From contig JAEOSK010000005.1 in NCBI GenBank assembly GCA_016840405.1, positions 15,324 through 79,323 of the forward strand: 64,000 bases of DNA, in the 5' to 3' direction. This DNA comes from Candidatus Hermodarchaeum yapensis. Lineage in GTDB: Archaea; Asgardarchaeota; Hermodarchaeia; Hermodarchaeales; Hermodarchaeaceae. Position numbers and translations under genes: made by a program. Positions 1 to 64,000 of the stretch are shown piece by piece; positions within the stretch are counted from its first letter, which is position 1, and the number at the start of each line of letters is the position of its first letter. The notes under the pieces were generated by a model. It was given only the letters and a program-made list of their open reading frames with translations. It had not been told where the DNA came from and searched no databases.

Positions 1-469
1 GTAGCTCACATCGTCCGAATTTCTCGCAGCAACGTTCATCAACAGGAACATTGGGTGGACACGGTTCACGACTGCAACCTTCCCGTTGTGCACAAGTCAA
101 ACATGCATGGGGGTGTGAGGCGAGTATTGACGAAAGCTTCTCCTGCCGGTGGGTAATAATTTCTGGCGTTTCAGTGAGAACAACCATTCCTTCCTCAACC
201 AGCGTATCACAAGCTTGTTGAATTCCCTCTCGTCCTTCAATTTGGACTGCACAGATGCCACACCCCTCATATTCCCTTTCCTGTCCAACATGCTTTATCT
301 CTTGATTACCCCGAAAGACATTCCCCGTAGTTTTGGTTCCCACTCCTGAGGGTAAATCTGGATGATAACATAAGCGAGGAATGTATACATCCAAAGATTC
401 GGCAGCGATTAGAATATTGGATCCCTTTTCTGCTTCGACTTTAATGCCATTTATCGTAAGTTTCACCAT
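1..469 (-). CDS. NuoG/FdhA-N-terminal-type 2Fe-2S plus 4Fe-4S iron-sulfur protein (C-terminal part lies outside the window)
   Basis: Not in the ORF track because it runs off the edge. My translation of the minus strand from the ATG at 469-467 gives MVKLTINGIKVEAEKGSNILIAAESLDVYIPRLCYHPDL...EGCGICAVQIEGREGIQQACDTLVEEGMVVLTETPEI...ILASHPHACLTCAQREGC with no stop down to base 1. The Cys spacing and the HP.C..C motif match the NuoG-like 2Fe-2S domain and the following cluster site. Confidence 0.6.
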   Translation of the reverse strand, partial: MVKLTINGIKVEAEKGSNILIAAESLDVYIPRLCYHPDLPSGVGTKTTGNVFRGNQEIKHVGQEREYEGCGICAVQIEGREGIQQACDTLVEEGMVVLTETPEIITHRQEKLSSILASHPHACLTCAQREGCSREPCPPNVPVDERCCEKFGRCEL

Positions 470-538
470 CAGGGGTTTCACCTTCCAATTGGCTCTCAAG
501 GAACGGGAAGGATGTGTTCAGTGGTAAGTGTATCGTAA

Positions 539-856
539 TTATAGGACTTGTCCTTTCGCTTCGCTCAGGAAATGAATGATAGCACGAGTAGGACAGGCAA
601 GAACACAAGGAGGTTCAACGTCCCCGCTAGTAGCTTTACACGGAGCACAACTGTATTTGAGTTTATGTCGATGCTCTTCCCGGACACCCATGATATCGCC
701 ATCTTCAATATCATACTCATTTGGAATTACTTCCAACACGGAAGCCGGGCAGACTTCAACACATTTCCCACATCCGTCACATTTGTCCGTGTCTAAAGTT
801 ATGAAATATTCCCCGGAACCATCTTTGTATCCGTAATTTGCTATCAACACCTTCAC
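539..856 (-). CDS. 2x[4Fe-4S]-type ferredoxin
   Basis: 105 aa with CDGCGKCVEVCP and C..C...PCVLACP motifs. Lies 15 nt downstream of the ATPase gene on the same strand. Confidence 0.7.
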   Translation of the reverse strand: MKVLIANYGYKDGSGEYFITLDTDKCDGCGKCVEVCPASVLEVIPNEYDIEDGDIMGVREEHRHKLKYSCAPCKATSGDVEPPCVLACPTRAIIHFLSEAKGQVL

Positions 857-871
857 CTAGATGATTTTCTT

Positions 872-1771
872 CTAACCTTTGGAGCGTTCATAGAGGACTT
901 TGGCAAACAGTGCAGCACCGGCAGCTCCCGCCAGCATCGGATCAAACCGCGGGTCATCACGCCATTGATCTGGTTTAAGCGCTCGGATTCTCAGTTCCTT
1001 TTCAACGCGCTTAACAATTCCAATGTTTTTAGCGATTCCTCCGGTAATCACGAACTCTTTCTCAACGCCAACTCGATTGAGCAGGTCTACTACACGATGG
1101 GCCATGGCCTGGCAGTAAGCGGCAAGCACCTCATCCTTTGACCAACCGCTTCGAAGGAGCCCCACCGCTTCTGATTTTGCAAAGACTACACAGGTACTAC
1201 TCACGGATTGCGGTTCTTCTTTTACTGCAAAGGATCGGTCTCCGACTTCTTGGATTGGAACTGATAAGAGGTCAGCAAAGACTTCCATGCCACGACCGGT
1301 TCCAGCTGCACACTTATCATTCATGAGGAAATTTTGGACCTTTCCTTTTTCATCAACACGAATGGCTTTGCAGTCTTGACCACCCATATCCAAGACCGTT
1401 CGAACGGTAGGTCCCCACATGAAGTTTGCTCCGCGTCCATGACAAGCAATCTCTGTTATCGCTTTTTGGGCAAAGGGAATATTGACTCGCCCATAACCGG
1501 TCCCAACAACATATTGAACGTCCTTGAGCGTAAGTCCGGTGTCTTCCAGAGCCCAATTCATCGTTCGCTCAGCACTATCAGGACTACTGGACCCGGTTCG
1601 CATAACACTCTGTGCAAAAACTTCGCCATCAACCATAATCACAGTCTTCGAACTCACCGACCCGATGTCGACCCCTCCACTAATCACCTTCCCATTTTTG
1701 GGGTCGATACCTTCCACTGTATGACGATATTCTGGCCATCTCCAAAATTCCTTCTTTGTCATTTTCATCAC
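872..1771 (-). CDS. BcrA/BadF/BzdQ-like ATPase subunit (BcrAD_BadFG family)
   Basis: 299 aa with GVDIGSVSSK, DMGGQD and CAAGTGRGMEV motifs of the acetate/sugar-kinase-fold activator ATPases. Overlaps the upstream gene by 4 nt. Confidence 0.8.
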   Translation of the reverse strand: MMKMTKKEFWRWPEYRHTVEGIDPKNGKVISGGVDIGSVSSKTVIMVDGEVFAQSVMRTGSSSPDSAERTMNWALEDTGLTLKDVQYVVGTGYGRVNIPFAQKAITEIACHGRGANFMWGPTVRTVLDMGGQDCKAIRVDEKGKVQNFLMNDKCAAGTGRGMEVFADLLSVPIQEVGDRSFAVKEEPQSVSSTCVVFAKSEAVGLLRSGWSKDEVLAAYCQAMAHRVVDLLNRVGVEKEFVITGGIAKNIGIVKRVEKELRIRALKPDQWRDDPRFDPMLAGAAGAALFAKVLYERSKG

Positions 1772-2544
1772 TCCTTAGCCCTTTCTTGGGCTACCAAGGC
1801 AGCACCATAAGCACTCACATATTCAGGAAGCTCAGGCACGTGAACCTCCACACCTAATCCACGTTTCATCGAATCGACATATCCAACATCATAAGCTAAT
1901 CCTCCAACCAAGAGAACATCTTCCGTGATCCCCAACCTTCGAACCATTGATATCACTCGTTCAGCAATAGCGTCGTGTATTGCACGGGCGATGTTCGCTT
2001 TTGGTGTCTGAGCATGAATTAATGACACTACCTCTGATTCAGCAAAAACAGTACATTGAGCGTTCATAGGAACTGCTTCAGTAGCTTTCAATGACATAGG
2101 ACCCATTTGCCCTAGTTCGACTTCGAGTGCACGAGCCATGGCTTCAACAAATGCGCCTGCCCCAGCAGCACACCGTTCATTAACGACAAAATCTTCCATA
2201 CTTCCTGATTCATCACATTTGACAGCACGAGCTTCCTCAGCACCCACATCAATGATAGTCCTAGCGGAAGGTAATAACTTGACTCCAGCTTTTGCATTCG
2301 CTCCTACTTCGCTGACGCTATCCGCTGCAAACGCTACTGACCCTTGACCAATTCCGGTTTCTGTGATGTGTGTAATTTCATCGAGCTTCAATCCCGCTGC
2401 TTTTAGAGCCATCTCAGAAGCATCTTTAACTGCAATTTTAAGATCAAATCCTGTCAGGGCAGAGCCTCGGGCAACTATTTTTTCATCATCGAGGATGACA
2501 ACCTTTACATTCTTAGCGCCAAAGTCTATTCCTGCAGTAATCAA
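1768..2544 (-). CDS. BcrD/BadG/BzdP-like ATPase subunit (second, distinct BcrAD_BadFG paralogue)
   Basis: 258 aa with GIDFGAKNVKVV, DVGAEE and RCAAGAGAFVE motifs. Clearly diverged from the neighbouring ATPase. Confidence 0.8.
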   Translation of the reverse strand: MITAGIDFGAKNVKVVILDDEKIVARGSALTGFDLKIAVKDASEMALKAAGLKLDEITHITETGIGQGSVAFAADSVSEVGANAKAGVKLLPSARTIIDVGAEEARAVKCDESGSMEDFVVNERCAAGAGAFVEAMARALEVELGQMGPMSLKATEAVPMNAQCTVFAESEVVSLIHAQTPKANIARAIHDAIAERVISMVRRLGITEDVLLVGGLAYDVGYVDSMKRGLGVEVHVPELPEYVSAYGAALVAQERAKE

Positions 2545-2557
2545 ATTTATTTACCTC

Positions 2558-3865
2558 CTATTTTACCCCCAACAATTCCAAGAAGGAATCTACCGCCTTC
2601 TTTGTACGTTCTAAGTCGAACTCTCGTTCATCACCCATATTCCCTTCAAAAGGAAGGACGGGGATACCAGCATCTTTGAAAGCTAGACGGTTTTCCGCGA
2701 TATTAAGCGACAACCCTTCACATCCCCGATTATAATGGAGCATAACGCCATCAACTTTCCATTCCCGCACAATGCGAAGCATCATATCACTTTTCTTCTG
2801 AGCGGAATAGAAATGCTGCCATTCAGGTCGAGCATGTGTCCAATCAGCTAAGACTTCCAGTGCCTGCTTTCGGGTAGTAATATCGATACCTTGCTCTTGA
2901 GGAGTTGTTCTTGGACCCCAAGTTCCATCGTCTTTAACTTCCCACGCCCCAATTAGTGAAAATGTATAAAGAGAGCCAACAGACACCACACCAAATGTTT
3001 CGAGATACCGGAAAATCTCGAGAAACCCCCAAGGGGGTTGAGTATCAGTAATGACTCGACGTTGTTCATTACCCACTGCTGCGATTTTGTTATCAACTCG
3101 CTCTTGAACTTCGTCACGAAGTTTTCGATAGAAATCAACAATCTCAGGACGATGTTTTATGATGGTTCCAAACACATAGAGCGAATACATCGTCTTTTCA
3201 TCAAGTGGTGCAGGAATAGTCCTATTCAAAGCACAGATTTCCGCCCACAGAGACGTGGCTTCACATTCGTTATAGACAGCTTGGATTAGTTTTTGATCAT
3301 CATAGTCTCGGCCTGTTGTTTGCTCGAGCCAATCGATGCCATCTAGCAGTTGATTGACCACGTATTCTCGACGGCGCTCGTTGAAATCCTCAATGAGTCC
3401 TGTACTCACGTCAATACAGAAGTAAGGCACACCACCTTCCAAGTCGCTAGCGATTTGGTACCATTTCGCATGACTACAACAAATGTGAGTTGTCCACATG
3501 AAATCTGGTTTGGGAAACTTGCCACCAAACACGTATTCGTCTAACACAACTGAACCAAGATAATTTCGTAAATATGCACATAAATCTCGGGCAAATCCTT
3601 TTGCTTCAATAGCTTCCTGGCATCTCGCTGCAAATTCCTTGTTGAACGCGACTGAAGCCCCATACGGCTCCCCGGTTAGACTCCACACATCGTCACCTAG
3701 ACCCGCAGGAACCGCACTATAAGCCCAAGCACCGCCTGCCCACCGGATTCCCCCCTTCTCATGGGCTTTAGCATAATTCTCATAATATTGCTGCCGTAAC
3801 GCCTTCCCTTCATTCCAGATATCCAAAGGTTTCGTTTGATACTTCATCTCAGTCATTTTAATCAC
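2558..3865 (-). CDS. Benzoyl-CoA reductase B / 2-hydroxyacyl-CoA dehydratase alpha-like subunit (BcrB/BadE/BzdO/HgdA family)
   Basis: 435 aa. Family assigned from overall resemblance and Cys motifs (ICCSHAKWY, HYNRGCEG). Abuts the upstream gene with no gap. Confidence 0.7.
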   Translation of the reverse strand: MIKMTEMKYQTKPLDIWNEGKALRQQYYENYAKAHEKGGIRWAGGAWAYSAVPAGLGDDVWSLTGEPYGASVAFNKEFAARCQEAIEAKGFARDLCAYLRNYLGSVVLDEYVFGGKFPKPDFMWTTHICCSHAKWYQIASDLEGGVPYFCIDVSTGLIEDFNERRREYVVNQLLDGIDWLEQTTGRDYDDQKLIQAVYNECEATSLWAEICALNRTIPAPLDEKTMYSLYVFGTIIKHRPEIVDFYRKLRDEVQERVDNKIAAVGNEQRRVITDTQPPWGFLEIFRYLETFGVVSVGSLYTFSLIGAWEVKDDGTWGPRTTPQEQGIDITTRKQALEVLADWTHARPEWQHFYSAQKKSDMMLRIVREWKVDGVMLHYNRGCEGLSLNIAENRLAFKDAGIPVLPFEGNMGDEREFDLERTKKAVDSFLELLGVK

Positions 3866-5014
3866 CTAAAACAGGTCGGGTAATGCAAAGGTTTCCAGAA
3901 ACGCTTCAACACGGGTTTTAAATTGCCCAATTGGGACTGTCACATCAAACTCTAAGAAATAAGTGGGAATGCCATTCTCTTCAAGCATTTGCCTCAAAGC
4001 AGGCATGTCCAATTCATGTGGATCACAGAATTTCTGTTGGATAACTAAGGCTCCCTCGACGTTGTAATCTTTTGCCAGTTGTAAAATATGGGGGAACCGT
4101 TTTCGCTCTGGCCAATCTTTACTGGGACAAGGAGGTCGATCGATATACCGGGCAGCAATTGCCGCCAATCGATCTTTTTGGGGTTCAACTTCGTTCCAGA
4201 AGTAGCGGGTGCCCGTACAATGTTCATCAACGACTAGCGTTGAATCCAATGACTCCACCATTTCAACGAATTCTGTGTCATCATCTTCACTCCCAATGAT
4301 CATTAACCGAGTTCCGGTATTTCTGTCAAGTTTCCGGTTGGGAAGTTCTTTGAGCACGGCTTCAAGTGCTTGATTATGTTCCTCCTTCTCGACCATTTGA
4401 CTCGAAACAACCATGTACATCGCCTCTAACCCTGTTAGTGGAGGATTGTCTTGTTTCCGAAACTCATACACTTGTTTCATCAATTGGCGATTCTTGTTCA
4501 TCACTTCAATGCCCCGATCTATGTCTTTATCCGAGATGGAGCGTCCAATCCATTTTTCCAACGCCTTCTTGAACACTTCGAGTTCGCCGCGTAAATAGGG
4601 ATAGGCATGTGGGGTTTGGACTCCATGGGGCATATACATGTAATAGCTGAATTCTTGTGGAATATGTTTTACCCAGCTATTGTAGGTTTGGCGGATATGG
4701 AGACACGATTGGGAAATCATGATGCCGTTGAGATAATCGAAGCGACCTTTCAACCCTTGAGCGAGACAGTCACGGCAAAAGGGACAAAACATCCCAAAGA
4801 TGTGAGGTTCAGTAACGTCCTGTGCTTCGTGGCTTCCAAGGATTCGAAGGGGAAGAATATCTGCAGCGATAAGGAGTTCTTCAGGGACATAAGTGCAAAA
4901 GTAGCCGAGAACTTTTCCGCCGGTTTGCTTTTTCCAAGCTTGAGCATAGTCGTGGCGGTTTTCATACCATTCTTTGAATTTATCAAACATAGAGATCTTC
5001 CTTCCCTGAAACAC
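3866..5014 (-). CDS. Benzoyl-CoA reductase C / 2-hydroxyacyl-CoA dehydratase beta-like subunit (BcrC/BadD/BzdN/HgdB family)
   Basis: 382 aa. N-terminal GYFCTYVPEELLIAADILP and C-terminal QKFCDPH are typical of the HgdB/BcrC family. First gene of the operon. Confidence 0.7.
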   Translation of the reverse strand: MFQGRKISMFDKFKEWYENRHDYAQAWKKQTGGKVLGYFCTYVPEELLIAADILPLRILGSHEAQDVTEPHIFGMFCPFCRDCLAQGLKGRFDYLNGIMISQSCLHIRQTYNSWVKHIPQEFSYYMYMPHGVQTPHAYPYLRGELEVFKKALEKWIGRSISDKDIDRGIEVMNKNRQLMKQVYEFRKQDNPPLTGLEAMYMVVSSQMVEKEEHNQALEAVLKELPNRKLDRNTGTRLMIIGSEDDDTEFVEMVESLDSTLVVDEHCTGTRYFWNEVEPQKDRLAAIAARYIDRPPCPSKDWPERKRFPHILQLAKDYNVEGALVIQQKFCDPHELDMPALRQMLEENGIPTYFLEFDVTVPIGQFKTRVEAFLETFALPDLF

Positions 5015-5161
5015 ACTATGAAGGGAGTGTTTACTTCGAGCAGTACGAGGATGAAATTCCTTAAGAGTTTTTGCAAAACTGTTTTATAATGATGGTTCAA
5101 TATTCAATGTTAATTAAAGAGATTTGGATATCTATGCACAGAGAAAAACGGAGTTCATCAC

Positions 5162-5497
5162 ATGACCAATTGGCATACCGATAGGATTCGAAACTTGCTT
5201 TCAGCAATCACCCACCCATCTCGAGTAGCAATACTAGAATTCCTGTCCGATCGTGATTTCGGTACGAATAAATCATTACGGCAACATCTCAAATCAATAC
5301 AACCTCAAACTGGAGGAAATTCACCAGCCGTAGTAACCCACCATGTCTCCTTGCTAGAAAAAAACGGGCTAGTCAAACATTCAGAGGAAGATGCACGGGT
5401 GATTGTTGCTACAGTCATGGGACGCAGAATAACACGTATGCTACGGCAAATGGTTTCAGATTCTGACCTGGATGAATCCTGGGACCGTTCCCTCTAG
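5162..5497 (+). CDS. ArsR-type winged-helix transcriptional regulator
   Basis: 111 aa. ILEFLSDRD...SLRQHL...VTHHVSLLEKNGLVKH reads as a helix-turn-helix plus wing pattern. Divergent from the reductase operon. Confidence 0.6.
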   Translation: MTNWHTDRIRNLLSAITHPSRVAILEFLSDRDFGTNKSLRQHLKSIQPQTGGNSPAVVTHHVSLLEKNGLVKHSEEDARVIVATVMGRRITRMLRQMVSDSDLDESWDRSL

Positions 5498-6171
5498 AGG
5501 TTGAAACCTTGTTCTCGGAGAACTTGCGTAAGATTCTTTCCTTGGTCACGAGCGCGTTGTAAGAAAAATCGAAGATAACGATCAAAGAAGGGATTGCTGC
5601 CCTTAGCGGCGAGAGGGATTCCGAGCACCAAATCGCCTCGTATTAGATCTAGTCTTTGAGCCGCCATCCCGACGGACCACATCATTCGATTATCAATGAA
5701 GTGTTGAGCAGCAACAGTTGTTGCAGAGGAGAGAGCAATACCTAGGTCCAGAATTTTGAAAGCACAAAGTGCTGTGGTTTTGTTTTGACGAATGGCTTCT
5801 TCGTAATCAGCGCAGGTTTCGAAGCCACAGGCATGACAATCGAGGGCAAGCGGAGGGCGTTTGGCTCGAATTCCAACAAGGAAAATTGCAGTACTATCTT
5901 TTACGGCTTCAGCGTCGGGTTCTAAAAACCAGAAGGTTTGGTTGGTAAGGTCTTCATGTCGCATTCTTTGGATTTCTTTAGCAATTTGCTTAATCGTTTT
6001 TCCTGAGACAATTTCAATGGTAAGATCATCGAAGCCTTTGGATTTCGGTGCGGTTGTTGCTGCAGCGGCCATTAAATTCGCAACGTGTTTCACGGCTGCG
6101 TCGGTGTGCTTCTGTCTTTTTGTTGGTATTTCATTCACCTTTTTCCTAGAATTTTTCCGCCTAACTGACAA
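5494..6171 (-). CDS. DUF2148/COG4739-like ferredoxin-domain protein (tentative)
   Basis: 225 aa with CHACGFETCADYEE and LDLGIALSSA segments that I associate with DUF2148. Recalled from memory only. Confidence 0.4.
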   Translation of the reverse strand: MSVRRKNSRKKVNEIPTKRQKHTDAAVKHVANLMAAAATTAPKSKGFDDLTIEIVSGKTIKQIAKEIQRMRHEDLTNQTFWFLEPDAEAVKDSTAIFLVGIRAKRPPLALDCHACGFETCADYEEAIRQNKTTALCAFKILDLGIALSSATTVAAQHFIDNRMMWSVGMAAQRLDLIRGDLVLGIPLAAKGSNPFFDRYLRFFLQRARDQGKNLTQVLREQGFNL

Positions 6172-6183
6172 TTTTTTGTGGGG

Positions 6184-7473
6184 TTACTTCTTGGGTTTTT
6201 TACCCGTAACAGCGTTTACGATATTCCAGAATTCGTCTTCTTTCAGACCTAAACGGGTTTCTCGAAGAAGTTCTGCAGCACTTTGTAATTGACGAAGCAT
6301 TTCAACTTTATCTCTGAGTTTGTGCGTCTCTTTCACTTGTAATACAATTTGCTTGATTTGTTCATCGGTGGCCTCGATGTTTTCTTGTTCGAGTTTTGTT
6401 TTCACGATTTGACTTCCGGTGTGTTTTCCCATGTAGAATTCAGTTTTACGCCCTACAGTTTCAGCAGGGATGGGTTCGTATGTTAGCCGATGGGAGAGGA
6501 TGCCATGAACATGGATGCCTGCTTCATGTGAAAAGGCATTTTCTCCTGTGATAGCTTTGTGTACTGGAAGGAGGATGGCAAAAGATTGACTCACTAAATC
6601 AGCAAGTTCTTGAATTCTTTCAGTTTTGATCCCTGTTCGAACATCATACAGGAACTCTAGTGCCATGACTACTTCTTCGAGAGGTGCATTACCTGCACGT
6701 TCTCCAAATCCCGCGACACACACGTGGGGAACCGTGACGCCTTCTTCGATTGCAGCTAGTGTAGTGGCGGTGGCTAATCCAAAGTCATTGTGATTATGAA
6801 TCGACAGGGGCACTTTCTTTTTGACCTCGTCGTGAAGACGGTCTCGGATTTGAGAGACTAAATATCGCATTGATTCAGGTCTCAAGAAGCCCACGGTATC
6901 TGTAATTACGACTCGATCAGCACCAGCTTCAATTGCTGTTTTGAAAATCTTCACGGTGTTCTCAATGCTAGTGCGAGAAGTGTCTTCGGTGACGAAATCA
7001 ACAATGACTCCATGCTTCTTTGCATATTCAACACAGTCGGTTACGATGGCGAGAGCTTCTTCGGGGGTTTTCTTTAGCTTGAACTTCAGGTGAAGATTGC
7101 TGAATGCAATGAAGATGGGGACTTCTTCTGCTCCAGATTGGATGGCAACATCAATGTCCGATTTGATGGCGCGAGCTGGAGCACATATCTTAGCTTGTTT
7201 GAAACCCTCAGCAGCAATTCGTCGAACGACTTCTTGTTCATCTTTTGAAACTGCAGGAAAACCGACGTTGATAATGGCAATACCCATTTCATCCATTATC
7301 TTGGCGATTTGGATTTTTTCGTCAATTAATAGACTAGTTCCAGGAGTTTGTTCGCCATCGCGGAGGGTTTCATCCCAGATAAGAACTTCTTTGGGCAGAT
7401 GCTTGGGTTTGGTTTGTGGAACTTTGTTGAAGTTCACAATTAAGCCATCTGCTTCTAATTCGTCAAGCAGCAT
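6184..7473 (-). CDS. Homocitrate / 2-isopropylmalate / citramalate synthase family enzyme (HMGL-like)
   Basis: 429 aa with LRDGEQTPG, HNHNDFGLATA and GERAGNAPLEE motifs. Confidence 0.8.
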   Translation of the reverse strand: MLLDELEADGLIVNFNKVPQTKPKHLPKEVLIWDETLRDGEQTPGTSLLIDEKIQIAKIMDEMGIAIINVGFPAVSKDEQEVVRRIAAEGFKQAKICAPARAIKSDIDVAIQSGAEEVPIFIAFSNLHLKFKLKKTPEEALAIVTDCVEYAKKHGVIVDFVTEDTSRTSIENTVKIFKTAIEAGADRVVITDTVGFLRPESMRYLVSQIRDRLHDEVKKKVPLSIHNHNDFGLATATTLAAIEEGVTVPHVCVAGFGERAGNAPLEEVVMALEFLYDVRTGIKTERIQELADLVSQSFAILLPVHKAITGENAFSHEAGIHVHGILSHRLTYEPIPAETVGRKTEFYMGKHTGSQIVKTKLEQENIEATDEQIKQIVLQVKETHKLRDKVEMLRQLQSAAELLRETRLGLKEDEFWNIVNAVTGKKPKK

Positions 7474-7578
7474 TGTTCTCAGGCAACCTGATTAATCAAT
7501 ATTGATAGTATAGACTTAAGTCTCTTTCTTGTGTATAGTGCAGGCATTAACGAATACGGACTTGGAAGGAGAAAAATC

Positions 7579-8355
7579 ATGACTCCGGGATATTCAAACA
7601 TCAAGGTTGAAATTTCTGATGGGGTCGGAACCATTTTGGTGAACCGACCACCCTTGAATATTCTTGATCAACAAACACTTACAGAGCTTCAAAAGGCATT
7701 TCAAGAGATGAAGACCCACTCTGATGCTAATCTCATTCTTTTAAAAACAGCTGGCGACCGTTTCTTTTCAGTTGGGGTTGATGTAGAACAACACCTCCCG
7801 AAACATGCACCTAAGACGTTAAAGGCGTTCAATAATGTCTTTGAAACACTCATAGATGTTGATAAACCCGTCATCGCCGTGGTTCAAGGAGCTGCATTGG
7901 GTGGAGGATGTGAGCTAGCCTTCGCTTGTGATGTGGTCATTGCAGCAGATTCAGCAAAGTTTGGTCAACCAGAAATCCAAGTTGGTGCAGTGCCAACAGT
8001 TGCAGCAGCTGCAATGCATCATCTCATTGGTCAAAAACGAACCTTTGAGCTGCTTTATACTGGCGATAGTATTTCGGCTGAAGAGGCTGTGAAGATTGGG
8101 CTTATCAACCATGCTGTACCTGCTGACCAGCTAGATTCCACCGTTAACGAATTAGTTTCAAAACTCAAAGAACACAGCCCGATTATGCTCAGCTACGTTC
8201 GACGCGCTATTTACGAGAGTATGCACCTTGACTTCATGCAGGCAGTCGAAAAATCCACCGAAATTTACCTAGATTCGTTAAAGAACACAGAGGATGCTTC
8301 AGAGGGACTCAAAGCGTTCTTAGAAAAGCGGAAACCAGAATGGAAAGGAAAATAG
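7579..8355 (+). CDS. Enoyl-CoA hydratase/isomerase (crotonase family)
   Basis: The track ORF starts at a GTG at 7531. I prefer the ATG at 7579 because GGAAGGAG lies 7 nt upstream. VNRPPLNILD, FFSVGVDV and GAALGGGCELAFACD are crotonase motifs. Confidence 0.85.
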   Translation: MTPGYSNIKVEISDGVGTILVNRPPLNILDQQTLTELQKAFQEMKTHSDANLILLKTAGDRFFSVGVDVEQHLPKHAPKTLKAFNNVFETLIDVDKPVIAVVQGAALGGGCELAFACDVVIAADSAKFGQPEIQVGAVPTVAAAAMHHLIGQKRTFELLYTGDSISAEEAVKIGLINHAVPADQLDSTVNELVSKLKEHSPIMLSYVRRAIYESMHLDFMQAVEKSTEIYLDSLKNTEDASEGLKAFLEKRKPEWKGK

Positions 8356-8370
8356 ATTCGGGTGGGTGGC

Positions 8371-9402
8371 CTAGGGGATAACGATAATCCGACCCAGAAC
8401 CTTTCCTTCTTCAAGGAGTTTGAAAGCCTCATTAATTTCTTCTAGCGGACGTTTACTATCAATTATTGGTTCAATCTGAATGATACCTTGCTCCACCATT
8501 CGCAGTAGTGGAGGATAGTCAACTGGACGACAGCCAAGAGACCCACGAATTTCTACTTCTCGGTACATAATTCGTGAAGCCGAAACGGTCCAATCGGATT
8601 CAGCATAGCCAACTACAACCATCCGACCACCCCATTTCACAACGGCTAATGCTTGACTCATAACGTCAGGAATTCCAATGGCTTCAAAGGAGATATCGAC
8701 ACCGCGCTTGTTTGTCATGGCCCGAATCTGTTTGACAGGGTTTTCATCTTTTGAGTTAATAGTGAAGGTTGCACCGAGTTTTTTCGCTAATTTCAGTTTC
8801 GTATCATCGATATCGATGGCATAAACGATGCCACCTGCTGCTGCAGCGATTTGAACCACATTGATACCAACACCACCACATCCAAACACAGCTACTAAAT
8901 CTCCTGGTCGAACTTCTCCCCGGTTCTTCACTGCATGGTAGGGTGTTGAAATTGCATCAGCTACGATGCTCGTTTCTTCCAATGGTAATGAATCAGGAAT
9001 TCGTAATACATCCTTAACCGGTACACGGATGTATTCAGCGTAGGCGCCATCAATGTTGTTTCCCACCATTTCTTGTCGTTGACATACGTTTTCGCGACCC
9101 AACCGACAGTTATCACAATATCCACAGGTCAGAACAGCAGGAATTAAAACGCGATCTCCCTTGGCCCAATTTTCTACAGCTGAACCCATTTCAGTAATTG
9201 TACCAGAAGCCTCATGTCCAAGGATCAACGGGGGTTTTTTGAAAGTGGGAGTTCCATGCAGATAATGCAAGTCGGTTCTGCACACACCACATGCTGCCAC
9301 TTTAATCAGAACGTCTTCAGGTCCAACTTCTGGTGTCGGAACATCTTCGATTTTGAGGGGTTTTCCGGCTTCATAAAACACTGCGGCTTTCATTGTGAGC
9401 AC
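8371..9402 (-). CDS. Zinc-dependent alcohol dehydrogenase (MDR family)
   Basis: 343 aa with CGVCRTDLH, GHEASG, the structural-zinc C..C..C motif and the GCGGVG Rossmann motif. Confidence 0.85.
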   Translation of the reverse strand: MLTMKAAVFYEAGKPLKIEDVPTPEVGPEDVLIKVAACGVCRTDLHYLHGTPTFKKPPLILGHEASGTITEMGSAVENWAKGDRVLIPAVLTCGYCDNCRLGRENVCQRQEMVGNNIDGAYAEYIRVPVKDVLRIPDSLPLEETSIVADAISTPYHAVKNRGEVRPGDLVAVFGCGGVGINVVQIAAAAGGIVYAIDIDDTKLKLAKKLGATFTINSKDENPVKQIRAMTNKRGVDISFEAIGIPDVMSQALAVVKWGGRMVVVGYAESDWTVSASRIMYREVEIRGSLGCRPVDYPPLLRMVEQGIIQIEPIIDSKRPLEEINEAFKLLEEGKVLGRIIVIP

Positions 9403-9508
9403 CGAGGCGCATATCTGACTTTGAACCTTATATCCTTTAGGAAGCTGGGAGAACTGGAGGAAAGTAAAGATTTTTGATTTCTGTTGATGGAGGTTGTGGA
9501 GAGAATCG

Positions 9509-9805
9509 ATGAAAAAAGCGACTTATGGTGTTACTATTCGTTTGGTTGGTGTATTGAAGATTACAACAGGAATCGAAAAAGTACACCTAGACCTAGAAGG
9601 TAACGATACTATCGGGACCGTTCTTACACGGTTAGTTGGAGTGCATCCAGTGCTAGGTCAAGAACTGTTCAACAAGTCTGGCGAGATCCACAAGTATCTC
9701 AACATTTTTGTTGACAACCAACCTGTTCTTCAGGAAAATCTTAATGATATCCCGATTCAGCATTCTACGACATTAACGCTAGTGATGGCAGTTGGCGGTG
9801 GATAA
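9509..9805 (+). CDS. MoaD/ThiS-family ubiquitin-like beta-grasp protein ending in GGG
   Basis: About 98 aa from the ATG at 9509 (the track uses an alternative start at 9494). Its length and C-terminal ...LVMAVGGG-stop fit MoaD/ThiS/SAMP-type proteins. The stop overlaps the AOR start. Confidence 0.55.
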   Translation: MKKATYGVTIRLVGVLKITTGIEKVHLDLEGNDTIGTVLTRLVGVHPVLGQELFNKSGEIHKYLNIFVDNQPVLQENLNDIPIQHSTTLTLVMAVGGG

Positions 9806-11660
9806 CAAACCCCCGGAAGAACTCAAAATGACAGCAAACCAATATGCGATTGTTAATCTTAGTAAAGGTTCAGTGAAAATAGGGGAGACTTCAGCAAGCA
9901 TTATTCGAAGTTACTTGGGTGGTCGAGGGACGAACGTCTATTATCTGAATAAATTGCTCAGGAAAGATGTGGATCCGCTCTCCCCGGAAAATGTGCTGAT
10001 TTTTGGTTCTGGTTTGCTGACCGGGTTCCTGATCCCGAACGCGTCGCGGTTCAATGTTACAGCGAAATCCCCTGAATCTGGTTTTTTGGGTGACACTAAT
10101 TGTGGAGGCTATTTTGCTCCGGAGATGCGTTATGCTGGTTTTGACCGGGTCATCATTCTTGGTAAAGCGAAGAAGCCGAGTTACATTTTCCTTCAGGATG
10201 GCTCTGTGGAGATTCGAGATGCGTCGGCTTATTGGGGTCTCGATACGTATGATGTTCAAACTGAGTTGCGGAAGGATTTGGGGGATGTTCAGGCTGCTGT
10301 CACTGGAGAAGCGGGTGAAAAACTCGTCCGATTTGCGAACATTCGAAACGGTGTAAAAAATGCCGGAGGACGGGGTGGGCTTGGTGCGGTCATGGGATCG
10401 AAGAACCTGAAGGCCTTGGTCGCTTATGGAACTCGAGGGTTGAAGGTTGCTCATCCAGAACAGCTTCTGGAGCTTACTAGGCGTGTTAATGATTATGTTA
10501 TGAATTCGAAGGTCATCTCAGTCATGGGCAAACTGGGTTCTCCGTATCTGTACGATGTTAGTAATGAATTAGGAGCGATTCGCACGAAGAACAGCCAGCT
10601 GAATGCCTGGTCGGATTCATTAAACGCAGAGTATTTCGAAGAATATGCTGAGAAAATGGTATCCTGTGCTTCTTGTATTGTACATTGTCGACATCGGAAT
10701 ACCATGAACGGTGAAGGCCCTGAATACACGACGATTGGATTACTGGGAGCCAACATAGGTATCTCGGACCCAAAACAGGTTATTGAGTTGAATAACCTCT
10801 GCAACCGTCTTGGATTAGACACGGCATCTGCAGGGAGTATTCTTGCCTGGGTTTTCGAGCTCTACGAAAAAGGAATTGTTGATAGAACGAAATTCCATGG
10901 GGAGAAACTAGAATTCGAAAACTTTGAACTTGCCAAATCCCTCCTCGAAAAGACGGCCCGCCGTGAGGGACTTGGGGACGTCTTGGCTGAGAGTAGTCAA
11001 GCCGTTCAGTACTTTGGACCAAAATCTGCTGATTATCTCATTGCGGTAAAGAACTTACCTCAAAGCGATCCACATGATGTTCGTTACATCAAAGCATTTG
11101 CACTTGGGATAGCGACTGCGTCAAGAGGAGCAGATCATTTGCGTAGTCGACCCACCCTTGAAATCTTTCTGCGACTGCCCCAAGAAGTAAAGGAAAAAAT
11201 CTATGGTACAGGAATCTCGCCGGATCCCACTTCATACGAGGGGAAGGAAAAAACCGTTTTTTGGTCAGATAACATGTACGCCGTAATTGATGCAGTGGGA
11301 ATCTGTAAATTCATCTGCCATGGTTTCAACAGCCCACACCTCATCGGATATGAACAGGTTCGCGAATTCTTACAAGCAGCAGTTGGCCTTGATTTCGAGG
11401 TTCAAGAACTAAAAGAAATTGGGCAGCGAATAATTGACACAGAACGCATCCTCAACCTGCGGTTTGGACTCACCCGGGCAGATGATTCATTACCTAAACG
11501 CTATTTTGATGACCCAGCCCCATTGAAAACCGCCCAAGGCCATCATATAGATCGCCAACAATTCCAAACCATGTTGAATCGATACTACCAACTACGTGGC
11601 TGGAACGACCAAGGGATGGTAACACACAAACGGATCACCGAATTGGAGGCGATTGAATGA
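9792..11660 (+). CDS. Tungsten/molybdopterin aldehyde:ferredoxin oxidoreductase (AOR family)
   Basis: 622 aa. AOR N-domain then GLD(T/S)ASAG-type, DPHD and RGADHLRS-type segments (GLDTASAGSILAW, SDPHDVRY, SRGADHLRSRP). An alternative ATG lies at 9828. Confidence 0.9.
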   Translation: MAVDNKPPEELKMTANQYAIVNLSKGSVKIGETSASIIRSYLGGRGTNVYYLNKLLRKDVDPLSPENVLIFGSGLLTGFLIPNASRFNVTAKSPESGFLGDTNCGGYFAPEMRYAGFDRVIILGKAKKPSYIFLQDGSVEIRDASAYWGLDTYDVQTELRKDLGDVQAAVTGEAGEKLVRFANIRNGVKNAGGRGGLGAVMGSKNLKALVAYGTRGLKVAHPEQLLELTRRVNDYVMNSKVISVMGKLGSPYLYDVSNELGAIRTKNSQLNAWSDSLNAEYFEEYAEKMVSCASCIVHCRHRNTMNGEGPEYTTIGLLGANIGISDPKQVIELNNLCNRLGLDTASAGSILAWVFELYEKGIVDRTKFHGEKLEFENFELAKSLLEKTARREGLGDVLAESSQAVQYFGPKSADYLIAVKNLPQSDPHDVRYIKAFALGIATASRGADHLRSRPTLEIFLRLPQEVKEKIYGTGISPDPTSYEGKEKTVFWSDNMYAVIDAVGICKFICHGFNSPHLIGYEQVREFLQAAVGLDFEVQELKEIGQRIIDTERILNLRFGLTRADDSLPKRYFDDPAPLKTAQGHHIDRQQFQTMLNRYYQLRGWNDQGMVTHKRITELEAIE

Positions 11661-12112
11661 AGTACATCTTCGTTTACCCAGAGCGTTGCACTGGGTGTCG
11701 ATTATGTTCACTTGCCTGTTCATTGACCAAATATGGTGAATGCAACCCACGTAAAGCTGCGATTAGTGTCGTTCGAGATGAATTTGAACGGTTCGAATTT
11801 CCGGTTGTTTGCTTTCAATGTCAGGATGCGCCCTGTGTTTCAGCTTGTCCACAAAACGCCATTACAAAGGATGAAGGCGTTGTGACACGCGACGATGACC
11901 GGTGTATTGGTTGCCGGTTATGTGCAGTGGTCTGTCCCTTCTCCGCAATTACAACTCATGGTAAGGAACTGATCCATTGTGACCTTTGTGGGGGTGACCC
12001 ACAATGTGTCAAATACTGTTCCACAAAAGCCATCGAATATGCAGAAGAAACCCAAGAAGCAATGCAACGACGAAAAGAACAGCTAGCCCGAGTCCTTATC
12101 ATAGAGAAATAA
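11657..12112 (+). CDS. Polyferredoxin (multi [4Fe-4S] electron-transfer subunit, AorA/HycB-like)
   Basis: 151 aa with CTGCRLCSLAC, CFQCQDAPCVSACP, CIGCRLCAVVCP and C..C...QCVKYC motifs. ATGA overlap with the AOR stop. Confidence 0.8.
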   Translation: MKYIFVYPERCTGCRLCSLACSLTKYGECNPRKAAISVVRDEFERFEFPVVCFQCQDAPCVSACPQNAITKDEGVVTRDDDRCIGCRLCAVVCPFSAITTHGKELIHCDLCGGDPQCVKYCSTKAIEYAEETQEAMQRRKEQLARVLIIEK

Positions 12113-12276
12113 TTCCAGAAGCCCTTATTATGACAGGTTTGTGTGTATCATGAAACGATGTAGACATAGTTTCTATGCTTCCTGATTATTCCAATTCGGA
12201 CCCAACCCACTAGTTCTCTTTCTACTAGCCCAATTGATTTAATAAAGAACAGCCGGGAATAATTAAGTAATTTTGT

Positions 12277-12732
12277 TTGGTGAGAGCTTTGCCTACACCT
12301 AGGGACATTTCAGACTATCAAAGACATCTATCAAATGTGATGGCATACTGTGCACTCCTTACTGGGTTCATCCTCACTGTGTTCACGCTATTACTCACCC
12401 TCCTTCCATACAGTTTTCTCTCTAGCCTCTGGGGTCAGATCGCATTATTCTTCGTCGCAATCCTGTTCTACTTGTTTTTATTATATGGTTTACTCTTTAG
12501 ATTATGGGGGTTTCGATGGGTAAAATGGAAACCACCTATAAGTTGGCAAACACATTTCTTGAAAGGGTTCTTTATTCTGGCAATCTTACTCTTTGGGTTT
12601 CTCATTCCATTGCTATTCCTTATTTGGGGATTTTTCCTTCTAGCGATAATAATGGGGATTATTTGGGTGGTATTTTTTGCCTTCTACGTGGTATACGATA
12701 AAATTACTATAGGATCGCCTGAGAGAACCTGA
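12277..12732 (+). CDS. Hypothetical integral membrane protein
   Basis: 151 aa with about 4 hydrophobic helices and no recognisable motif. Confidence 0.45.
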   Translation: MVRALPTPRDISDYQRHLSNVMAYCALLTGFILTVFTLLLTLLPYSFLSSLWGQIALFFVAILFYLFLLYGLLFRLWGFRWVKWKPPISWQTHFLKGFFILAILLFGFLIPLLFLIWGFFLLAIIMGIIWVVFFAFYVVYDKITIGSPERT

Positions 12733-12953
12733 CTCTTTTTCTTAACTTCTCTTCCACAGATTGGGGGTATTCGGGAGTTTATGAAGTTATATTCAAATGT
12801 ATAGCAATACCTAAGATTCCAGAAAAAAAACAACCGTTAATTCTCTAACTCAGCAAACCTGGCACAATCCCTAAAAAGAGTAAGTATTCAAGAGCAACAT
12901 CAGCTTTTTCTAAAGATTCACAGTAAGATAGTAATGAAATCGAGTGGAGAAAG

Positions 12954-13415
12954 ATGGAGCCAAAAACTACTACATGGAGAGAATTGAGTAGGGTAATGAA
13001 TATCATATTCGTTGTTGCTTCTGTATTATTCTTCATTTGTGTGAGCGGAATTTTTCTGGCAACTAAATTTGGTAACGTGGAACTCCGGTGGTTGTTGGGA
13101 ATTCTTGTGATGTGTTTAATAGTTCCCTACACGGTCGTTTTAATAGGATATGTGAAGGAGAAGCCGGAGAAACCGGTAATCATTTCTCTTAGCCTTATTC
13201 TTTTCTATCTCATTCTAGAATTGATTTGGGATTATATTCTCCGAATTCCATTCCGAGAAATACTGACACTTCACATCGTCTACATAATTGTTCTTTACAT
13301 AGCCTCCTTCACTATGATTGGTGTGTCCTTCAGAATAAATAGAAAAATGGGTTGGTTGGTAACCATCACATTCTGGATATCCTTGGGATGTCTCATATAC
13401 CTGTATCTATTTTAG
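12954..13415 (+). CDS. Hypothetical integral membrane protein
   Basis: 153 aa with about 4-5 hydrophobic helices and no recognisable motif. Confidence 0.45.
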   Translation: MEPKTTTWRELSRVMNIIFVVASVLFFICVSGIFLATKFGNVELRWLLGILVMCLIVPYTVVLIGYVKEKPEKPVIISLSLILFYLILELIWDYILRIPFREILTLHIVYIIVLYIASFTMIGVSFRINRKMGWLVTITFWISLGCLIYLYLF

Positions 13416-13496
13416 AAGCTCTGATATGCAGGGAAAATTCATTTTCTAGTTGTTGATGCAGAATGAAAGACCGTTATCCATGGAGCATTACAAGGT

Positions 13497-14771
13497 TTAT
13501 GTTCGTTTCTCCTCTGAACGCCAATAGTGTTGACCAATGAGATTATCTTTTTTCAAAGAATTGAGAACATCGGTTACGTCAGTGCCCATTCGATGAGCAT
13601 GTAGGATAAATCCGGCGTTTCGAAGATCTCCAATTGTCTGGTATCCCATGACTTTTCCATCACAAAGGAGAAGTTTCCTGTAAACCTTGTTTCGGTGTAT
13701 ACGGATAACTTCACACTCTCCTATCTCTTTCAAAGTCTGACCGATGCTGAGTACTGGTGTCTCAAAGATGTTAATCAGATTGATGGCATCAGACCCTTGA
13801 TATGAAATCTGTTGACCCAGCATATTTTGTGCGGCGATTCGACCTTGAGAAATGGCGTTTGGCCATATTGCATTGATCTTTAGTTCATTCGTTGCACGAT
13901 CTAGTGCTTCAGCAACATCGCCTGCGGCGTATACGTTTGCAACACTGGTTTGCATGTATTCGTTGACAAGAATTCCTTCATTTGTTTTGATTTGAGTGCC
14001 TTTGATGATGTCGAGATTTGGACGAACTCCCACGGCTACGACGACCAGATCACATTTAATTTGCTTTCGACCAACTTGCACACCTTCGACATGCTTCTCA
14101 CCAAGAAGTTTGTTTACGCTTGCTGAAGTATGAATTTCTATGTCCTGTTCTTGTAAGAGTTGGTTCACGATTTCTGCTGTGTCTTCATCTAGCATTCGGG
14201 GGAGAAGATGATTTTCTTGTTCAATGATTGCAACTTGGGCACCAAGTCTATGGAGTGCGGTGGCGCTTTCAATACCAACAAACCCTCCGCCAATAACAAC
14301 TGCATGTTTTATCTTTCGTTTTGCTCGTGTTAGGATGGCTTGGCTGTCTCCTAAATTTACCAGGGTTACTACGCCTTCTTTGTCAAGGCCTTCGATGGGA
14401 GGTTTGATTGCAGATGCCCCAGTGGCGATGAGAAGCTTATCGTACGGAACTTCTTTTCCGGATTCGAGGTGGACTGAGTTGGATTTAGGATTCACAGCTG
14501 TAACAGAAGTGTCCAGTTTCATTTTGATTCCAGCGTCTTCGAAATACTGGAGGTCAAATCGGTCGAGGTATTTGTCATCAATTTCTCCAGCGACAAAGGA
14601 TGGAAGAGAGAACAAAGCGTAGAATCGCGTATCCTTTGTAATTAAAACGACATCAACGGAGTTCTCATGTTCTATTATCGTTTGTACTGCACTTAATCCA
14701 GCAGCTCCACTTCCAATAATCACCAGGCGCACAAGAATCCACTCAATAACCACAGATAACATAGTACTCAT
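13497..14771 (-). CDS. FAD-dependent pyridine nucleotide-disulfide oxidoreductase family protein (NADH oxidase / AorC-like)
   Basis: 424 aa with VIIGSGAAG (FAD), VVIGGGFVGIE (NAD) and YAAGDVAE motifs. The true start may be the in-frame GTG at 14732. Confidence 0.8.
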   Translation of the reverse strand: MSTMLSVVIEWILVRLVIIGSGAAGLSAVQTIIEHENSVDVVLITKDTRFYALFSLPSFVAGEIDDKYLDRFDLQYFEDAGIKMKLDTSVTAVNPKSNSVHLESGKEVPYDKLLIATGASAIKPPIEGLDKEGVVTLVNLGDSQAILTRAKRKIKHAVVIGGGFVGIESATALHRLGAQVAIIEQENHLLPRMLDEDTAEIVNQLLQEQDIEIHTSASVNKLLGEKHVEGVQVGRKQIKCDLVVVAVGVRPNLDIIKGTQIKTNEGILVNEYMQTSVANVYAAGDVAEALDRATNELKINAIWPNAISQGRIAAQNMLGQQISYQGSDAINLINIFETPVLSIGQTLKEIGECEVIRIHRNKVYRKLLLCDGKVMGYQTIGDLRNAGFILHAHRMGTDVTDVLNSLKKDNLIGQHYWRSEEKRT

Positions 14772-14800
14772 AAAAATACACTTGGAAGCGACTCGGATTT

Positions 14801-15721
14801 TTGATGAATAACAGGTTTTTTAGTAACATCTTGCATAGCCTCTGCGAGGTGACGCTTTTGGAAGTCAAAAAAGTCTCAGTCATTGGTGCTGGACTCATGG
14901 GTCACGGCATAACACAAGTTCTAGCCCAGGTCGCTGGATATGAAGTGTACCTGAAAGATATCAAACAAGAATTCATTGACACAGGCATGGGTCGAATTAA
15001 ATGGAGCCTTGGCAAGCTTGTTGAAAAAGAGAAACTCGCTCAAACCGATGCAGATGCAGTGCTCAAACGCATCCACCCTACCCTCGACATGAAAAAGGCA
15101 ATGAGTGACACGGATTTTGTCATCGAAGCTGTTCCTGAAAACTTAGATCTCAAAAAGAAGATTTTCGCCGAGATGGATGAACTCGCTCCATCACATGCCA
15201 TTCTTTCATCGAATACATCCTCTATCAGTATTAGTCGCATAGCCTCAGCTACAAAACGCCCAGATAAAGTCGTGGGTATGCACTTCTTCAATCCCGTTCA
15301 AATTATGAAACTGGTCGAAATTATTCGGGGAGAGAACACTTCGGATGAGACAGTCAAAATCGTTGAACTAGTGTCACAGAAAATGGGTAAGGAAACCGTG
15401 CTTTGCAAGAAAGATTCACCCGGTTTTATCGTCAACCGCGTTCTAGTTCCTGCACTTAACGAAGCCATCTGGTTGCTCCAAGAAGATGTTGCTGAACCAG
15501 AAGATATTGACAAGGCCATCAAGCTAGGTCTAAACTGGCCAATGGGACCAATTACACTCTTGGATTATGTTGGATTAGACACCACTCTGTCAATCACTAA
15601 GGTGTTTCAGAAAGAGATGGACGAACACAAATACGCTGCAGCTCCACTACTTGGAAAGATGGTTAAGGAAGGCAAATTGGGGAGAAAGACAAAGCAAGGA
15701 TTCTACGACTGGAACAAATAA
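14801..15721 (+). CDS. 3-hydroxyacyl-CoA (3-hydroxybutyryl-CoA) dehydrogenase
   Basis: KVSVIGAGLMGHGI Rossmann motif, SNTSS and NRVLVPALNEA motifs. The real start is probably the TTG at 14858 or the GTG at 14849, since a GAGGTGA lies just upstream. Confidence 0.85.
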   Translation: MMNNRFFSNILHSLCEVTLLEVKKVSVIGAGLMGHGITQVLAQVAGYEVYLKDIKQEFIDTGMGRIKWSLGKLVEKEKLAQTDADAVLKRIHPTLDMKKAMSDTDFVIEAVPENLDLKKKIFAEMDELAPSHAILSSNTSSISISRIASATKRPDKVVGMHFFNPVQIMKLVEIIRGENTSDETVKIVELVSQKMGKETVLCKKDSPGFIVNRVLVPALNEAIWLLQEDVAEPEDIDKAIKLGLNWPMGPITLLDYVGLDTTLSITKVFQKEMDEHKYAAAPLLGKMVKEGKLGRKTKQGFYDWNK

Positions 15722-15805
15722 ACCCCAACACTATCATGAACCCGTAATCGGTTCAAAACCTCGCAACGAGGAGATATTAAGGGATATTTGAGAAGTGGAA
15801 CCGGA

Positions 15806-16753
15806 TTACTTGTCTAGCTTTGCGCCACATTTTCCGCAGTGAGTAAACTCACTAGGTAAGTATTTTGTGCCACAGCTGGGGCAGTTCTTTTCCCAAGGTC
15901 CCCATTTGAATTCAGGTGATTTGCCATCAGCGGCTTCCTGTCGAAGGCGTATATATGCTGGAGGTCGTTTCTCGACGAAAGCCCACATACCTTCATGGGG
16001 TTCTTGGGAACTGAAGTGGACACTAAGCCAGTCTCGTACGCTTGGCCAAGTTAAAGACCAGACAAGATCCTTCCAGAAGTTCACCTGAGCTTTGGTAAAG
16101 CGAAGACATTCGGGGAATTTTTCGAGGATTTTCTTGGACCATTCTGCGATGGTGTCATCGAGCTTGTCATAGGGGACAACTTCGTTGACGAGTCCCCAAT
16201 CCTTGGCTTTTTCGGCACTAATTCGATCGCAAGTGAAGAGCATTTCCCGAGCTCGCCGGTCACCTATAATGATTGGTAACCATTGAGTGGCGCCGCCTGC
16301 GGCGACACTACCGACACGTGTTCCGACCTGTAATATTTCCACGTGGTCTGCAGCTATCGCTAGGTCGCATGCCATTTGGACTTCATTTCCTCCACCAGCA
16401 ACAATACCATTCAGCCTTGCTATCACTGGCTTTCCACAATGCCGTAACAAATGTAGGGCACGTTCAAAAATTTCGCACCATTTCCAGAAGTCTCGAGGTT
16501 TCTTAGTATACTTTGTTGCATACTCTTTGACGTCACCTCCAGTGCAGAATGCTTTTTTGCCTGCACCGGTTAGGACAATGACTCCAACCTCATCATCCCA
16601 CGAAGCGGTATGAAGGGCGTCACACATTTCGTCAAGCGTCAGAAGAGTATATGCATTGAATTTTTCTGGACGGTTGATTGTGAGGGTGGCGACCCAGTCT
16701 TTCTTCTCGTAAAGAATTTCCTTGTATTTGGGTTTTGCCAACTTAACCACCAA
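15806..16753 (-). CDS. MenB/BadI-like crotonase-fold enzyme with C-terminal zinc ribbon
   Basis: 315 aa. INRPEKFNAY, FCTGGDVKEY and GGGNEVQMACDLAIAAD resemble the MenB/BadI branch. The last 30 aa carry CPSCGTKY...HCGKCGAKL. Confidence 0.7.
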   Translation of the reverse strand: MVVKLAKPKYKEILYEKKDWVATLTINRPEKFNAYTLLTLDEMCDALHTASWDDEVGVIVLTGAGKKAFCTGGDVKEYATKYTKKPRDFWKWCEIFERALHLLRHCGKPVIARLNGIVAGGGNEVQMACDLAIAADHVEILQVGTRVGSVAAGGATQWLPIIIGDRRAREMLFTCDRISAEKAKDWGLVNEVVPYDKLDDTIAEWSKKILEKFPECLRFTKAQVNFWKDLVWSLTWPSVRDWLSVHFSSQEPHEGMWAFVEKRPPAYIRLRQEAADGKSPEFKWGPWEKNCPSCGTKYLPSEFTHCGKCGAKLDK

Positions 16754-16924
16754 AGTAAGTGGGTTAATACCGGATTCTCTTATTTGAAGTTTCTACTTGA
16801 TACCACAATTTTCGATGGACACCAAAAAAATTTGATGACACCGCTTGGTGAACGATGTGAATTATGAATGGAAAGGCTTCCGACACTTTTTCGTTGCTCC
16901 CTGCCATAAGTTATAAGGTATAAC

Positions 16925-17296
16925 TTGAAAGGCAATTCTATGACTGATCCAATGATCGCTTATTGTAGTCTTAACTGCATTGAATGCCCTGCCTATATTG
17001 CCTATCAAACCGATGATGAAGCACTAAGGAAAGAAACGGCGAAAAAATGGTCAACACCGGATCACCCTGTTTCTGTTGAAGACATAGATTGCACTGGATG
17101 CAAATCAACGAAACCTCCTATCTTTAATTGGTGTTCAAAATGTGAAGTCCGAAGTTGTGCTATTGAACATGAGGCCGTAACTTGCGCCCACTGCGCCGAT
17201 TATTCTTGTGAGAAAATCGATAAACTAATCAAAATGCTTGGTGACGAAGTAAGAAATCAACTCGAAAGCATACGAAACCAGTTGGCAAATCGTTAG
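16925..17296 (+). CDS. DUF3795-like cysteine-rich protein
   Basis: 123 aa with CSLNCIECPAY, CTGCKS, CSKCEVRSC and CAHCADYSCEK spacing, as in DUF3795. Confidence 0.55.
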   Translation: MKGNSMTDPMIAYCSLNCIECPAYIAYQTDDEALRKETAKKWSTPDHPVSVEDIDCTGCKSTKPPIFNWCSKCEVRSCAIEHEAVTCAHCADYSCEKIDKLIKMLGDEVRNQLESIRNQLANR

Positions 17297-17362
17297 ATCT
17301 GTAATGATAGGTCCAAAGAGTGTACAATAACACCTTCTAGAATAGTTGCAAAATGAAGCAAA

Positions 17363-17773
17363 TCAGGCAGGAATGAACACGTAGGAATCAAGGCCAAATG
17401 ATTTCTTGATTTCAATTTTAATTGGCGTGCCAATTTTGAGATCTTCGTATTTCGCTTTTTCAACCCGAGCAACGACTAATATTCCTTCATCGAGTTTCCC
17501 AACGGCGAGGATATAGGGTAACAATTCCTTGTATGCAGGAGGAGCAGCACCGACAAGGGTTTTTGCGTAGATTTCACCTGTACCTTTCAGGTCAATCCAT
17601 TCTGCGGCTTTGTCACCGCAGTTTGGACAGGTTGATTTTGGTGGCCATAGTACTCCGCATTTGGGACATTTGGTTGTTGTGAATTTGTTTTGTGCGAGGT
17701 TGTCCCAGAATTGTTTGATTTGAGTTTGTGGATAGACAAGAGTGTAGGGCAGATCCGTGGGTTGTTCAGTCAT
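17363..17773 (-). CDS. DUF35 OB-fold/zinc-ribbon acyl-CoA-associated protein
   Basis: I prefer the ATG at 17773 (MTEQPT...), which sits 1 nt after the thiolase stop. CPKCGVLWPPKSTCPNCG rubredoxin-like knuckle followed by an OB-fold segment. Confidence 0.75.
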   Translation of the reverse strand: MTEQPTDLPYTLVYPQTQIKQFWDNLAQNKFTTTKCPKCGVLWPPKSTCPNCGDKAAEWIDLKGTGEIYAKTLVGAAPPAYKELLPYILAVGKLDEGILVVARVEKAKYEDLKIGTPIKIEIKKSFGLDSYVFIPA

Positions 17774-17774
17774 C

Positions 17775-18944
17775 TTAGTTCTGCCTCCGTAGAATATGGA
17801 CAACGTGATGTGTGGCGAAGCCACTTAGGTTCTGTGTGATACCTGTTGTTGCACCATCGACTTGGCGAGGTCCGCCTTCACCTCGAAGTTGTTCTGTGAC
17901 TTCAGCGATTTGGGCAACACCGGTGGCACCAACTGGATGTCCTTTCGATTTGAGACCTCCGGAAGGATTGACAGGGATTCGACCTCCGATTTCTGTATCC
18001 CCACTATCAACGAGTTTTGGCCCTTCACCCTTTTTACAAAATCCAAGGTCTTCATATTCGATGAGCTCAGCGATGGTGAAGCAATCGTGGGTTTCAGCGA
18101 GATCCATATCTTTAGGTTTGAGTTTTGCCATGGAATAGGCATTGTTCGCAGCATTTACTAATGCTCGCCAAGTCGTTAGACTCTGCATATTCGAGCAATT
18201 GAAGGAAGGTTCCATGAACTGTCCTGAACCGATCACATCAACTGGAGTGTCGTTGTATTTTCTAGCCTCTTTAGCGGGGACAAGAATTGCAGCGGCGGAT
18301 CCATCTGAAATTGGACTGCAGTCGAAGAGATTCAGAGGGTGAGCAATCATCGGTGATTCAAGAACGGTTTCAATGGTGATTTCTTTTCGAAATTGGGCAA
18401 TGGGATTTTTACTGCCATTCTTATGATTTTTCACGGCAATCTTAGCGAGTTGTTCTTGGGTCACGCCATACTCATGCATATATCGTGATGCAATGAGAGC
18501 AAATCCTGAGGGAGGGATCATTCCATGAAAACTTTCCCAGGTCAGGTCTTCGACTAAGCATAGATTGCGCATAGCTTCAGGGGAAGGCACATTGCACATT
18601 TTTTCAACGCCGATAACTAGAGCAGAGTCTGCTTGTCCTGATGTGATAGCAAAGAAGGCATTGCGAATGGCGGCGCCTCCGCTTGCACAGGCCATTTCAA
18701 TTCGGGAAGCCACCTTAGGAGACATACCCAGAAATTCAGCAACAAGGTTTGCTGGATGAGCTTGTTCCGTGAACCGTTCTGACTGGGCATTGGCAAGATA
18801 CAATGCTTCAATATCTTTGGGTTCTAATCCCTTTGTGTCTTTGAAGGCATGTTCTGCTGATTCTACAATAAGTTCACCCAAGGAAACGTCATTGCGTTTA
18901 CCCCATTGGGTGAGCCCAACTCCAACAACAGATACAGGTCTCAT
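17775..18944 (-). CDS. Thiolase (SCP-x / archaeal acetyl-CoA acetyltransferase type)
   Basis: 389 aa with MACASGGAAI (active Cys), ETHDCFT and GHPVGATG motifs. Confidence 0.85.
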   Translation of the reverse strand: MRPVSVVGVGLTQWGKRNDVSLGELIVESAEHAFKDTKGLEPKDIEALYLANAQSERFTEQAHPANLVAEFLGMSPKVASRIEMACASGGAAIRNAFFAITSGQADSALVIGVEKMCNVPSPEAMRNLCLVEDLTWESFHGMIPPSGFALIASRYMHEYGVTQEQLAKIAVKNHKNGSKNPIAQFRKEITIETVLESPMIAHPLNLFDCSPISDGSAAAILVPAKEARKYNDTPVDVIGSGQFMEPSFNCSNMQSLTTWRALVNAANNAYSMAKLKPKDMDLAETHDCFTIAELIEYEDLGFCKKGEGPKLVDSGDTEIGGRIPVNPSGGLKSKGHPVGATGVAQIAEVTEQLRGEGGPRQVDGATTGITQNLSGFATHHVVHILRRQN

Positions 18945-19036
18945 TCTAATTCACCATTCAAACAGAAATGTGCGATTCATCATCTTTGCACCGTGCATTC
19001 TTTTAAGTGCATTCAAAAGGCTACTTCATCTTGATG

Positions 19037-20971
19037 TTATTTTGAATCACGAATGGAATCAAAGGCTTCGGGATTTTCAACAGAAGACAAATCCCCGACT
19101 TCGTGACCAAGATATACACGTTTAATTAATCGCCGGACGATTTTGCCGGATCGGGTTTTGGGTAATGCAGAGACAAATCGGACCTCTTCAGGGAGGAAGG
19201 GTTTGCCCATGGTTTTTCCGACATATTGTCTCAATTCTTCTCGAAGGTCCTCGCTGATATCAAATCCAGATTTGAGTACAACATAGGCGATGATTCCAGC
19301 CCCTTTGATTTCATGGGGAACCCCTATGGCAGCGACCTCGGAAACCGCTTTATGACTAATTAGTGCTGTTTCTATTTCAGAGGGACCAACTCGTTGGCTA
19401 GATACCTTGATGACATCATCTGCCCGACCCAGAAGAAACCAGAATCCATCTTCATCAACTTGAGCCAGATCTCCATGCCACCATATTCCAGGAAATGTTG
19501 ACCAATAGGTTTCGATATAACGTTCGGGTGCATTCCAAAAGCCTCGTGTCATGGAAGGAGCCGGCTTGCGGCAAATGAGTGTACCAATATCTCCGCGAAT
19601 ACTCTTTCCAGTGTCATCAATGCAATCTATGTCCATTCCCAACCCGGGACCGCGCAGGGTTCGGGGTTTGAGATCATTGATTGGCATGGGGCTTAAGAAA
19701 CAACCAAAAATCTCAGTTCCTCCAGACAGGTTGATAATTGGGAGTTTGCCTTTCCCGACCGTGTTGAAATACCACAACCAGCTGGTATCATCCCACGGTT
19801 CGCCAGTCGATCCCAAAATGCGGAGAGTGCTCATCTTATGTTTGTTGACCCATTCATCACCTAATCGAATGAGATAGCGAATAGCTGTTGGTGAAATACC
19901 GAATGCTGTTACTTTGTACTTATCTATGGTTTTCCATAGCTGGTCGGGTTGAGGAAAATCGATTGCACCTTCATAGATAAGATGAGCCGCGCCTTGATGT
20001 TGTGCTCCGACGATTTGCCATGGGCCCATCATCCAGCCGAGGTCACTCAGCCAAAACAAAGTGTCAGTTTCTTTGACATCACAATAGTATGCGACTTCTT
20101 TTGCTGCCTGTGCTAAAGCCCCAGCATGAGAATGAACCGTGCCTTTTGGTTTCCCAGTTGTCCCCGAGCTGTATAATACCATTGCAGGATCTTCCGATTC
20201 CATCTGAGAGGTAGGCGCAGAAAGATCCATTCCATCAACGACATCATGCCACCATAGATCCACACCCTTATTCCAGGGGATTTTAAGACCTAGCCGTTTG
20301 AACAGAATCAAATGTTTGATTGATTTCACACCATCAACGCTTGCGTCTGCATTTTTCTTGAGTGGGATTTGTTTTCCACGCCGAATAGAGCCATCTGCTG
20401 TGAAGAGAATTTTCGCTCCGACATCTTGGATTCGCATTTTCACTGCATCTGGACTAAATCCTGAAAAAATTGGGACACCGATAGCGCCAATTTTATAGCT
20501 AGCTAGCAAGGCCATGACGGTTTCGGGAACCATTGGCATATAGATTGCACAGGGATCACCCTTCCCAATCCCTAATTCCTGTAGGGCATTTGCGAGTTTA
20601 CATACGCCTTCATTGAGTTGTGCATAAGTTAGAATTCGATCTTCGCCGGTTTCGCTGACCCAGATGAGTGCTGTTTTGTTTGCTCGAGTTGATTGTACAT
20701 GGCGATCAAGGATGTTGTGAACGATATTGAGTTTGCCACCCACAAACCATTTGGTCCATTCAATTCCTTTTGAGTCATCTAACACCTGTGAATAGGGTTG
20801 ATACCATTCAACGCCAATGTCTTTGAGTGCAGCGTCCCAAAACCATTCAATATCTTCAGTGCTACGACTAATTAGTTCATCGTAAGTGTTGATATTGTGT
20901 TTATTCATGAAGTGGCGTATGTTGCTGTTGGTTTGATAGTCACCCGAAGAACGCCAGATAATTTCACTCAT
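19037..20971 (-). CDS. AMP-forming acetyl/acyl-CoA synthetase (Acs-like)
   Basis: 644 aa with YSSGTTGKPKG, a TGEP-type motif and C-terminal TRSGKIVRR. Confidence 0.85.
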   Translation of the reverse strand: MSEIIWRSSGDYQTNSNIRHFMNKHNINTYDELISRSTEDIEWFWDAALKDIGVEWYQPYSQVLDDSKGIEWTKWFVGGKLNIVHNILDRHVQSTRANKTALIWVSETGEDRILTYAQLNEGVCKLANALQELGIGKGDPCAIYMPMVPETVMALLASYKIGAIGVPIFSGFSPDAVKMRIQDVGAKILFTADGSIRRGKQIPLKKNADASVDGVKSIKHLILFKRLGLKIPWNKGVDLWWHDVVDGMDLSAPTSQMESEDPAMVLYSSGTTGKPKGTVHSHAGALAQAAKEVAYYCDVKETDTLFWLSDLGWMMGPWQIVGAQHQGAAHLIYEGAIDFPQPDQLWKTIDKYKVTAFGISPTAIRYLIRLGDEWVNKHKMSTLRILGSTGEPWDDTSWLWYFNTVGKGKLPIINLSGGTEIFGCFLSPMPINDLKPRTLRGPGLGMDIDCIDDTGKSIRGDIGTLICRKPAPSMTRGFWNAPERYIETYWSTFPGIWWHGDLAQVDEDGFWFLLGRADDVIKVSSQRVGPSEIETALISHKAVSEVAAIGVPHEIKGAGIIAYVVLKSGFDISEDLREELRQYVGKTMGKPFLPEEVRFVSALPKTRSGKIVRRLIKRVYLGHEVGDLSSVENPEAFDSIRDSK

Positions 20972-21103
20972 AGCTTGACACTCCTGGGAGTCCTTACAGT
21001 CTTATCGTTCGGTCTTTGTTCATATTTGTTTTTACTTAGGTTTCAATAACAGTGAAACACTTTTTACAGTTGATGCCTGTATTCGTGGAAAAGGTGGTCG
21101 ATT

Positions 21104-22264
21104 GTGACAAACCGTGTCGCCATTATTGGTGTGGGTCAAAGTAGTTTTGGAAAACGCCCAGACTCGTCTATCCGTGATTTGACGTTTGAAGCATTTCACG
21201 AAGCCATCGAGGACACCAAGAATTTAGAGAGAGATGAGATCGATGCGTCTTTGGTTGCTTCTTCATCTGGTTATGACAAGCAGAGGTCACCTGCTGCGGT
21301 AATTGCCGGATATTTAGAATTAAATCCCCAACCGACTTTTCTCACTGAGGCCGCTTGTGCATCAAGTACTGTTGCTCTTCGCACTGCGTGGTCGTTTGTC
21401 AAGTCGGGTCTTCATGATGTTGTTGCTGTGATTGGTTATCAGAAAATGACAGATATGACATCTGAAGCGATTCAAGAGGTCATGGGCCGTGCTGGAGATG
21501 TTATGTTTGAATCACCCTTTGGCACTAGCATGCCAGCCTATTATGCCATGTTTGCTCGAGCACACATGGATGCTTATGGTACAACTGAAGAAGATCTTGC
21601 GAAGGTTTCGGTGAAAAATCACTATTACAGTCAGTATAATCCAAAGGCTATGTTTCAGAAGGAGTTCACTTTAGAGAAAGTGCTGTCCTCTCGAGTAATC
21701 GCTAGCCCCTTGAAGAGTCTCGACTGCTGTGCTAATTCAGATGGCGCATCATGCCTAATTGTAGCCAATGAAGCAAAAGCGAAGAAGTTTGCCGAACAAC
21801 CCGTTTGGATCAAAGGGTTGGGCCTTGGTTCAACAGCTATGTCTCTTGCTAGCCGTAACCCGCCTTTCACAGGTTTTGAAAGTGCGAAGGAAGCAGCTCG
21901 ACAAGCCTACGCCATGGCAAGCATCAAACCCACAGATATCGATGTTGCAGAAGTTCATGACTGCTTCACAATTGCCGAACTCATTGCTTATGGGGATCTT
22001 GAATTCTGTAAACGTGAAGACAGCCCCAAAATGATACGTAATGAAGAAACACACCTTGGGGGACGTATACCTGTGAATATTGATGGGGGCCTCCTATCAA
22101 AGGGTCATCCCGTAGGTGCAACTGGTGGTTCACAGATTCGAACTCTGGTGCATCAACTTCGTGGTGAAGGGGGAAAGATGCAAGTGGATGGAGCAAAAAT
22201 TGCTTTGGGTCACAATGTTGGTGGAATCGGGATGTATACGAATGTGACCATTCTGGAGGCCTAG
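21104..22264 (+). CDS. Thiolase (second SCP-x/archaeal type copy)
   Basis: 386 aa with a GTG start. AACASSTVAL, EVHDCFT and GHPVGATG motifs. Confidence 0.85.
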   Translation: MTNRVAIIGVGQSSFGKRPDSSIRDLTFEAFHEAIEDTKNLERDEIDASLVASSSGYDKQRSPAAVIAGYLELNPQPTFLTEAACASSTVALRTAWSFVKSGLHDVVAVIGYQKMTDMTSEAIQEVMGRAGDVMFESPFGTSMPAYYAMFARAHMDAYGTTEEDLAKVSVKNHYYSQYNPKAMFQKEFTLEKVLSSRVIASPLKSLDCCANSDGASCLIVANEAKAKKFAEQPVWIKGLGLGSTAMSLASRNPPFTGFESAKEAARQAYAMASIKPTDIDVAEVHDCFTIAELIAYGDLEFCKREDSPKMIRNEETHLGGRIPVNIDGGLLSKGHPVGATGGSQIRTLVHQLRGEGGKMQVDGAKIALGHNVGGIGMYTNVTILEA

Positions 22265-22278
22265 TATGGAGGTTTGAG

Positions 22279-22701
22279 GTGAATAGGATGGGATTTGAAC
22301 GGTTTGGTTTTGTCAGTTATGTTTCGCAGGCAAAAATTGGTGAGTTTACCGAATACCTGAAAAACAATCAGCTAATGGGTACAAAGTGTAAAAAATGTGG
22401 GAAAGTCTATTTCCCACCACGTGGTGATTGCACCTCATGCCTTGGAGAGGAAATTGAATGGGTTGAAATCCAGGGTGAAGGTAAACTTGTTACCTTCACT
22501 CAAGTTAACTTTGCTCCAACGGGATTTCAAAAAGACGTCCCATATATTCTTGCACTTGGACAATTAAACAGTGGACAATATGTTTTTGCTCGATTTTCCA
22601 AAGATGTGTCATTGGAACAGTTGAAAATCGGAATGGCGTTACAACTTGTACCGTGCAAAATCGATGAAGAACGAGTAACATATGAGTTTCAGGTGCTTTA
22701 A
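22279..22701 (+). CDS. DUF35 OB-fold/zinc-ribbon protein (second copy)
   Basis: 140 aa with CKKCGKVYFPPRGDCTSCLG followed by an OB-fold segment. Lies 14 nt after the thiolase. Confidence 0.75.
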   Translation: MNRMGFERFGFVSYVSQAKIGEFTEYLKNNQLMGTKCKKCGKVYFPPRGDCTSCLGEEIEWVEIQGEGKLVTFTQVNFAPTGFQKDVPYILALGQLNSGQYVFARFSKDVSLEQLKIGMALQLVPCKIDEERVTYEFQVL

Positions 22702-22706
22702 AGGGT

Positions 22707-23756
22707 TCACCGGAATTCTGGGATAACCTCAGTAGCAAAGAGCTTCAAGGTGTCCTTAAGCATCTTTGGGGGAACAAAGAAGTTGACAACCATATGTCGG
22801 ACACCCGCCTTCTGATATTCCTTGATCCCTTTGATTACATCATCAGGTGTACCAAAGAAAACTGGGGCTTTGTCGAGAACGTCATCAGGAATCTCTTTTG
22901 CCATCGCCAGTAGTTTTTCAGTAACCTCTAAGTTCATAACCAAATGCCAAGTCATGTCGAACTCGTCGGTAACGTCATCATATCCTAATCGACGAAGAAT
23001 TCGTGGACGAGTTAGGAAGTAGATCTTTGCCCCGAGTCCCACATTTTTCCGAGCGGTTTCGTATTCATCAGCGACAACTGTAAACACAAAGGCTGCAGGT
23101 TCAATTACATTCGGATCACGTCCAGCTTTCTTTGCGTGATCTCGGACAATCTGTAATTTCTCTGCATATTCATCAGGAAACATACTTGCTGGAACCCAAC
23201 CATCACCCAACTCTCCAGCCATCTTCATAGTTTTGGGCGAATTTGCTGCAATCCATACCGGTGGGTTTGGTTCTTGAATTGGTCGTGGTTGGAGAAATGC
23301 GTTATCTAATTTGTAGTACTTTCCGTCATAATTGGCAACCTCTTCTGTCCACAGCATCCGCATGACTTTTACGGCTTCACGTGTGCGTCCAAGAGGCTTT
23401 TTGAGATCAATTCCAAAAGGAAAGAGATTCATGGCTTCACCTAACCCGACGCCTACAATCGCTCTTCCATTTGAGATGTGATCACAAGTAGTAATCATCT
23501 GTGCTAGCGCCGCCGGATGGTGACGATAGGTATCACCAACACAAGTGCCTAATTTCACATTCTTTGTTTGTGTGGCTACAGCTGAGAGCGCTGACCAAGC
23601 TTCCAAGGCATCCCACCGTCGAATGCCAAATCCAACCGTATGATCGGGCATCCAAAAGGAATCGAATCCCATTTTTTCGATATATGTCGCCGTATCAAGG
23701 ATTCGGTCCCAAGCTGAAGGAGTACTAACAACTCCAAATTTTAGTGTGTCTGACAT
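22707..23756 (-). CDS. Luciferase-like (LLM class) flavin/F420-dependent oxidoreductase
   Basis: 349 aa TIM-barrel LLM pattern (GFDSFWMPDH, GRAIVGVGLGE), Mer-like. Confidence 0.75.
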   Translation of the reverse strand: MSDTLKFGVVSTPSAWDRILDTATYIEKMGFDSFWMPDHTVGFGIRRWDALEAWSALSAVATQTKNVKLGTCVGDTYRHHPAALAQMITTCDHISNGRAIVGVGLGEAMNLFPFGIDLKKPLGRTREAVKVMRMLWTEEVANYDGKYYKLDNAFLQPRPIQEPNPPVWIAANSPKTMKMAGELGDGWVPASMFPDEYAEKLQIVRDHAKKAGRDPNVIEPAAFVFTVVADEYETARKNVGLGAKIYFLTRPRILRRLGYDDVTDEFDMTWHLVMNLEVTEKLLAMAKEIPDDVLDKAPVFFGTPDDVIKGIKEYQKAGVRHMVVNFFVPPKMLKDTLKLFATEVIPEFR

Positions 23757-23767
23757 TCTCTTGCCTC

Positions 23768-24532
23768 CTATTTATCCACAACTTTGGGTTCACGCTTTTC
23801 TAAGAAAGCTCTAACGCCTTCTTTGGCATCTTCAGTTTCAAGGAGTTTTCTCATGTACTGAGCTTCAATAAACAAGCCTTCTTCAAGAGTGCGCTGAGTG
23901 GCTTCTTTCAGAGCCCGTTTAGCATATTTTAACGCAACAAGGCCCCGCTTTGCGATTCGTTCTGCAAGAGCCATTGCGGTAGGGATTAGCTGATCTGGTG
24001 GGACGATTTTGTACACAAAGTCTCCCATTTGAGATGCTGGTACAATGTCACCGGTAAAAATGAGTTCACGGGCTAATTGGGGGTTCATCCACCGTTGTAT
24101 ACGTTGGGTACCACCCCATCCTGGAATGACGCCTAGCTTGATTTCGGGTTGCCCGAATTTCGCTGTTTCCGAGGCGATAACAAAATCACAGGCCATGGTA
24201 ATTTCCATGCCTCCACCCAAGCAAAATCCATTGACAGCAACAATAATTGGCTTTGAAGTCCTTTCCAAAGATAAGGTAAAATTCTGACCCGTTCTAGTCA
24301 GCTGGTCAGCCCTGTCTGCATCTTGACCCTCAAACTGTTTGATGTCTGCACCACCAACAAAGAACCTATCACCAGCTCCCGTAAGAATTACAACCTTGGT
24401 GTCATCCTCATCAAGTTCTGAAAATACTATTTCAAGTGTTTGAAAGACTTCCGGGGTTAGGGCATTTGCGGGAGGATTGTTTATTGTGACTGTTACCACC
24501 TGTTTCTTTTTTTCAACTTCGACTAATGGCAT
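23768..24532 (-). CDS. Enoyl-CoA hydratase (crotonase family)
   Basis: 254 aa with INNPPANAL, FFVGGADI and NGFCLGGGMEITMACD motifs. Confidence 0.85.
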   Translation of the reverse strand: MPLVEVEKKKQVVTVTINNPPANALTPEVFQTLEIVFSELDEDDTKVVILTGAGDRFFVGGADIKQFEGQDADRADQLTRTGQNFTLSLERTSKPIIVAVNGFCLGGGMEITMACDFVIASETAKFGQPEIKLGVIPGWGGTQRIQRWMNPQLARELIFTGDIVPASQMGDFVYKIVPPDQLIPTAMALAERIAKRGLVALKYAKRALKEATQRTLEEGLFIEAQYMRKLLETEDAKEGVRAFLEKREPKVVDK

Positions 24533-24759
24533 TACTTTCTAGCTCCCACGACAAATTACGAGACATCCCATAAAGTTTCGAGGTTCCTTTTACAGTTTGT
24601 TGTATTTGATATTTCAATTCAAATTTCCAGTTGAAATTAAGAAATCATGAAAAACAGAGATGTAACTACATCTGGTTTCGGAATAATTTAAGCCCCTGGA
24701 TGCCAATTATAATTCTGTTCCAATAAGGGATTCAGGTTTTACCCTGGATTTGGGACGGA

Positions 24760-25236
24760 GTGTGTGGCTATTTGAGTTCTACTGTTAAAAGTAGACAACC
24801 AAAAAGAAAACCGTCCAGACGACGGGTTATTGTTTCTGACACTCCAGAAGAGTTACCTGAAGCCATTGCTTGGTTACGCAAGCTAGTAACCACAATTATT
24901 ACGATGAACTTAGAAGGGATCATGCGATTGAAAGATCAGTTTGACCAGATTTACGATGATCACGTTGATGAGTTTGACCGGAAACTTCGCAAGATAGATT
25001 TTGAAAAAGCCGAAGATATCCAAGGTCATTCCGATGCAAAAGTGGTCCTTGGTTATTTGTTAGCAGTCTGTAAATATCTCGAACGCCTTGCGGATATCAA
25101 GAAGCAAAATCAACATTCGTCTTCGCGAAAACAAGAATCGGATTCATTAGCGAATGCACTACAGAAAGACCTAACAAAAGAACTGCGTGCCTTCTCCCGT
25201 GAATTAGAACAAACCCATGGAATCAAACCCAAGTAA
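24760..25236 (+). CDS. Hypothetical helical protein
   Basis: 158 aa with a GTG start; the real start may be an internal Met. Charged helical segments and no motif recognised. Confidence 0.4.
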   Translation: MCGYLSSTVKSRQPKRKPSRRRVIVSDTPEELPEAIAWLRKLVTTIITMNLEGIMRLKDQFDQIYDDHVDEFDRKLRKIDFEKAEDIQGHSDAKVVLGYLLAVCKYLERLADIKKQNQHSSSRKQESDSLANALQKDLTKELRAFSRELEQTHGIKPK

Positions 25237-25354
25237 TTCCAAAATAGCACTTTTGAAGCCGCCTTAATAGTTCCATTACGTTTAGACGTTGCAGCAAAAC
25301 CCTTTTGGAATTTAACACACCAATATCCTGCATAATTCAAGTTGGTTATGGAAA

Positions 25355-26101
25355 ATGACTGGAATTTCTTCGCTTACTGCTTCTTTGAAAAAGAATCAAT
25401 CTATTATTGATGAACTTGCAGCAACAACTCAAAAGGCATTGGCTTCACTTTTGAATCAAATCGACCGTCTCCTTGAATTATCCGCTCACTTACAGGAATC
25501 GTGGGAAGATCGACAGGCAACTGAAGAGGAATTATCTCATGATTCTTCCTCTTTGGCTGGTGAGCTTGAAGCGGAAACCCGGGAGAAGTCGAAGCTTGAA
25601 ACAACAGATTCCACTCAAAGGCAGGTATTAGCAGAGGCAAAAGCAGAACGTGGGAAATTACAAGAAGAAGTAACAACGGCGGAGAAAACTCTTGAAGACT
25701 TAGAAGATCAACTTCGCACCCTTGATCGGACCCTTCGAGAACAGGATAAAGCGCTGGTTAAGGTTGAGGAGCAACTCAATAAGGTTGATGAGAAACACAC
25801 TCACCAATTAGAGGACCTTGAAACAAAAGCAAATGAGGCGTTAAATGAAGCTGAATTATTGGAGGCAAAATACAAAGCGCTTCGGTATCTTGTTCAAGAA
25901 AAAATCATAACCTCGCCTGAAGCAAAAGTGGCTCTTGAACTGAAAGGAAAAGAAACCGCGACTATTGATCATCTCCAAAAAACAACGTTCATAGGTCGAT
26001 TCAAAGTCAGGGAAATTCTCGAGCAAATGACCGAACACAAAATTGTCAAGTTTGATCGTGGTTCAGGACAGGTGAAAGTGCTGAAACCCATTGATTTGTG
26101 A
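25355..26101 (+). CDS. Coiled-coil protein with C-terminal winged-helix-like domain
   Basis: 248 aa. About 170 aa of E/K/L/Q heptad-like sequence, then TIDHLQKTTFIGRFKVREILEQMTEHKIVKFDRGSGQVKVLKP (HTH plus wing). Confidence 0.6.
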   Translation: MTGISSLTASLKKNQSIIDELAATTQKALASLLNQIDRLLELSAHLQESWEDRQATEEELSHDSSSLAGELEAETREKSKLETTDSTQRQVLAEAKAERGKLQEEVTTAEKTLEDLEDQLRTLDRTLREQDKALVKVEEQLNKVDEKHTHQLEDLETKANEALNEAELLEAKYKALRYLVQEKIITSPEAKVALELKGKETATIDHLQKTTFIGRFKVREILEQMTEHKIVKFDRGSGQVKVLKPIDL

Positions 26102-26859
26102 AATGCGTGAGGATGATATTGATGGCTGAAATGAAAGAACTCCAACAAGGAATGGAAAAGAACCAAGCACAAATGAAGGCTTTACGTGAAGCGTTTCACT
26201 CTCAAATGTCGGTCCTAGTTAACGAAGTTACCACGAGCTTACAAACCCTGACCCGTATTGAACGTGAATTTCAACTCTCTGAAACTCGAATGCAAGAACA
26301 GCGAGAGACGATTAACCACCTTCAGGAACAATTGACCCAACTTCGAGAAACAGGAAGTGAGATGGAAGCTAAGATTGCTAGTATCTTCAACGAACTTAAC
26401 GAACATCAGCAAAAAATTGCAGCATATAATGCCACACTTATGGAAACCCAAGGTCGTATTGAAATCGTCGAAAACGATGTCAACCAACGCAAGGCAGAAA
26501 GTGACGTGAAGCAGCGACAATTAGAGGAAAAACAACGTGAACTTGGACGCCGTAATGCTGAGAAGGATCAAGAAGTAACCAAATACAGAGAGGATTTTTC
26601 AAAAGCGAAGAAACAGGCAGGTCAAGTGAAGAAAGACAATCCCATGGCCAATTACTTATTGACTGAAGGCTTAGAACCCCCTGAACTCGATATTCTTGCA
26701 GTATTGATTCACAAGAAAGAAGTTACAGTAGCAGATCTCAAACGGACTGCTAAAACTCCCCCCGCAATCACGACCCGCGTTTTGAAAGAAATGGAAAATA
26801 AGGGAATCCTTGAACTCACCAGTGATGATAAAGCCCGCTTAGCAATTTCCATAGAGTGA
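26098..26859 (+). CDS. Coiled-coil protein with C-terminal winged-helix-like domain (paralogous architecture)
   Basis: 253 aa. Coiled-coil N-terminal part, then LDILAVLIHKKEVTVADLKRTAKTPPAITTRVLKEMENKGILELTSDD. The start overlaps the preceding stop (GTGA). Confidence 0.6.
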   Translation: MKCVRMILMAEMKELQQGMEKNQAQMKALREAFHSQMSVLVNEVTTSLQTLTRIEREFQLSETRMQEQRETINHLQEQLTQLRETGSEMEAKIASIFNELNEHQQKIAAYNATLMETQGRIEIVENDVNQRKAESDVKQRQLEEKQRELGRRNAEKDQEVTKYREDFSKAKKQAGQVKKDNPMANYLLTEGLEPPELDILAVLIHKKEVTVADLKRTAKTPPAITTRVLKEMENKGILELTSDDKARLAISIE

Positions 26860-26918
26860 ACCGACTTTACCATTTTTGATAGCAAAGGATAAAGAGTGAA
26901 AGAGCGTTAAAGGGTGGG

Positions 26919-27905
26919 GTGGATGGTGCGACTTTGCACAGTGATCTAGATAAGAAGGCATTACGTGCTAAGAAGAAAGCAAAGTCCACATCATATCCTG
27001 AAAGACAATTAGAAGAACTTCTCAAGAATCAATCCTTGGAAATCCCGCACACCAAACATCATCTGGTTATAGGTGACAGCCGGGACATGCCCGAAATCGC
27101 TGATACTTCCGTCCATCTTGTTGTGACTTCACCACCCTACCCCATGATTGACATATGGAACGAGCTCTTCGAAGAAATGGGATGCCCCAATTTTAACACA
27201 ATGCACGCCTATCTCGCTCAAGTTTGGAAAGAATGCTATCGGGTATTAGTCGATGGCGGTATTGCCTGCATCAATATTGGAGATGCCCTACGCAAAATTG
27301 ATGGAAAATTTCAATTGTATTCTAATCACGTTAAGGTTACCCAAGAGTGCGAAGCTCTAGGATTTACAAGCCTTCCATATATTCTGTGGAAGAAACCTAC
27401 GACACGACCAAATGCATTCCTTGGATCTGGTCTACTCCCCCCTAATGCATATATTACCCAAGATTGTGAATTCATTCTAATTTTCCGGAAAGGTCGTCCA
27501 CGACGCTTTCCTCCAAAGGATTTGTATCGGTACGCAAGCCACTACAAGCTAGATGAACGCAACGCCTGGTTTACTCAGATTTGGCAGCTTCCGGGTGCTC
27601 GCCAAGAGAATCATTATCTATCTCGTCGAGTGGCCGCTTTTCCAGAAGAAATTGCGTATCGACTCATTCGAATGTTTTCAATAATTGGTGATACAGTTCT
27701 TGATCCCTTTCTGGGTTCGGGAACCACAATGAAGGTCGCAATAAACACTCATCGTAACAGTGTTGGCTATGAAATAGATACTAAGCTAATTCCCACTATC
27801 AAAGAACGACTCTCAATTGAAGATGATATGTTCAACAAGTACTCAGTGGAAGCATTCGATATTTATCACCGTGAAGATGACTCGAAGGAATCATACAAAG
27901 GGTAA
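26919..27905 (+). CDS. Beta-class N4/N6 DNA methyltransferase (N6_N4_Mtase family), probably N4-cytosine
   Basis: 328 aa. Motif IV VVTSPPYP precedes motif I DPFLGSGTT (beta-class order). No nuclease gene is adjacent. Confidence 0.8.
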   Translation: MDGATLHSDLDKKALRAKKKAKSTSYPERQLEELLKNQSLEIPHTKHHLVIGDSRDMPEIADTSVHLVVTSPPYPMIDIWNELFEEMGCPNFNTMHAYLAQVWKECYRVLVDGGIACINIGDALRKIDGKFQLYSNHVKVTQECEALGFTSLPYILWKKPTTRPNAFLGSGLLPPNAYITQDCEFILIFRKGRPRRFPPKDLYRYASHYKLDERNAWFTQIWQLPGARQENHYLSRRVAAFPEEIAYRLIRMFSIIGDTVLDPFLGSGTTMKVAINTHRNSVGYEIDTKLIPTIKERLSIEDDMFNKYSVEAFDIYHREDDSKESYKG

Positions 27906-27952
27906 ACACATATTACCCCCGAAGATATGAGTCTTGGACATAGGGCTAGCCC

Positions 27953-28870
27953 ATGATTTTAGCAATAGGAAATATTAACCTAGATTGGATTTGCACACTT
28001 CCCCGTCTTCCCGAACCAGATGAGAAACTCAATATCCAGCAGTTGGATATTCACCCTGGTGGTGCAGCAAGTAATTTTGCTGTAAGTCTTGCTCGACTCG
28101 GATCTGATGCCACAATATTTGCTCATGTTGGCAATGATGCTGAGGGAACTGAAGCGCTTCGATCCTTAAAGGAAGAAAAAGTGGATACATCTAGGGTCAT
28201 TATTGAAGACACTCTATCAACTGGTTTTGTCATTATTTTGGTGGGTGGGAATGGGCAGACGATGAAACTTCGATTCCGAGGAGCAAACACCAAACTATCA
28301 CCAAAAGACATCACACCAACACTTCTGGAAGATATCGAAATCGCCCATGCTGCAAGTGTTCCAATCCCTATAGCGAAAAAACTCGCTACAACCTCTGCCA
28401 AGGTTGGTACACGTTCATCCATTGATGTAGGTGAGGAATTGATCACCCCATATCTCGAGGAAGTGCGGGCGATGATTTGCAGTTTTTCCATCGTCTTCAT
28501 GAACAAACTTGTCTTCGAGCGTATCTTCAATGAGGAACCAACACCCCAGAAGGTCCAAAAGGAACTTGGAGGAAACCTCGAAGTGCTAAACGTTACATTA
28601 GGTGCAAAAGGTTCAATTACAGCAACAGCAGACACCGCTTTTCAGACACCAGCTTTCAACGTTACATCCGTTGATACCACCGGAGCAGGTGATGCGTATG
28701 GGGCAGGGTTCATTCACTTTTTTAACCAACACTATCCCATCGAAAAAACGGCTGAGAGAGCAACCGCAGCAGCAGCGATGCAGATTACCCAACCTGGTGC
28801 TCGTGCCGGCTTACCCACTGCTTATGAAATCGAGGAGTTCATAAAAACTTACAAGCAAACAATGGATTAG
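27953..28870 (+). CDS. PfkB-family carbohydrate/nucleoside kinase
   Basis: 305 aa with an N-terminal GG motif (HPGGAASN) and C-terminal DTTGAGDAYGAGF. Confidence 0.85.
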   Translation: MILAIGNINLDWICTLPRLPEPDEKLNIQQLDIHPGGAASNFAVSLARLGSDATIFAHVGNDAEGTEALRSLKEEKVDTSRVIIEDTLSTGFVIILVGGNGQTMKLRFRGANTKLSPKDITPTLLEDIEIAHAASVPIPIAKKLATTSAKVGTRSSIDVGEELITPYLEEVRAMICSFSIVFMNKLVFERIFNEEPTPQKVQKELGGNLEVLNVTLGAKGSITATADTAFQTPAFNVTSVDTTGAGDAYGAGFIHFFNQHYPIEKTAERATAAAAMQITQPGARAGLPTAYEIEEFIKTYKQTMD

Positions 28871-29760
28871 GTAAAGGTTATGACTACTGCCGTTTGGGAT
28901 TCCATGGCAATCTGATGAGAAACACTACCCAGAATCCCCCTAAACCGTCCATCTCTTAACCGGCCGGGTTTTCGGTGACTACCCAAGATAATGAGGTCCA
29001 CGTTCTCTTTTTCTGCAATATCAAGTGCTGCATCACCCACCTTTGGGACAGCAACATGCTTAGGAATGACTTCAAGTCCGGTTTGTTCAGTGAAAATACT
29101 AAGATCATCCATGAACAATTCCTTTCCAAGCTTCACTTCCGGTGTGTCTATTGCCTTTTGACTTGTCACAAAGGGTAGTCTAGTTAGATTCAATGCAATT
29201 AACTCTGCATCCTTTGCCACTGAACTTTTCTTCAATGCGGCCGCAACCCGAAGCGCCGCAATATCCTTTTTCGTGTCCCGAATTGGAAGAAGAATCTTCC
29301 GAAGAACTGGCTTAGAGAGCTTTTCCATGTTTTCAACCCATGAAGCCACCACTAAAACAGGAGCCTTACTTTTCCGTGCAACACGACGTGTAGTTGCCCC
29401 CAGCAAATGCCGATGCTTAGGTCGTTGAGCGACACCCATGATTATCAAATCGCATCCGTTTTCTTTTTCATTCTTGAGAATCGCAACGGATGCTCGTCGC
29501 CGTTTCACTCGCTCATATGTAAATGGAACCCCAAGCTGTTTGGAAAGAGATCTTGCATGCTTTTGCAGACGATCAATCCATTCATCTTGCACTTTGGACG
29601 CTTTCTCTTCACAGTGAAAGAGGACCACATTTGCCTTTGAATATTCTGCGAGACAAAAGGCCAAGTTGACGACATTCACCTCTCCGGGATATCCTTGCAA
29701 TGGAGTGAGGATCTGCTTCATTTGGGGCTCTTCCCAGTCCTCGGAAATTAGAAAGGTCAT
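28867..29760 (-). CDS. Tandem universal stress protein (UspA) domain protein
   Basis: 297 aa. Two Usp-like halves, each ending in a G..G(9)G(S/T)-like segment (IIMGVAQRPKHRHLLGATT, ILGSHRKPGRL...ILGSVS). Confidence 0.7.
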   Translation of the reverse strand: MTFLISEDWEEPQMKQILTPLQGYPGEVNVVNLAFCLAEYSKANVVLFHCEEKASKVQDEWIDRLQKHARSLSKQLGVPFTYERVKRRRASVAILKNEKENGCDLIIMGVAQRPKHRHLLGATTRRVARKSKAPVLVVASWVENMEKLSKPVLRKILLPIRDTKKDIAALRVAAALKKSSVAKDAELIALNLTRLPFVTSQKAIDTPEVKLGKELFMDDLSIFTEQTGLEVIPKHVAVPKVGDAALDIAEKENVDLIILGSHRKPGRLRDGRFRGILGSVSHQIAMESQTAVVITFT

Positions 29761-29857
29761 GTATTATCGACTCCGACTTAACCAGCAAAAGACGTATGAC
29801 GTTTAACAAAAGTGTATTGGTAGTTTGGTACCGATAAAATTAGTTAAAAAGTAAACG

Positions 29858-30271
29858 CTATTGGGTGATCCGGTGAGTGGCGCTTTTGATTGCAGATTCT
29901 AATTCAGAAAAAGTCAATTCATCTGGAAAGACTGGAACGGTATCCATGTCTTCCAAACTGATTGACAATAAAAACCACAGGGCTTTGACTAGGATCTGTT
30001 GTAATTCGGCAGGTGAGGCTTGGATTACTTCCTGATTTAGTTCATCCAATGTTTTGCTTGCATGTGCTGTTTTTTTCTGTCCGTGGAGCTCCAAGTAAAC
30101 GGGAGTCCAGCGATCGTAGAAGAATTTCATTGCGTCACGGATGTTGTAGTTGAACAGGTTACGGAGTTGTTGGGCATCTACCCCATTGGTTGCAGCATCC
30201 ATTACCTCGTCAATCCGTGGTAAGAGGACATCAGCAACGAAACTCTCAAGTTGATCATTGGGATTGGCCAT
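29858..30271 (-). CDS. Hypothetical, predicted all-helical protein
   Basis: 137 aa with ordinary composition and no motif recognised. Lies downstream of the AT-rich spacer. Confidence 0.5.
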   Translation of the reverse strand: MANPNDQLESFVADVLLPRIDEVMDAATNGVDAQQLRNLFNYNIRDAMKFFYDRWTPVYLELHGQKKTAHASKTLDELNQEVIQASPAELQQILVKALWFLLSISLEDMDTVPVFPDELTFSELESAIKSATHRITQ

Positions 30272-30727
30272 TAGTTAACATCCGTATTGTGTTTTCTGAT
30301 TGGAAAAGTAGAAAATGGTTACATAAAAATCCATATGTAATACCCTAAATGTTCAAATTTAGTATTAGCCAAAAACTTCGAAGAATCGTTCAAATCATTG
30401 TAATTAGTAACGTTATCCTATCTGATTTTATATTATATGAACTTTTTATATTATTTTTTATATTTATATTATTATAGTCTTTTCATAACTACCCTATTAC
30501 TAATCACGTACGCATTTTTATCAAATTAATAACTTATATCTTTTAGTAATCTATGCGACCATTACGACGCGAATTTTATCATACTAACTCTTTTAATGTG
30601 ACACATATAATTTAATAGAACCAGAATTTAACCAATTTCATTGAATATTTGAACAAATCATTGTATATAAGATACTGTTTCGGTTTAATTTGTATTGCTC
30701 TTGGATAGTGAAATAACCAATAAGACC
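30272..30727. other. 456-bp strongly AT-rich non-coding spacer
   Basis: No ORF. Visibly far more A+T than the flanking DNA. Lies between two minus-strand genes. Confidence 0.8.
30427..30480. repeat. Three phased copies of TTTATATTAT (degenerate 18-bp tandem unit)
   Basis: Exact 10-mers at 30427-30436, 30445-30454 and 30463-30472, a period of exactly 18 bp. The motif resembles an archaeal TATA box. Confidence 0.85.
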
Positions 30728-31333
30728 TCATTTGAGGGAGTCAAGAAACTCTTTGGTTTCTTCACCCTCTTCAACTAACACAATATCCTGAGCACCCGCA
30801 CGTTCATAGTCATATCGTCGAGCAATTAACATCGCATGGAATTTTTCACGTCCCGTTGAAGAACCACCACGCCAAATGTAGATCTTATCAAAGGTGTCAA
30901 GGATAAACACATCATCAGATTTCAGGCTCTCCTTACTGCGAGGCACATCAACGAAGAGGTGTACTCCACCCACGATGTTGAGCCGAAAGAGTTTGAACTC
31001 GTGTTTTTCGAGAATCACCTTCTTCAAGATCCCCTCGGTATCCTGGTCGTTGATATTGATACGACCACCAAAAAGGTCAAGGAAGGCTGGAGGTTCACTT
31101 CGGGCTTCAACGGTGACAAGACGTGCTACGCCTTTACGATCTTGATCCCGCCATACGGAGGTTACCGCGCCGATGAAGCGTTCATCAACTGTGGCTCGAC
31201 TTCCACACCAGAGATAGATGATGGGACCTGTATCGATTAGGTAGCAATCGCCATCACCAAAATCATTTACCATGTCTTCGGGAACGCGGAGTACATGCCC
31301 CCGTTGGATATGGTATTTTCGAAAATCTGTCAC
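30728..31333 (-). CDS. Two-domain gelsolin/villin-like actin-binding protein (2DGel type)
   Basis: 201 aa with a GTG start and GGTGGA 8 nt upstream. Two gelsolin repeats: GDCYLIDTGPIIYLWCGSRATVDERF...EPPAFLDLFGG and DDVFILDTFDKIYIWRGGSSTGREKF...ETKEFLDSL. Confidence 0.85.
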   Translation of the reverse strand: MTDFRKYHIQRGHVLRVPEDMVNDFGDGDCYLIDTGPIIYLWCGSRATVDERFIGAVTSVWRDQDRKGVARLVTVEARSEPPAFLDLFGGRININDQDTEGILKKVILEKHEFKLFRLNIVGGVHLFVDVPRSKESLKSDDVFILDTFDKIYIWRGGSSTGREKFHAMLIARRYDYERAGAQDIVLVEEGEETKEFLDSLK

Positions 31334-31490
31334 GTTTCATTCCACCATAGACTGTTATCAAAGGGTGTTGAAAGCTTTCTATCCTAGCCTTGATGTGAAC
31401 TTCCGTTTTTAATCTTCTTGAGCAAATTGAATTCTAAATGAATTGGTTAGAGTCAACCAAGCCTTGCCAATAAAGGAAGAAATTTAAGAT

Positions 31491-32908
31491 TTGATTGATG
31501 AAAAACTCGATGGAGATTTCTCTAACAGGAATCTTGAGTTGGATGGAATGGGCTCAAACACTCGGTTAGGGATTTGCAGTGTTGTCAGCGTCTTAATACT
31601 GCTGATGATTTCTCCTACGGTATATAACATTGATACTATGTTGCAAGCCCAAGTCATTACTGACCGTCTGGTATCTGCCTATTGGTTTATGAATACAAGC
31701 TGTGTCGATTTCACTTATGGAGGACACTTCAATGAGCATGATCGTTTCGGCACACCCACAACAAGGGCTAAACGTCTAAAAACAGAATCGAAAATCATCA
31801 TTGGAACCTTAGATTTTTACAACATTACTCGGGATCCCGAAGTGTTGAGCCATGCTATTGACACATTCTATACTATAGAGTCCAATATGCGTAATCTGAA
31901 TCATACCTATAATCCAAGAATGGCTGAGGACTGGTCCAGTGCAATTATTAGTAATTCTCGCACGATAGATAACTCATTCTTCATCCGTGCTCTCGTTCTT
32001 TTGTACGAGCATACTGGGAACCGAACCTATTATCAAACTGCTGTTTGGCTGATGTCCTTCATTTCGTATTTTCATCGTAATGCGGCTTATGGAGGATATC
32101 ACATAGAAGTTGATGAGTTCGGTAATCCAAATTTTTACTACTATCCCTATGGCATGCTTCCTGGTCTTGTTGCACTAGCAGCGGGATCTCTACCCAGCGT
32201 TGAACCCAGAAATACGAGCTTTTTAGATGAATTGAATTATGCTCTAAACTTCGCCTACGATGAGTATTGGGAATTACCAAGGGGGGTTATTGTTATGGCT
32301 ACACACCCCAAACAACAATCTATCAAGGTTGGAAATCCCTCTGGTTTCAATCGATTATGATGAAGGCGTTCATTACTGGATACTTCTATACGGGTGATAT
32401 TCTTTTCCGAGATCATTCAATTGAGATTGCCGATTTTATTATTAGACACTACACGGATTCAAATTCCGGGTTGGTTTCTGAGGTTACACAAGATCTATCT
32501 GTCCGTGATTCCATTAGGAACTCCGGAGCCCTAGCCAATATTGCCTCGGCATTTCTTGACATGTACATCTTCACAGGGAATTACACATATTTGAACTATG
32601 GTTGGGATGCCATTAATTTTGTAAAGCAGTATCATTTCGATCCTGATCATTTGGGCTTTTTCAAGTTGTGTATTGCTTCTGGAACTCCAGTTAATACGGA
32701 GAAGTGGTCGGAATTTCAGTATGAAATCATGATGACTTTAACCCGATATGAGTTTGGTGATTATCCCCCTCCCACCACGACTGAGCCTTCGCTAGGGTTT
32801 TTGCTCCCTTTGATTATAATCGGTGGAACAATCATAGTCGTGCAAGTTCTCATATTAGCCATATTGCTAATCCAGAGAGGACAAAAATCCGTGAAACATC
32901 CTCGATGA
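31491..32908 (+). pseudogene. Membrane-anchored (alpha/alpha)6-barrel glycosidase/epimerase-like protein, split by a frameshift at a G6 run
   Basis: ORFs 31491-32360 and 32267-32908 overlap in different frames. Both carry Y..TG(D/N)..Y-type hairpin repeats (LLYEHTGNRTYYQTA, GYFYTGDILFRD, MYIFTGNYTYLNYG). One extra G in gggggg (32281-32286) would fuse them into ...EYWELPRGGYCYGYT.... There is an N-terminal signal anchor (likely start at the ATG at 31548) and a C-terminal TM helix. Confidence 0.6.
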
Positions 32909-33043
32909 ATTTCATCTAGCGATTCATTCGATCCCCAGAGGGTTCGATTATGCATTTTTTGTGGTGATCGAATCAAGCCAAGTGACAGTTTTTTGGGCAG
33001 GCTGTGGTAATGAGGTTTAATAACGCCTAAGGGCAATTTTGAA

Positions 33044-34240
33044 TCAGATGATGTTGAGTTCTTTCCCTACTTTATCAAAAGCGGTAATGGCCCCGTTTAA
33101 ATCATCCTTTGTGAGTGCGGCATTCATCATTACTCGGATTCGAGCTGTGCCACGGGCAACCATAGGATATACAATGGGTAATGCAAATACACCCTCTTCG
33201 AAGAGACGGACGCTAAACTTCTGAGCTGCATCACTTTCTCCAATCATTACAGGAATGATTGGTGTTTCACTCATACCCGTGTTGAAGCCCAAGTCGCTCA
33301 TAGCGCCAATGAAGTAGGCACGGTTCTTCCAGAGATTTTCTACATGTTTGGGTTCATTTTCAAGAATATCAATGGCAGCAATACATGCCGCTGCAACGGG
33401 TGGAGGGTGAGATCCACTAAGGAGCCAAGTTCGGGACTTATTGTAGGCAAATTTTCGGAGGTACTCACTTCCGGAAACGTGACCTCCAACCACACCAAAT
33501 GCTTTGGAGAATGTGCCCATTTCGACGTGAACATCTTTATGGGTTAGCTTGAAGTGGGAGACTATCCCTCGACCACCTTCACCGAGGACCGCTTCGCCGT
33601 GGGCATCATCGACATAAATCATTGCACCGTGGGGTTTGCAGATTTTGACAATCTGGTCAAGGGGAGCAATGTCCCCATCCATGCTGAACACGCCGTCCGT
33701 GATGACGAGGATGCGTCGGTATTCCTTTTTCTTCGCCTCATCGAGAACCCGTCCTAAGTCCGGTGTATCAGCGTGTTTGAAGATAGCACGTTCGGCGCGG
33801 GTTAAGCGAACACCATCGATGATGGAACCGTGATTGAGTTCATCACTAATGATGAGATCTCCCTTACCCACTAGCTGGGGGATTAGACCAGCATTAGCGG
33901 CAAACCCGGTTTGATAGACCAGGCTAGCTTCCGCTCCTTTGAATTGTGCGAGACGGCGTTCGAGTTCTTCATGGAGATCCATGTTGCCCGCGATGGGGCG
34001 GACGCTGCCACTGCCAACACCGTGAGTTTTGATGGCGTCGATGGCGGCTTGTTTGAGTTTGGGGTGGTTGCTTAAACCGAGGTAATTGTTACTGCAGAGC
34101 ATGATGACTTCCTTGTTGTCAACCATGGCTCTGGGAGAGCTGGGACCTTGGAGTTCGCGGAGCCTCCAGTCGAGGGCTTGTTTGACCAGCTCATTGTATT
34201 CGTCTTTGAGAAAAGCCGTTGGGTCACGTTTTGAAGACAT
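33044..34240 (-). CDS. kbl: 2-amino-3-ketobutyrate CoA ligase (glycine C-acetyltransferase), alpha-oxoamine synthase family
   Basis: 398 aa with DDAHG and the FSKAFGVVGG PLP-lysine motif. A threonine dehydrogenase gene lies 2 kb away. Confidence 0.8.
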   Translation of the reverse strand: MSSKRDPTAFLKDEYNELVKQALDWRLRELQGPSSPRAMVDNKEVIMLCSNNYLGLSNHPKLKQAAIDAIKTHGVGSGSVRPIAGNMDLHEELERRLAQFKGAEASLVYQTGFAANAGLIPQLVGKGDLIISDELNHGSIIDGVRLTRAERAIFKHADTPDLGRVLDEAKKKEYRRILVITDGVFSMDGDIAPLDQIVKICKPHGAMIYVDDAHGEAVLGEGGRGIVSHFKLTHKDVHVEMGTFSKAFGVVGGHVSGSEYLRKFAYNKSRTWLLSGSHPPPVAAACIAAIDILENEPKHVENLWKNRAYFIGAMSDLGFNTGMSETPIIPVMIGESDAAQKFSVRLFEEGVFALPIVYPMVARGTARIRVMMNAALTKDDLNGAITAFDKVGKELNII

Positions 34241-34330
34241 AAGGGACTCACCTTTGCCTGCATTCAGACGTTGGAGCTTTTAAATGGTTTCCGAATTCGA
34301 AGAACGGGGGTGGTCAAGAGTAAACCCTGT

Positions 34331-34370
34331 ATCGCAGAAATGAATCCAAACTTTTTAAAAATCGCAGAAA
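34331..34370. promoter_or_regulatory. Two identical ATCGCAGAAA boxes flanking a TTTTTAAAA TATA-like element
   Basis: Exact 10-mers at 34331-34340 and 34361-34370, with ctttttaaaa at 34351-34360 and a partial third copy (atcgaacc) at 34371. Lies in the divergent spacer between kbl and the tandem small genes. Confidence 0.3.
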
Positions 34371-34441
34371 ATCGAACCATTCAGTTACCATGTATTAATA
34401 TTCGCGATTACAAGTAATTTGAAGCGCGGAGATGGTTTCAT

Positions 34442-34828
34442 TTGCCGACTGACCGAATCACTATTGTGCTGTATGTACGATCTTTCACGGCTTCAATGAG
34501 AGCTATGACTGATAGAGGTGCTGGGTCATTTTCTTGTGTTTCGGAATCTTCTCATGGTGCGCGGTCTCAATGGGATTCTAGTAAAAGTGAGATAGCGGGA
34601 TCAGCAGGGAAGTTTCTCTCTGAGGCCGATAGGAATGCCACGAGTATTGCCATTAGAGTTGCTGAACAAGCAGAGATCGATATGAAAGTCATGGATGCGG
34701 GCAGAAGTTTATGGACTCGAATGAAATACCTATTCAAGGGTATCCTTCGAACACCACGATTTTATGTGGATGACAAAGCGGTCCCAAAAGTCAGCAGTGT
34801 TGATTATCTGCTAGCACATATTCAATAG
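34442..34828 (+). CDS. Small hypothetical protein, copy 1 of tandem pair (possibly a degenerate glutaredoxin/thioredoxin-like fold)
   Basis: 128 aa with a TTG start. ITIVLYVRSF...IDMKVMDAGRSLWTRMKYLFKGILRTPRFYVDDKAV resembles a beta1...beta3 (T)P.F layout, but no CxxC is present. Confidence 0.5.
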   Translation: MPTDRITIVLYVRSFTASMRAMTDRGAGSFSCVSESSHGARSQWDSSKSEIAGSAGKFLSEADRNATSIAIRVAEQAEIDMKVMDAGRSLWTRMKYLFKGILRTPRFYVDDKAVPKVSSVDYLLAHIQ

Positions 34829-34829
34829 A

Positions 34830-35213
34830 GTGGTGGTGTCTTTACTGACGAATCGAATTAGTATCGTGTTGTATGTGCGATCCTTTAAGGCGTCGATGGG
34901 AACGATGATTGACAGAGAAACAGCTCATTTTTCCTGCCATTGTGTCCGCTCTCATTGGGAAGCCCTCAAAAACGAAGCAGCAGGTTCTGCAGGCAAATTC
35001 CATTCGGAAGCAGACAGGAAGGCTTTGCAAATTGCGGACCGTGTTTCATCGCAGGCAGAATGTGATATTGAAATCATTGATGTGGGCAGAAGTTTATGGA
35101 CCCGAATGAAATACCTATTCAAGGGCATACTACGAACCCCCCGTTTCTTCGTTTCGGGAAAACCAATCCCATCAGTTAGCAGTGCTGATCAATTACTTAC
35201 TCAAATCCGATAA
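34830..35213 (+). CDS. Small hypothetical protein, copy 2 of tandem pair
   Basis: 127 aa with a GTG start, 1 nt after the copy 1 stop. Collinear with copy 1 (ISIVLYVRSF...IEIIDVGRSLWTRMKYLFKGILRTPRFFVSGKPI) and contains SCHC. Confidence 0.5.
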   Translation: MVVSLLTNRISIVLYVRSFKASMGTMIDRETAHFSCHCVRSHWEALKNEAAGSAGKFHSEADRKALQIADRVSSQAECDIEIIDVGRSLWTRMKYLFKGILRTPRFFVSGKPIPSVSSADQLLTQIR

Positions 35214-35361
35214 ACCCACATCAACCATTGCTTATCAGCCAGAGACAATTTGACATATTGCCATGCTCCTTGATAGAAAGGAAAACACGAGGATTTACTT
35301 TAACGCAAGCTTCTAAACACAAGGCTTTAGACAACAAAGGCAACTTCATTCTAGGACGAGT

Positions 35362-36168
35362 ATGAGTGACCCAGCGGGACAACAGCCTGAGCGAATTGGC
35401 TTCGGTCGGGTTGCCGAAGACTATGAAACCACCAGAGGAATACCAGACCATTTTATGAAAGAATTACTCGAAGACATCATCTCGACTTGTGGATTGACAG
35501 CTAACACTCTTGTGCTAGATTTGGGATGCGGAGCAGGACGATTCTTACGCGAGCTCACATGTCGAAAAATCCCGGCAGTAGGTATTGATATCTCAAAGGG
35601 AATGCTAGAGAAGGCTTGTCTCAATCAACAATCAAGAATATTTCTCCACTCATACTTTGTCTCAGGTGATGCTGTGGCTTTACCTTTTCAACAGGGTTTA
35701 TTCACAGGAATTCTTGCCATTCATTTATTTCACCTTTTATCCGATTGGCAGGAAGCCCTCTCTGAAACATTACGTGTGCTCAAACCTGGTGGTACACTCC
35801 TTACAGGATATGTTGAAGGAGTAACTCATGGATCGTTCCTTACTCGATTATATCGTCGACGACGAGTAGAACTGGGATATGTATACGAACATCCAGGAGT
35901 ACATCCGAGTGAAATCATTGCATCACTCCGAGATGAAGGTGCAACAATAGAAACTCATCAATTTAGCACCTCTATTGGTGTTCCAGTCCGTCAAACCTTG
36001 ACTTTTCTTGATCAGCGTGTTTTTTCATCCATGTGGCGAAACCTCCCGGATGTAGTTCATCGACAAATTATGCAGGAAGTCCGTGCTAGTGCCACCAGTC
36101 AGTTCAAGAATCTAGAAGATACAGAGCATGTGCGAATTCATGCCGATTTGCAATTTGTATCGTTTTGA
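35362..36168 (+). CDS. Class I SAM-dependent methyltransferase
   Basis: 268 aa with motif I VLDLGCGAGRF, then LKPGG. Confidence 0.8.
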   Translation: MSDPAGQQPERIGFGRVAEDYETTRGIPDHFMKELLEDIISTCGLTANTLVLDLGCGAGRFLRELTCRKIPAVGIDISKGMLEKACLNQQSRIFLHSYFVSGDAVALPFQQGLFTGILAIHLFHLLSDWQEALSETLRVLKPGGTLLTGYVEGVTHGSFLTRLYRRRRVELGYVYEHPGVHPSEIIASLRDEGATIETHQFSTSIGVPVRQTLTFLDQRVFSSMWRNLPDVVHRQIMQEVRASATSQFKNLEDTEHVRIHADLQFVSF

Positions 36169-36183
36169 TGAAATTTGTAAGGG

Positions 36184-37257
36184 TTACCAGTCAGGTGTCA
36201 ATCCAACTTTTGCAGCTTGTTTAGATAGTATCAGGTCAAAGCCTTTCTCAAGCTCTCGCATGGTGAGGCGGTGTGTGACAACCTTGCGGACTTTTTCTCG
36301 AAGTTGAGGTCGTCGTAGTAATCCCCGCAATTGGAACCAGGTTCGAAACATTAGTCGACCACTAATACCATAGACAGTTGCAGCTTTGAAGATCATGAGA
36401 CGATTTAGATCAACTTCGAAGGGTTTGGGAAACACGCCTAAAAGACTCACCCGCCCACCAATTGTTAGTGTTTCGAAGGCTGTTACAAGCCCATCAGGGT
36501 GACCGCTCATTTCCACGGCAACATCAACACCGTTGCCATCAGTAGCTTCATGAATGTGTTTCACAATGGCTTCTCGTCCCATTTCTCGGGCACTAAACAC
36601 CTCATCGGCACCCATGGCTTTTGCTAGCTCCATTCTAGTTTTATTCCGTCCACCCGCCGTGGCAAAGACTTTGTCAGCACCCAATTCCTTTGCAACAGCT
36701 ACTGCCATTAATCCAATGGGCCCCATTCCAATAACCGCAACATTTCGTCCTGCAATATCTTCAACGTGGTTGATAGGTAGAAGCGTTTGAACTGCATTAC
36801 CTAAAGGTTCTTGAATTGCCCCAATAATTGGGTCAAGGGTAGCATCATTTTTCCATGCATTATGAGCTGGGACGGATACATACTCTGCGAAGACGCCATC
36901 ACGGTCTACACCAAGAATAGTCATATTTTGGCAAACATGTTCCCGTCCAGTGAGGCATTGTAGACAATTCTGGTCAACGATATGGGTTTCTGCTGAAACC
37001 ATATCACCCACCGCGATATGATCAACATCTTTACCCACTTCAACGACTTTGCCAGACATTTCATGGCCAACGATTAATGGCGGTTTGATGCGATTTGCCG
37101 CCCAAGCATCCCATTCATAGATATGGACGTCAGTCCCACAAATAGCAGCGCCTTTCACCTCAACGAGGACATCGGTCTCACCGATTGTTGGCGTATCGAC
37201 CGAACCGCGTTCTACACCAGGACCAGGTTTCTTCTTCAAGAATGCTTCCATTGTCAC
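36184..37257 (-). CDS. tdh: L-threonine 3-dehydrogenase (zinc MDR family)
   Basis: 357 aa with ICGTDVHIYEWDAWA, GHEMSGKVVEVG and GMGPIGL motifs, a Tdh-typical pattern. kbl is nearby. Confidence 0.8.
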   Translation of the reverse strand: MTMEAFLKKKPGPGVERGSVDTPTIGETDVLVEVKGAAICGTDVHIYEWDAWAANRIKPPLIVGHEMSGKVVEVGKDVDHIAVGDMVSAETHIVDQNCLQCLTGREHVCQNMTILGVDRDGVFAEYVSVPAHNAWKNDATLDPIIGAIQEPLGNAVQTLLPINHVEDIAGRNVAVIGMGPIGLMAVAVAKELGADKVFATAGGRNKTRMELAKAMGADEVFSAREMGREAIVKHIHEATDGNGVDVAVEMSGHPDGLVTAFETLTIGGRVSLLGVFPKPFEVDLNRLMIFKAATVYGISGRLMFRTWFQLRGLLRRPQLREKVRKVVTHRLTMRELEKGFDLILSKQAAKVGLTPDW

Positions 37258-37358
37258 CAGCTTCTTTGACCGCTAAGACTGGTTTTTCGTTTAATCTGGA
37301 GTGCTATTTGTTTCTTTGCATTGGTTCAAATCGCGAAAAATTGTTGAAAAAAGAGTGT

Positions 37359-37907
37359 CTAGCGTCTGATGCTTAATTCCACACCGTCATCATCGATGAG
37401 GATGAACCGACTAGTGTACAACCCAGATTCACGTACATGGTTGAGGTAATCTTGCATCTGATCTTCTCGTCTTCTCACATTATCAGCAACAATCATGCTT
37501 CCCCGAAATAGATTCGGTTCAAGAGCCTTCAAATACGCATAGTATTGGGTTTTAAGGGCATCAATAAACACGAAGTCATATTCATCTTTCAAAGTGGGAA
37601 TAATCTCTAACGCATCTCCCACTAAGACTTCGATGGTGGGTTCAAGATTTGCCCGTTTGAGGTTTTCTTTAGCTTGTTCAGCGTATTCAGGGTTGATTTC
37701 AATTGTCGTAATCCGGGCACGTGGGGGGAGTTCTTTAGCCATTAGAATGGTGGAATATCCAACATTGGTGCCAATTTCAAGAATTCGTTGAGGATGGAAT
37801 TCACTGGCGATTCGAACGAGGATATGTCCTCGTTTGGGTCCGATGATGTAGTGGTTATTCGAGGCTTCAATTTCTCGAAGAACCAGTTCAGCTTCAGCTG
37901 TACCCAC
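37359..37907 (-). CDS. Class I SAM-dependent O-methyltransferase (caffeoyl-CoA OMT-like)
   Basis: 182 aa with ILEIGTNVGYST and FVFIDALK motifs typical of the Methyltransf_3/24 type. Confidence 0.7.
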   Translation of the reverse strand: MGTAEAELVLREIEASNNHYIIGPKRGHILVRIASEFHPQRILEIGTNVGYSTILMAKELPPRARITTIEINPEYAEQAKENLKRANLEPTIEVLVGDALEIIPTLKDEYDFVFIDALKTQYYAYLKALEPNLFRGSMIVADNVRRREDQMQDYLNHVRESGLYTSRFILIDDDGVELSIRR

Positions 37908-48400: not shown

Positions 48401-49046
48401 CGCCAGTGTAGCCTAGATTGAACCAACTAGGATAGATGAAGTTGTTTGCGTCGTCCATAGCATGAGCATAGCTATGATACACACCAATGGGTGCGAAAGA
48501 GTTGAAAACTCCAGTGAAGGTGATATTGAGCATTGTCGTGTCTTCCGTGATGAATCCACCCTGAAAGTCAAAGAATTCCACAGGGTCTCGTGGGTCGCTG
48601 GGCATCATGTCATGAAGAGCACTGAATACATTCCAGTCACCTGTCTTTGTGAAATAATCCATCCAGATGCCAGCAGAATGAGTTTCATTATACATATCGA
48701 GGCCAATCGTCGCCATCTCTAACTCTGTGTTCCCTTGTTCAAAGAACGCTTTCGGAACAATCAAAGTGAATTTCATGAGATCACCCCGATCGGCTTGATA
48801 CTCATTCACTGCGATGTCGGTGTCATTTTCGTAAGTAATGATCAGTTGGAGTGTTTCCCCAAACAACCATTCCGTGTTTGTACTATCCCATGTACTTGTA
48901 TCGAAAAACTGATTCCGCTGCCAGTCCACAAAAATGAACGGATCGGTTGATTGTGGACCATGCTGAGCAAGAGTTACTGTAGGTATAATCGTGATACAGA
49001 TAGTGAAAAGTAGGCAAATAGCAAGTATACTCCAAATTCGTTTCAT
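45447..49046 (-). CDS. Large (1199 aa) secreted, C-terminally membrane-anchored surface protein, W/N/D/T-rich, domain family unknown
   Basis: Signal peptide MKRIWSILAICLLFTICITIIPTVTLAQ, C-terminal TM IIAIGVAILVILVVVGIM plus an RRRG tail, and at least about 20 N-x-S/T sequons seen by eye. Confidence 0.7.
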   Translation of the reverse strand: MKRIWSILAICLLFTICITIIPTVTLAQHGPQSTDPFIFVDWQRNQFFDTSTWDSTNTEWLFGETLQLIITYENDTDIAVNEYQADRGDLMKFTLIVPKAFFEQGNTELEMATIGLDMYNETHSAGIWMDYFTKTGDWNVFSALHDMMPSDPRDPVEFFDFQGGFITEDTTMLNITFTGVFNSFAPIGVYHSYAHAMDDANNFIYPSWFNLGYTGDMPMPPIALECELDFHHGFMPMPEYELRLLNGTSLMPIQYAEAGDPLIVELTMTEPVGFAGFSLDWIIDGGWQPEYVIRMNVSYPEDYSDFNTAWYEYEAWLYPSLGFSYNATTDVAEAFAFYKYESYVWEDYGSGMGNWMYQPEMVVNASILPDFIVFDPSSGDLDPQTIHWKFSLTEAVLNHGNDNYGGFFHVWAGQPREHGTSTLDGKRAEPSMSFCETDGFRFGYNDFLADGFIRDAFTGEIRTQADPLEHVNISLDVHASSELFEHFSDPDNSAGQWEREELTLETITLWIGGNAWGWNDTHNWNAYSSINLLIDADTLTVIDQYCSIVNETWFSMDGFLVSRVETNTTVGLSNLIQVFGVEIDIAEQLTKFNVEMKFLNGAPHGDYWFEFQAQQNRTIYWNTTGTWEPQWWNIEFLYFGGRTQWTPSWFTLGNTWSYIPELWAVTEDGALDLDGDLETIADQYYVKRVYNWHDDHEWTDDSLFVHITFDPTPMFEHQGDEFMSSSWMGLHTDRVTYQWNESFYWYHSNDLSLVSAPEMASILDTVWLNMTEQIPAPGYHGIAWMTLNRSWDDIQAEWWWLDDNTWEFSWFGFDTTQGFVLAFDDNSTTHANFHTAFSGLLLFTDNQTLGGNGVPDFYVTEGFIDTDEVTHYFLMEDVGSISFTLPFNSTESDGQRQISTSEWVDYGVRIYDITGTLFPTHTELGTGLKSCWDYHGTGAGLVGLNATDFDYMVSQATIDEIGFDVHFQVLLANTAENPEPNNNLVDIKVDQYIGDWTLHHFDNRVLEGRGLAISYFGALSTDTFSEFSVDNKQVASNNENTEIGDMYLFGSEGRTFASVQMGGQLYDWGKDGQTYNCSAATVPMGAFSAMFHSETGKSVTHWEMESTFFFMLSGFTNWDGYSIDNDPYFGIYTSALNMIPPGPPPGDGLDWLLQNVGIIAIGVAILVILVVVGIMNVRRRGSGPSKATRKATSDYWADR

Positions 49047-49379
49047 GGCTCGAATCCCCGCTAAAGGATGCGTTGCTTCTCTAGAATCAAAAATCCGTAG
49101 CTAAAAACATTGGTTGTCGGGAAAGGAAGCTTCTGAACGCCTTGAAGATATCGCAAGCCAATGAGCTTTTGTTGGCTCAAACAGTCTTTGGAAGAAAATT
49201 TCATTCCATCCATTTTTTTGGAAAAATTGGCAACTACTATCCAGCGGATAATTTCGCAGAATTAAACTTCATTGCTAATACACCACATGAATTTCGAGAA
49301 AGATTTTGATTAAACACATCATGGGATTTCCTCATCACAAGAAGTGGGATAATTAGCCAGCATCCTTGACGACAAGCTT

Positions 49380-51038
49380 TTGTATATCAATTACACTGCG
49401 TACTCCTACGAATTAGATGAGGATTTGAAACAGTTGTTTAAAACTAGTTCTGAATTCTTTCCAAAAGATGCCAAAGTTCTCAAAGACATGCCTTGGGTTG
49501 GACGTGTCTCCTTTGCCGATATCAAAGAAAAAATCGAAGAGATTAAAACCCGTCCTATCATGTGCAGTAATTGTGGTGGTGCATTAACCAACCCCGATAT
49601 TATCCAAGTTTCACCTACAAAAGGCAAGACCTTCCAGTGTGAATTTTGTGGCACCCTAAACGTCATCCCGAAGGATCTTATGCCTGGAACGGATCTGTCT
49701 GAGTTCGTGTTGGGGCAGCTTACTCGTGCTAAACCCATCACTGAGGATACACTGCTTGCTGTGATTGACATTTCTGGATCAATGAGTGGTGGTAAATTAG
49801 CAGCGGTGAAAGAGTCACTGATCCGAACCGTGACCGATTTGAGCGTCAATGCTCCTGAAACAACTTTTGGGCTTCTAGCCTTCCATAGTGATGTTTATTG
49901 TTATGATGAAAACATGAAGGAAGTTTTCACGCTTTCAGGGGATATGCGATACAGTGTGGAAGAAATCACCAAAGCTGTGGAGAAGAAATTGAAAGATGTC
50001 GAGCTCAAACCCTTGAAGAAAACTAAGAAAAAATGGGTCTCGAATATTGAAAAACTCCGAGATATTGACATGACTGCCCTAGGTCCTGCCATGGTAGCTG
50101 GTTATGTCATTATGAAAGATCGGGGTGGACGCATCATTCTCCTCACTGATGGCCTTGCTAATGAAGGCGTTGGGACCCTTGAAGGTTCTTCAACAACTGG
50201 GGCTCAACTGTACGAAGATTTGGCTATCAAAGCGGCCAATGCAAGTATCATCATTGACGTGGTTGGGATTAAAGATCCATCTGCCTTTATGGCGCTAGAA
50301 GCCCTGGCTGTGATGCCTATGCAAACTGGCGGAACCATGTTTTATGCTCAAGCCTCTGAAATTGCTGCCGCCATGAGTTCATCTTCAAGTGGGAAGATTG
50401 TGGCCAGGGGAGTGAAAATGCGAGTCATTACTCCCGAAGATGTTGAGGTGGCTGAAGTTAGCGGACTTGGTGGAACCGATGCAGAACAACTGAAAAAAGG
50501 CATTCGGATTGGATCTGTAACTGAGGACCGGGAAGTGTATGTTCGGCTCACTCCAGCAGCGAAAGTGAAAGAAAAAGAAGTACCCATCCAAGTTCAAGTC
50601 TCCTACATGGATGAAGAAGGCAACCAGCGAATGCGAGTCATGACTAAACGAGTCAAAGTCACCGATGATGCCAAACCCATCATCGAAACTCTTGATGTCG
50701 AACTACCAGCCACTTACGCCGTCCAACGGGCTGGTGAAGAACAGTATCGGGGCGAAGTTGCTAAGAGCAAGAAAATCCTTGAAAACACTCAAAACGCGTA
50801 TAGAGCCGTGCGAAACAAAGCTCCGGCATCACTTGTAAAGGCTATCGAAAAAGCTGACAAGATACTTGATGAAGAAATCGCCGAAGCCGATCAAGTTGCG
50901 GAACGACAGAAGGAAGAGATGAGTAAACGGTCTGTCGTGGGTGTCGCCCAGGCGGCACCAATTGCCGATGAGGATGCCGCGTTGAGTATGCAGAAGGCAC
51001 GTAAATCCAGTAAACAACTCTTCGAAGATGAAGAATAA
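49380..51038 (+). CDS. Sec23/Sec24-like protein (Zn finger, vWA trunk, beta-barrel, helical tail)
   Basis: 552 aa with a TTG start; an alternative ATG lies at 49488. CSNCGGALTNP-x17-CEFCGTLNVIP, MIDAS DISGSMSG, and a QVQVSYMDEEGNQRMRVMTKRVKVT barrel-like segment. Confidence 0.65.
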   Translation: MYINYTAYSYELDEDLKQLFKTSSEFFPKDAKVLKDMPWVGRVSFADIKEKIEEIKTRPIMCSNCGGALTNPDIIQVSPTKGKTFQCEFCGTLNVIPKDLMPGTDLSEFVLGQLTRAKPITEDTLLAVIDISGSMSGGKLAAVKESLIRTVTDLSVNAPETTFGLLAFHSDVYCYDENMKEVFTLSGDMRYSVEEITKAVEKKLKDVELKPLKKTKKKWVSNIEKLRDIDMTALGPAMVAGYVIMKDRGGRIILLTDGLANEGVGTLEGSSTTGAQLYEDLAIKAANASIIIDVVGIKDPSAFMALEALAVMPMQTGGTMFYAQASEIAAAMSSSSSGKIVARGVKMRVITPEDVEVAEVSGLGGTDAEQLKKGIRIGSVTEDREVYVRLTPAAKVKEKEVPIQVQVSYMDEEGNQRMRVMTKRVKVTDDAKPIIETLDVELPATYAVQRAGEEQYRGEVAKSKKILENTQNAYRAVRNKAPASLVKAIEKADKILDEEIAEADQVAERQKEEMSKRSVVGVAQAAPIADEDAALSMQKARKSSKQLFEDEE

Positions 51039-51143
51039 CCTACTAAGCCTAAAAATCAGAGGGAACCATTCGATAGGATTCCTTCTCGCACCTTTTTTCA
51101 GAGAATATCGTCGATTAGGCGAAATGATGTGATTAGCATCAAC

Positions 51144-52319
51144 TTAGAAATTTTTCATTATGGGCTCATATTCCTTGAAGAGGTATCGGGAGATGACATA
51201 CTGTTGGATTTGGCTAGTTCCTTCATAAATCTGGTAGAGTTTTGCGTCTCGGAAAAGTTTCTGTATTGGATATTGTTCGAGGTAGCCTTTGCCACCGTAA
51301 ATTTGGAGAGCGTCGGTTACAATTTTCATAGCATCTTCCGAACCAACGAGTTTAGCACAACTCGAGGCAACGTTGGCAATGTTTCCATCGGCGCGTGTAT
51401 CGACTAGCCAGGCAGCCCGCCAAGTTAGGAGACGCATAGCTTCAATACGAGCATACATATCTGCAACCATGGTTTGGATAGCTTGGAAGCTACTGATTTT
51501 CTTTCCAAAAGCATCGCGCTGTTTTGCATAGTTCATGGCGTATTCCATAGCTGAACGAGCAAGCCCAGTAGCCATTGCACCAATAGCTGGACGAGTTTTG
51601 ACAAAGGTCATCATGGCTAGAAGGAAACCAGTGCCTTCGGCTCCTAGAATGTTTTCTGCTGGCACCTTAGCATCCCTTAAAATAACTGCAGCTGTATCAG
51701 AAGCGCGATGGCCAAGCTTTTTCAATGGTTTCCCAGTTGATACACCTTCTGTATCACTGGGAACGATAAACGCTGAGAGTCCCTGATGGCGTTCACTGCC
51801 CTGTTGTCTAGCGAAAATGACGAACACATCGGCATGATTGCCGTTGGTAATCCAGAACTTATTGCCATTAAGGATGAAAGCGTCGCCTTTACGTGAATAA
51901 GTGGTTTTGATTCCAGCCACATCTGATCCCATGCCGGGTTCACTAGTGGCGAAGGAGACGAACTGGAGTTCCTTGGAGAGAGGTGTGAGCCATTTCTGTT
52001 TCTGGTCTTCAGAGCCCCCGAGGATGATGGGTGTAGTGCCTAAGTCATTAACGTAAATAGAGGTAGTCATTCCGGCACAGGCGGCTGCCATTTCTTCGAC
52101 CACAAGCACCGATTCGAGCTGACCATATTCAGGTCCGCCATATTTCTTCGGAACACCAAGATTCATCAACCCGAGTTTATGTGCTTTTGCTATCACTTCT
52201 CGTGGAAATTCCCCGGTCTGATCATAGTGCTGCGAGACGGGTAGCACTTCATTCAAGGCGAATTCTCGGGCTTTAGCTTGCAGGGCTAGTTGGTCGTCGG
52301 TGAGTTGAAAATCTATCAT
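51144..52319 (-). CDS. Acyl-CoA dehydrogenase (short/medium-chain, butyryl-CoA DH-like)
   Basis: 391 aa with FATSEPGMGSD and YQIYEGTSQIQ motifs. Confidence 0.9.
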   Translation of the reverse strand: MIDFQLTDDQLALQAKAREFALNEVLPVSQHYDQTGEFPREVIAKAHKLGLMNLGVPKKYGGPEYGQLESVLVVEEMAAACAGMTTSIYVNDLGTTPIILGGSEDQKQKWLTPLSKELQFVSFATSEPGMGSDVAGIKTTYSRKGDAFILNGNKFWITNGNHADVFVIFARQQGSERHQGLSAFIVPSDTEGVSTGKPLKKLGHRASDTAAVILRDAKVPAENILGAEGTGFLLAMMTFVKTRPAIGAMATGLARSAMEYAMNYAKQRDAFGKKISSFQAIQTMVADMYARIEAMRLLTWRAAWLVDTRADGNIANVASSCAKLVGSEDAMKIVTDALQIYGGKGYLEQYPIQKLFRDAKLYQIYEGTSQIQQYVISRYLFKEYEPIMKNF

Positions 52320-52386
52320 AATGACCCAGACCTCGCTTCCGAGAAGGAGGTCTTAGTATTTGAGTTACACTGTCTTGCGACTCTGA

Positions 52387-53193
52387 TCATTCTGATGGAG
52401 GTTTTTCAAGGAATTGATAGGACTTTTTCTTTGCTTGTTTCCAGCGAATAATTCCGTAGACAACGCCAATCACTATAATGAGAATTATTACGATGCAAGC
52501 GATTAGCAGTTCCAATTCAAGGAGACCAAACAAAGAAGATGGCGTGATTGGAAGCACTTCATCATACACGATTATGTTGTCAATAACATGTCTGTCATAA
52601 CAGGTGAAGTAGAAGTATGATGACGTGTTGAAATTAACACTATCAACTTCGAGGCTAAGAATTGAATTTACGTAAAGACACATGTGACCACTCGTATCGC
52701 GAGTGATATCCAAATGGAGCCATTTCTCCTTGATGCCTCCTGATGGCATGCAAGAACCTAGATTCTCTGAGTCCGCTCCATCATCCACCCAAATCTCAAC
52801 ACCATCATACGGTGAGATATGAAGTAAATAGCCATCCCAGGGTAGCAGGGAAGAATCCAGTGTGTTTACAATAAACCAGACATAGGGACAGTAATACACA
52901 TCGGCATGGTAGATATCAAAACTCCAAGTACCAGATGCTATATTGGAATTGTAGAAAATTCTATTCATTTCATCTGCAGTTGCACCCTCTAGTTGATCAT
53001 TTTGCGCAGTGAAAGAACCTTCCGTAACGGTCCACCCGTCATAGTTTTGATCATCAAAATTATCTTCCCATACAATAGAATTCGTACCAACCGAAAGAGA
53101 ACTCGTTGAAAAAATCAGAAACACGAATGCTAATCCAACAAAAGAGAAAGAGATGTTCTTTCCATGCATAGAAACCACCCATAACTTTGTCAA
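52387..53193 (-). CDS. Secreted ConA-like lectin/glucanase-fold (LamG/DUF1080-like) protein with C-terminal TM anchor
   Basis: 268 aa with a signal anchor, WEDNFDDQNYDGWTV...GSF...L and ...IDNIIVYD edges of a jelly-roll, and a C-terminal TM plus KQAKKK. Confidence 0.5.
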   Translation of the reverse strand: MTKLWVVSMHGKNISFSFVGLAFVFLIFSTSSLSVGTNSIVWEDNFDDQNYDGWTVTEGSFTAQNDQLEGATADEMNRIFYNSNIASGTWSFDIYHADVYYCPYVWFIVNTLDSSLLPWDGYLLHISPYDGVEIWVDDGADSENLGSCMPSGGIKEKWLHLDITRDTSGHMCLYVNSILSLEVDSVNFNTSSYFYFTCYDRHVIDNIIVYDEVLPITPSSLFGLLELELLIACIVIILIIVIGVVYGIIRWKQAKKKSYQFLEKPPSE

Positions 53194-53451
53194 AGTGTTG
53201 CTCCATTATTAAAGCGTATATTTTTCGGTAGAAGTCCAGTAGGTCGTGCGAATTAGAAAAAACGACCATGGGTTTTGTTGAAGTGCTCACTTGGTGACCA
53301 CTGTTTTGGGCAGTTTTTCACAGATTCTCTTTGTACTCTGACCACACCTAGAAGTACTTGGTGATGAAAAATGCGATTTTATGCAATCTTCACAATGCAT
53401 ATGTACTACAAACGACGACTGCTGGAGAATCACAGAAAAAAGCCCTGGTAA

Positions 53452-55524
53452 ATGGAAGACGAGGAGCTCCCAGTGACTGATTCAGAACATCTTGGCGATG
53501 AACTCGGACCAGATGGTTCCCAACCAGAACCAATTTGTGACGCAGATACTACTCCCTCTAGGACACAATTTAAGAAACCGCTAGTCCACAGTTTGACAGC
53601 ACGGGGAATCGCACTGGCCATTATCCTCAACGTCGTCTATACGACGATTAACGCCTATCTTGGCATGAACTTCGGGTTTGGCCTCGGTTTTGGAATAATT
53701 ACAGTTCTCACGGCTTATACGGTGTTTCAGGTGATGCGGGGAAATTCAAATCGGCAAGAAATCACCACTACAATGATCGCCTCAACGGGATTCGTAATTT
53801 ATTGGGTGCTTTCGGTTTCGATTTATGTTCAAGCCTATACGGCATACACGCTTCCGTGGTGGTTGGCACCCCCTCAGGAGGTGTTGCTTATTGGAAGTGC
53901 CTTAGATCCGCGATGGATTCCCCCAATTATCTTTCATTTAGGGTGGGTGATACTCGCCACCTTTCTTGGTTTCATTGTAGCATTGGCTGTGGTTGATTAT
54001 GTGCAAACGCGAAAAGAAACTAAGTTCCCCTTTTACCTAGCCAGTGGAGTGACTATCGATACGTGTATGCAAACAGGGCAACGAAGTCGCTTCATGTTTT
54101 GGGCCTTAGGCATTGGAATCCTGGTAACTGTGATTCAGTATTGGGCGGATGTCCTCCTGCAACCCATCGGGTTCTCAACAATTAGTTTAGATCTCACTCC
54201 ACTCTTGCCACCGGGATTTGCCATTGGATTTCTGTTCAATATCAGCTTGATGGCCATTTCATTCATTATTGATTCAAAAATTTCCATTACTTTGCTGTTT
54301 GCAGGACTCATTACTTATTTGGTGATTTCACCTATTCTTGTCGCTCAAGGATTAGTAGTTCCTGGAGCGACGGGCATGGACATGTACTTCAACCTCCTCT
54401 TCGCATACACAATCAGCCCCGCCCTTGGAATAATGCTCCTTAGCGGAATAATTGCATTTCTTGTTGTCAAACTTCGATCCCGAATCCGACCAGCAAAACA
54501 CGGAGAAGAGGATGACATAAGTTCACCTGATTCTAAAGAAAAGAATCCACCTGTTGAAAACAAACCAGACCTTGTTGAAACAGGTAATGTGGGATTTGGA
54601 GAATATGCCAAAGCCTTTGTTTTTGGCTTACTACGAAATCGCCGATTGGGCCTTGCCTATTTACTAATCACATCAATCTTTGTGATCATCGTCGTGGGTC
54701 TTAATGTTTTTAGTCCATTTCCAGCGTGGATTGTGATACTTATCTCACTTCTCCTGCTTTTGCCTGTAGCAATAATTGACACATTTGTGTTGGTCAAAAT
54801 TGTTGGCGAAGCAGGTCTTGGAATGGGAGCCCAACGACTGGCGTTTTATGAAATTCCTTTGGCGGTTATGGGACTGGAAGGGTATGTCCCGTTCATGGCT
54901 TATGCTGCAATTAATCCCTTCACAACTACAGATACACTTGGAAATCTGAAAATTGGAAATATGACGGAGACTCCTCGTCGATCAATTCTCATTGCCCAAT
55001 TATTGAAGATAATTCCAGGTGCTATCACGAGTGTTATTTTTGTCTTGGCGGCTTGGTATCTTATTGGGTTTCCATCTGAAACATTTCCTGCTGTTGGAGT
55101 GTTGCAGGGCTATGCTATCGTCTCAATTTTTGCTACAGGCGGAATGGGAGGAAGCTTCGACTTACTCTCCTTTCTTGTAGCAGGTAGTCTTATTGGAGTA
55201 CTTTCTGTTTTTACGCCGATAGCACCCCTTGGTGTTGCCCTCGCAATGTTTTTGCCTCCTTCTTACTTCATTCCCTTCTCCATTGGTGGATTCCTTCGTC
55301 TATATACCAACAGAAAATATGGCAAAGAATGGTTTTCGAAACGGGGACAGGTTATTGCTGTAGGTTTCATTGCTGGAGCAGCGATTACGCAAGTGATTGT
55401 AGCATTCATGACACCAGGGATTCAACTCTGGGCTCTTCCCATTTGTATAGTAATTCTTATGGTAATCCTTTGGAGGTATCGAAACGATTCTCCACCTTCA
55501 GAAACCATTAACACTGAGGAATAG
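53452..55524 (+). CDS. OPT-family oligopeptide transporter
   Basis: 690 aa with about 16 TM helices. LTARGIALAIILNVVYTTINAYLGMNFG matches the OPT N-terminal signature. Confidence 0.7.
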   Translation: MEDEELPVTDSEHLGDELGPDGSQPEPICDADTTPSRTQFKKPLVHSLTARGIALAIILNVVYTTINAYLGMNFGFGLGFGIITVLTAYTVFQVMRGNSNRQEITTTMIASTGFVIYWVLSVSIYVQAYTAYTLPWWLAPPQEVLLIGSALDPRWIPPIIFHLGWVILATFLGFIVALAVVDYVQTRKETKFPFYLASGVTIDTCMQTGQRSRFMFWALGIGILVTVIQYWADVLLQPIGFSTISLDLTPLLPPGFAIGFLFNISLMAISFIIDSKISITLLFAGLITYLVISPILVAQGLVVPGATGMDMYFNLLFAYTISPALGIMLLSGIIAFLVVKLRSRIRPAKHGEEDDISSPDSKEKNPPVENKPDLVETGNVGFGEYAKAFVFGLLRNRRLGLAYLLITSIFVIIVVGLNVFSPFPAWIVILISLLLLLPVAIIDTFVLVKIVGEAGLGMGAQRLAFYEIPLAVMGLEGYVPFMAYAAINPFTTTDTLGNLKIGNMTETPRRSILIAQLLKIIPGAITSVIFVLAAWYLIGFPSETFPAVGVLQGYAIVSIFATGGMGGSFDLLSFLVAGSLIGVLSVFTPIAPLGVALAMFLPPSYFIPFSIGGFLRLYTNRKYGKEWFSKRGQVIAVGFIAGAAITQVIVAFMTPGIQLWALPICIVILMVILWRYRNDSPPSETINTEE

Positions 55525-55568
55525 GCGCAAACTGCGGAAACCCAAAAGTAGTTGAAGACAAGTCCAAC

Positions 55569-56066
55569 ATGACAACTAATGAGGGCTGCGAAATGCTTCC
55601 AAAGAAGGAAACTGTAAATCGCGCAGAACAATACGCAGAAAAGGGATTCCTTTGTTCAGAAGCCGTCCTGCTAGCTCTTAGTGAAGCCCAGAACGTAACT
55701 AGCGAAATCATACCCTGCATCGCGACAGGCTTTGGAGCAGGAATTAGTCGCCATGGAGAAGTCTGTGGAGCTCTCAGTGGAGCAGTCATGGGACTAGGAC
55801 TTCGTTTTGGGCGATCCCAAATTGCGGAAACACCTCAAGACATTTCTCCTTATCAATTTGGAGAAACCATGGTAAACTTGTTTTCTTCACGCGTTGGACA
55901 TATACGATGTCGTGACATACTGGATCTTGATATCTCAAGTGATGAGGGTAGGAAACAATATCGTGAACAAAACCTCTGGGAGTCCAAATGCAGAGAATTA
56001 ATCCGAATCGCCGCCGAACTCGCCTATGACCTTCTTCAGGCTAATCCACCCGACTCAAAAGACTAA
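55569..56066 (+). CDS. C_GCAxxG_C_C family redox protein
   Basis: 165 aa with GFLCSEAV and GEVCGALSGAVMGLGL motifs. Confidence 0.75.
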   Translation: MTTNEGCEMLPKKETVNRAEQYAEKGFLCSEAVLLALSEAQNVTSEIIPCIATGFGAGISRHGEVCGALSGAVMGLGLRFGRSQIAETPQDISPYQFGETMVNLFSSRVGHIRCRDILDLDISSDEGRKQYREQNLWESKCRELIRIAAELAYDLLQANPPDSKD

Positions 56067-56165
56067 GTGGAAAGTTTTCCGTTTTCATGAAATTTTTACT
56101 CGCGTTTTGAAGTGAAACGGAATAGTCAAATACCACGGAAATCATGATACACTGGGATATCGGGC

Positions 56166-56567
56166 GTGACTACTAAACAAGCTTGTAAAGAGGCATTGTT
56201 ATCGCTGTTGGCACCAATCCAACCACTCGTTCATGGCGACACTATATTCCTCGGCAATCTTGAAATCGAAGTCACCGCCTCTGGCTATGCAAACATCACC
56301 ATTGATCGACCTCTCGACTTGACCTTTTTTCAAGCGCTCTTCACCCGATGGAAGGACTACTATATTGACGGCACTGAGGCGAGTATCACTGTCAAACCCA
56401 GTGAGAATATTTACTTTTATGGTGACGATGGAATACAGGATGTGGCGTTTGGTCCAGAATTCGATCGAGACCTGCTCATCACTGTCTTCACATACATTGA
56501 CCGCAATCTGCCCGGAAAATATCCAGAAATGCGCCGGTGGATGGCACTCAGCTCCCAGCATTCATGA
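56166..56567 (+). CDS. Hypothetical protein
   Basis: 133 aa with a GTG start. A 120-aa antisense ORF competes; I chose the plus frame on composition only. Confidence 0.35.
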   Translation: MTTKQACKEALLSLLAPIQPLVHGDTIFLGNLEIEVTASGYANITIDRPLDLTFFQALFTRWKDYYIDGTEASITVKPSENIYFYGDDGIQDVAFGPEFDRDLLITVFTYIDRNLPGKYPEMRRWMALSSQHS

Positions 56568-56600
56568 CTTGGTGTCAATCGTTACAACTGTCACTCCTAG

Positions 56601-58106
56601 TTAGTACTGCTTTCCGACATATGCGACGACAGTTCCTGGTTTATCACATAATGGGCATAATCCCCAGGGTTTTTCTTGTTCACCAAGCTTGGTTCCACGG
56701 ATGTCGGCACCAGTTGCGTCTTTGATTTTCTCCGCACAGGCTAGTCCTTCCATTTCGAGTGTGCAGAAGTTGATGCGTGCCACTTTTTGTGACTCCATGA
56801 TTTCGCATATCTCTTCAAAGGAATTAGCGTCTTGAATTGCTCCATCGAAATGTGCTTGGGCACGTTTGCGAAGTTCATCCGTTACGAACTTACCGGTTTC
56901 CTTCACTTTTTTGACTAGCTTCTTGTCTGGCACTGTTTCGCGGGTTCGAATATCTCGACGGAAAATGGTTACGGTGTTATCCTGGACTTCGCGATTGCCA
57001 ATTTCCAGTCGGAGCGGAACCCCACGCATTTCCCAGTGATAGTACTTATCACCCGGACGTCGTTCGGTATTATCAAAGTGTACACGTAATCCAGCTTTTC
57101 GCAGTTGAGCTTCAAGTTTTCGACATCGTTCGATGACGACTTCCTTTAATCCCTTCTTCGGGATGGGAATTATGACCACTTGTACAGGGGCTAAGACAAA
57201 GGGGAGAATTAAACCGTCATTATCCCCATGCATTATGATCATGGCTCCGTACATGCGGCTAATACCAGGGCCAAAACAGGTTTGATTAGCATACTGTTCT
57301 TGTTCGTTTTCATCGACATACTTGACATCATAGGCCCGTGCAAAGTTCTCCCCGAGCATATGTGTCGTCCCATTTTGGATGAATCGACCATTCGGAAGGA
57401 GCGATTCTGCTGCCACGGTGTATACGGCACCTGGAAACTTGTCCCATTGTGGTCGTTTTAACACAATAACCGGCATTGCAAGATCGCCTTCGACGAATGT
57501 TTTGGTTATTTCCAAATCCTCTAAGACTTGGGCTTCCGCTTCTTCCACTGTTGCAAATACATTATGAGCTTCTATCCAGTAGAACTCACGTCCGCGTAAG
57601 AAGGGTCGGGTCATTTTTGTATCATAGCGCCAGATAGCTACGCTTTGGTACCGTTTGAAGGGTAAGTCTCGCCAGCTCCGTATCCATAGGGAATACAAGG
57701 GATACATCGCTGATTCACTCGTTGGTCGAAGAGCTAACGGTTCTTCGAATATCGTATCTGCTCCTGCTCGAGTGCACCAGAATACTTCTGGGGAGAAGCC
57801 TTCAACATGTTGAGCTTCTTTGACAAGATTGGATTCGGGGACTAGGGCGGGAAAAATGAAGGGAAGATGACCGTACCGTTCGAGCTCTTCTTCTAAGAGC
57901 CGGTACATGATTTTCAAAGTCACGGTTGTCCATGAGCGGAACACCACCAGACCTTTCACACCATAGCGCTGGTCGGAGAGTTCCGCACTTTTGTTGATTT
58001 CAGTAAACCAAGTGGAGAAGTCCTTCACCTTGTCATAATGGAAGGTGACAACCTCATCCTGGTCTGCGGTTTCTTTCTTTGTTTGTTTCCTAGATTTTTG
58101 TGTCAT
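56601..58106 (-). CDS. proS: Prolyl-tRNA synthetase, archaeal/eukaryal type
   Basis: 501 aa class IIa core (FRSWTT, HVEGFSPEVFW, anticodon-binding domain) with a C-terminal Zn-binding domain ending ...VAYVGKQY. Confidence 0.9.
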   Translation of the reverse strand: MTQKSRKQTKKETADQDEVVTFHYDKVKDFSTWFTEINKSAELSDQRYGVKGLVVFRSWTTVTLKIMYRLLEEELERYGHLPFIFPALVPESNLVKEAQHVEGFSPEVFWCTRAGADTIFEEPLALRPTSESAMYPLYSLWIRSWRDLPFKRYQSVAIWRYDTKMTRPFLRGREFYWIEAHNVFATVEEAEAQVLEDLEITKTFVEGDLAMPVIVLKRPQWDKFPGAVYTVAAESLLPNGRFIQNGTTHMLGENFARAYDVKYVDENEQEQYANQTCFGPGISRMYGAMIIMHGDNDGLILPFVLAPVQVVIIPIPKKGLKEVVIERCRKLEAQLRKAGLRVHFDNTERRPGDKYYHWEMRGVPLRLEIGNREVQDNTVTIFRRDIRTRETVPDKKLVKKVKETGKFVTDELRKRAQAHFDGAIQDANSFEEICEIMESQKVARINFCTLEMEGLACAEKIKDATGADIRGTKLGEQEKPWGLCPLCDKPGTVVAYVGKQY

Positions 58107-58690
58107 GATTTCACCTGCCTTCGCGACTCACTACACACTTGATAATACAATAGAAAGAATTGAAGGCGTTGAGCATTGACATTCTCCACGATTGAGGTCG
58201 GGAGATTTGTGGACGTCATGCAGACCTCCAAAGGACATGTCATTGCCCTGTTACCGACTTCTACCTCAGGCTCTGCCTGTTTACTCGTCGCCAAGTAGGT
58301 GGACAGAACCTTCACTGGAGCAAGCCCTATCCTAATTATGTGCCATTGTGAGGTGGTGAGGAACGGGTCCTGTGCCCGTTGATTCACGAATGCCTTACTG
58401 TCGAAGCCCACGTCCGATTGGCTACGGACCATGTTCCACCCCGAGGGGGAAGCAAAACTTCGATGGCGAAACGCATTAGTATTTTCATGAGAGCTCATAA
58501 AAACACAACAATTCTTTTCCGTGAAAAAACTCAGAGGTTTACTTGCCGCTTCCATGGTAAAAATTGAGTGGGTGGTCTTCATTGGATGGGATGTAGGTGG
58601 GAAAGTGAACACCTGTCATCTGCTCAAACCTCTGTAGAATTGACTCTGTTGGAGTTATAAAAACCCTTCTCTTCACGCCGACTATTTTGG
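58107..58690. other. 584-bp non-coding gap upstream of proS; candidate structured RNA or long leader
   Basis: The only ORF (58103-58612, minus) has S/T/F-rich composition unlike all neighbours. Perfect hairpins at 58267-58279, 58362-58380, 58412-58429 and 58439-58449. Confidence 0.25.
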
Positions 58691-59899
58691 CTAGAAGAAG
58701 GAGGGTGCACGTTCAAACTCTTGTTTTGGTGGTTTCATCTTCATGGTTTTCGCTGGAGGTAGAATTTCTTCGATTGAATACTTCCGTGTACCCATCTTGA
58801 GTTTCTCGGCGTGCTTCGTCACTAAGTAGGGATTCTTATAGGGTCCCCAGAGTCTTTGGAACGGATGTAAATCGGCTTTGGGATTTAGATTGGTGTGTTT
58901 AAAATAGGATGGAATTTCGCTCTCGATTAAGCCTTTTTCTGCGATCATATCCAAGGTCGCTTGCTCAACGGCAACTATGTCACGGCTAGCAAGGATGCCA
59001 ATGTGCGGTACGACGGCTGGTTGAATGATCCCCAAGCAATCACAGTGGGGAGTGATGTCGATGGCAACGTTGATGAAGAAGCGTTTCTTTTCGTCAAAGG
59101 TTTCTAAGATTTTGTTAGCAGCAATGGCCATGAATTCTTGGAAGGCTTCAAACTGTTCAGGACGTAAATCAAGGCAACCCACATCTTTGTCCGCTTCAAG
59201 GCATTCGTTGCAGTTTCCAACGTGACAGGCGAAGCGCATGATGTTGAGTTTGTGTTTTTCCTTGTCATAGGAGAGGGCGTTGTAGGGGCAGGTTTCGACG
59301 AGTTTCTGGGCGTGTTCGGGTGAGCATTTCTTGTCATTCCACCAAGGATAGGTGTTCTCGACGCCGTGGATTTTATTCCACCGTGAAGGACCAGAGTAGC
59401 CACCTAATGCAATATTCTTGATAGCGCCTCCATAACCACAATTGGCATGTCCTTTGGAATGGGTCAGATCAATTAAGACATCTGCGTCATGGAGCACCCC
59501 GCCCATATCGATTTCTTTGACATTTTTGAAGTCCACTTTCACAGATTTTGTATACCCGTCTTTGACACCCGCGACTGGGATAAGGGGACAGCCACACGTT
59601 TCTTGGGTGTATCCACGGTCCACGGCATTATAGATGGAAGTGGGGTTATCTGTGACGAAGGGCCAACCACCAACCTCCTTTACAGCTTTAACGATGCGGC
59701 GGACGAAAAATACTGGGACGGTCTGATAACCATCGTGGAAGCCGAGGTGCATTTTGATGGCGACTTTGTCGTTTTTCTCGATGGTTGAAAAGTCGAGGTG
59801 TTCAAGGAGTTTTAGGAGTTTGGCTCCCAGCGATGCGAAGGCTGCATCGCGTCCGTGTTGGATTGAACCGAAATAGACTTTAGCAGTCAACAATTTCAC
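58691..59899 (-). CDS. DUF362 / COG2768-type Fe-S protein
   Basis: 402 aa. KVYFGS..., KVAIKMHLG...PVFFVRRIVKAVKEVGGWPFVTDN and HSKGH segments, plus cysteines in the ferredoxin-like insert. Confidence 0.65.
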   Translation of the reverse strand: MKLLTAKVYFGSIQHGRDAAFASLGAKLLKLLEHLDFSTIEKNDKVAIKMHLGFHDGYQTVPVFFVRRIVKAVKEVGGWPFVTDNPTSIYNAVDRGYTQETCGCPLIPVAGVKDGYTKSVKVDFKNVKEIDMGGVLHDADVLIDLTHSKGHANCGYGGAIKNIALGGYSGPSRWNKIHGVENTYPWWNDKKCSPEHAQKLVETCPYNALSYDKEKHKLNIMRFACHVGNCNECLEADKDVGCLDLRPEQFEAFQEFMAIAANKILETFDEKKRFFINVAIDITPHCDCLGIIQPAVVPHIGILASRDIVAVEQATLDMIAEKGLIESEIPSYFKHTNLNPKADLHPFQRLWGPYKNPYLVTKHAEKLKMGTRKYSIEEILPPAKTMKMKPPKQEFERAPSFF

Positions 59900-61168
59900 C
59901 TATCATGAAATCATTTTGATTTTCTTTAGAGATGAGAATATTATCTCATGTTGTGTAAAAAGCTTTTGCTTTAGTGAGTCTTGATCTGACGATAAGGAAA
60001 AAGAAGTGGGGGCCAACCACCGTACGGCTGTTTGTGCCCCCAATGAATGTTCATTTCTTATTCTAGCGTCATAATATTGACGCGTCATTAACCACCTGGT
60101 CTTCGTAACGCACCATCCCATGAGTGCTTGCGCCAAGCCTTGGGATTGTGGCATTCACGTAGTCCTGGTGATTCTTTTAGTCGTTCGCTTTCCGAAATTG
60201 GGACTTTACATTTGTTTAGTACATATCGTGACATCATTATCACCCCTTAGTTACTCTCTCTTGTTCATTGTGTGAATTCTCTTACCTTTAAAAAAAGGGA
60301 ACACTGATACTCAAGAGTTAACACTGTTAAGTTTTGCTGGTTTAAATCCCTTTCTCTTTTCCTAACCAGTCAGCTAACACTTCAATGATTGAGATAGATG
60401 CCAAAACCCACTCGGTGTGATTGGGACTGATGAGAGAGTCAAGATCGCGGTGAATAAAATCTTTTTCCGGGTGGTGGAAGATTTATCCGCCGAGTGGGTC
60501 TTAGCATCCAGGAAGAGTTAGAAACCAAGAGGTTGACCTTAGGCCAACGTGATCCTCCTATAAAATCTTTGAATTGAAATAAAAAGGAAAAGTGATACGG
60601 GTCTCCCGAGCGAGGATGCTGTCCTTGAGGCCGAAAATATTTGGAGCGTTCTCCAGCATACTGAGAGTATGAGGGTTTACGCAAAGGAGATATTGGAAGG
60701 AATGAAGGTCTGGATCGGAAGACCCGTGTTTGTGACATCAGCATTTGCTGGCCTCAGCATATTCATAATTACGTTTCTTAACGTCGGGTAAGCAGAAATG
60801 TGACGGCATAGCGTGACCGTGGAGGTGCCGTCGGGTTGCGGCATGCAGTAACGGCTCTTTCAACGGTGGGCTTGCTGTCCCACTTATTTCGAAGGCGTCC
60901 CAACAGTTTCTTTGTTGATACCATTATTTTTCACCACATTATGTCCCGATTATCTTACGGGCTGAGAACACTATCTATTACACTAATATAAATATATCGG
61001 TTTAGGAGAATTTGCATACCAAATATGAGAGAATAGACTGAAACTCTGCACCCATACTCCGAAATCCACCCTGTTCCATCGTTGAGAGGCTAGTTTGCCC
61101 TCTCCCATGAGAATATAAGAAGAAACTTTTGAGGAATACTTGACTACATTTGTAGGGAAGAACCACCA
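59900..61168. other. 1.27-kb gap without a credible ORF; candidate structured ncRNA(s)
   Basis: Only three short ORFs with non-protein-like composition. A 12-bp long-range helix (60406-60417 with 60488-60499), a nested hairpin at 60115-60146, and stems at 60008-60013/60036-60041, 60066-60071/60078-60083, 60802-60808/60826-60832 and 60866-60870/60879-60883. Confidence 0.25.
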
Positions 61169-62431
61169 ATGAAGCATTCAACCTGGCTCTGGGCATTCAC
61201 ACTCATAACTGTAATTCTATTCACTTATGCACTTCCTGTCAATGGAGCACCACCACCATCTCAGAACATTGCTTTGTCTCCCGATTATTGGCCAACCTAT
61301 GGCTGGCGAGCCTCAACCCCAGAAGAACAAGGCATGAGTTCAGCCAAACTCCTTGAAATGGAACAACAAATCGCATTACTACCCTGGGGAAGCCATGTCA
61401 AATCAGTGCTAATTATTCGGAATGGTTACATCGTGCACGAGTCATATTACGACCCTGCGTACGGTGTTAATCAAATTGTGAACATTTACTCTTGCACCAA
61501 AAGCGTTAGTTCAGCCTTAATAGGAATCGCAATTGAAGAGGGCCATATTGGTGGCGTGAATGAAACGATGGTTGATTTATTTGAAAACCGAACGATAGCC
61601 AACCTTGATTCACGGAAGCAAGCTGTCATCTTGCAGTACTTACTAACGATGCAGTCGGGAATTGACTGGGATGAATGGCCCTATGGCCCCACCAGCAGTT
61701 TTACGTACATGGTGGATAGTCCCGATTGGGTCCAGTATGTGCTTGACCGTCCGATGCGCGATGATCCCGGAACCGTTTGGGATTACAATTCAGGTGGATC
61801 CCACTTACTTTCTCAAATTCTCAATCAGACTGTCGGAAATTCGACACGGACCTTTGCTGAGGACCGCCTCTTTACTCCCCTCGGAATTACAAATTATCAA
61901 TGGGACGAAGATCCACAAGGCGTGGTATTTGGTGCAGCATGGCTTCACCTTCGACCCCGCGACATGGCAAAATTTGGATTTCTGTATCTGAATAATGGAA
62001 CTTGGGATGGAGATCAACTGATTCCCGCGACCTGGGTGAACGAATCCACTTCACTCTTTGGATATCCATATTCTGAATCAGAACCTTATGGATATGGTTA
62101 TCAATGGTGGCTTAACCTGGAAATTAATGGCTATTTGGCAATTGGTTATAATGGACAGCAAATTAACGTTGTTCCTGAGCACAATCTTGTGGTCGTGTTT
62201 ACTGCAAACTCTGAAGATGCAACCTTTGCTGCCATCATGAGGGACTATGTTGTTGCCAGTATTGAGTATGAGACTCCAACACCAGTTCCGTTTCCCTTCA
62301 CATTTGAACAAATCTTATTGATAGGTCAAGTTCTGATGGTCGTCGCATTTATCGCGCCCTTTATTGGACTAATAATCCATGAAATGTGGATTCGTAAAAA
62401 GAGAAGGCAGGAGAAAACTTCGACTACTTAA
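61169..62431 (+). CDS. Serine hydrolase of the beta-lactamase / PBP (class C-like) family, secreted and C-terminally anchored
   Basis: 420 aa with a signal peptide, the SxxK motif YSCTKS, and a C-terminal TM plus RKKRRQEK. Confidence 0.75.
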   Translation: MKHSTWLWAFTLITVILFTYALPVNGAPPPSQNIALSPDYWPTYGWRASTPEEQGMSSAKLLEMEQQIALLPWGSHVKSVLIIRNGYIVHESYYDPAYGVNQIVNIYSCTKSVSSALIGIAIEEGHIGGVNETMVDLFENRTIANLDSRKQAVILQYLLTMQSGIDWDEWPYGPTSSFTYMVDSPDWVQYVLDRPMRDDPGTVWDYNSGGSHLLSQILNQTVGNSTRTFAEDRLFTPLGITNYQWDEDPQGVVFGAAWLHLRPRDMAKFGFLYLNNGTWDGDQLIPATWVNESTSLFGYPYSESEPYGYGYQWWLNLEINGYLAIGYNGQQINVVPEHNLVVVFTANSEDATFAAIMRDYVVASIEYETPTPVPFPFTFEQILLIGQVLMVVAFIAPFIGLIIHEMWIRKKRRQEKTSTT

Positions 62432-63119
62432 AGCAGGAACGGAGTTTCTCATAGAATTTGGGATTGTTAAGGATAACAGAGAATGCAGCAAGATAGCCTA
62501 AGACTTTATCTTTGTAGTGCCAGTCAATGGAAGTGATTAGATCAACCATTTTTTCATCAGCACCTTCAAAAAGCGTTAGGAGCTGTTTGCTGTTTTCTTT
62601 CTCAAGTTGGTTCATAAATTTGGTAAAGCATGTGACATCAATTTTCCGGTCGCCATATACTTTACTGAGCATAGGTGCTATCTTCTTGGCGAGGTCTTTA
62701 CCTTCATCACAGTCCCAATAATCGGTTTCAGTTGCCAGAGTCATGAAGATTTCTGCGCTTCGGGAAAAGAGTGTTTCAGTAGCGGTTTTTCCAATTACCA
62801 CGCGTTGACCGGCAGGGACGACGGCTCCCGCCTTTTCTAACACTTTGAGGTAGCGATAAATGGTTTTATCCGATTTCGCTTCTACTTCTTCAGAATCTTT
62901 AGCCTCTCTGGCGTAAGCTTTTTCCAGTTCACGAACAGTCATGGGACCTTTCCGTAATGCCCTAATGATGGGCAAATGATTTGGGTCCCGCATAATATCA
63001 ATGATTTTTCGATCAGAAATTATTTTGATGCGTTCAGGTGTGTAGGTTATTACATCTTGAACATCCGTTTGAGTTTCAGTTTTGGGTTGTGCCAAGGTCA
63101 TTACCTCAATTATTCTCAT
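62424..63119 (-). CDS. Winged-helix (ArsR/PadR-like) transcriptional regulator with C-terminal helical domain
   Basis: 231 aa. LPIIRALRKGPMTVRELEKAY...TIYRYLKVLEKAGAVV. Confidence 0.55.
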   Translation of the reverse strand: MRIIEVMTLAQPKTETQTDVQDVITYTPERIKIISDRKIIDIMRDPNHLPIIRALRKGPMTVRELEKAYAREAKDSEEVEAKSDKTIYRYLKVLEKAGAVVPAGQRVVIGKTATETLFSRSAEIFMTLATETDYWDCDEGKDLAKKIAPMLSKVYGDRKIDVTCFTKFMNQLEKENSKQLLTLFEGADEKMVDLITSIDWHYKDKVLGYLAAFSVILNNPKFYEKLRSCFK

Positions 63120-63212
63120 ATGAAGATAGTATGTTTTTTTATTTTAATATTTTCTTCTCACTATTTGAGAATATCATTCTTTGAGGAATTTAAACTGTTA
63201 TTCCTTTTAAAT

Positions 63213-64000
63213 CTAGCCCTCAAACTGTAAAATGTCCTTTTCACTCAATCCATAGAGGTTTGCCACGATTTGATCGATTTCCCAGTCCAACCCTTTTTTC
63301 AAGTATTTCGGATTTTGGACGATATACGCGACCAGTTCGGCGAGTTCGTCTTCTTGATGTTTAGTTGGTGTGGGAAGAGGGATTTGTTCGAGGTACGTGG
63401 CATTGTACCGGATGTAACTGCTACGAAGGTGAGTGGCGAAGAAAAGGAGAGTGAAATAGGTATTAATGAGTCGTGAGTTAAGGAGCCCTAGGAGAAACAA
63501 AGGGTTGTATGGGGCACGTTTTTGCGTGATGTAATACACGCGACCCAAGGCATGCCCTTCCGAATCTAGTGAAGCACGAATTTGTTTAGCCATGCCTGCA
63601 ATGACCAGTTTGGGTTCCTTGAAGTCGTTCCATTGGTCAGTGGACACAAGTTTCGGATCATAGGTGACGTATTTTCGTTGGCGGAGATGGTATCGGCGAA
63701 CGTCACCAGCATTCAGGAAAGGGAGTGTTTTTCGTTTCTTAGTTTTCGATAATTTGCTATATGCGTCTTTAGAGAGGAGGTGTTTGGTGAAACCAGTTTT
63801 GGCGATACCACAGCGGATGGAACATGCTTGACCGAGAGGTATTGTGTTATGAAGCATCTTTCTTAGAATCACATATTTTTCTTCGGAAAGGAAAGGTGAC
63901 AGGATGGTCTTAGGGAGATTGGCGTAGTAGTGTTGGGGGAGGAGGGTTACGTCAGTTGAAGAAGTGCCTAGTTCCTGAGGTTGAGTGGGCGATGGAATAA
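63213..64000 (-). CDS. C-terminal TaqI-like specificity domain of an Eco57I/type IIG-like restriction-modification enzyme (N-terminal part outside the window)
   Basis: The track starts at a GTG at 63872, but my translation of 63873-64000 in the same frame (IPSPTQPQELGTSSTDVTLLPQHYYANLPKTILSPFLSEEKY) has no stop, so the ORF continues off the edge. GDVRRY, KLVIAGMAK, LLGLLNSRL and YLEQIPLP resemble the TaqI_C target-recognition domain. Confidence 0.55.
   Translation of the reverse strand, partial: IPSPTQPQELGTSSTDVTLLPQHYYANLPKTILSPFLSEEKYVILRKMLHNTIPLGQACSIRCGIAKTGFTKHLLSKDAYSKLSKTKKRKTLPFLNAGDVRRYHLRQRKYVTYDPKLVSTDQWNDFKEPKLVIAGMAKQIRASLDSEGHALGRVYYITQKRAPYNPLFLLGLLNSRLINTYFTLLFFATHLRSSYIRYNATYLEQIPLPTPTKHQEDELAELVAYIVQNPKYLKKGLDWEIDQIVANLYGLSEKDILQFEG

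Follow-up and report, generated by a model that had tools for sequence, protein, structure and literature searches.

Within the 64,000-nucleotide stretch of DNA analysed here (the window) there is an open reading frame (ORF) of 552 codons, lying between 49380 and 51038 on the forward strand, that encodes a Sec23/24-like protein. An earlier reading, made from the sequence alone, had taken this frame at its full length. The frame at this locus of a Hermodarchaeia-type genome is genuine and its Sec23/24 homology is upheld, but its 5′ end is over-extended. The true coding sequence is most likely 49434 to 51038 on the forward strand, with a TTG start codon and a TAA stop, giving a protein of 534 amino acids. 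The homologues are 534 amino acids in length, and in the family alignment all of them begin at MFKTSS. On aligning the loci of relatives, the codon corresponding to TTG 49434 is ATG in five of six close relatives, and there are frame-breaking indels upstream of the start region; on these grounds the upstream TTG at 49380 was rejected as the start. Residues 1-16 of the 552-residue translation have AF2 pLDDT values below 50, and the homology with Sec24 detected by hhalign starts at residue 19. With the start at 49434, the residue numbers of the sequence-only reading are the true numbers plus 18; we retain that 552-residue numbering below.

The ribosome-binding-like motif GAGGAT is located at 49419 to 49424 on the forward strand, 9 nt before the start codon, and either GGGGAT or GAGGAT is kept there in all seven aligned loci. 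The block GACGACAAGCTTTTGTA (49368 to 49384, forward strand), which includes the spurious TTG, is the sole well-conserved stretch upstream of the start in the seven Hermod-clade loci, and we infer that it is a candidate promoter element. Downstream, an oligo-T run read from the sequence at 51093 to 51098 (forward strand) lies between two convergent genes, and is a possible archaeal terminator. Scanning with bacterial-type promoter and terminator models, which are unsuited to archaea, gave no more signals than chance would; searching the window for Rfam families and tRNAs returned nothing. No signal peptide or transmembrane segment is visible in the protein sequence, consistent with a cytosolic location.

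The proposal of Sec23/24 homology had drawn on the cysteine pattern of residues 61-97, MCSNCGGALTNPDIIQVSPTKGKTFQCEFCGTLNVIP, which does read CxxC-x21-CxxC with C62, C65, C87 and C90 as described. A CxxC...CxxC pattern is present in 5 of the 67 ORFs of the window and so is not rare; a bare pair is no evidence by itself, and it is the profile and fold results that carry the homology. The protein matches Sec23_trunk (PF04811) with 43.7 bits, above the cut-off of 27, and the generic VWA model with 34.7 bits. Matches to Sec23_BS (PF08033; 30.4 bits against a cut-off of 33.5, E = 5.9e-7, with the full profile covered) and zf-Sec23_Sec24 (PF04810; 18.8 bits against a cut-off of 25, E = 0.0017) are sub-threshold. 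Across the family the trunk and sandwich models each match 40 of 40 members (best E for the sandwich 2e-10), and the finger model matches 23 of 40 at E ≤ 0.01. A profile of the family finds human Sec24A in the PDB at E = 2e-14, continuously over finger, trunk and sandwich, compared with about 1e-4 for generic vWA proteins in the PDB. Alignment with Sec24 by hhalign has a probability of 99.6% and E = 8.8e-24 over 433 columns, beginning at the N-terminal strand and reaching into the helical domain. The AF2 model has a pLDDT of 84.5 and a pTM of 0.85, and its top 46 Foldseek matches in the PDB are all Sec24 or Sec23 (E to 1e-28, TM 0.58-0.67), bearing out the structural comparison that had been suggested. 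Thus generic vWA proteins are matched far more weakly than Sec23/24. An NCBIfam scan gave nothing meaningful.

These results effectively refute the alternative of a generic prokaryotic zinc-ribbon and vWA protein, similar to ChlD, BatA or YfbK or part of a defence system, with only superficial likeness to Sec23/24. Database copies bearing the names 'VWA domain-containing protein' or 'Mg-chelatase subunit ChlD' would agree with it, as would the LLTDGLANQG motif shared with bacterial proteins that combine vWA, sandwich and helical parts. Yet none of the Sec23/24 Pfam models matches those bacterial comparators, whereas in the protein studied here the trunk model outscores VWA, the sandwich and finger models match too, and both the continuous Sec24 alignment and the leading fold matches point the same way. 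The searches therefore recovered more than generic vWA and zinc-ribbon matches. A defence-system vWA was considered separately and rejected, as there was no PADLOC match.

The domains can be placed in order along the forward strand. The N-terminal strands and a later segment together form a split beta-sandwich, into which the finger and the vWA trunk are inserted, and a helical domain follows. The sandwich's N-terminal portion (residues 19-58; 49434 to 49553) has strands at 20-22, 26-28 and 40-44 in the AF2 model, and these pair with the N-terminal strands of Sec24 in the hhalign alignment. Adjacent to it is a C4 zinc finger of the Sec23/24 type (residues 59-98; 49554 to 49673), whose four cysteines are invariant in 40 family sequences and which aligns finger-to-finger with Sec24 using both HMMER and hhalign. 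The likeness to the Sec23/24 finger is thus borne out by the PF04810 match and the profile alignment, but not by the NP after the first cysteine pair, which is confined to the Hermod clade in the alignment, is no feature of the family, and was rejected as a Sec23/24 signature.

The vWA or Sec23/24 trunk domain (residues 124-336; 49749 to 50387), assigned by PF04811 and by Foldseek to Sec24/Sec23, has an alpha/beta fold in the model. The DISGSMSG sequence is present at codon 130, nucleotide 49767, as had been reported. Its D-I-S-G-S motif (49767 to 49781) provides D130, S132 and S134 of the MIDAS, together with T232 (50073-50075) and D257 (50148-50150). The beta-sandwich domain matched by PF08033 (residues 340-428; 50397 to 50663) contains the block Q-x-Q-x-x-Y-x-D-x-x-G-x-x-x-x-R, of which Q404, Q406, Y409, D411, G414 and R419 are invariant in the family. 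The beta-rich segment and the VPIQVQVSYMDEEGNQRMRVMTKRVKVT motif pointed out earlier are indeed there, and both the Sec23_BS match and the fold support a barrel of this kind.

The helical domain (residues 431-517; 50670 to 50930) comprises AF2 helices at 431-436, 441-456, 460-478 and 483-517. It had been described as part of a charged helical tail, and the last 122 residues are helical with 36% charged; however, the first two helices belong to a true domain, aligning to about residue 468 with the opening part of the helical domain in Sec24. None of 40 members matches PF04815; in Foldseek, the alignments with Sec23 extend over about 620 columns. The chain ends with a tail (residues 523-552; 50946 to 51035), A-D-E-D-A-A-L-S-M-Q-K-A-R-K-S-S-K-Q-L-F followed by an acidic end, that is conserved in alignment across Asgard clades. 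As expected from the sequence-only reading, the gelsolin-like domain (PF00626) is missing, in all 40 members examined; in the window protein nothing follows the helical tail. In Sec23 this domain carries the arginine finger, and the protein therefore cannot be a GAP of the Sec23 type.

A search for relatives gave 199 matches, all in Asgard MAGs where named, with 33-94% identity and about 97% coverage, and the alignment of the family has 50 invariant columns. By sequence the family is spread across the Asgard archaea, and the window copy groups with a Hermodarchaeia-type subclade. Most database copies are annotated just as 'VWA domain-containing protein'. A scan of GTDB found a single locus per genome, including complete chromosomes (L015, L025, L053), although the scan is pattern-based and divergent paralogues may escape it; in one Thor MAG it found two contigs with a family gene (L052, L060). 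The family is already known, and its occurrence in Thorarchaeota had been noted correctly. Its members are listed among Asgard eukaryotic signature proteins, and in 2025 they were modelled and partly tested, with gelsolin reported missing in all Asgard homologues (Nat Commun 2025; PMC11914678). The sole experiment on the family, done in yeast, saw one Asgard Arf co-precipitate weakly, whatever its nucleotide state (PMC11914678).

The closest eukaryotic kin had been taken to be Sec23/24, but we find that another family, missed by the sequence-only reading, is much closer. In an exhaustive profile search eukaryotic proteins scored 190-235 bits, directly after the Asgard family, compared with 56 bits for Sec24. 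Nine of the matches were sampled, five of which carry eukaryotic identities; among these five are the 'circularly permutated Ras protein 1-like' of a sea urchin (XP_072166437.1) and a protein of Entamoeba invadens (XP_004255617.1). These belong with the cpRAS-VWA family, described together with its cpRAS-less paralogues by Elias & Novotny 2008 (PMC2430557). This little-studied family may already have existed in LECA. Of the 110 eukaryotic members listed, at least 25, about a quarter, have the circularly permuted Ras domain. The hhalign comparison of the Asgard and cpRAS-VWA families gives a probability of 100% and E = 1.3e-77 over 471 columns, against the E = 8.8e-24 found with Sec24. An M-x-F-x-S motif heads the proteins of both families, and a motif like that of the tail (Asp, hydrophobic, basic, S/A-S/A-K, aromatic) also recurs in the eukaryotic one. 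A neighbour-joining tree, made with Kimura-corrected distances that are saturated between groups and with bacterial vWA-sandwich proteins as outgroup, grouped the Asgard and cpRAS-VWA sequences in 119 of 200 bootstraps, with 34 and 30 for the alternatives. This is weak support (about 60%), and the argument for kinship is carried by the profile scores. By these comparisons cpRAS-VWA proteins, and not Sec23/24, are the closest eukaryotic relatives of the Asgard family. We found no paper making this link in the literature searched.

The metal site, too, is shared with cpRAS-VWA. D130, S132, S134, T232 and D257 do not vary among 40 Asgard and 38 eukaryotic cpRAS-VWA sequences, whereas the MIDAS of Sec24 is degenerate, with DVSxx, S in place of T and a last position that lacks Asp. 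Thus a complete MIDAS, predicted to bind metal, is kept by the Asgard and cpRAS-VWA families and lost by Sec24, and its intactness, which had been read as a likeness to Sec23/24, is actually a difference. No GTPase domain was found in the window protein or in any Asgard member listed, and it is missing also from the eukaryotic cpRAS-less paralogues. A tentative reading, to which we give a little less than even weight, is that the Asgard proteins are the archaeal counterpart of cpRAS-VWA rather than the direct forerunner of COPII Sec23, as currently written. The ancestor would have been a MIDAS-dependent adaptor already working with small GTPases, and Sec23/24 would have branched off in eukaryotes as a divergent line, losing the MIDAS and acquiring gelsolin.

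A connection with GTPases can be sought in the gene neighbourhood. GTPases were called using HMMs; a strict motif filter misses real GTPases with SKxD G4 motifs. The sequence-only reading was correct that no Sar1/Arf-like GTPase is present: in a screen of all ORFs of the 64-kb window no Arf, Rab or other GTPase gene and no Roadblock gene was found, even at E ≤ 1. Pfam assigns housekeeping or metabolic roles to those flanking genes that were scanned with it. A neighbour at 44265 to 45356 that may be longin-like belongs to a small, shallow family, and its N-terminal domain has an AF2 pLDDT below 50. In the Hermod clade the divergently transcribed neighbour of the family gene encodes a type-I surface protein whose cytosolic tail is short. 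In three other clades GTPase genes are nearby. Roadblock/LC7 genes and a GTPase gene of the Arf family border the gene in 25-27 Thor loci, a Loki-like clade has a Ras/Rab GTPase on the same strand at 1.3-1.8 kb upstream, and in a Heimdall-labelled clade a Ras/Rab GTPase is 4.4 kb away. Synteny within a clade was counted as one event per clade, and the proximity in three clades could be due to chance because Asgard genomes are rich in small GTPases. When ORFs lying up to 10 kb to either side of 62 Asgard loci were clustered, no neighbour family was common to different clades, synteny being seen within clades only; no partner protein emerged from the comparison.

The genuine homology over the whole Sec23/24 core raises the idea of a functional, primitive inner coat of the COPII kind or a cargo adaptor, which would be recruited to the membrane by an Arf/Sar-like GTPase, bind cytosolic tails of membrane proteins and help to deform the membrane. 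Asgard archaea encode Arf-like GTPases able to bind membranes (PMC11914678), and the Arf-family gene adjoining the Thor orthologues and the tailed surface protein of the Hermod clade would suit such a coat. We nevertheless regard it as unlikely. The arginine finger is missing here with the gelsolin domain. The residues contacting Sar1 are reported absent from the Asgard proteins, and the weak Arf co-precipitation did not depend on nucleotide (PMC11914678). Neither a Sec13/31-like gene nor, as described above, a GTPase or Roadblock gene is found in the window, and the one locus per genome does not provide a Sec23/Sec24-type pair, allowing for divergent copies that the pattern-based scan may miss. 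Finally, the intact MIDAS and the closer kinship with cpRAS-VWA point to another mode of binding.

A similarly low probability is given to a regulatory scaffold resembling ArnB, in which phosphorylation of a Ser/Thr-rich C-terminal tail would switch partner binding and the output would be gene or protein regulation and not trafficking. The succession of MIDAS-containing vWA, split sandwich and C-terminal helices is common to ArnB/ArnE, whose structures 8s05 (E = 6e-18) and 5a8j (E = 7e-15) are the next Foldseek matches after Sec23/24; ArnB receives 41 bits from the Asgard profile, an S-S-K motif occurs in the conserved tail, and the ArnAB authors have themselves pointed out the likeness to Sec23/24 (PMC12852372). 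However, both profile and fold are clearly nearer to Sec24 (56 against 41 bits; Foldseek 1e-28 against 6e-18), there is no ArnB_C Pfam match, the zinc finger is in cis and not on a separate FHA protein, and genes for FHA, kinase or PP2A proteins are absent from the neighbourhoods inspected.

The protein has the Sec23/24 core without gelsolin, keeps an intact MIDAS and is related to cpRAS-VWA. We consider it rather likely that this Asgard member of the Sec23/24-like group is soluble and cytosolic and serves as a metal-dependent protein-protein adaptor. By analogy with other vWA and I-domains the MIDAS face would coordinate a partner's acidic (or phosphorylated) residue; for the Asgard family it is the conservation of the site that suggests this function. 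The finger, sandwich and helical platform, with the conserved C-terminal tail, could offer extra docking or autoregulatory surfaces. Such an adaptor would probably act alongside small Ras-superfamily GTPases or downstream of them; Sec23 itself is both an effector of Sar1 and its GAP (PMC11914678). The tie to small GTPases is put as a possible one, and the protein is no demonstrated coat.

Asgard Sec23/24-like genes form part of the case that building blocks for trafficking existed in the archaeal ancestor of eukaryotes, and the window adds just one Hermodarchaeia copy to the published family. If cpRAS-VWA is the real eukaryotic counterpart, one more duplication has to be added to the 'COPII precursor' account, and an orphan family of eukaryotes can be traced back to archaea. 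The fusion to a Ras GTPase, the GTPase and Roadblock neighbours in Thorarchaeota and the invariant MIDAS would then become experimental handles.

Bacterial proteins with vWA, sandwich and helices (from Ktedonobacteraceae, L068, and Acidobacteria, L071; YfbK-like) share the MIDAS vWA and LLTDGLANQG followed by sandwich and helices, but they lack the zinc finger, have only generic VWA Pfam matches and are 23-26% identical. ArnB/ArnE (vWA2) of Sulfolobus acidocaldarius with ArnA (PDB 8S05, 5A8J; PMC6509490, PMC12852372) resemble the window protein in the MIDAS vWA, occupied in ArnB/ArnE, in a sandwich split by the vWA, in the C-terminal helical bundle and in a finger packing on the sandwich. In ArnAB the finger is on a separate FHA protein and control is by the kinases ArnC/D and PP2A, whereas the Asgard finger is fused in the Sec23/24 position. 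COPII Sec24 and Sec23 (e.g. PDB 1M2V, 3EGD; PF04810, PF04811, PF08033, PF04815 and PF00626) present homologous elements with an identical order and the same fold, namely the split sandwich, the zinc finger, the trunk and the beginning of the helical domain. They differ in length (750-1000 amino acids against about 534), with about 15-17% identity, and the Asgard protein lacks gelsolin and its arginine finger, has a helical domain unrecognised by PF04815 and an intact MIDAS, and is apparently single-copy.

The published Asgard proteins, such as the 'SEC24 family transport protein' of Thorarchaeota SMTZ1-45 (P0026), have the same domains, no gelsolin and the same top Foldseek matches, with full-length identities of 38-94%; nothing essential differs in the window copy, which represents the Hermodarchaeia-type subclade. 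The cpRAS-VWA members are eukaryotic and longer, with low-complexity inserts. The cpRAS domain, where a member has one, is inserted after the first strand and ahead of the finger; additions of Kelch and ankyrin or of RING occur in some members. Nevertheless the two families are colinear from N-terminal strand to C-terminal tail, with the four-cysteine finger, helical region and tail motif in common, together with the motifs DxSGSM, T-A-L-G-P and TDGxANxG and the Q-x-Q...G...R block of the sandwich.

The sequence-only reading had placed the gene at 49380-51038, which is a forward-strand ORF of 552 codons counted from TTG. This 5′ end is over-called. The codon at 49434, also TTG, is aligned with ATG in five of six close relatives and has a conserved GGGGAT/GAGGAT ahead of it, and there are frame-breaking indels among these relatives in the sequence 5′ to it. 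The homologues are 534 aa in length and begin MFKTSS, the pLDDT of the AF2 model is <50 across residues 1-16, and in the profile-profile alignment homology with Sec24 begins at residue 19. Taken together, these indicate that the real coding sequence is most likely 49434 to 51038, and the TTG at 49380 is rejected as the start. The sole conserved block upstream of the start (49368-49384) contains this spurious TTG, and its sequence looks like a candidate promoter element. A run of six T nucleotides (51093-51098) lies ~55 nt past the stop codon, before the convergent acyl-CoA dehydrogenase gene, and is possibly an archaeal terminator. Residues are numbered here in the 552-codon ORF, 18 higher than in the 534-residue protein.

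The features described from the sequence are all present. C62, C65, C87 and C90 form a CxxC-x21-CxxC motif, DISGSMSG begins at nucleotide 49767, a beta-rich block containing VPIQVQVSYMDEEGNQRMRV is in its reported place, and the last 122 residues are helical, with 36% charged. A bare CxxC...CxxC motif occurs in 5 of the 67 ORFs of the window and is thus not rare, so that the case for homology with Sec23 and Sec24, the COPII inner-coat subunits, rests on profile and fold evidence. Using Pfam, Sec23_trunk scores 43.7 bits on the protein (cut-off 27), Sec23_BS is covered over its whole profile with E 5.9e-7, slightly below cut-off, and zf-Sec23_Sec24 is matched with E 0.0017; the three stand in the correct order. 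Trunk and sandwich are matched in all 40 family members and the finger in 23, and in none of the 40 was there a match to Sec23_helical or to gelsolin; the latter domain is absent, as had been claimed. The family profile aligns continuously with human Sec24A in the PDB over finger, trunk and sandwich (E 2e-14), and matches yeast Sec24 (2e-12), Sec23A (3e-5) and generic vWA proteins (near 1e-4). Comparison with a profile of 23 Sec24 sequences gives a probability of 99.6% with E 8.8e-24 over 433 columns that extend from the first strand of the N-terminus into the first two post-sandwich helices. AF2 modeled the protein with confidence (pLDDT 84.5, pTM 0.85), and the model's top 46 Foldseek matches in the PDB are all Sec24 or Sec23 (E to 1e-28, TM 0.58-0.67, 505-661 aligned columns), with ArnB and ArnE ranked directly after. 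PDB 9ya0, at ranks 21, 41-43 and 46, contains Sec23 and Sec24 chains as structural parts of the Toxoplasma pre-conoid ring, an instance of the fold in use outside COPII vesicle budding.

The target also matches the generic VWA model, with 34.7 bits, below its trunk score. Bacterial vWA-plus-sandwich proteins, recovered in the same scan as the family and taken as controls, matched generic VWA models only. We give almost no weight to the explanation that the target is a generic vWA protein. Pfam, PDB profile search, profile-profile comparison and modeling agree, recovering Sec23/24 models and fold instead of only the generic vWA and zinc-ribbon matches that would have refuted the sequence-only reading. 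The Sec23/24 interpretation therefore stands as supported.

The named homologues all come from Asgard MAGs of Thor-, Hermod-, Frey-, Jord-, Hel-, Heimdall- and Loki-type, and cultured Lokiarchaeum ossiferum has one; the genomes nearest the target (86-93% identity) are Hermodarchaeota MAGs. One gene neighboring the target has a JGI copy of 100% identity on a 104-kb contig and belongs to a family seen in Hermodarchaeia only, which makes the window Hermodarchaeia-type. A copy 93-94% identical to the target (locus L007, protein P0001) is labeled 'Odinarchaeota', with Hermodarchaeota as its nearest relatives, and of the copies from two 'Hermodarchaeota' MAGs, that at locus L044 falls with the Loki-like clade and that at L054 with the Thor clade. 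These labels look inconsistent; mislabeling, paralogy or transfer could be responsible.

The family has been published and named, so the novelty of the finding as stated is low. Lists of Asgard eukaryotic signature proteins include Sec23/24-type proteins, and one protein from Thorarchaeota, where the sequence-only reading had said that such proteins were noted, is already called a 'SEC24 family transport protein'. 'Asgard Sec23-like proteins' modeled in 2025 have all the Sec23 domains but gelsolin, and were termed true ancestors of Sec23 (PMC11914678). They were reported to be without Sar1-contact residues, and in yeast the co-precipitation of three of them with an Asgard Arf was weak and nucleotide-insensitive (PMC11914678). 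We consider it unlikely that the target is a working primitive coat.

Exhaustive searching of 1.84 billion representatives with the family profile returned 553 proteins at E ≤ 1e-30. About 35 Asgard representatives (≥329 bits) are followed by ~110 proteins, 450-1090 aa long, with scores of 187-235 bits; this profile gives Sec24 56 bits. Five of nine sampled from the ~110 have eukaryotic identities (a sea urchin 'circularly permutated Ras protein 1-like', Entamoeba invadens, a choanoflagellate, Soliformovum and an MMETSP transcript), the other four coming from metagenome or assembly contigs. By Pfam these next-best proteins have the Sec23 finger, trunk and sandwich, some with the addition of a Ras domain at the N-terminus, which is matched in two parts, or of Kelch and ankyrin. 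The eukaryotic proteins are the cpRAS-VWA family described by Elias and Novotny, who in 2008 observed both the annotation as Sec23/24 trunk and what might be a four-Cys finger, and inferred an ancient eukaryotic origin without finding a function (PMC2430557). CPRas still figures in a 2026 paper as potentially present in LECA. Profile-profile comparison of the Asgard family with cpRAS-VWA gives a probability of 100% with E 1.3e-77 over 471 columns, compared with E 3.2e-25 for cpRAS-VWA against Sec24. The two families have in common an N-terminal M-x-F-x-S strand, the finger, DxSGSM, TALGP, TDGxANxG, the sandwich block and a C-terminal tail motif. The topology of an NJ tree built from 90 sequences is (bacteria,(Sec24,(Asgard, cpRAS-VWA))), the last split occurring in 119 of 200 bootstraps compared with 34 and 30 for the alternatives, which counts as weak support since distances are saturated. 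Judged by these sequence comparisons, cpRAS-VWA is nearer to the Asgard family than Sec24 is; we found no paper on this link in the searchable literature. The cpRAS domain follows the conserved N-terminal M-x-F-G-S strand and precedes the zinc finger in the protein matches P0165, P0168 and at least 23 others of P0157-P0266, indicating insertion into a split beta-sandwich topology. The N-terminal part that was called weakly conserved in 2008 seems to be the first strand of the sandwich.

The target gene, apparently single copy, stands alone between the divergent gene of a 1199-aa surface protein and that of the acyl-CoA dehydrogenase, and the Pfam-scanned flanking genes are housekeeping or metabolic. 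As the sequence-only reading had reported for Sar1/Arf-like GTPases, there are no Arf-like, Rab-like or Roadblock homologues in the window, even at E ≤ 1. The surface protein (45447-49046, reverse strand) has a signal peptide, a TM helix at the C-terminus and a cytosolic tail that is short and basic, and no Pfam or PADLOC match; paralogues lie upstream of the orthologue in loci L002, L006 (two in tandem), L007 and L010. At 44265-45356 (forward) a 363-aa protein combines a ~110-aa N-terminal soluble domain (AF2 pLDDT <50) with a multi-pass membrane domain. The soluble domain has only sub-threshold Pfam matches, every one of them in a longin-fold family (Clat_adaptor_s E 0.0056, Fuz_longin_1 E 0.0058, Sybindin E 0.078). 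The 19 matches of this protein are all from Hermodarchaeia, and it is syntenic with the target in the Hermod clade only (the window, L002 and L006). B-box domains are mostly eukaryotic, and a 311-aa protein at 39798-40733 (forward) has a weak, sub-cut-off B-box zinc-finger match (E 3.8e-4) with CxxC...CxxC.

No neighbor family is common to all clades among 62 Asgard loci. In 25-27 Thorarchaeota loci the orthologue is followed on the same strand by Roadblock/LC7, Arf-family GTPase, zinc-ribbon and second Roadblock genes, which look like an MglA/MglB-type GTPase module. In the representative locus L019 (12128-14633, forward, directly downstream) these score 36.7 bits for the first Roadblock/LC7, 54.8 for the GTPase and 58.4 for the second Roadblock/LC7, the zinc-ribbon gene encoding a membrane protein; a third Roadblock-like gene lies upstream of the orthologue in L030 (9493-9855). 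A Ras/Rab GTPase gene is found 1.3-1.8 kb upstream on the same strand in the Loki-like clade, and 4.4 kb away in the Heimdall-labeled clade. Such genes, scoring 155-185 bits, lie at L042 8265-8798, L049 8539-9072 and L045 8655-9173, with others in L040, L046 and L056, and at L043 2977-3600 and L057 5522-6145; three loci have a second paralogue 4-7 kb downstream. Asgard genomes abound in GTPase and Roadblock genes, so the proximity could be due to chance. Coupling of the target to small GTPases is probable in view of the cpRAS fusions in eukaryotes, the neighbors in Thor and in the Loki-like clade, and the precedent of Sec23 and Sar1.

The residues of the vWA metal site (MIDAS), D130, S132, S134, T232 and D257, do not vary in the Asgard alignment, nor do they in cpRAS-VWA. 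This points to metal-mediated ligand binding. The target is most likely a cytosolic metal-dependent adaptor whose MIDAS face would hold a partner's acidic or phosphorylated residue, and the finger/sandwich/helical platform and the tail could provide further docking or autoregulatory surfaces. A conserved tail motif at 50946-51035 (Asp, hydrophobic, basic patch, S/A-S/A-K, aromatic) is common to the C-termini of the Asgard and eukaryotic families, with an invariant Asp that is a candidate ligand for the MIDAS of the same molecule. The cpRAS-VWA kinship, the contrast in MIDAS with Sec24 and the lineage-specific GTPase/Roadblock neighbors are worth follow-up.

The core of vWA, split sandwich and helical bundle is also present in Crenarchaeota and bacteria, and the ArnA-ArnB papers note that the ArnB-type core resembles that of Sec23/24 and that the ArnB MIDAS is occupied (PMC6509490, PMC12852372). 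An ArnB-like phospho-switch would share the core and metal site of the target; ArnB ranks behind Sec23/24 in the structural search, and we regard this explanation as improbable beside a metal-dependent adaptor. The sequence-only reading was correct that the MIDAS is intact, but this is a difference from Sec24 and not a likeness, for in Sec24 the site is degenerate, reading DVSxx, with Ser replacing Thr and the last-position Asp missing.
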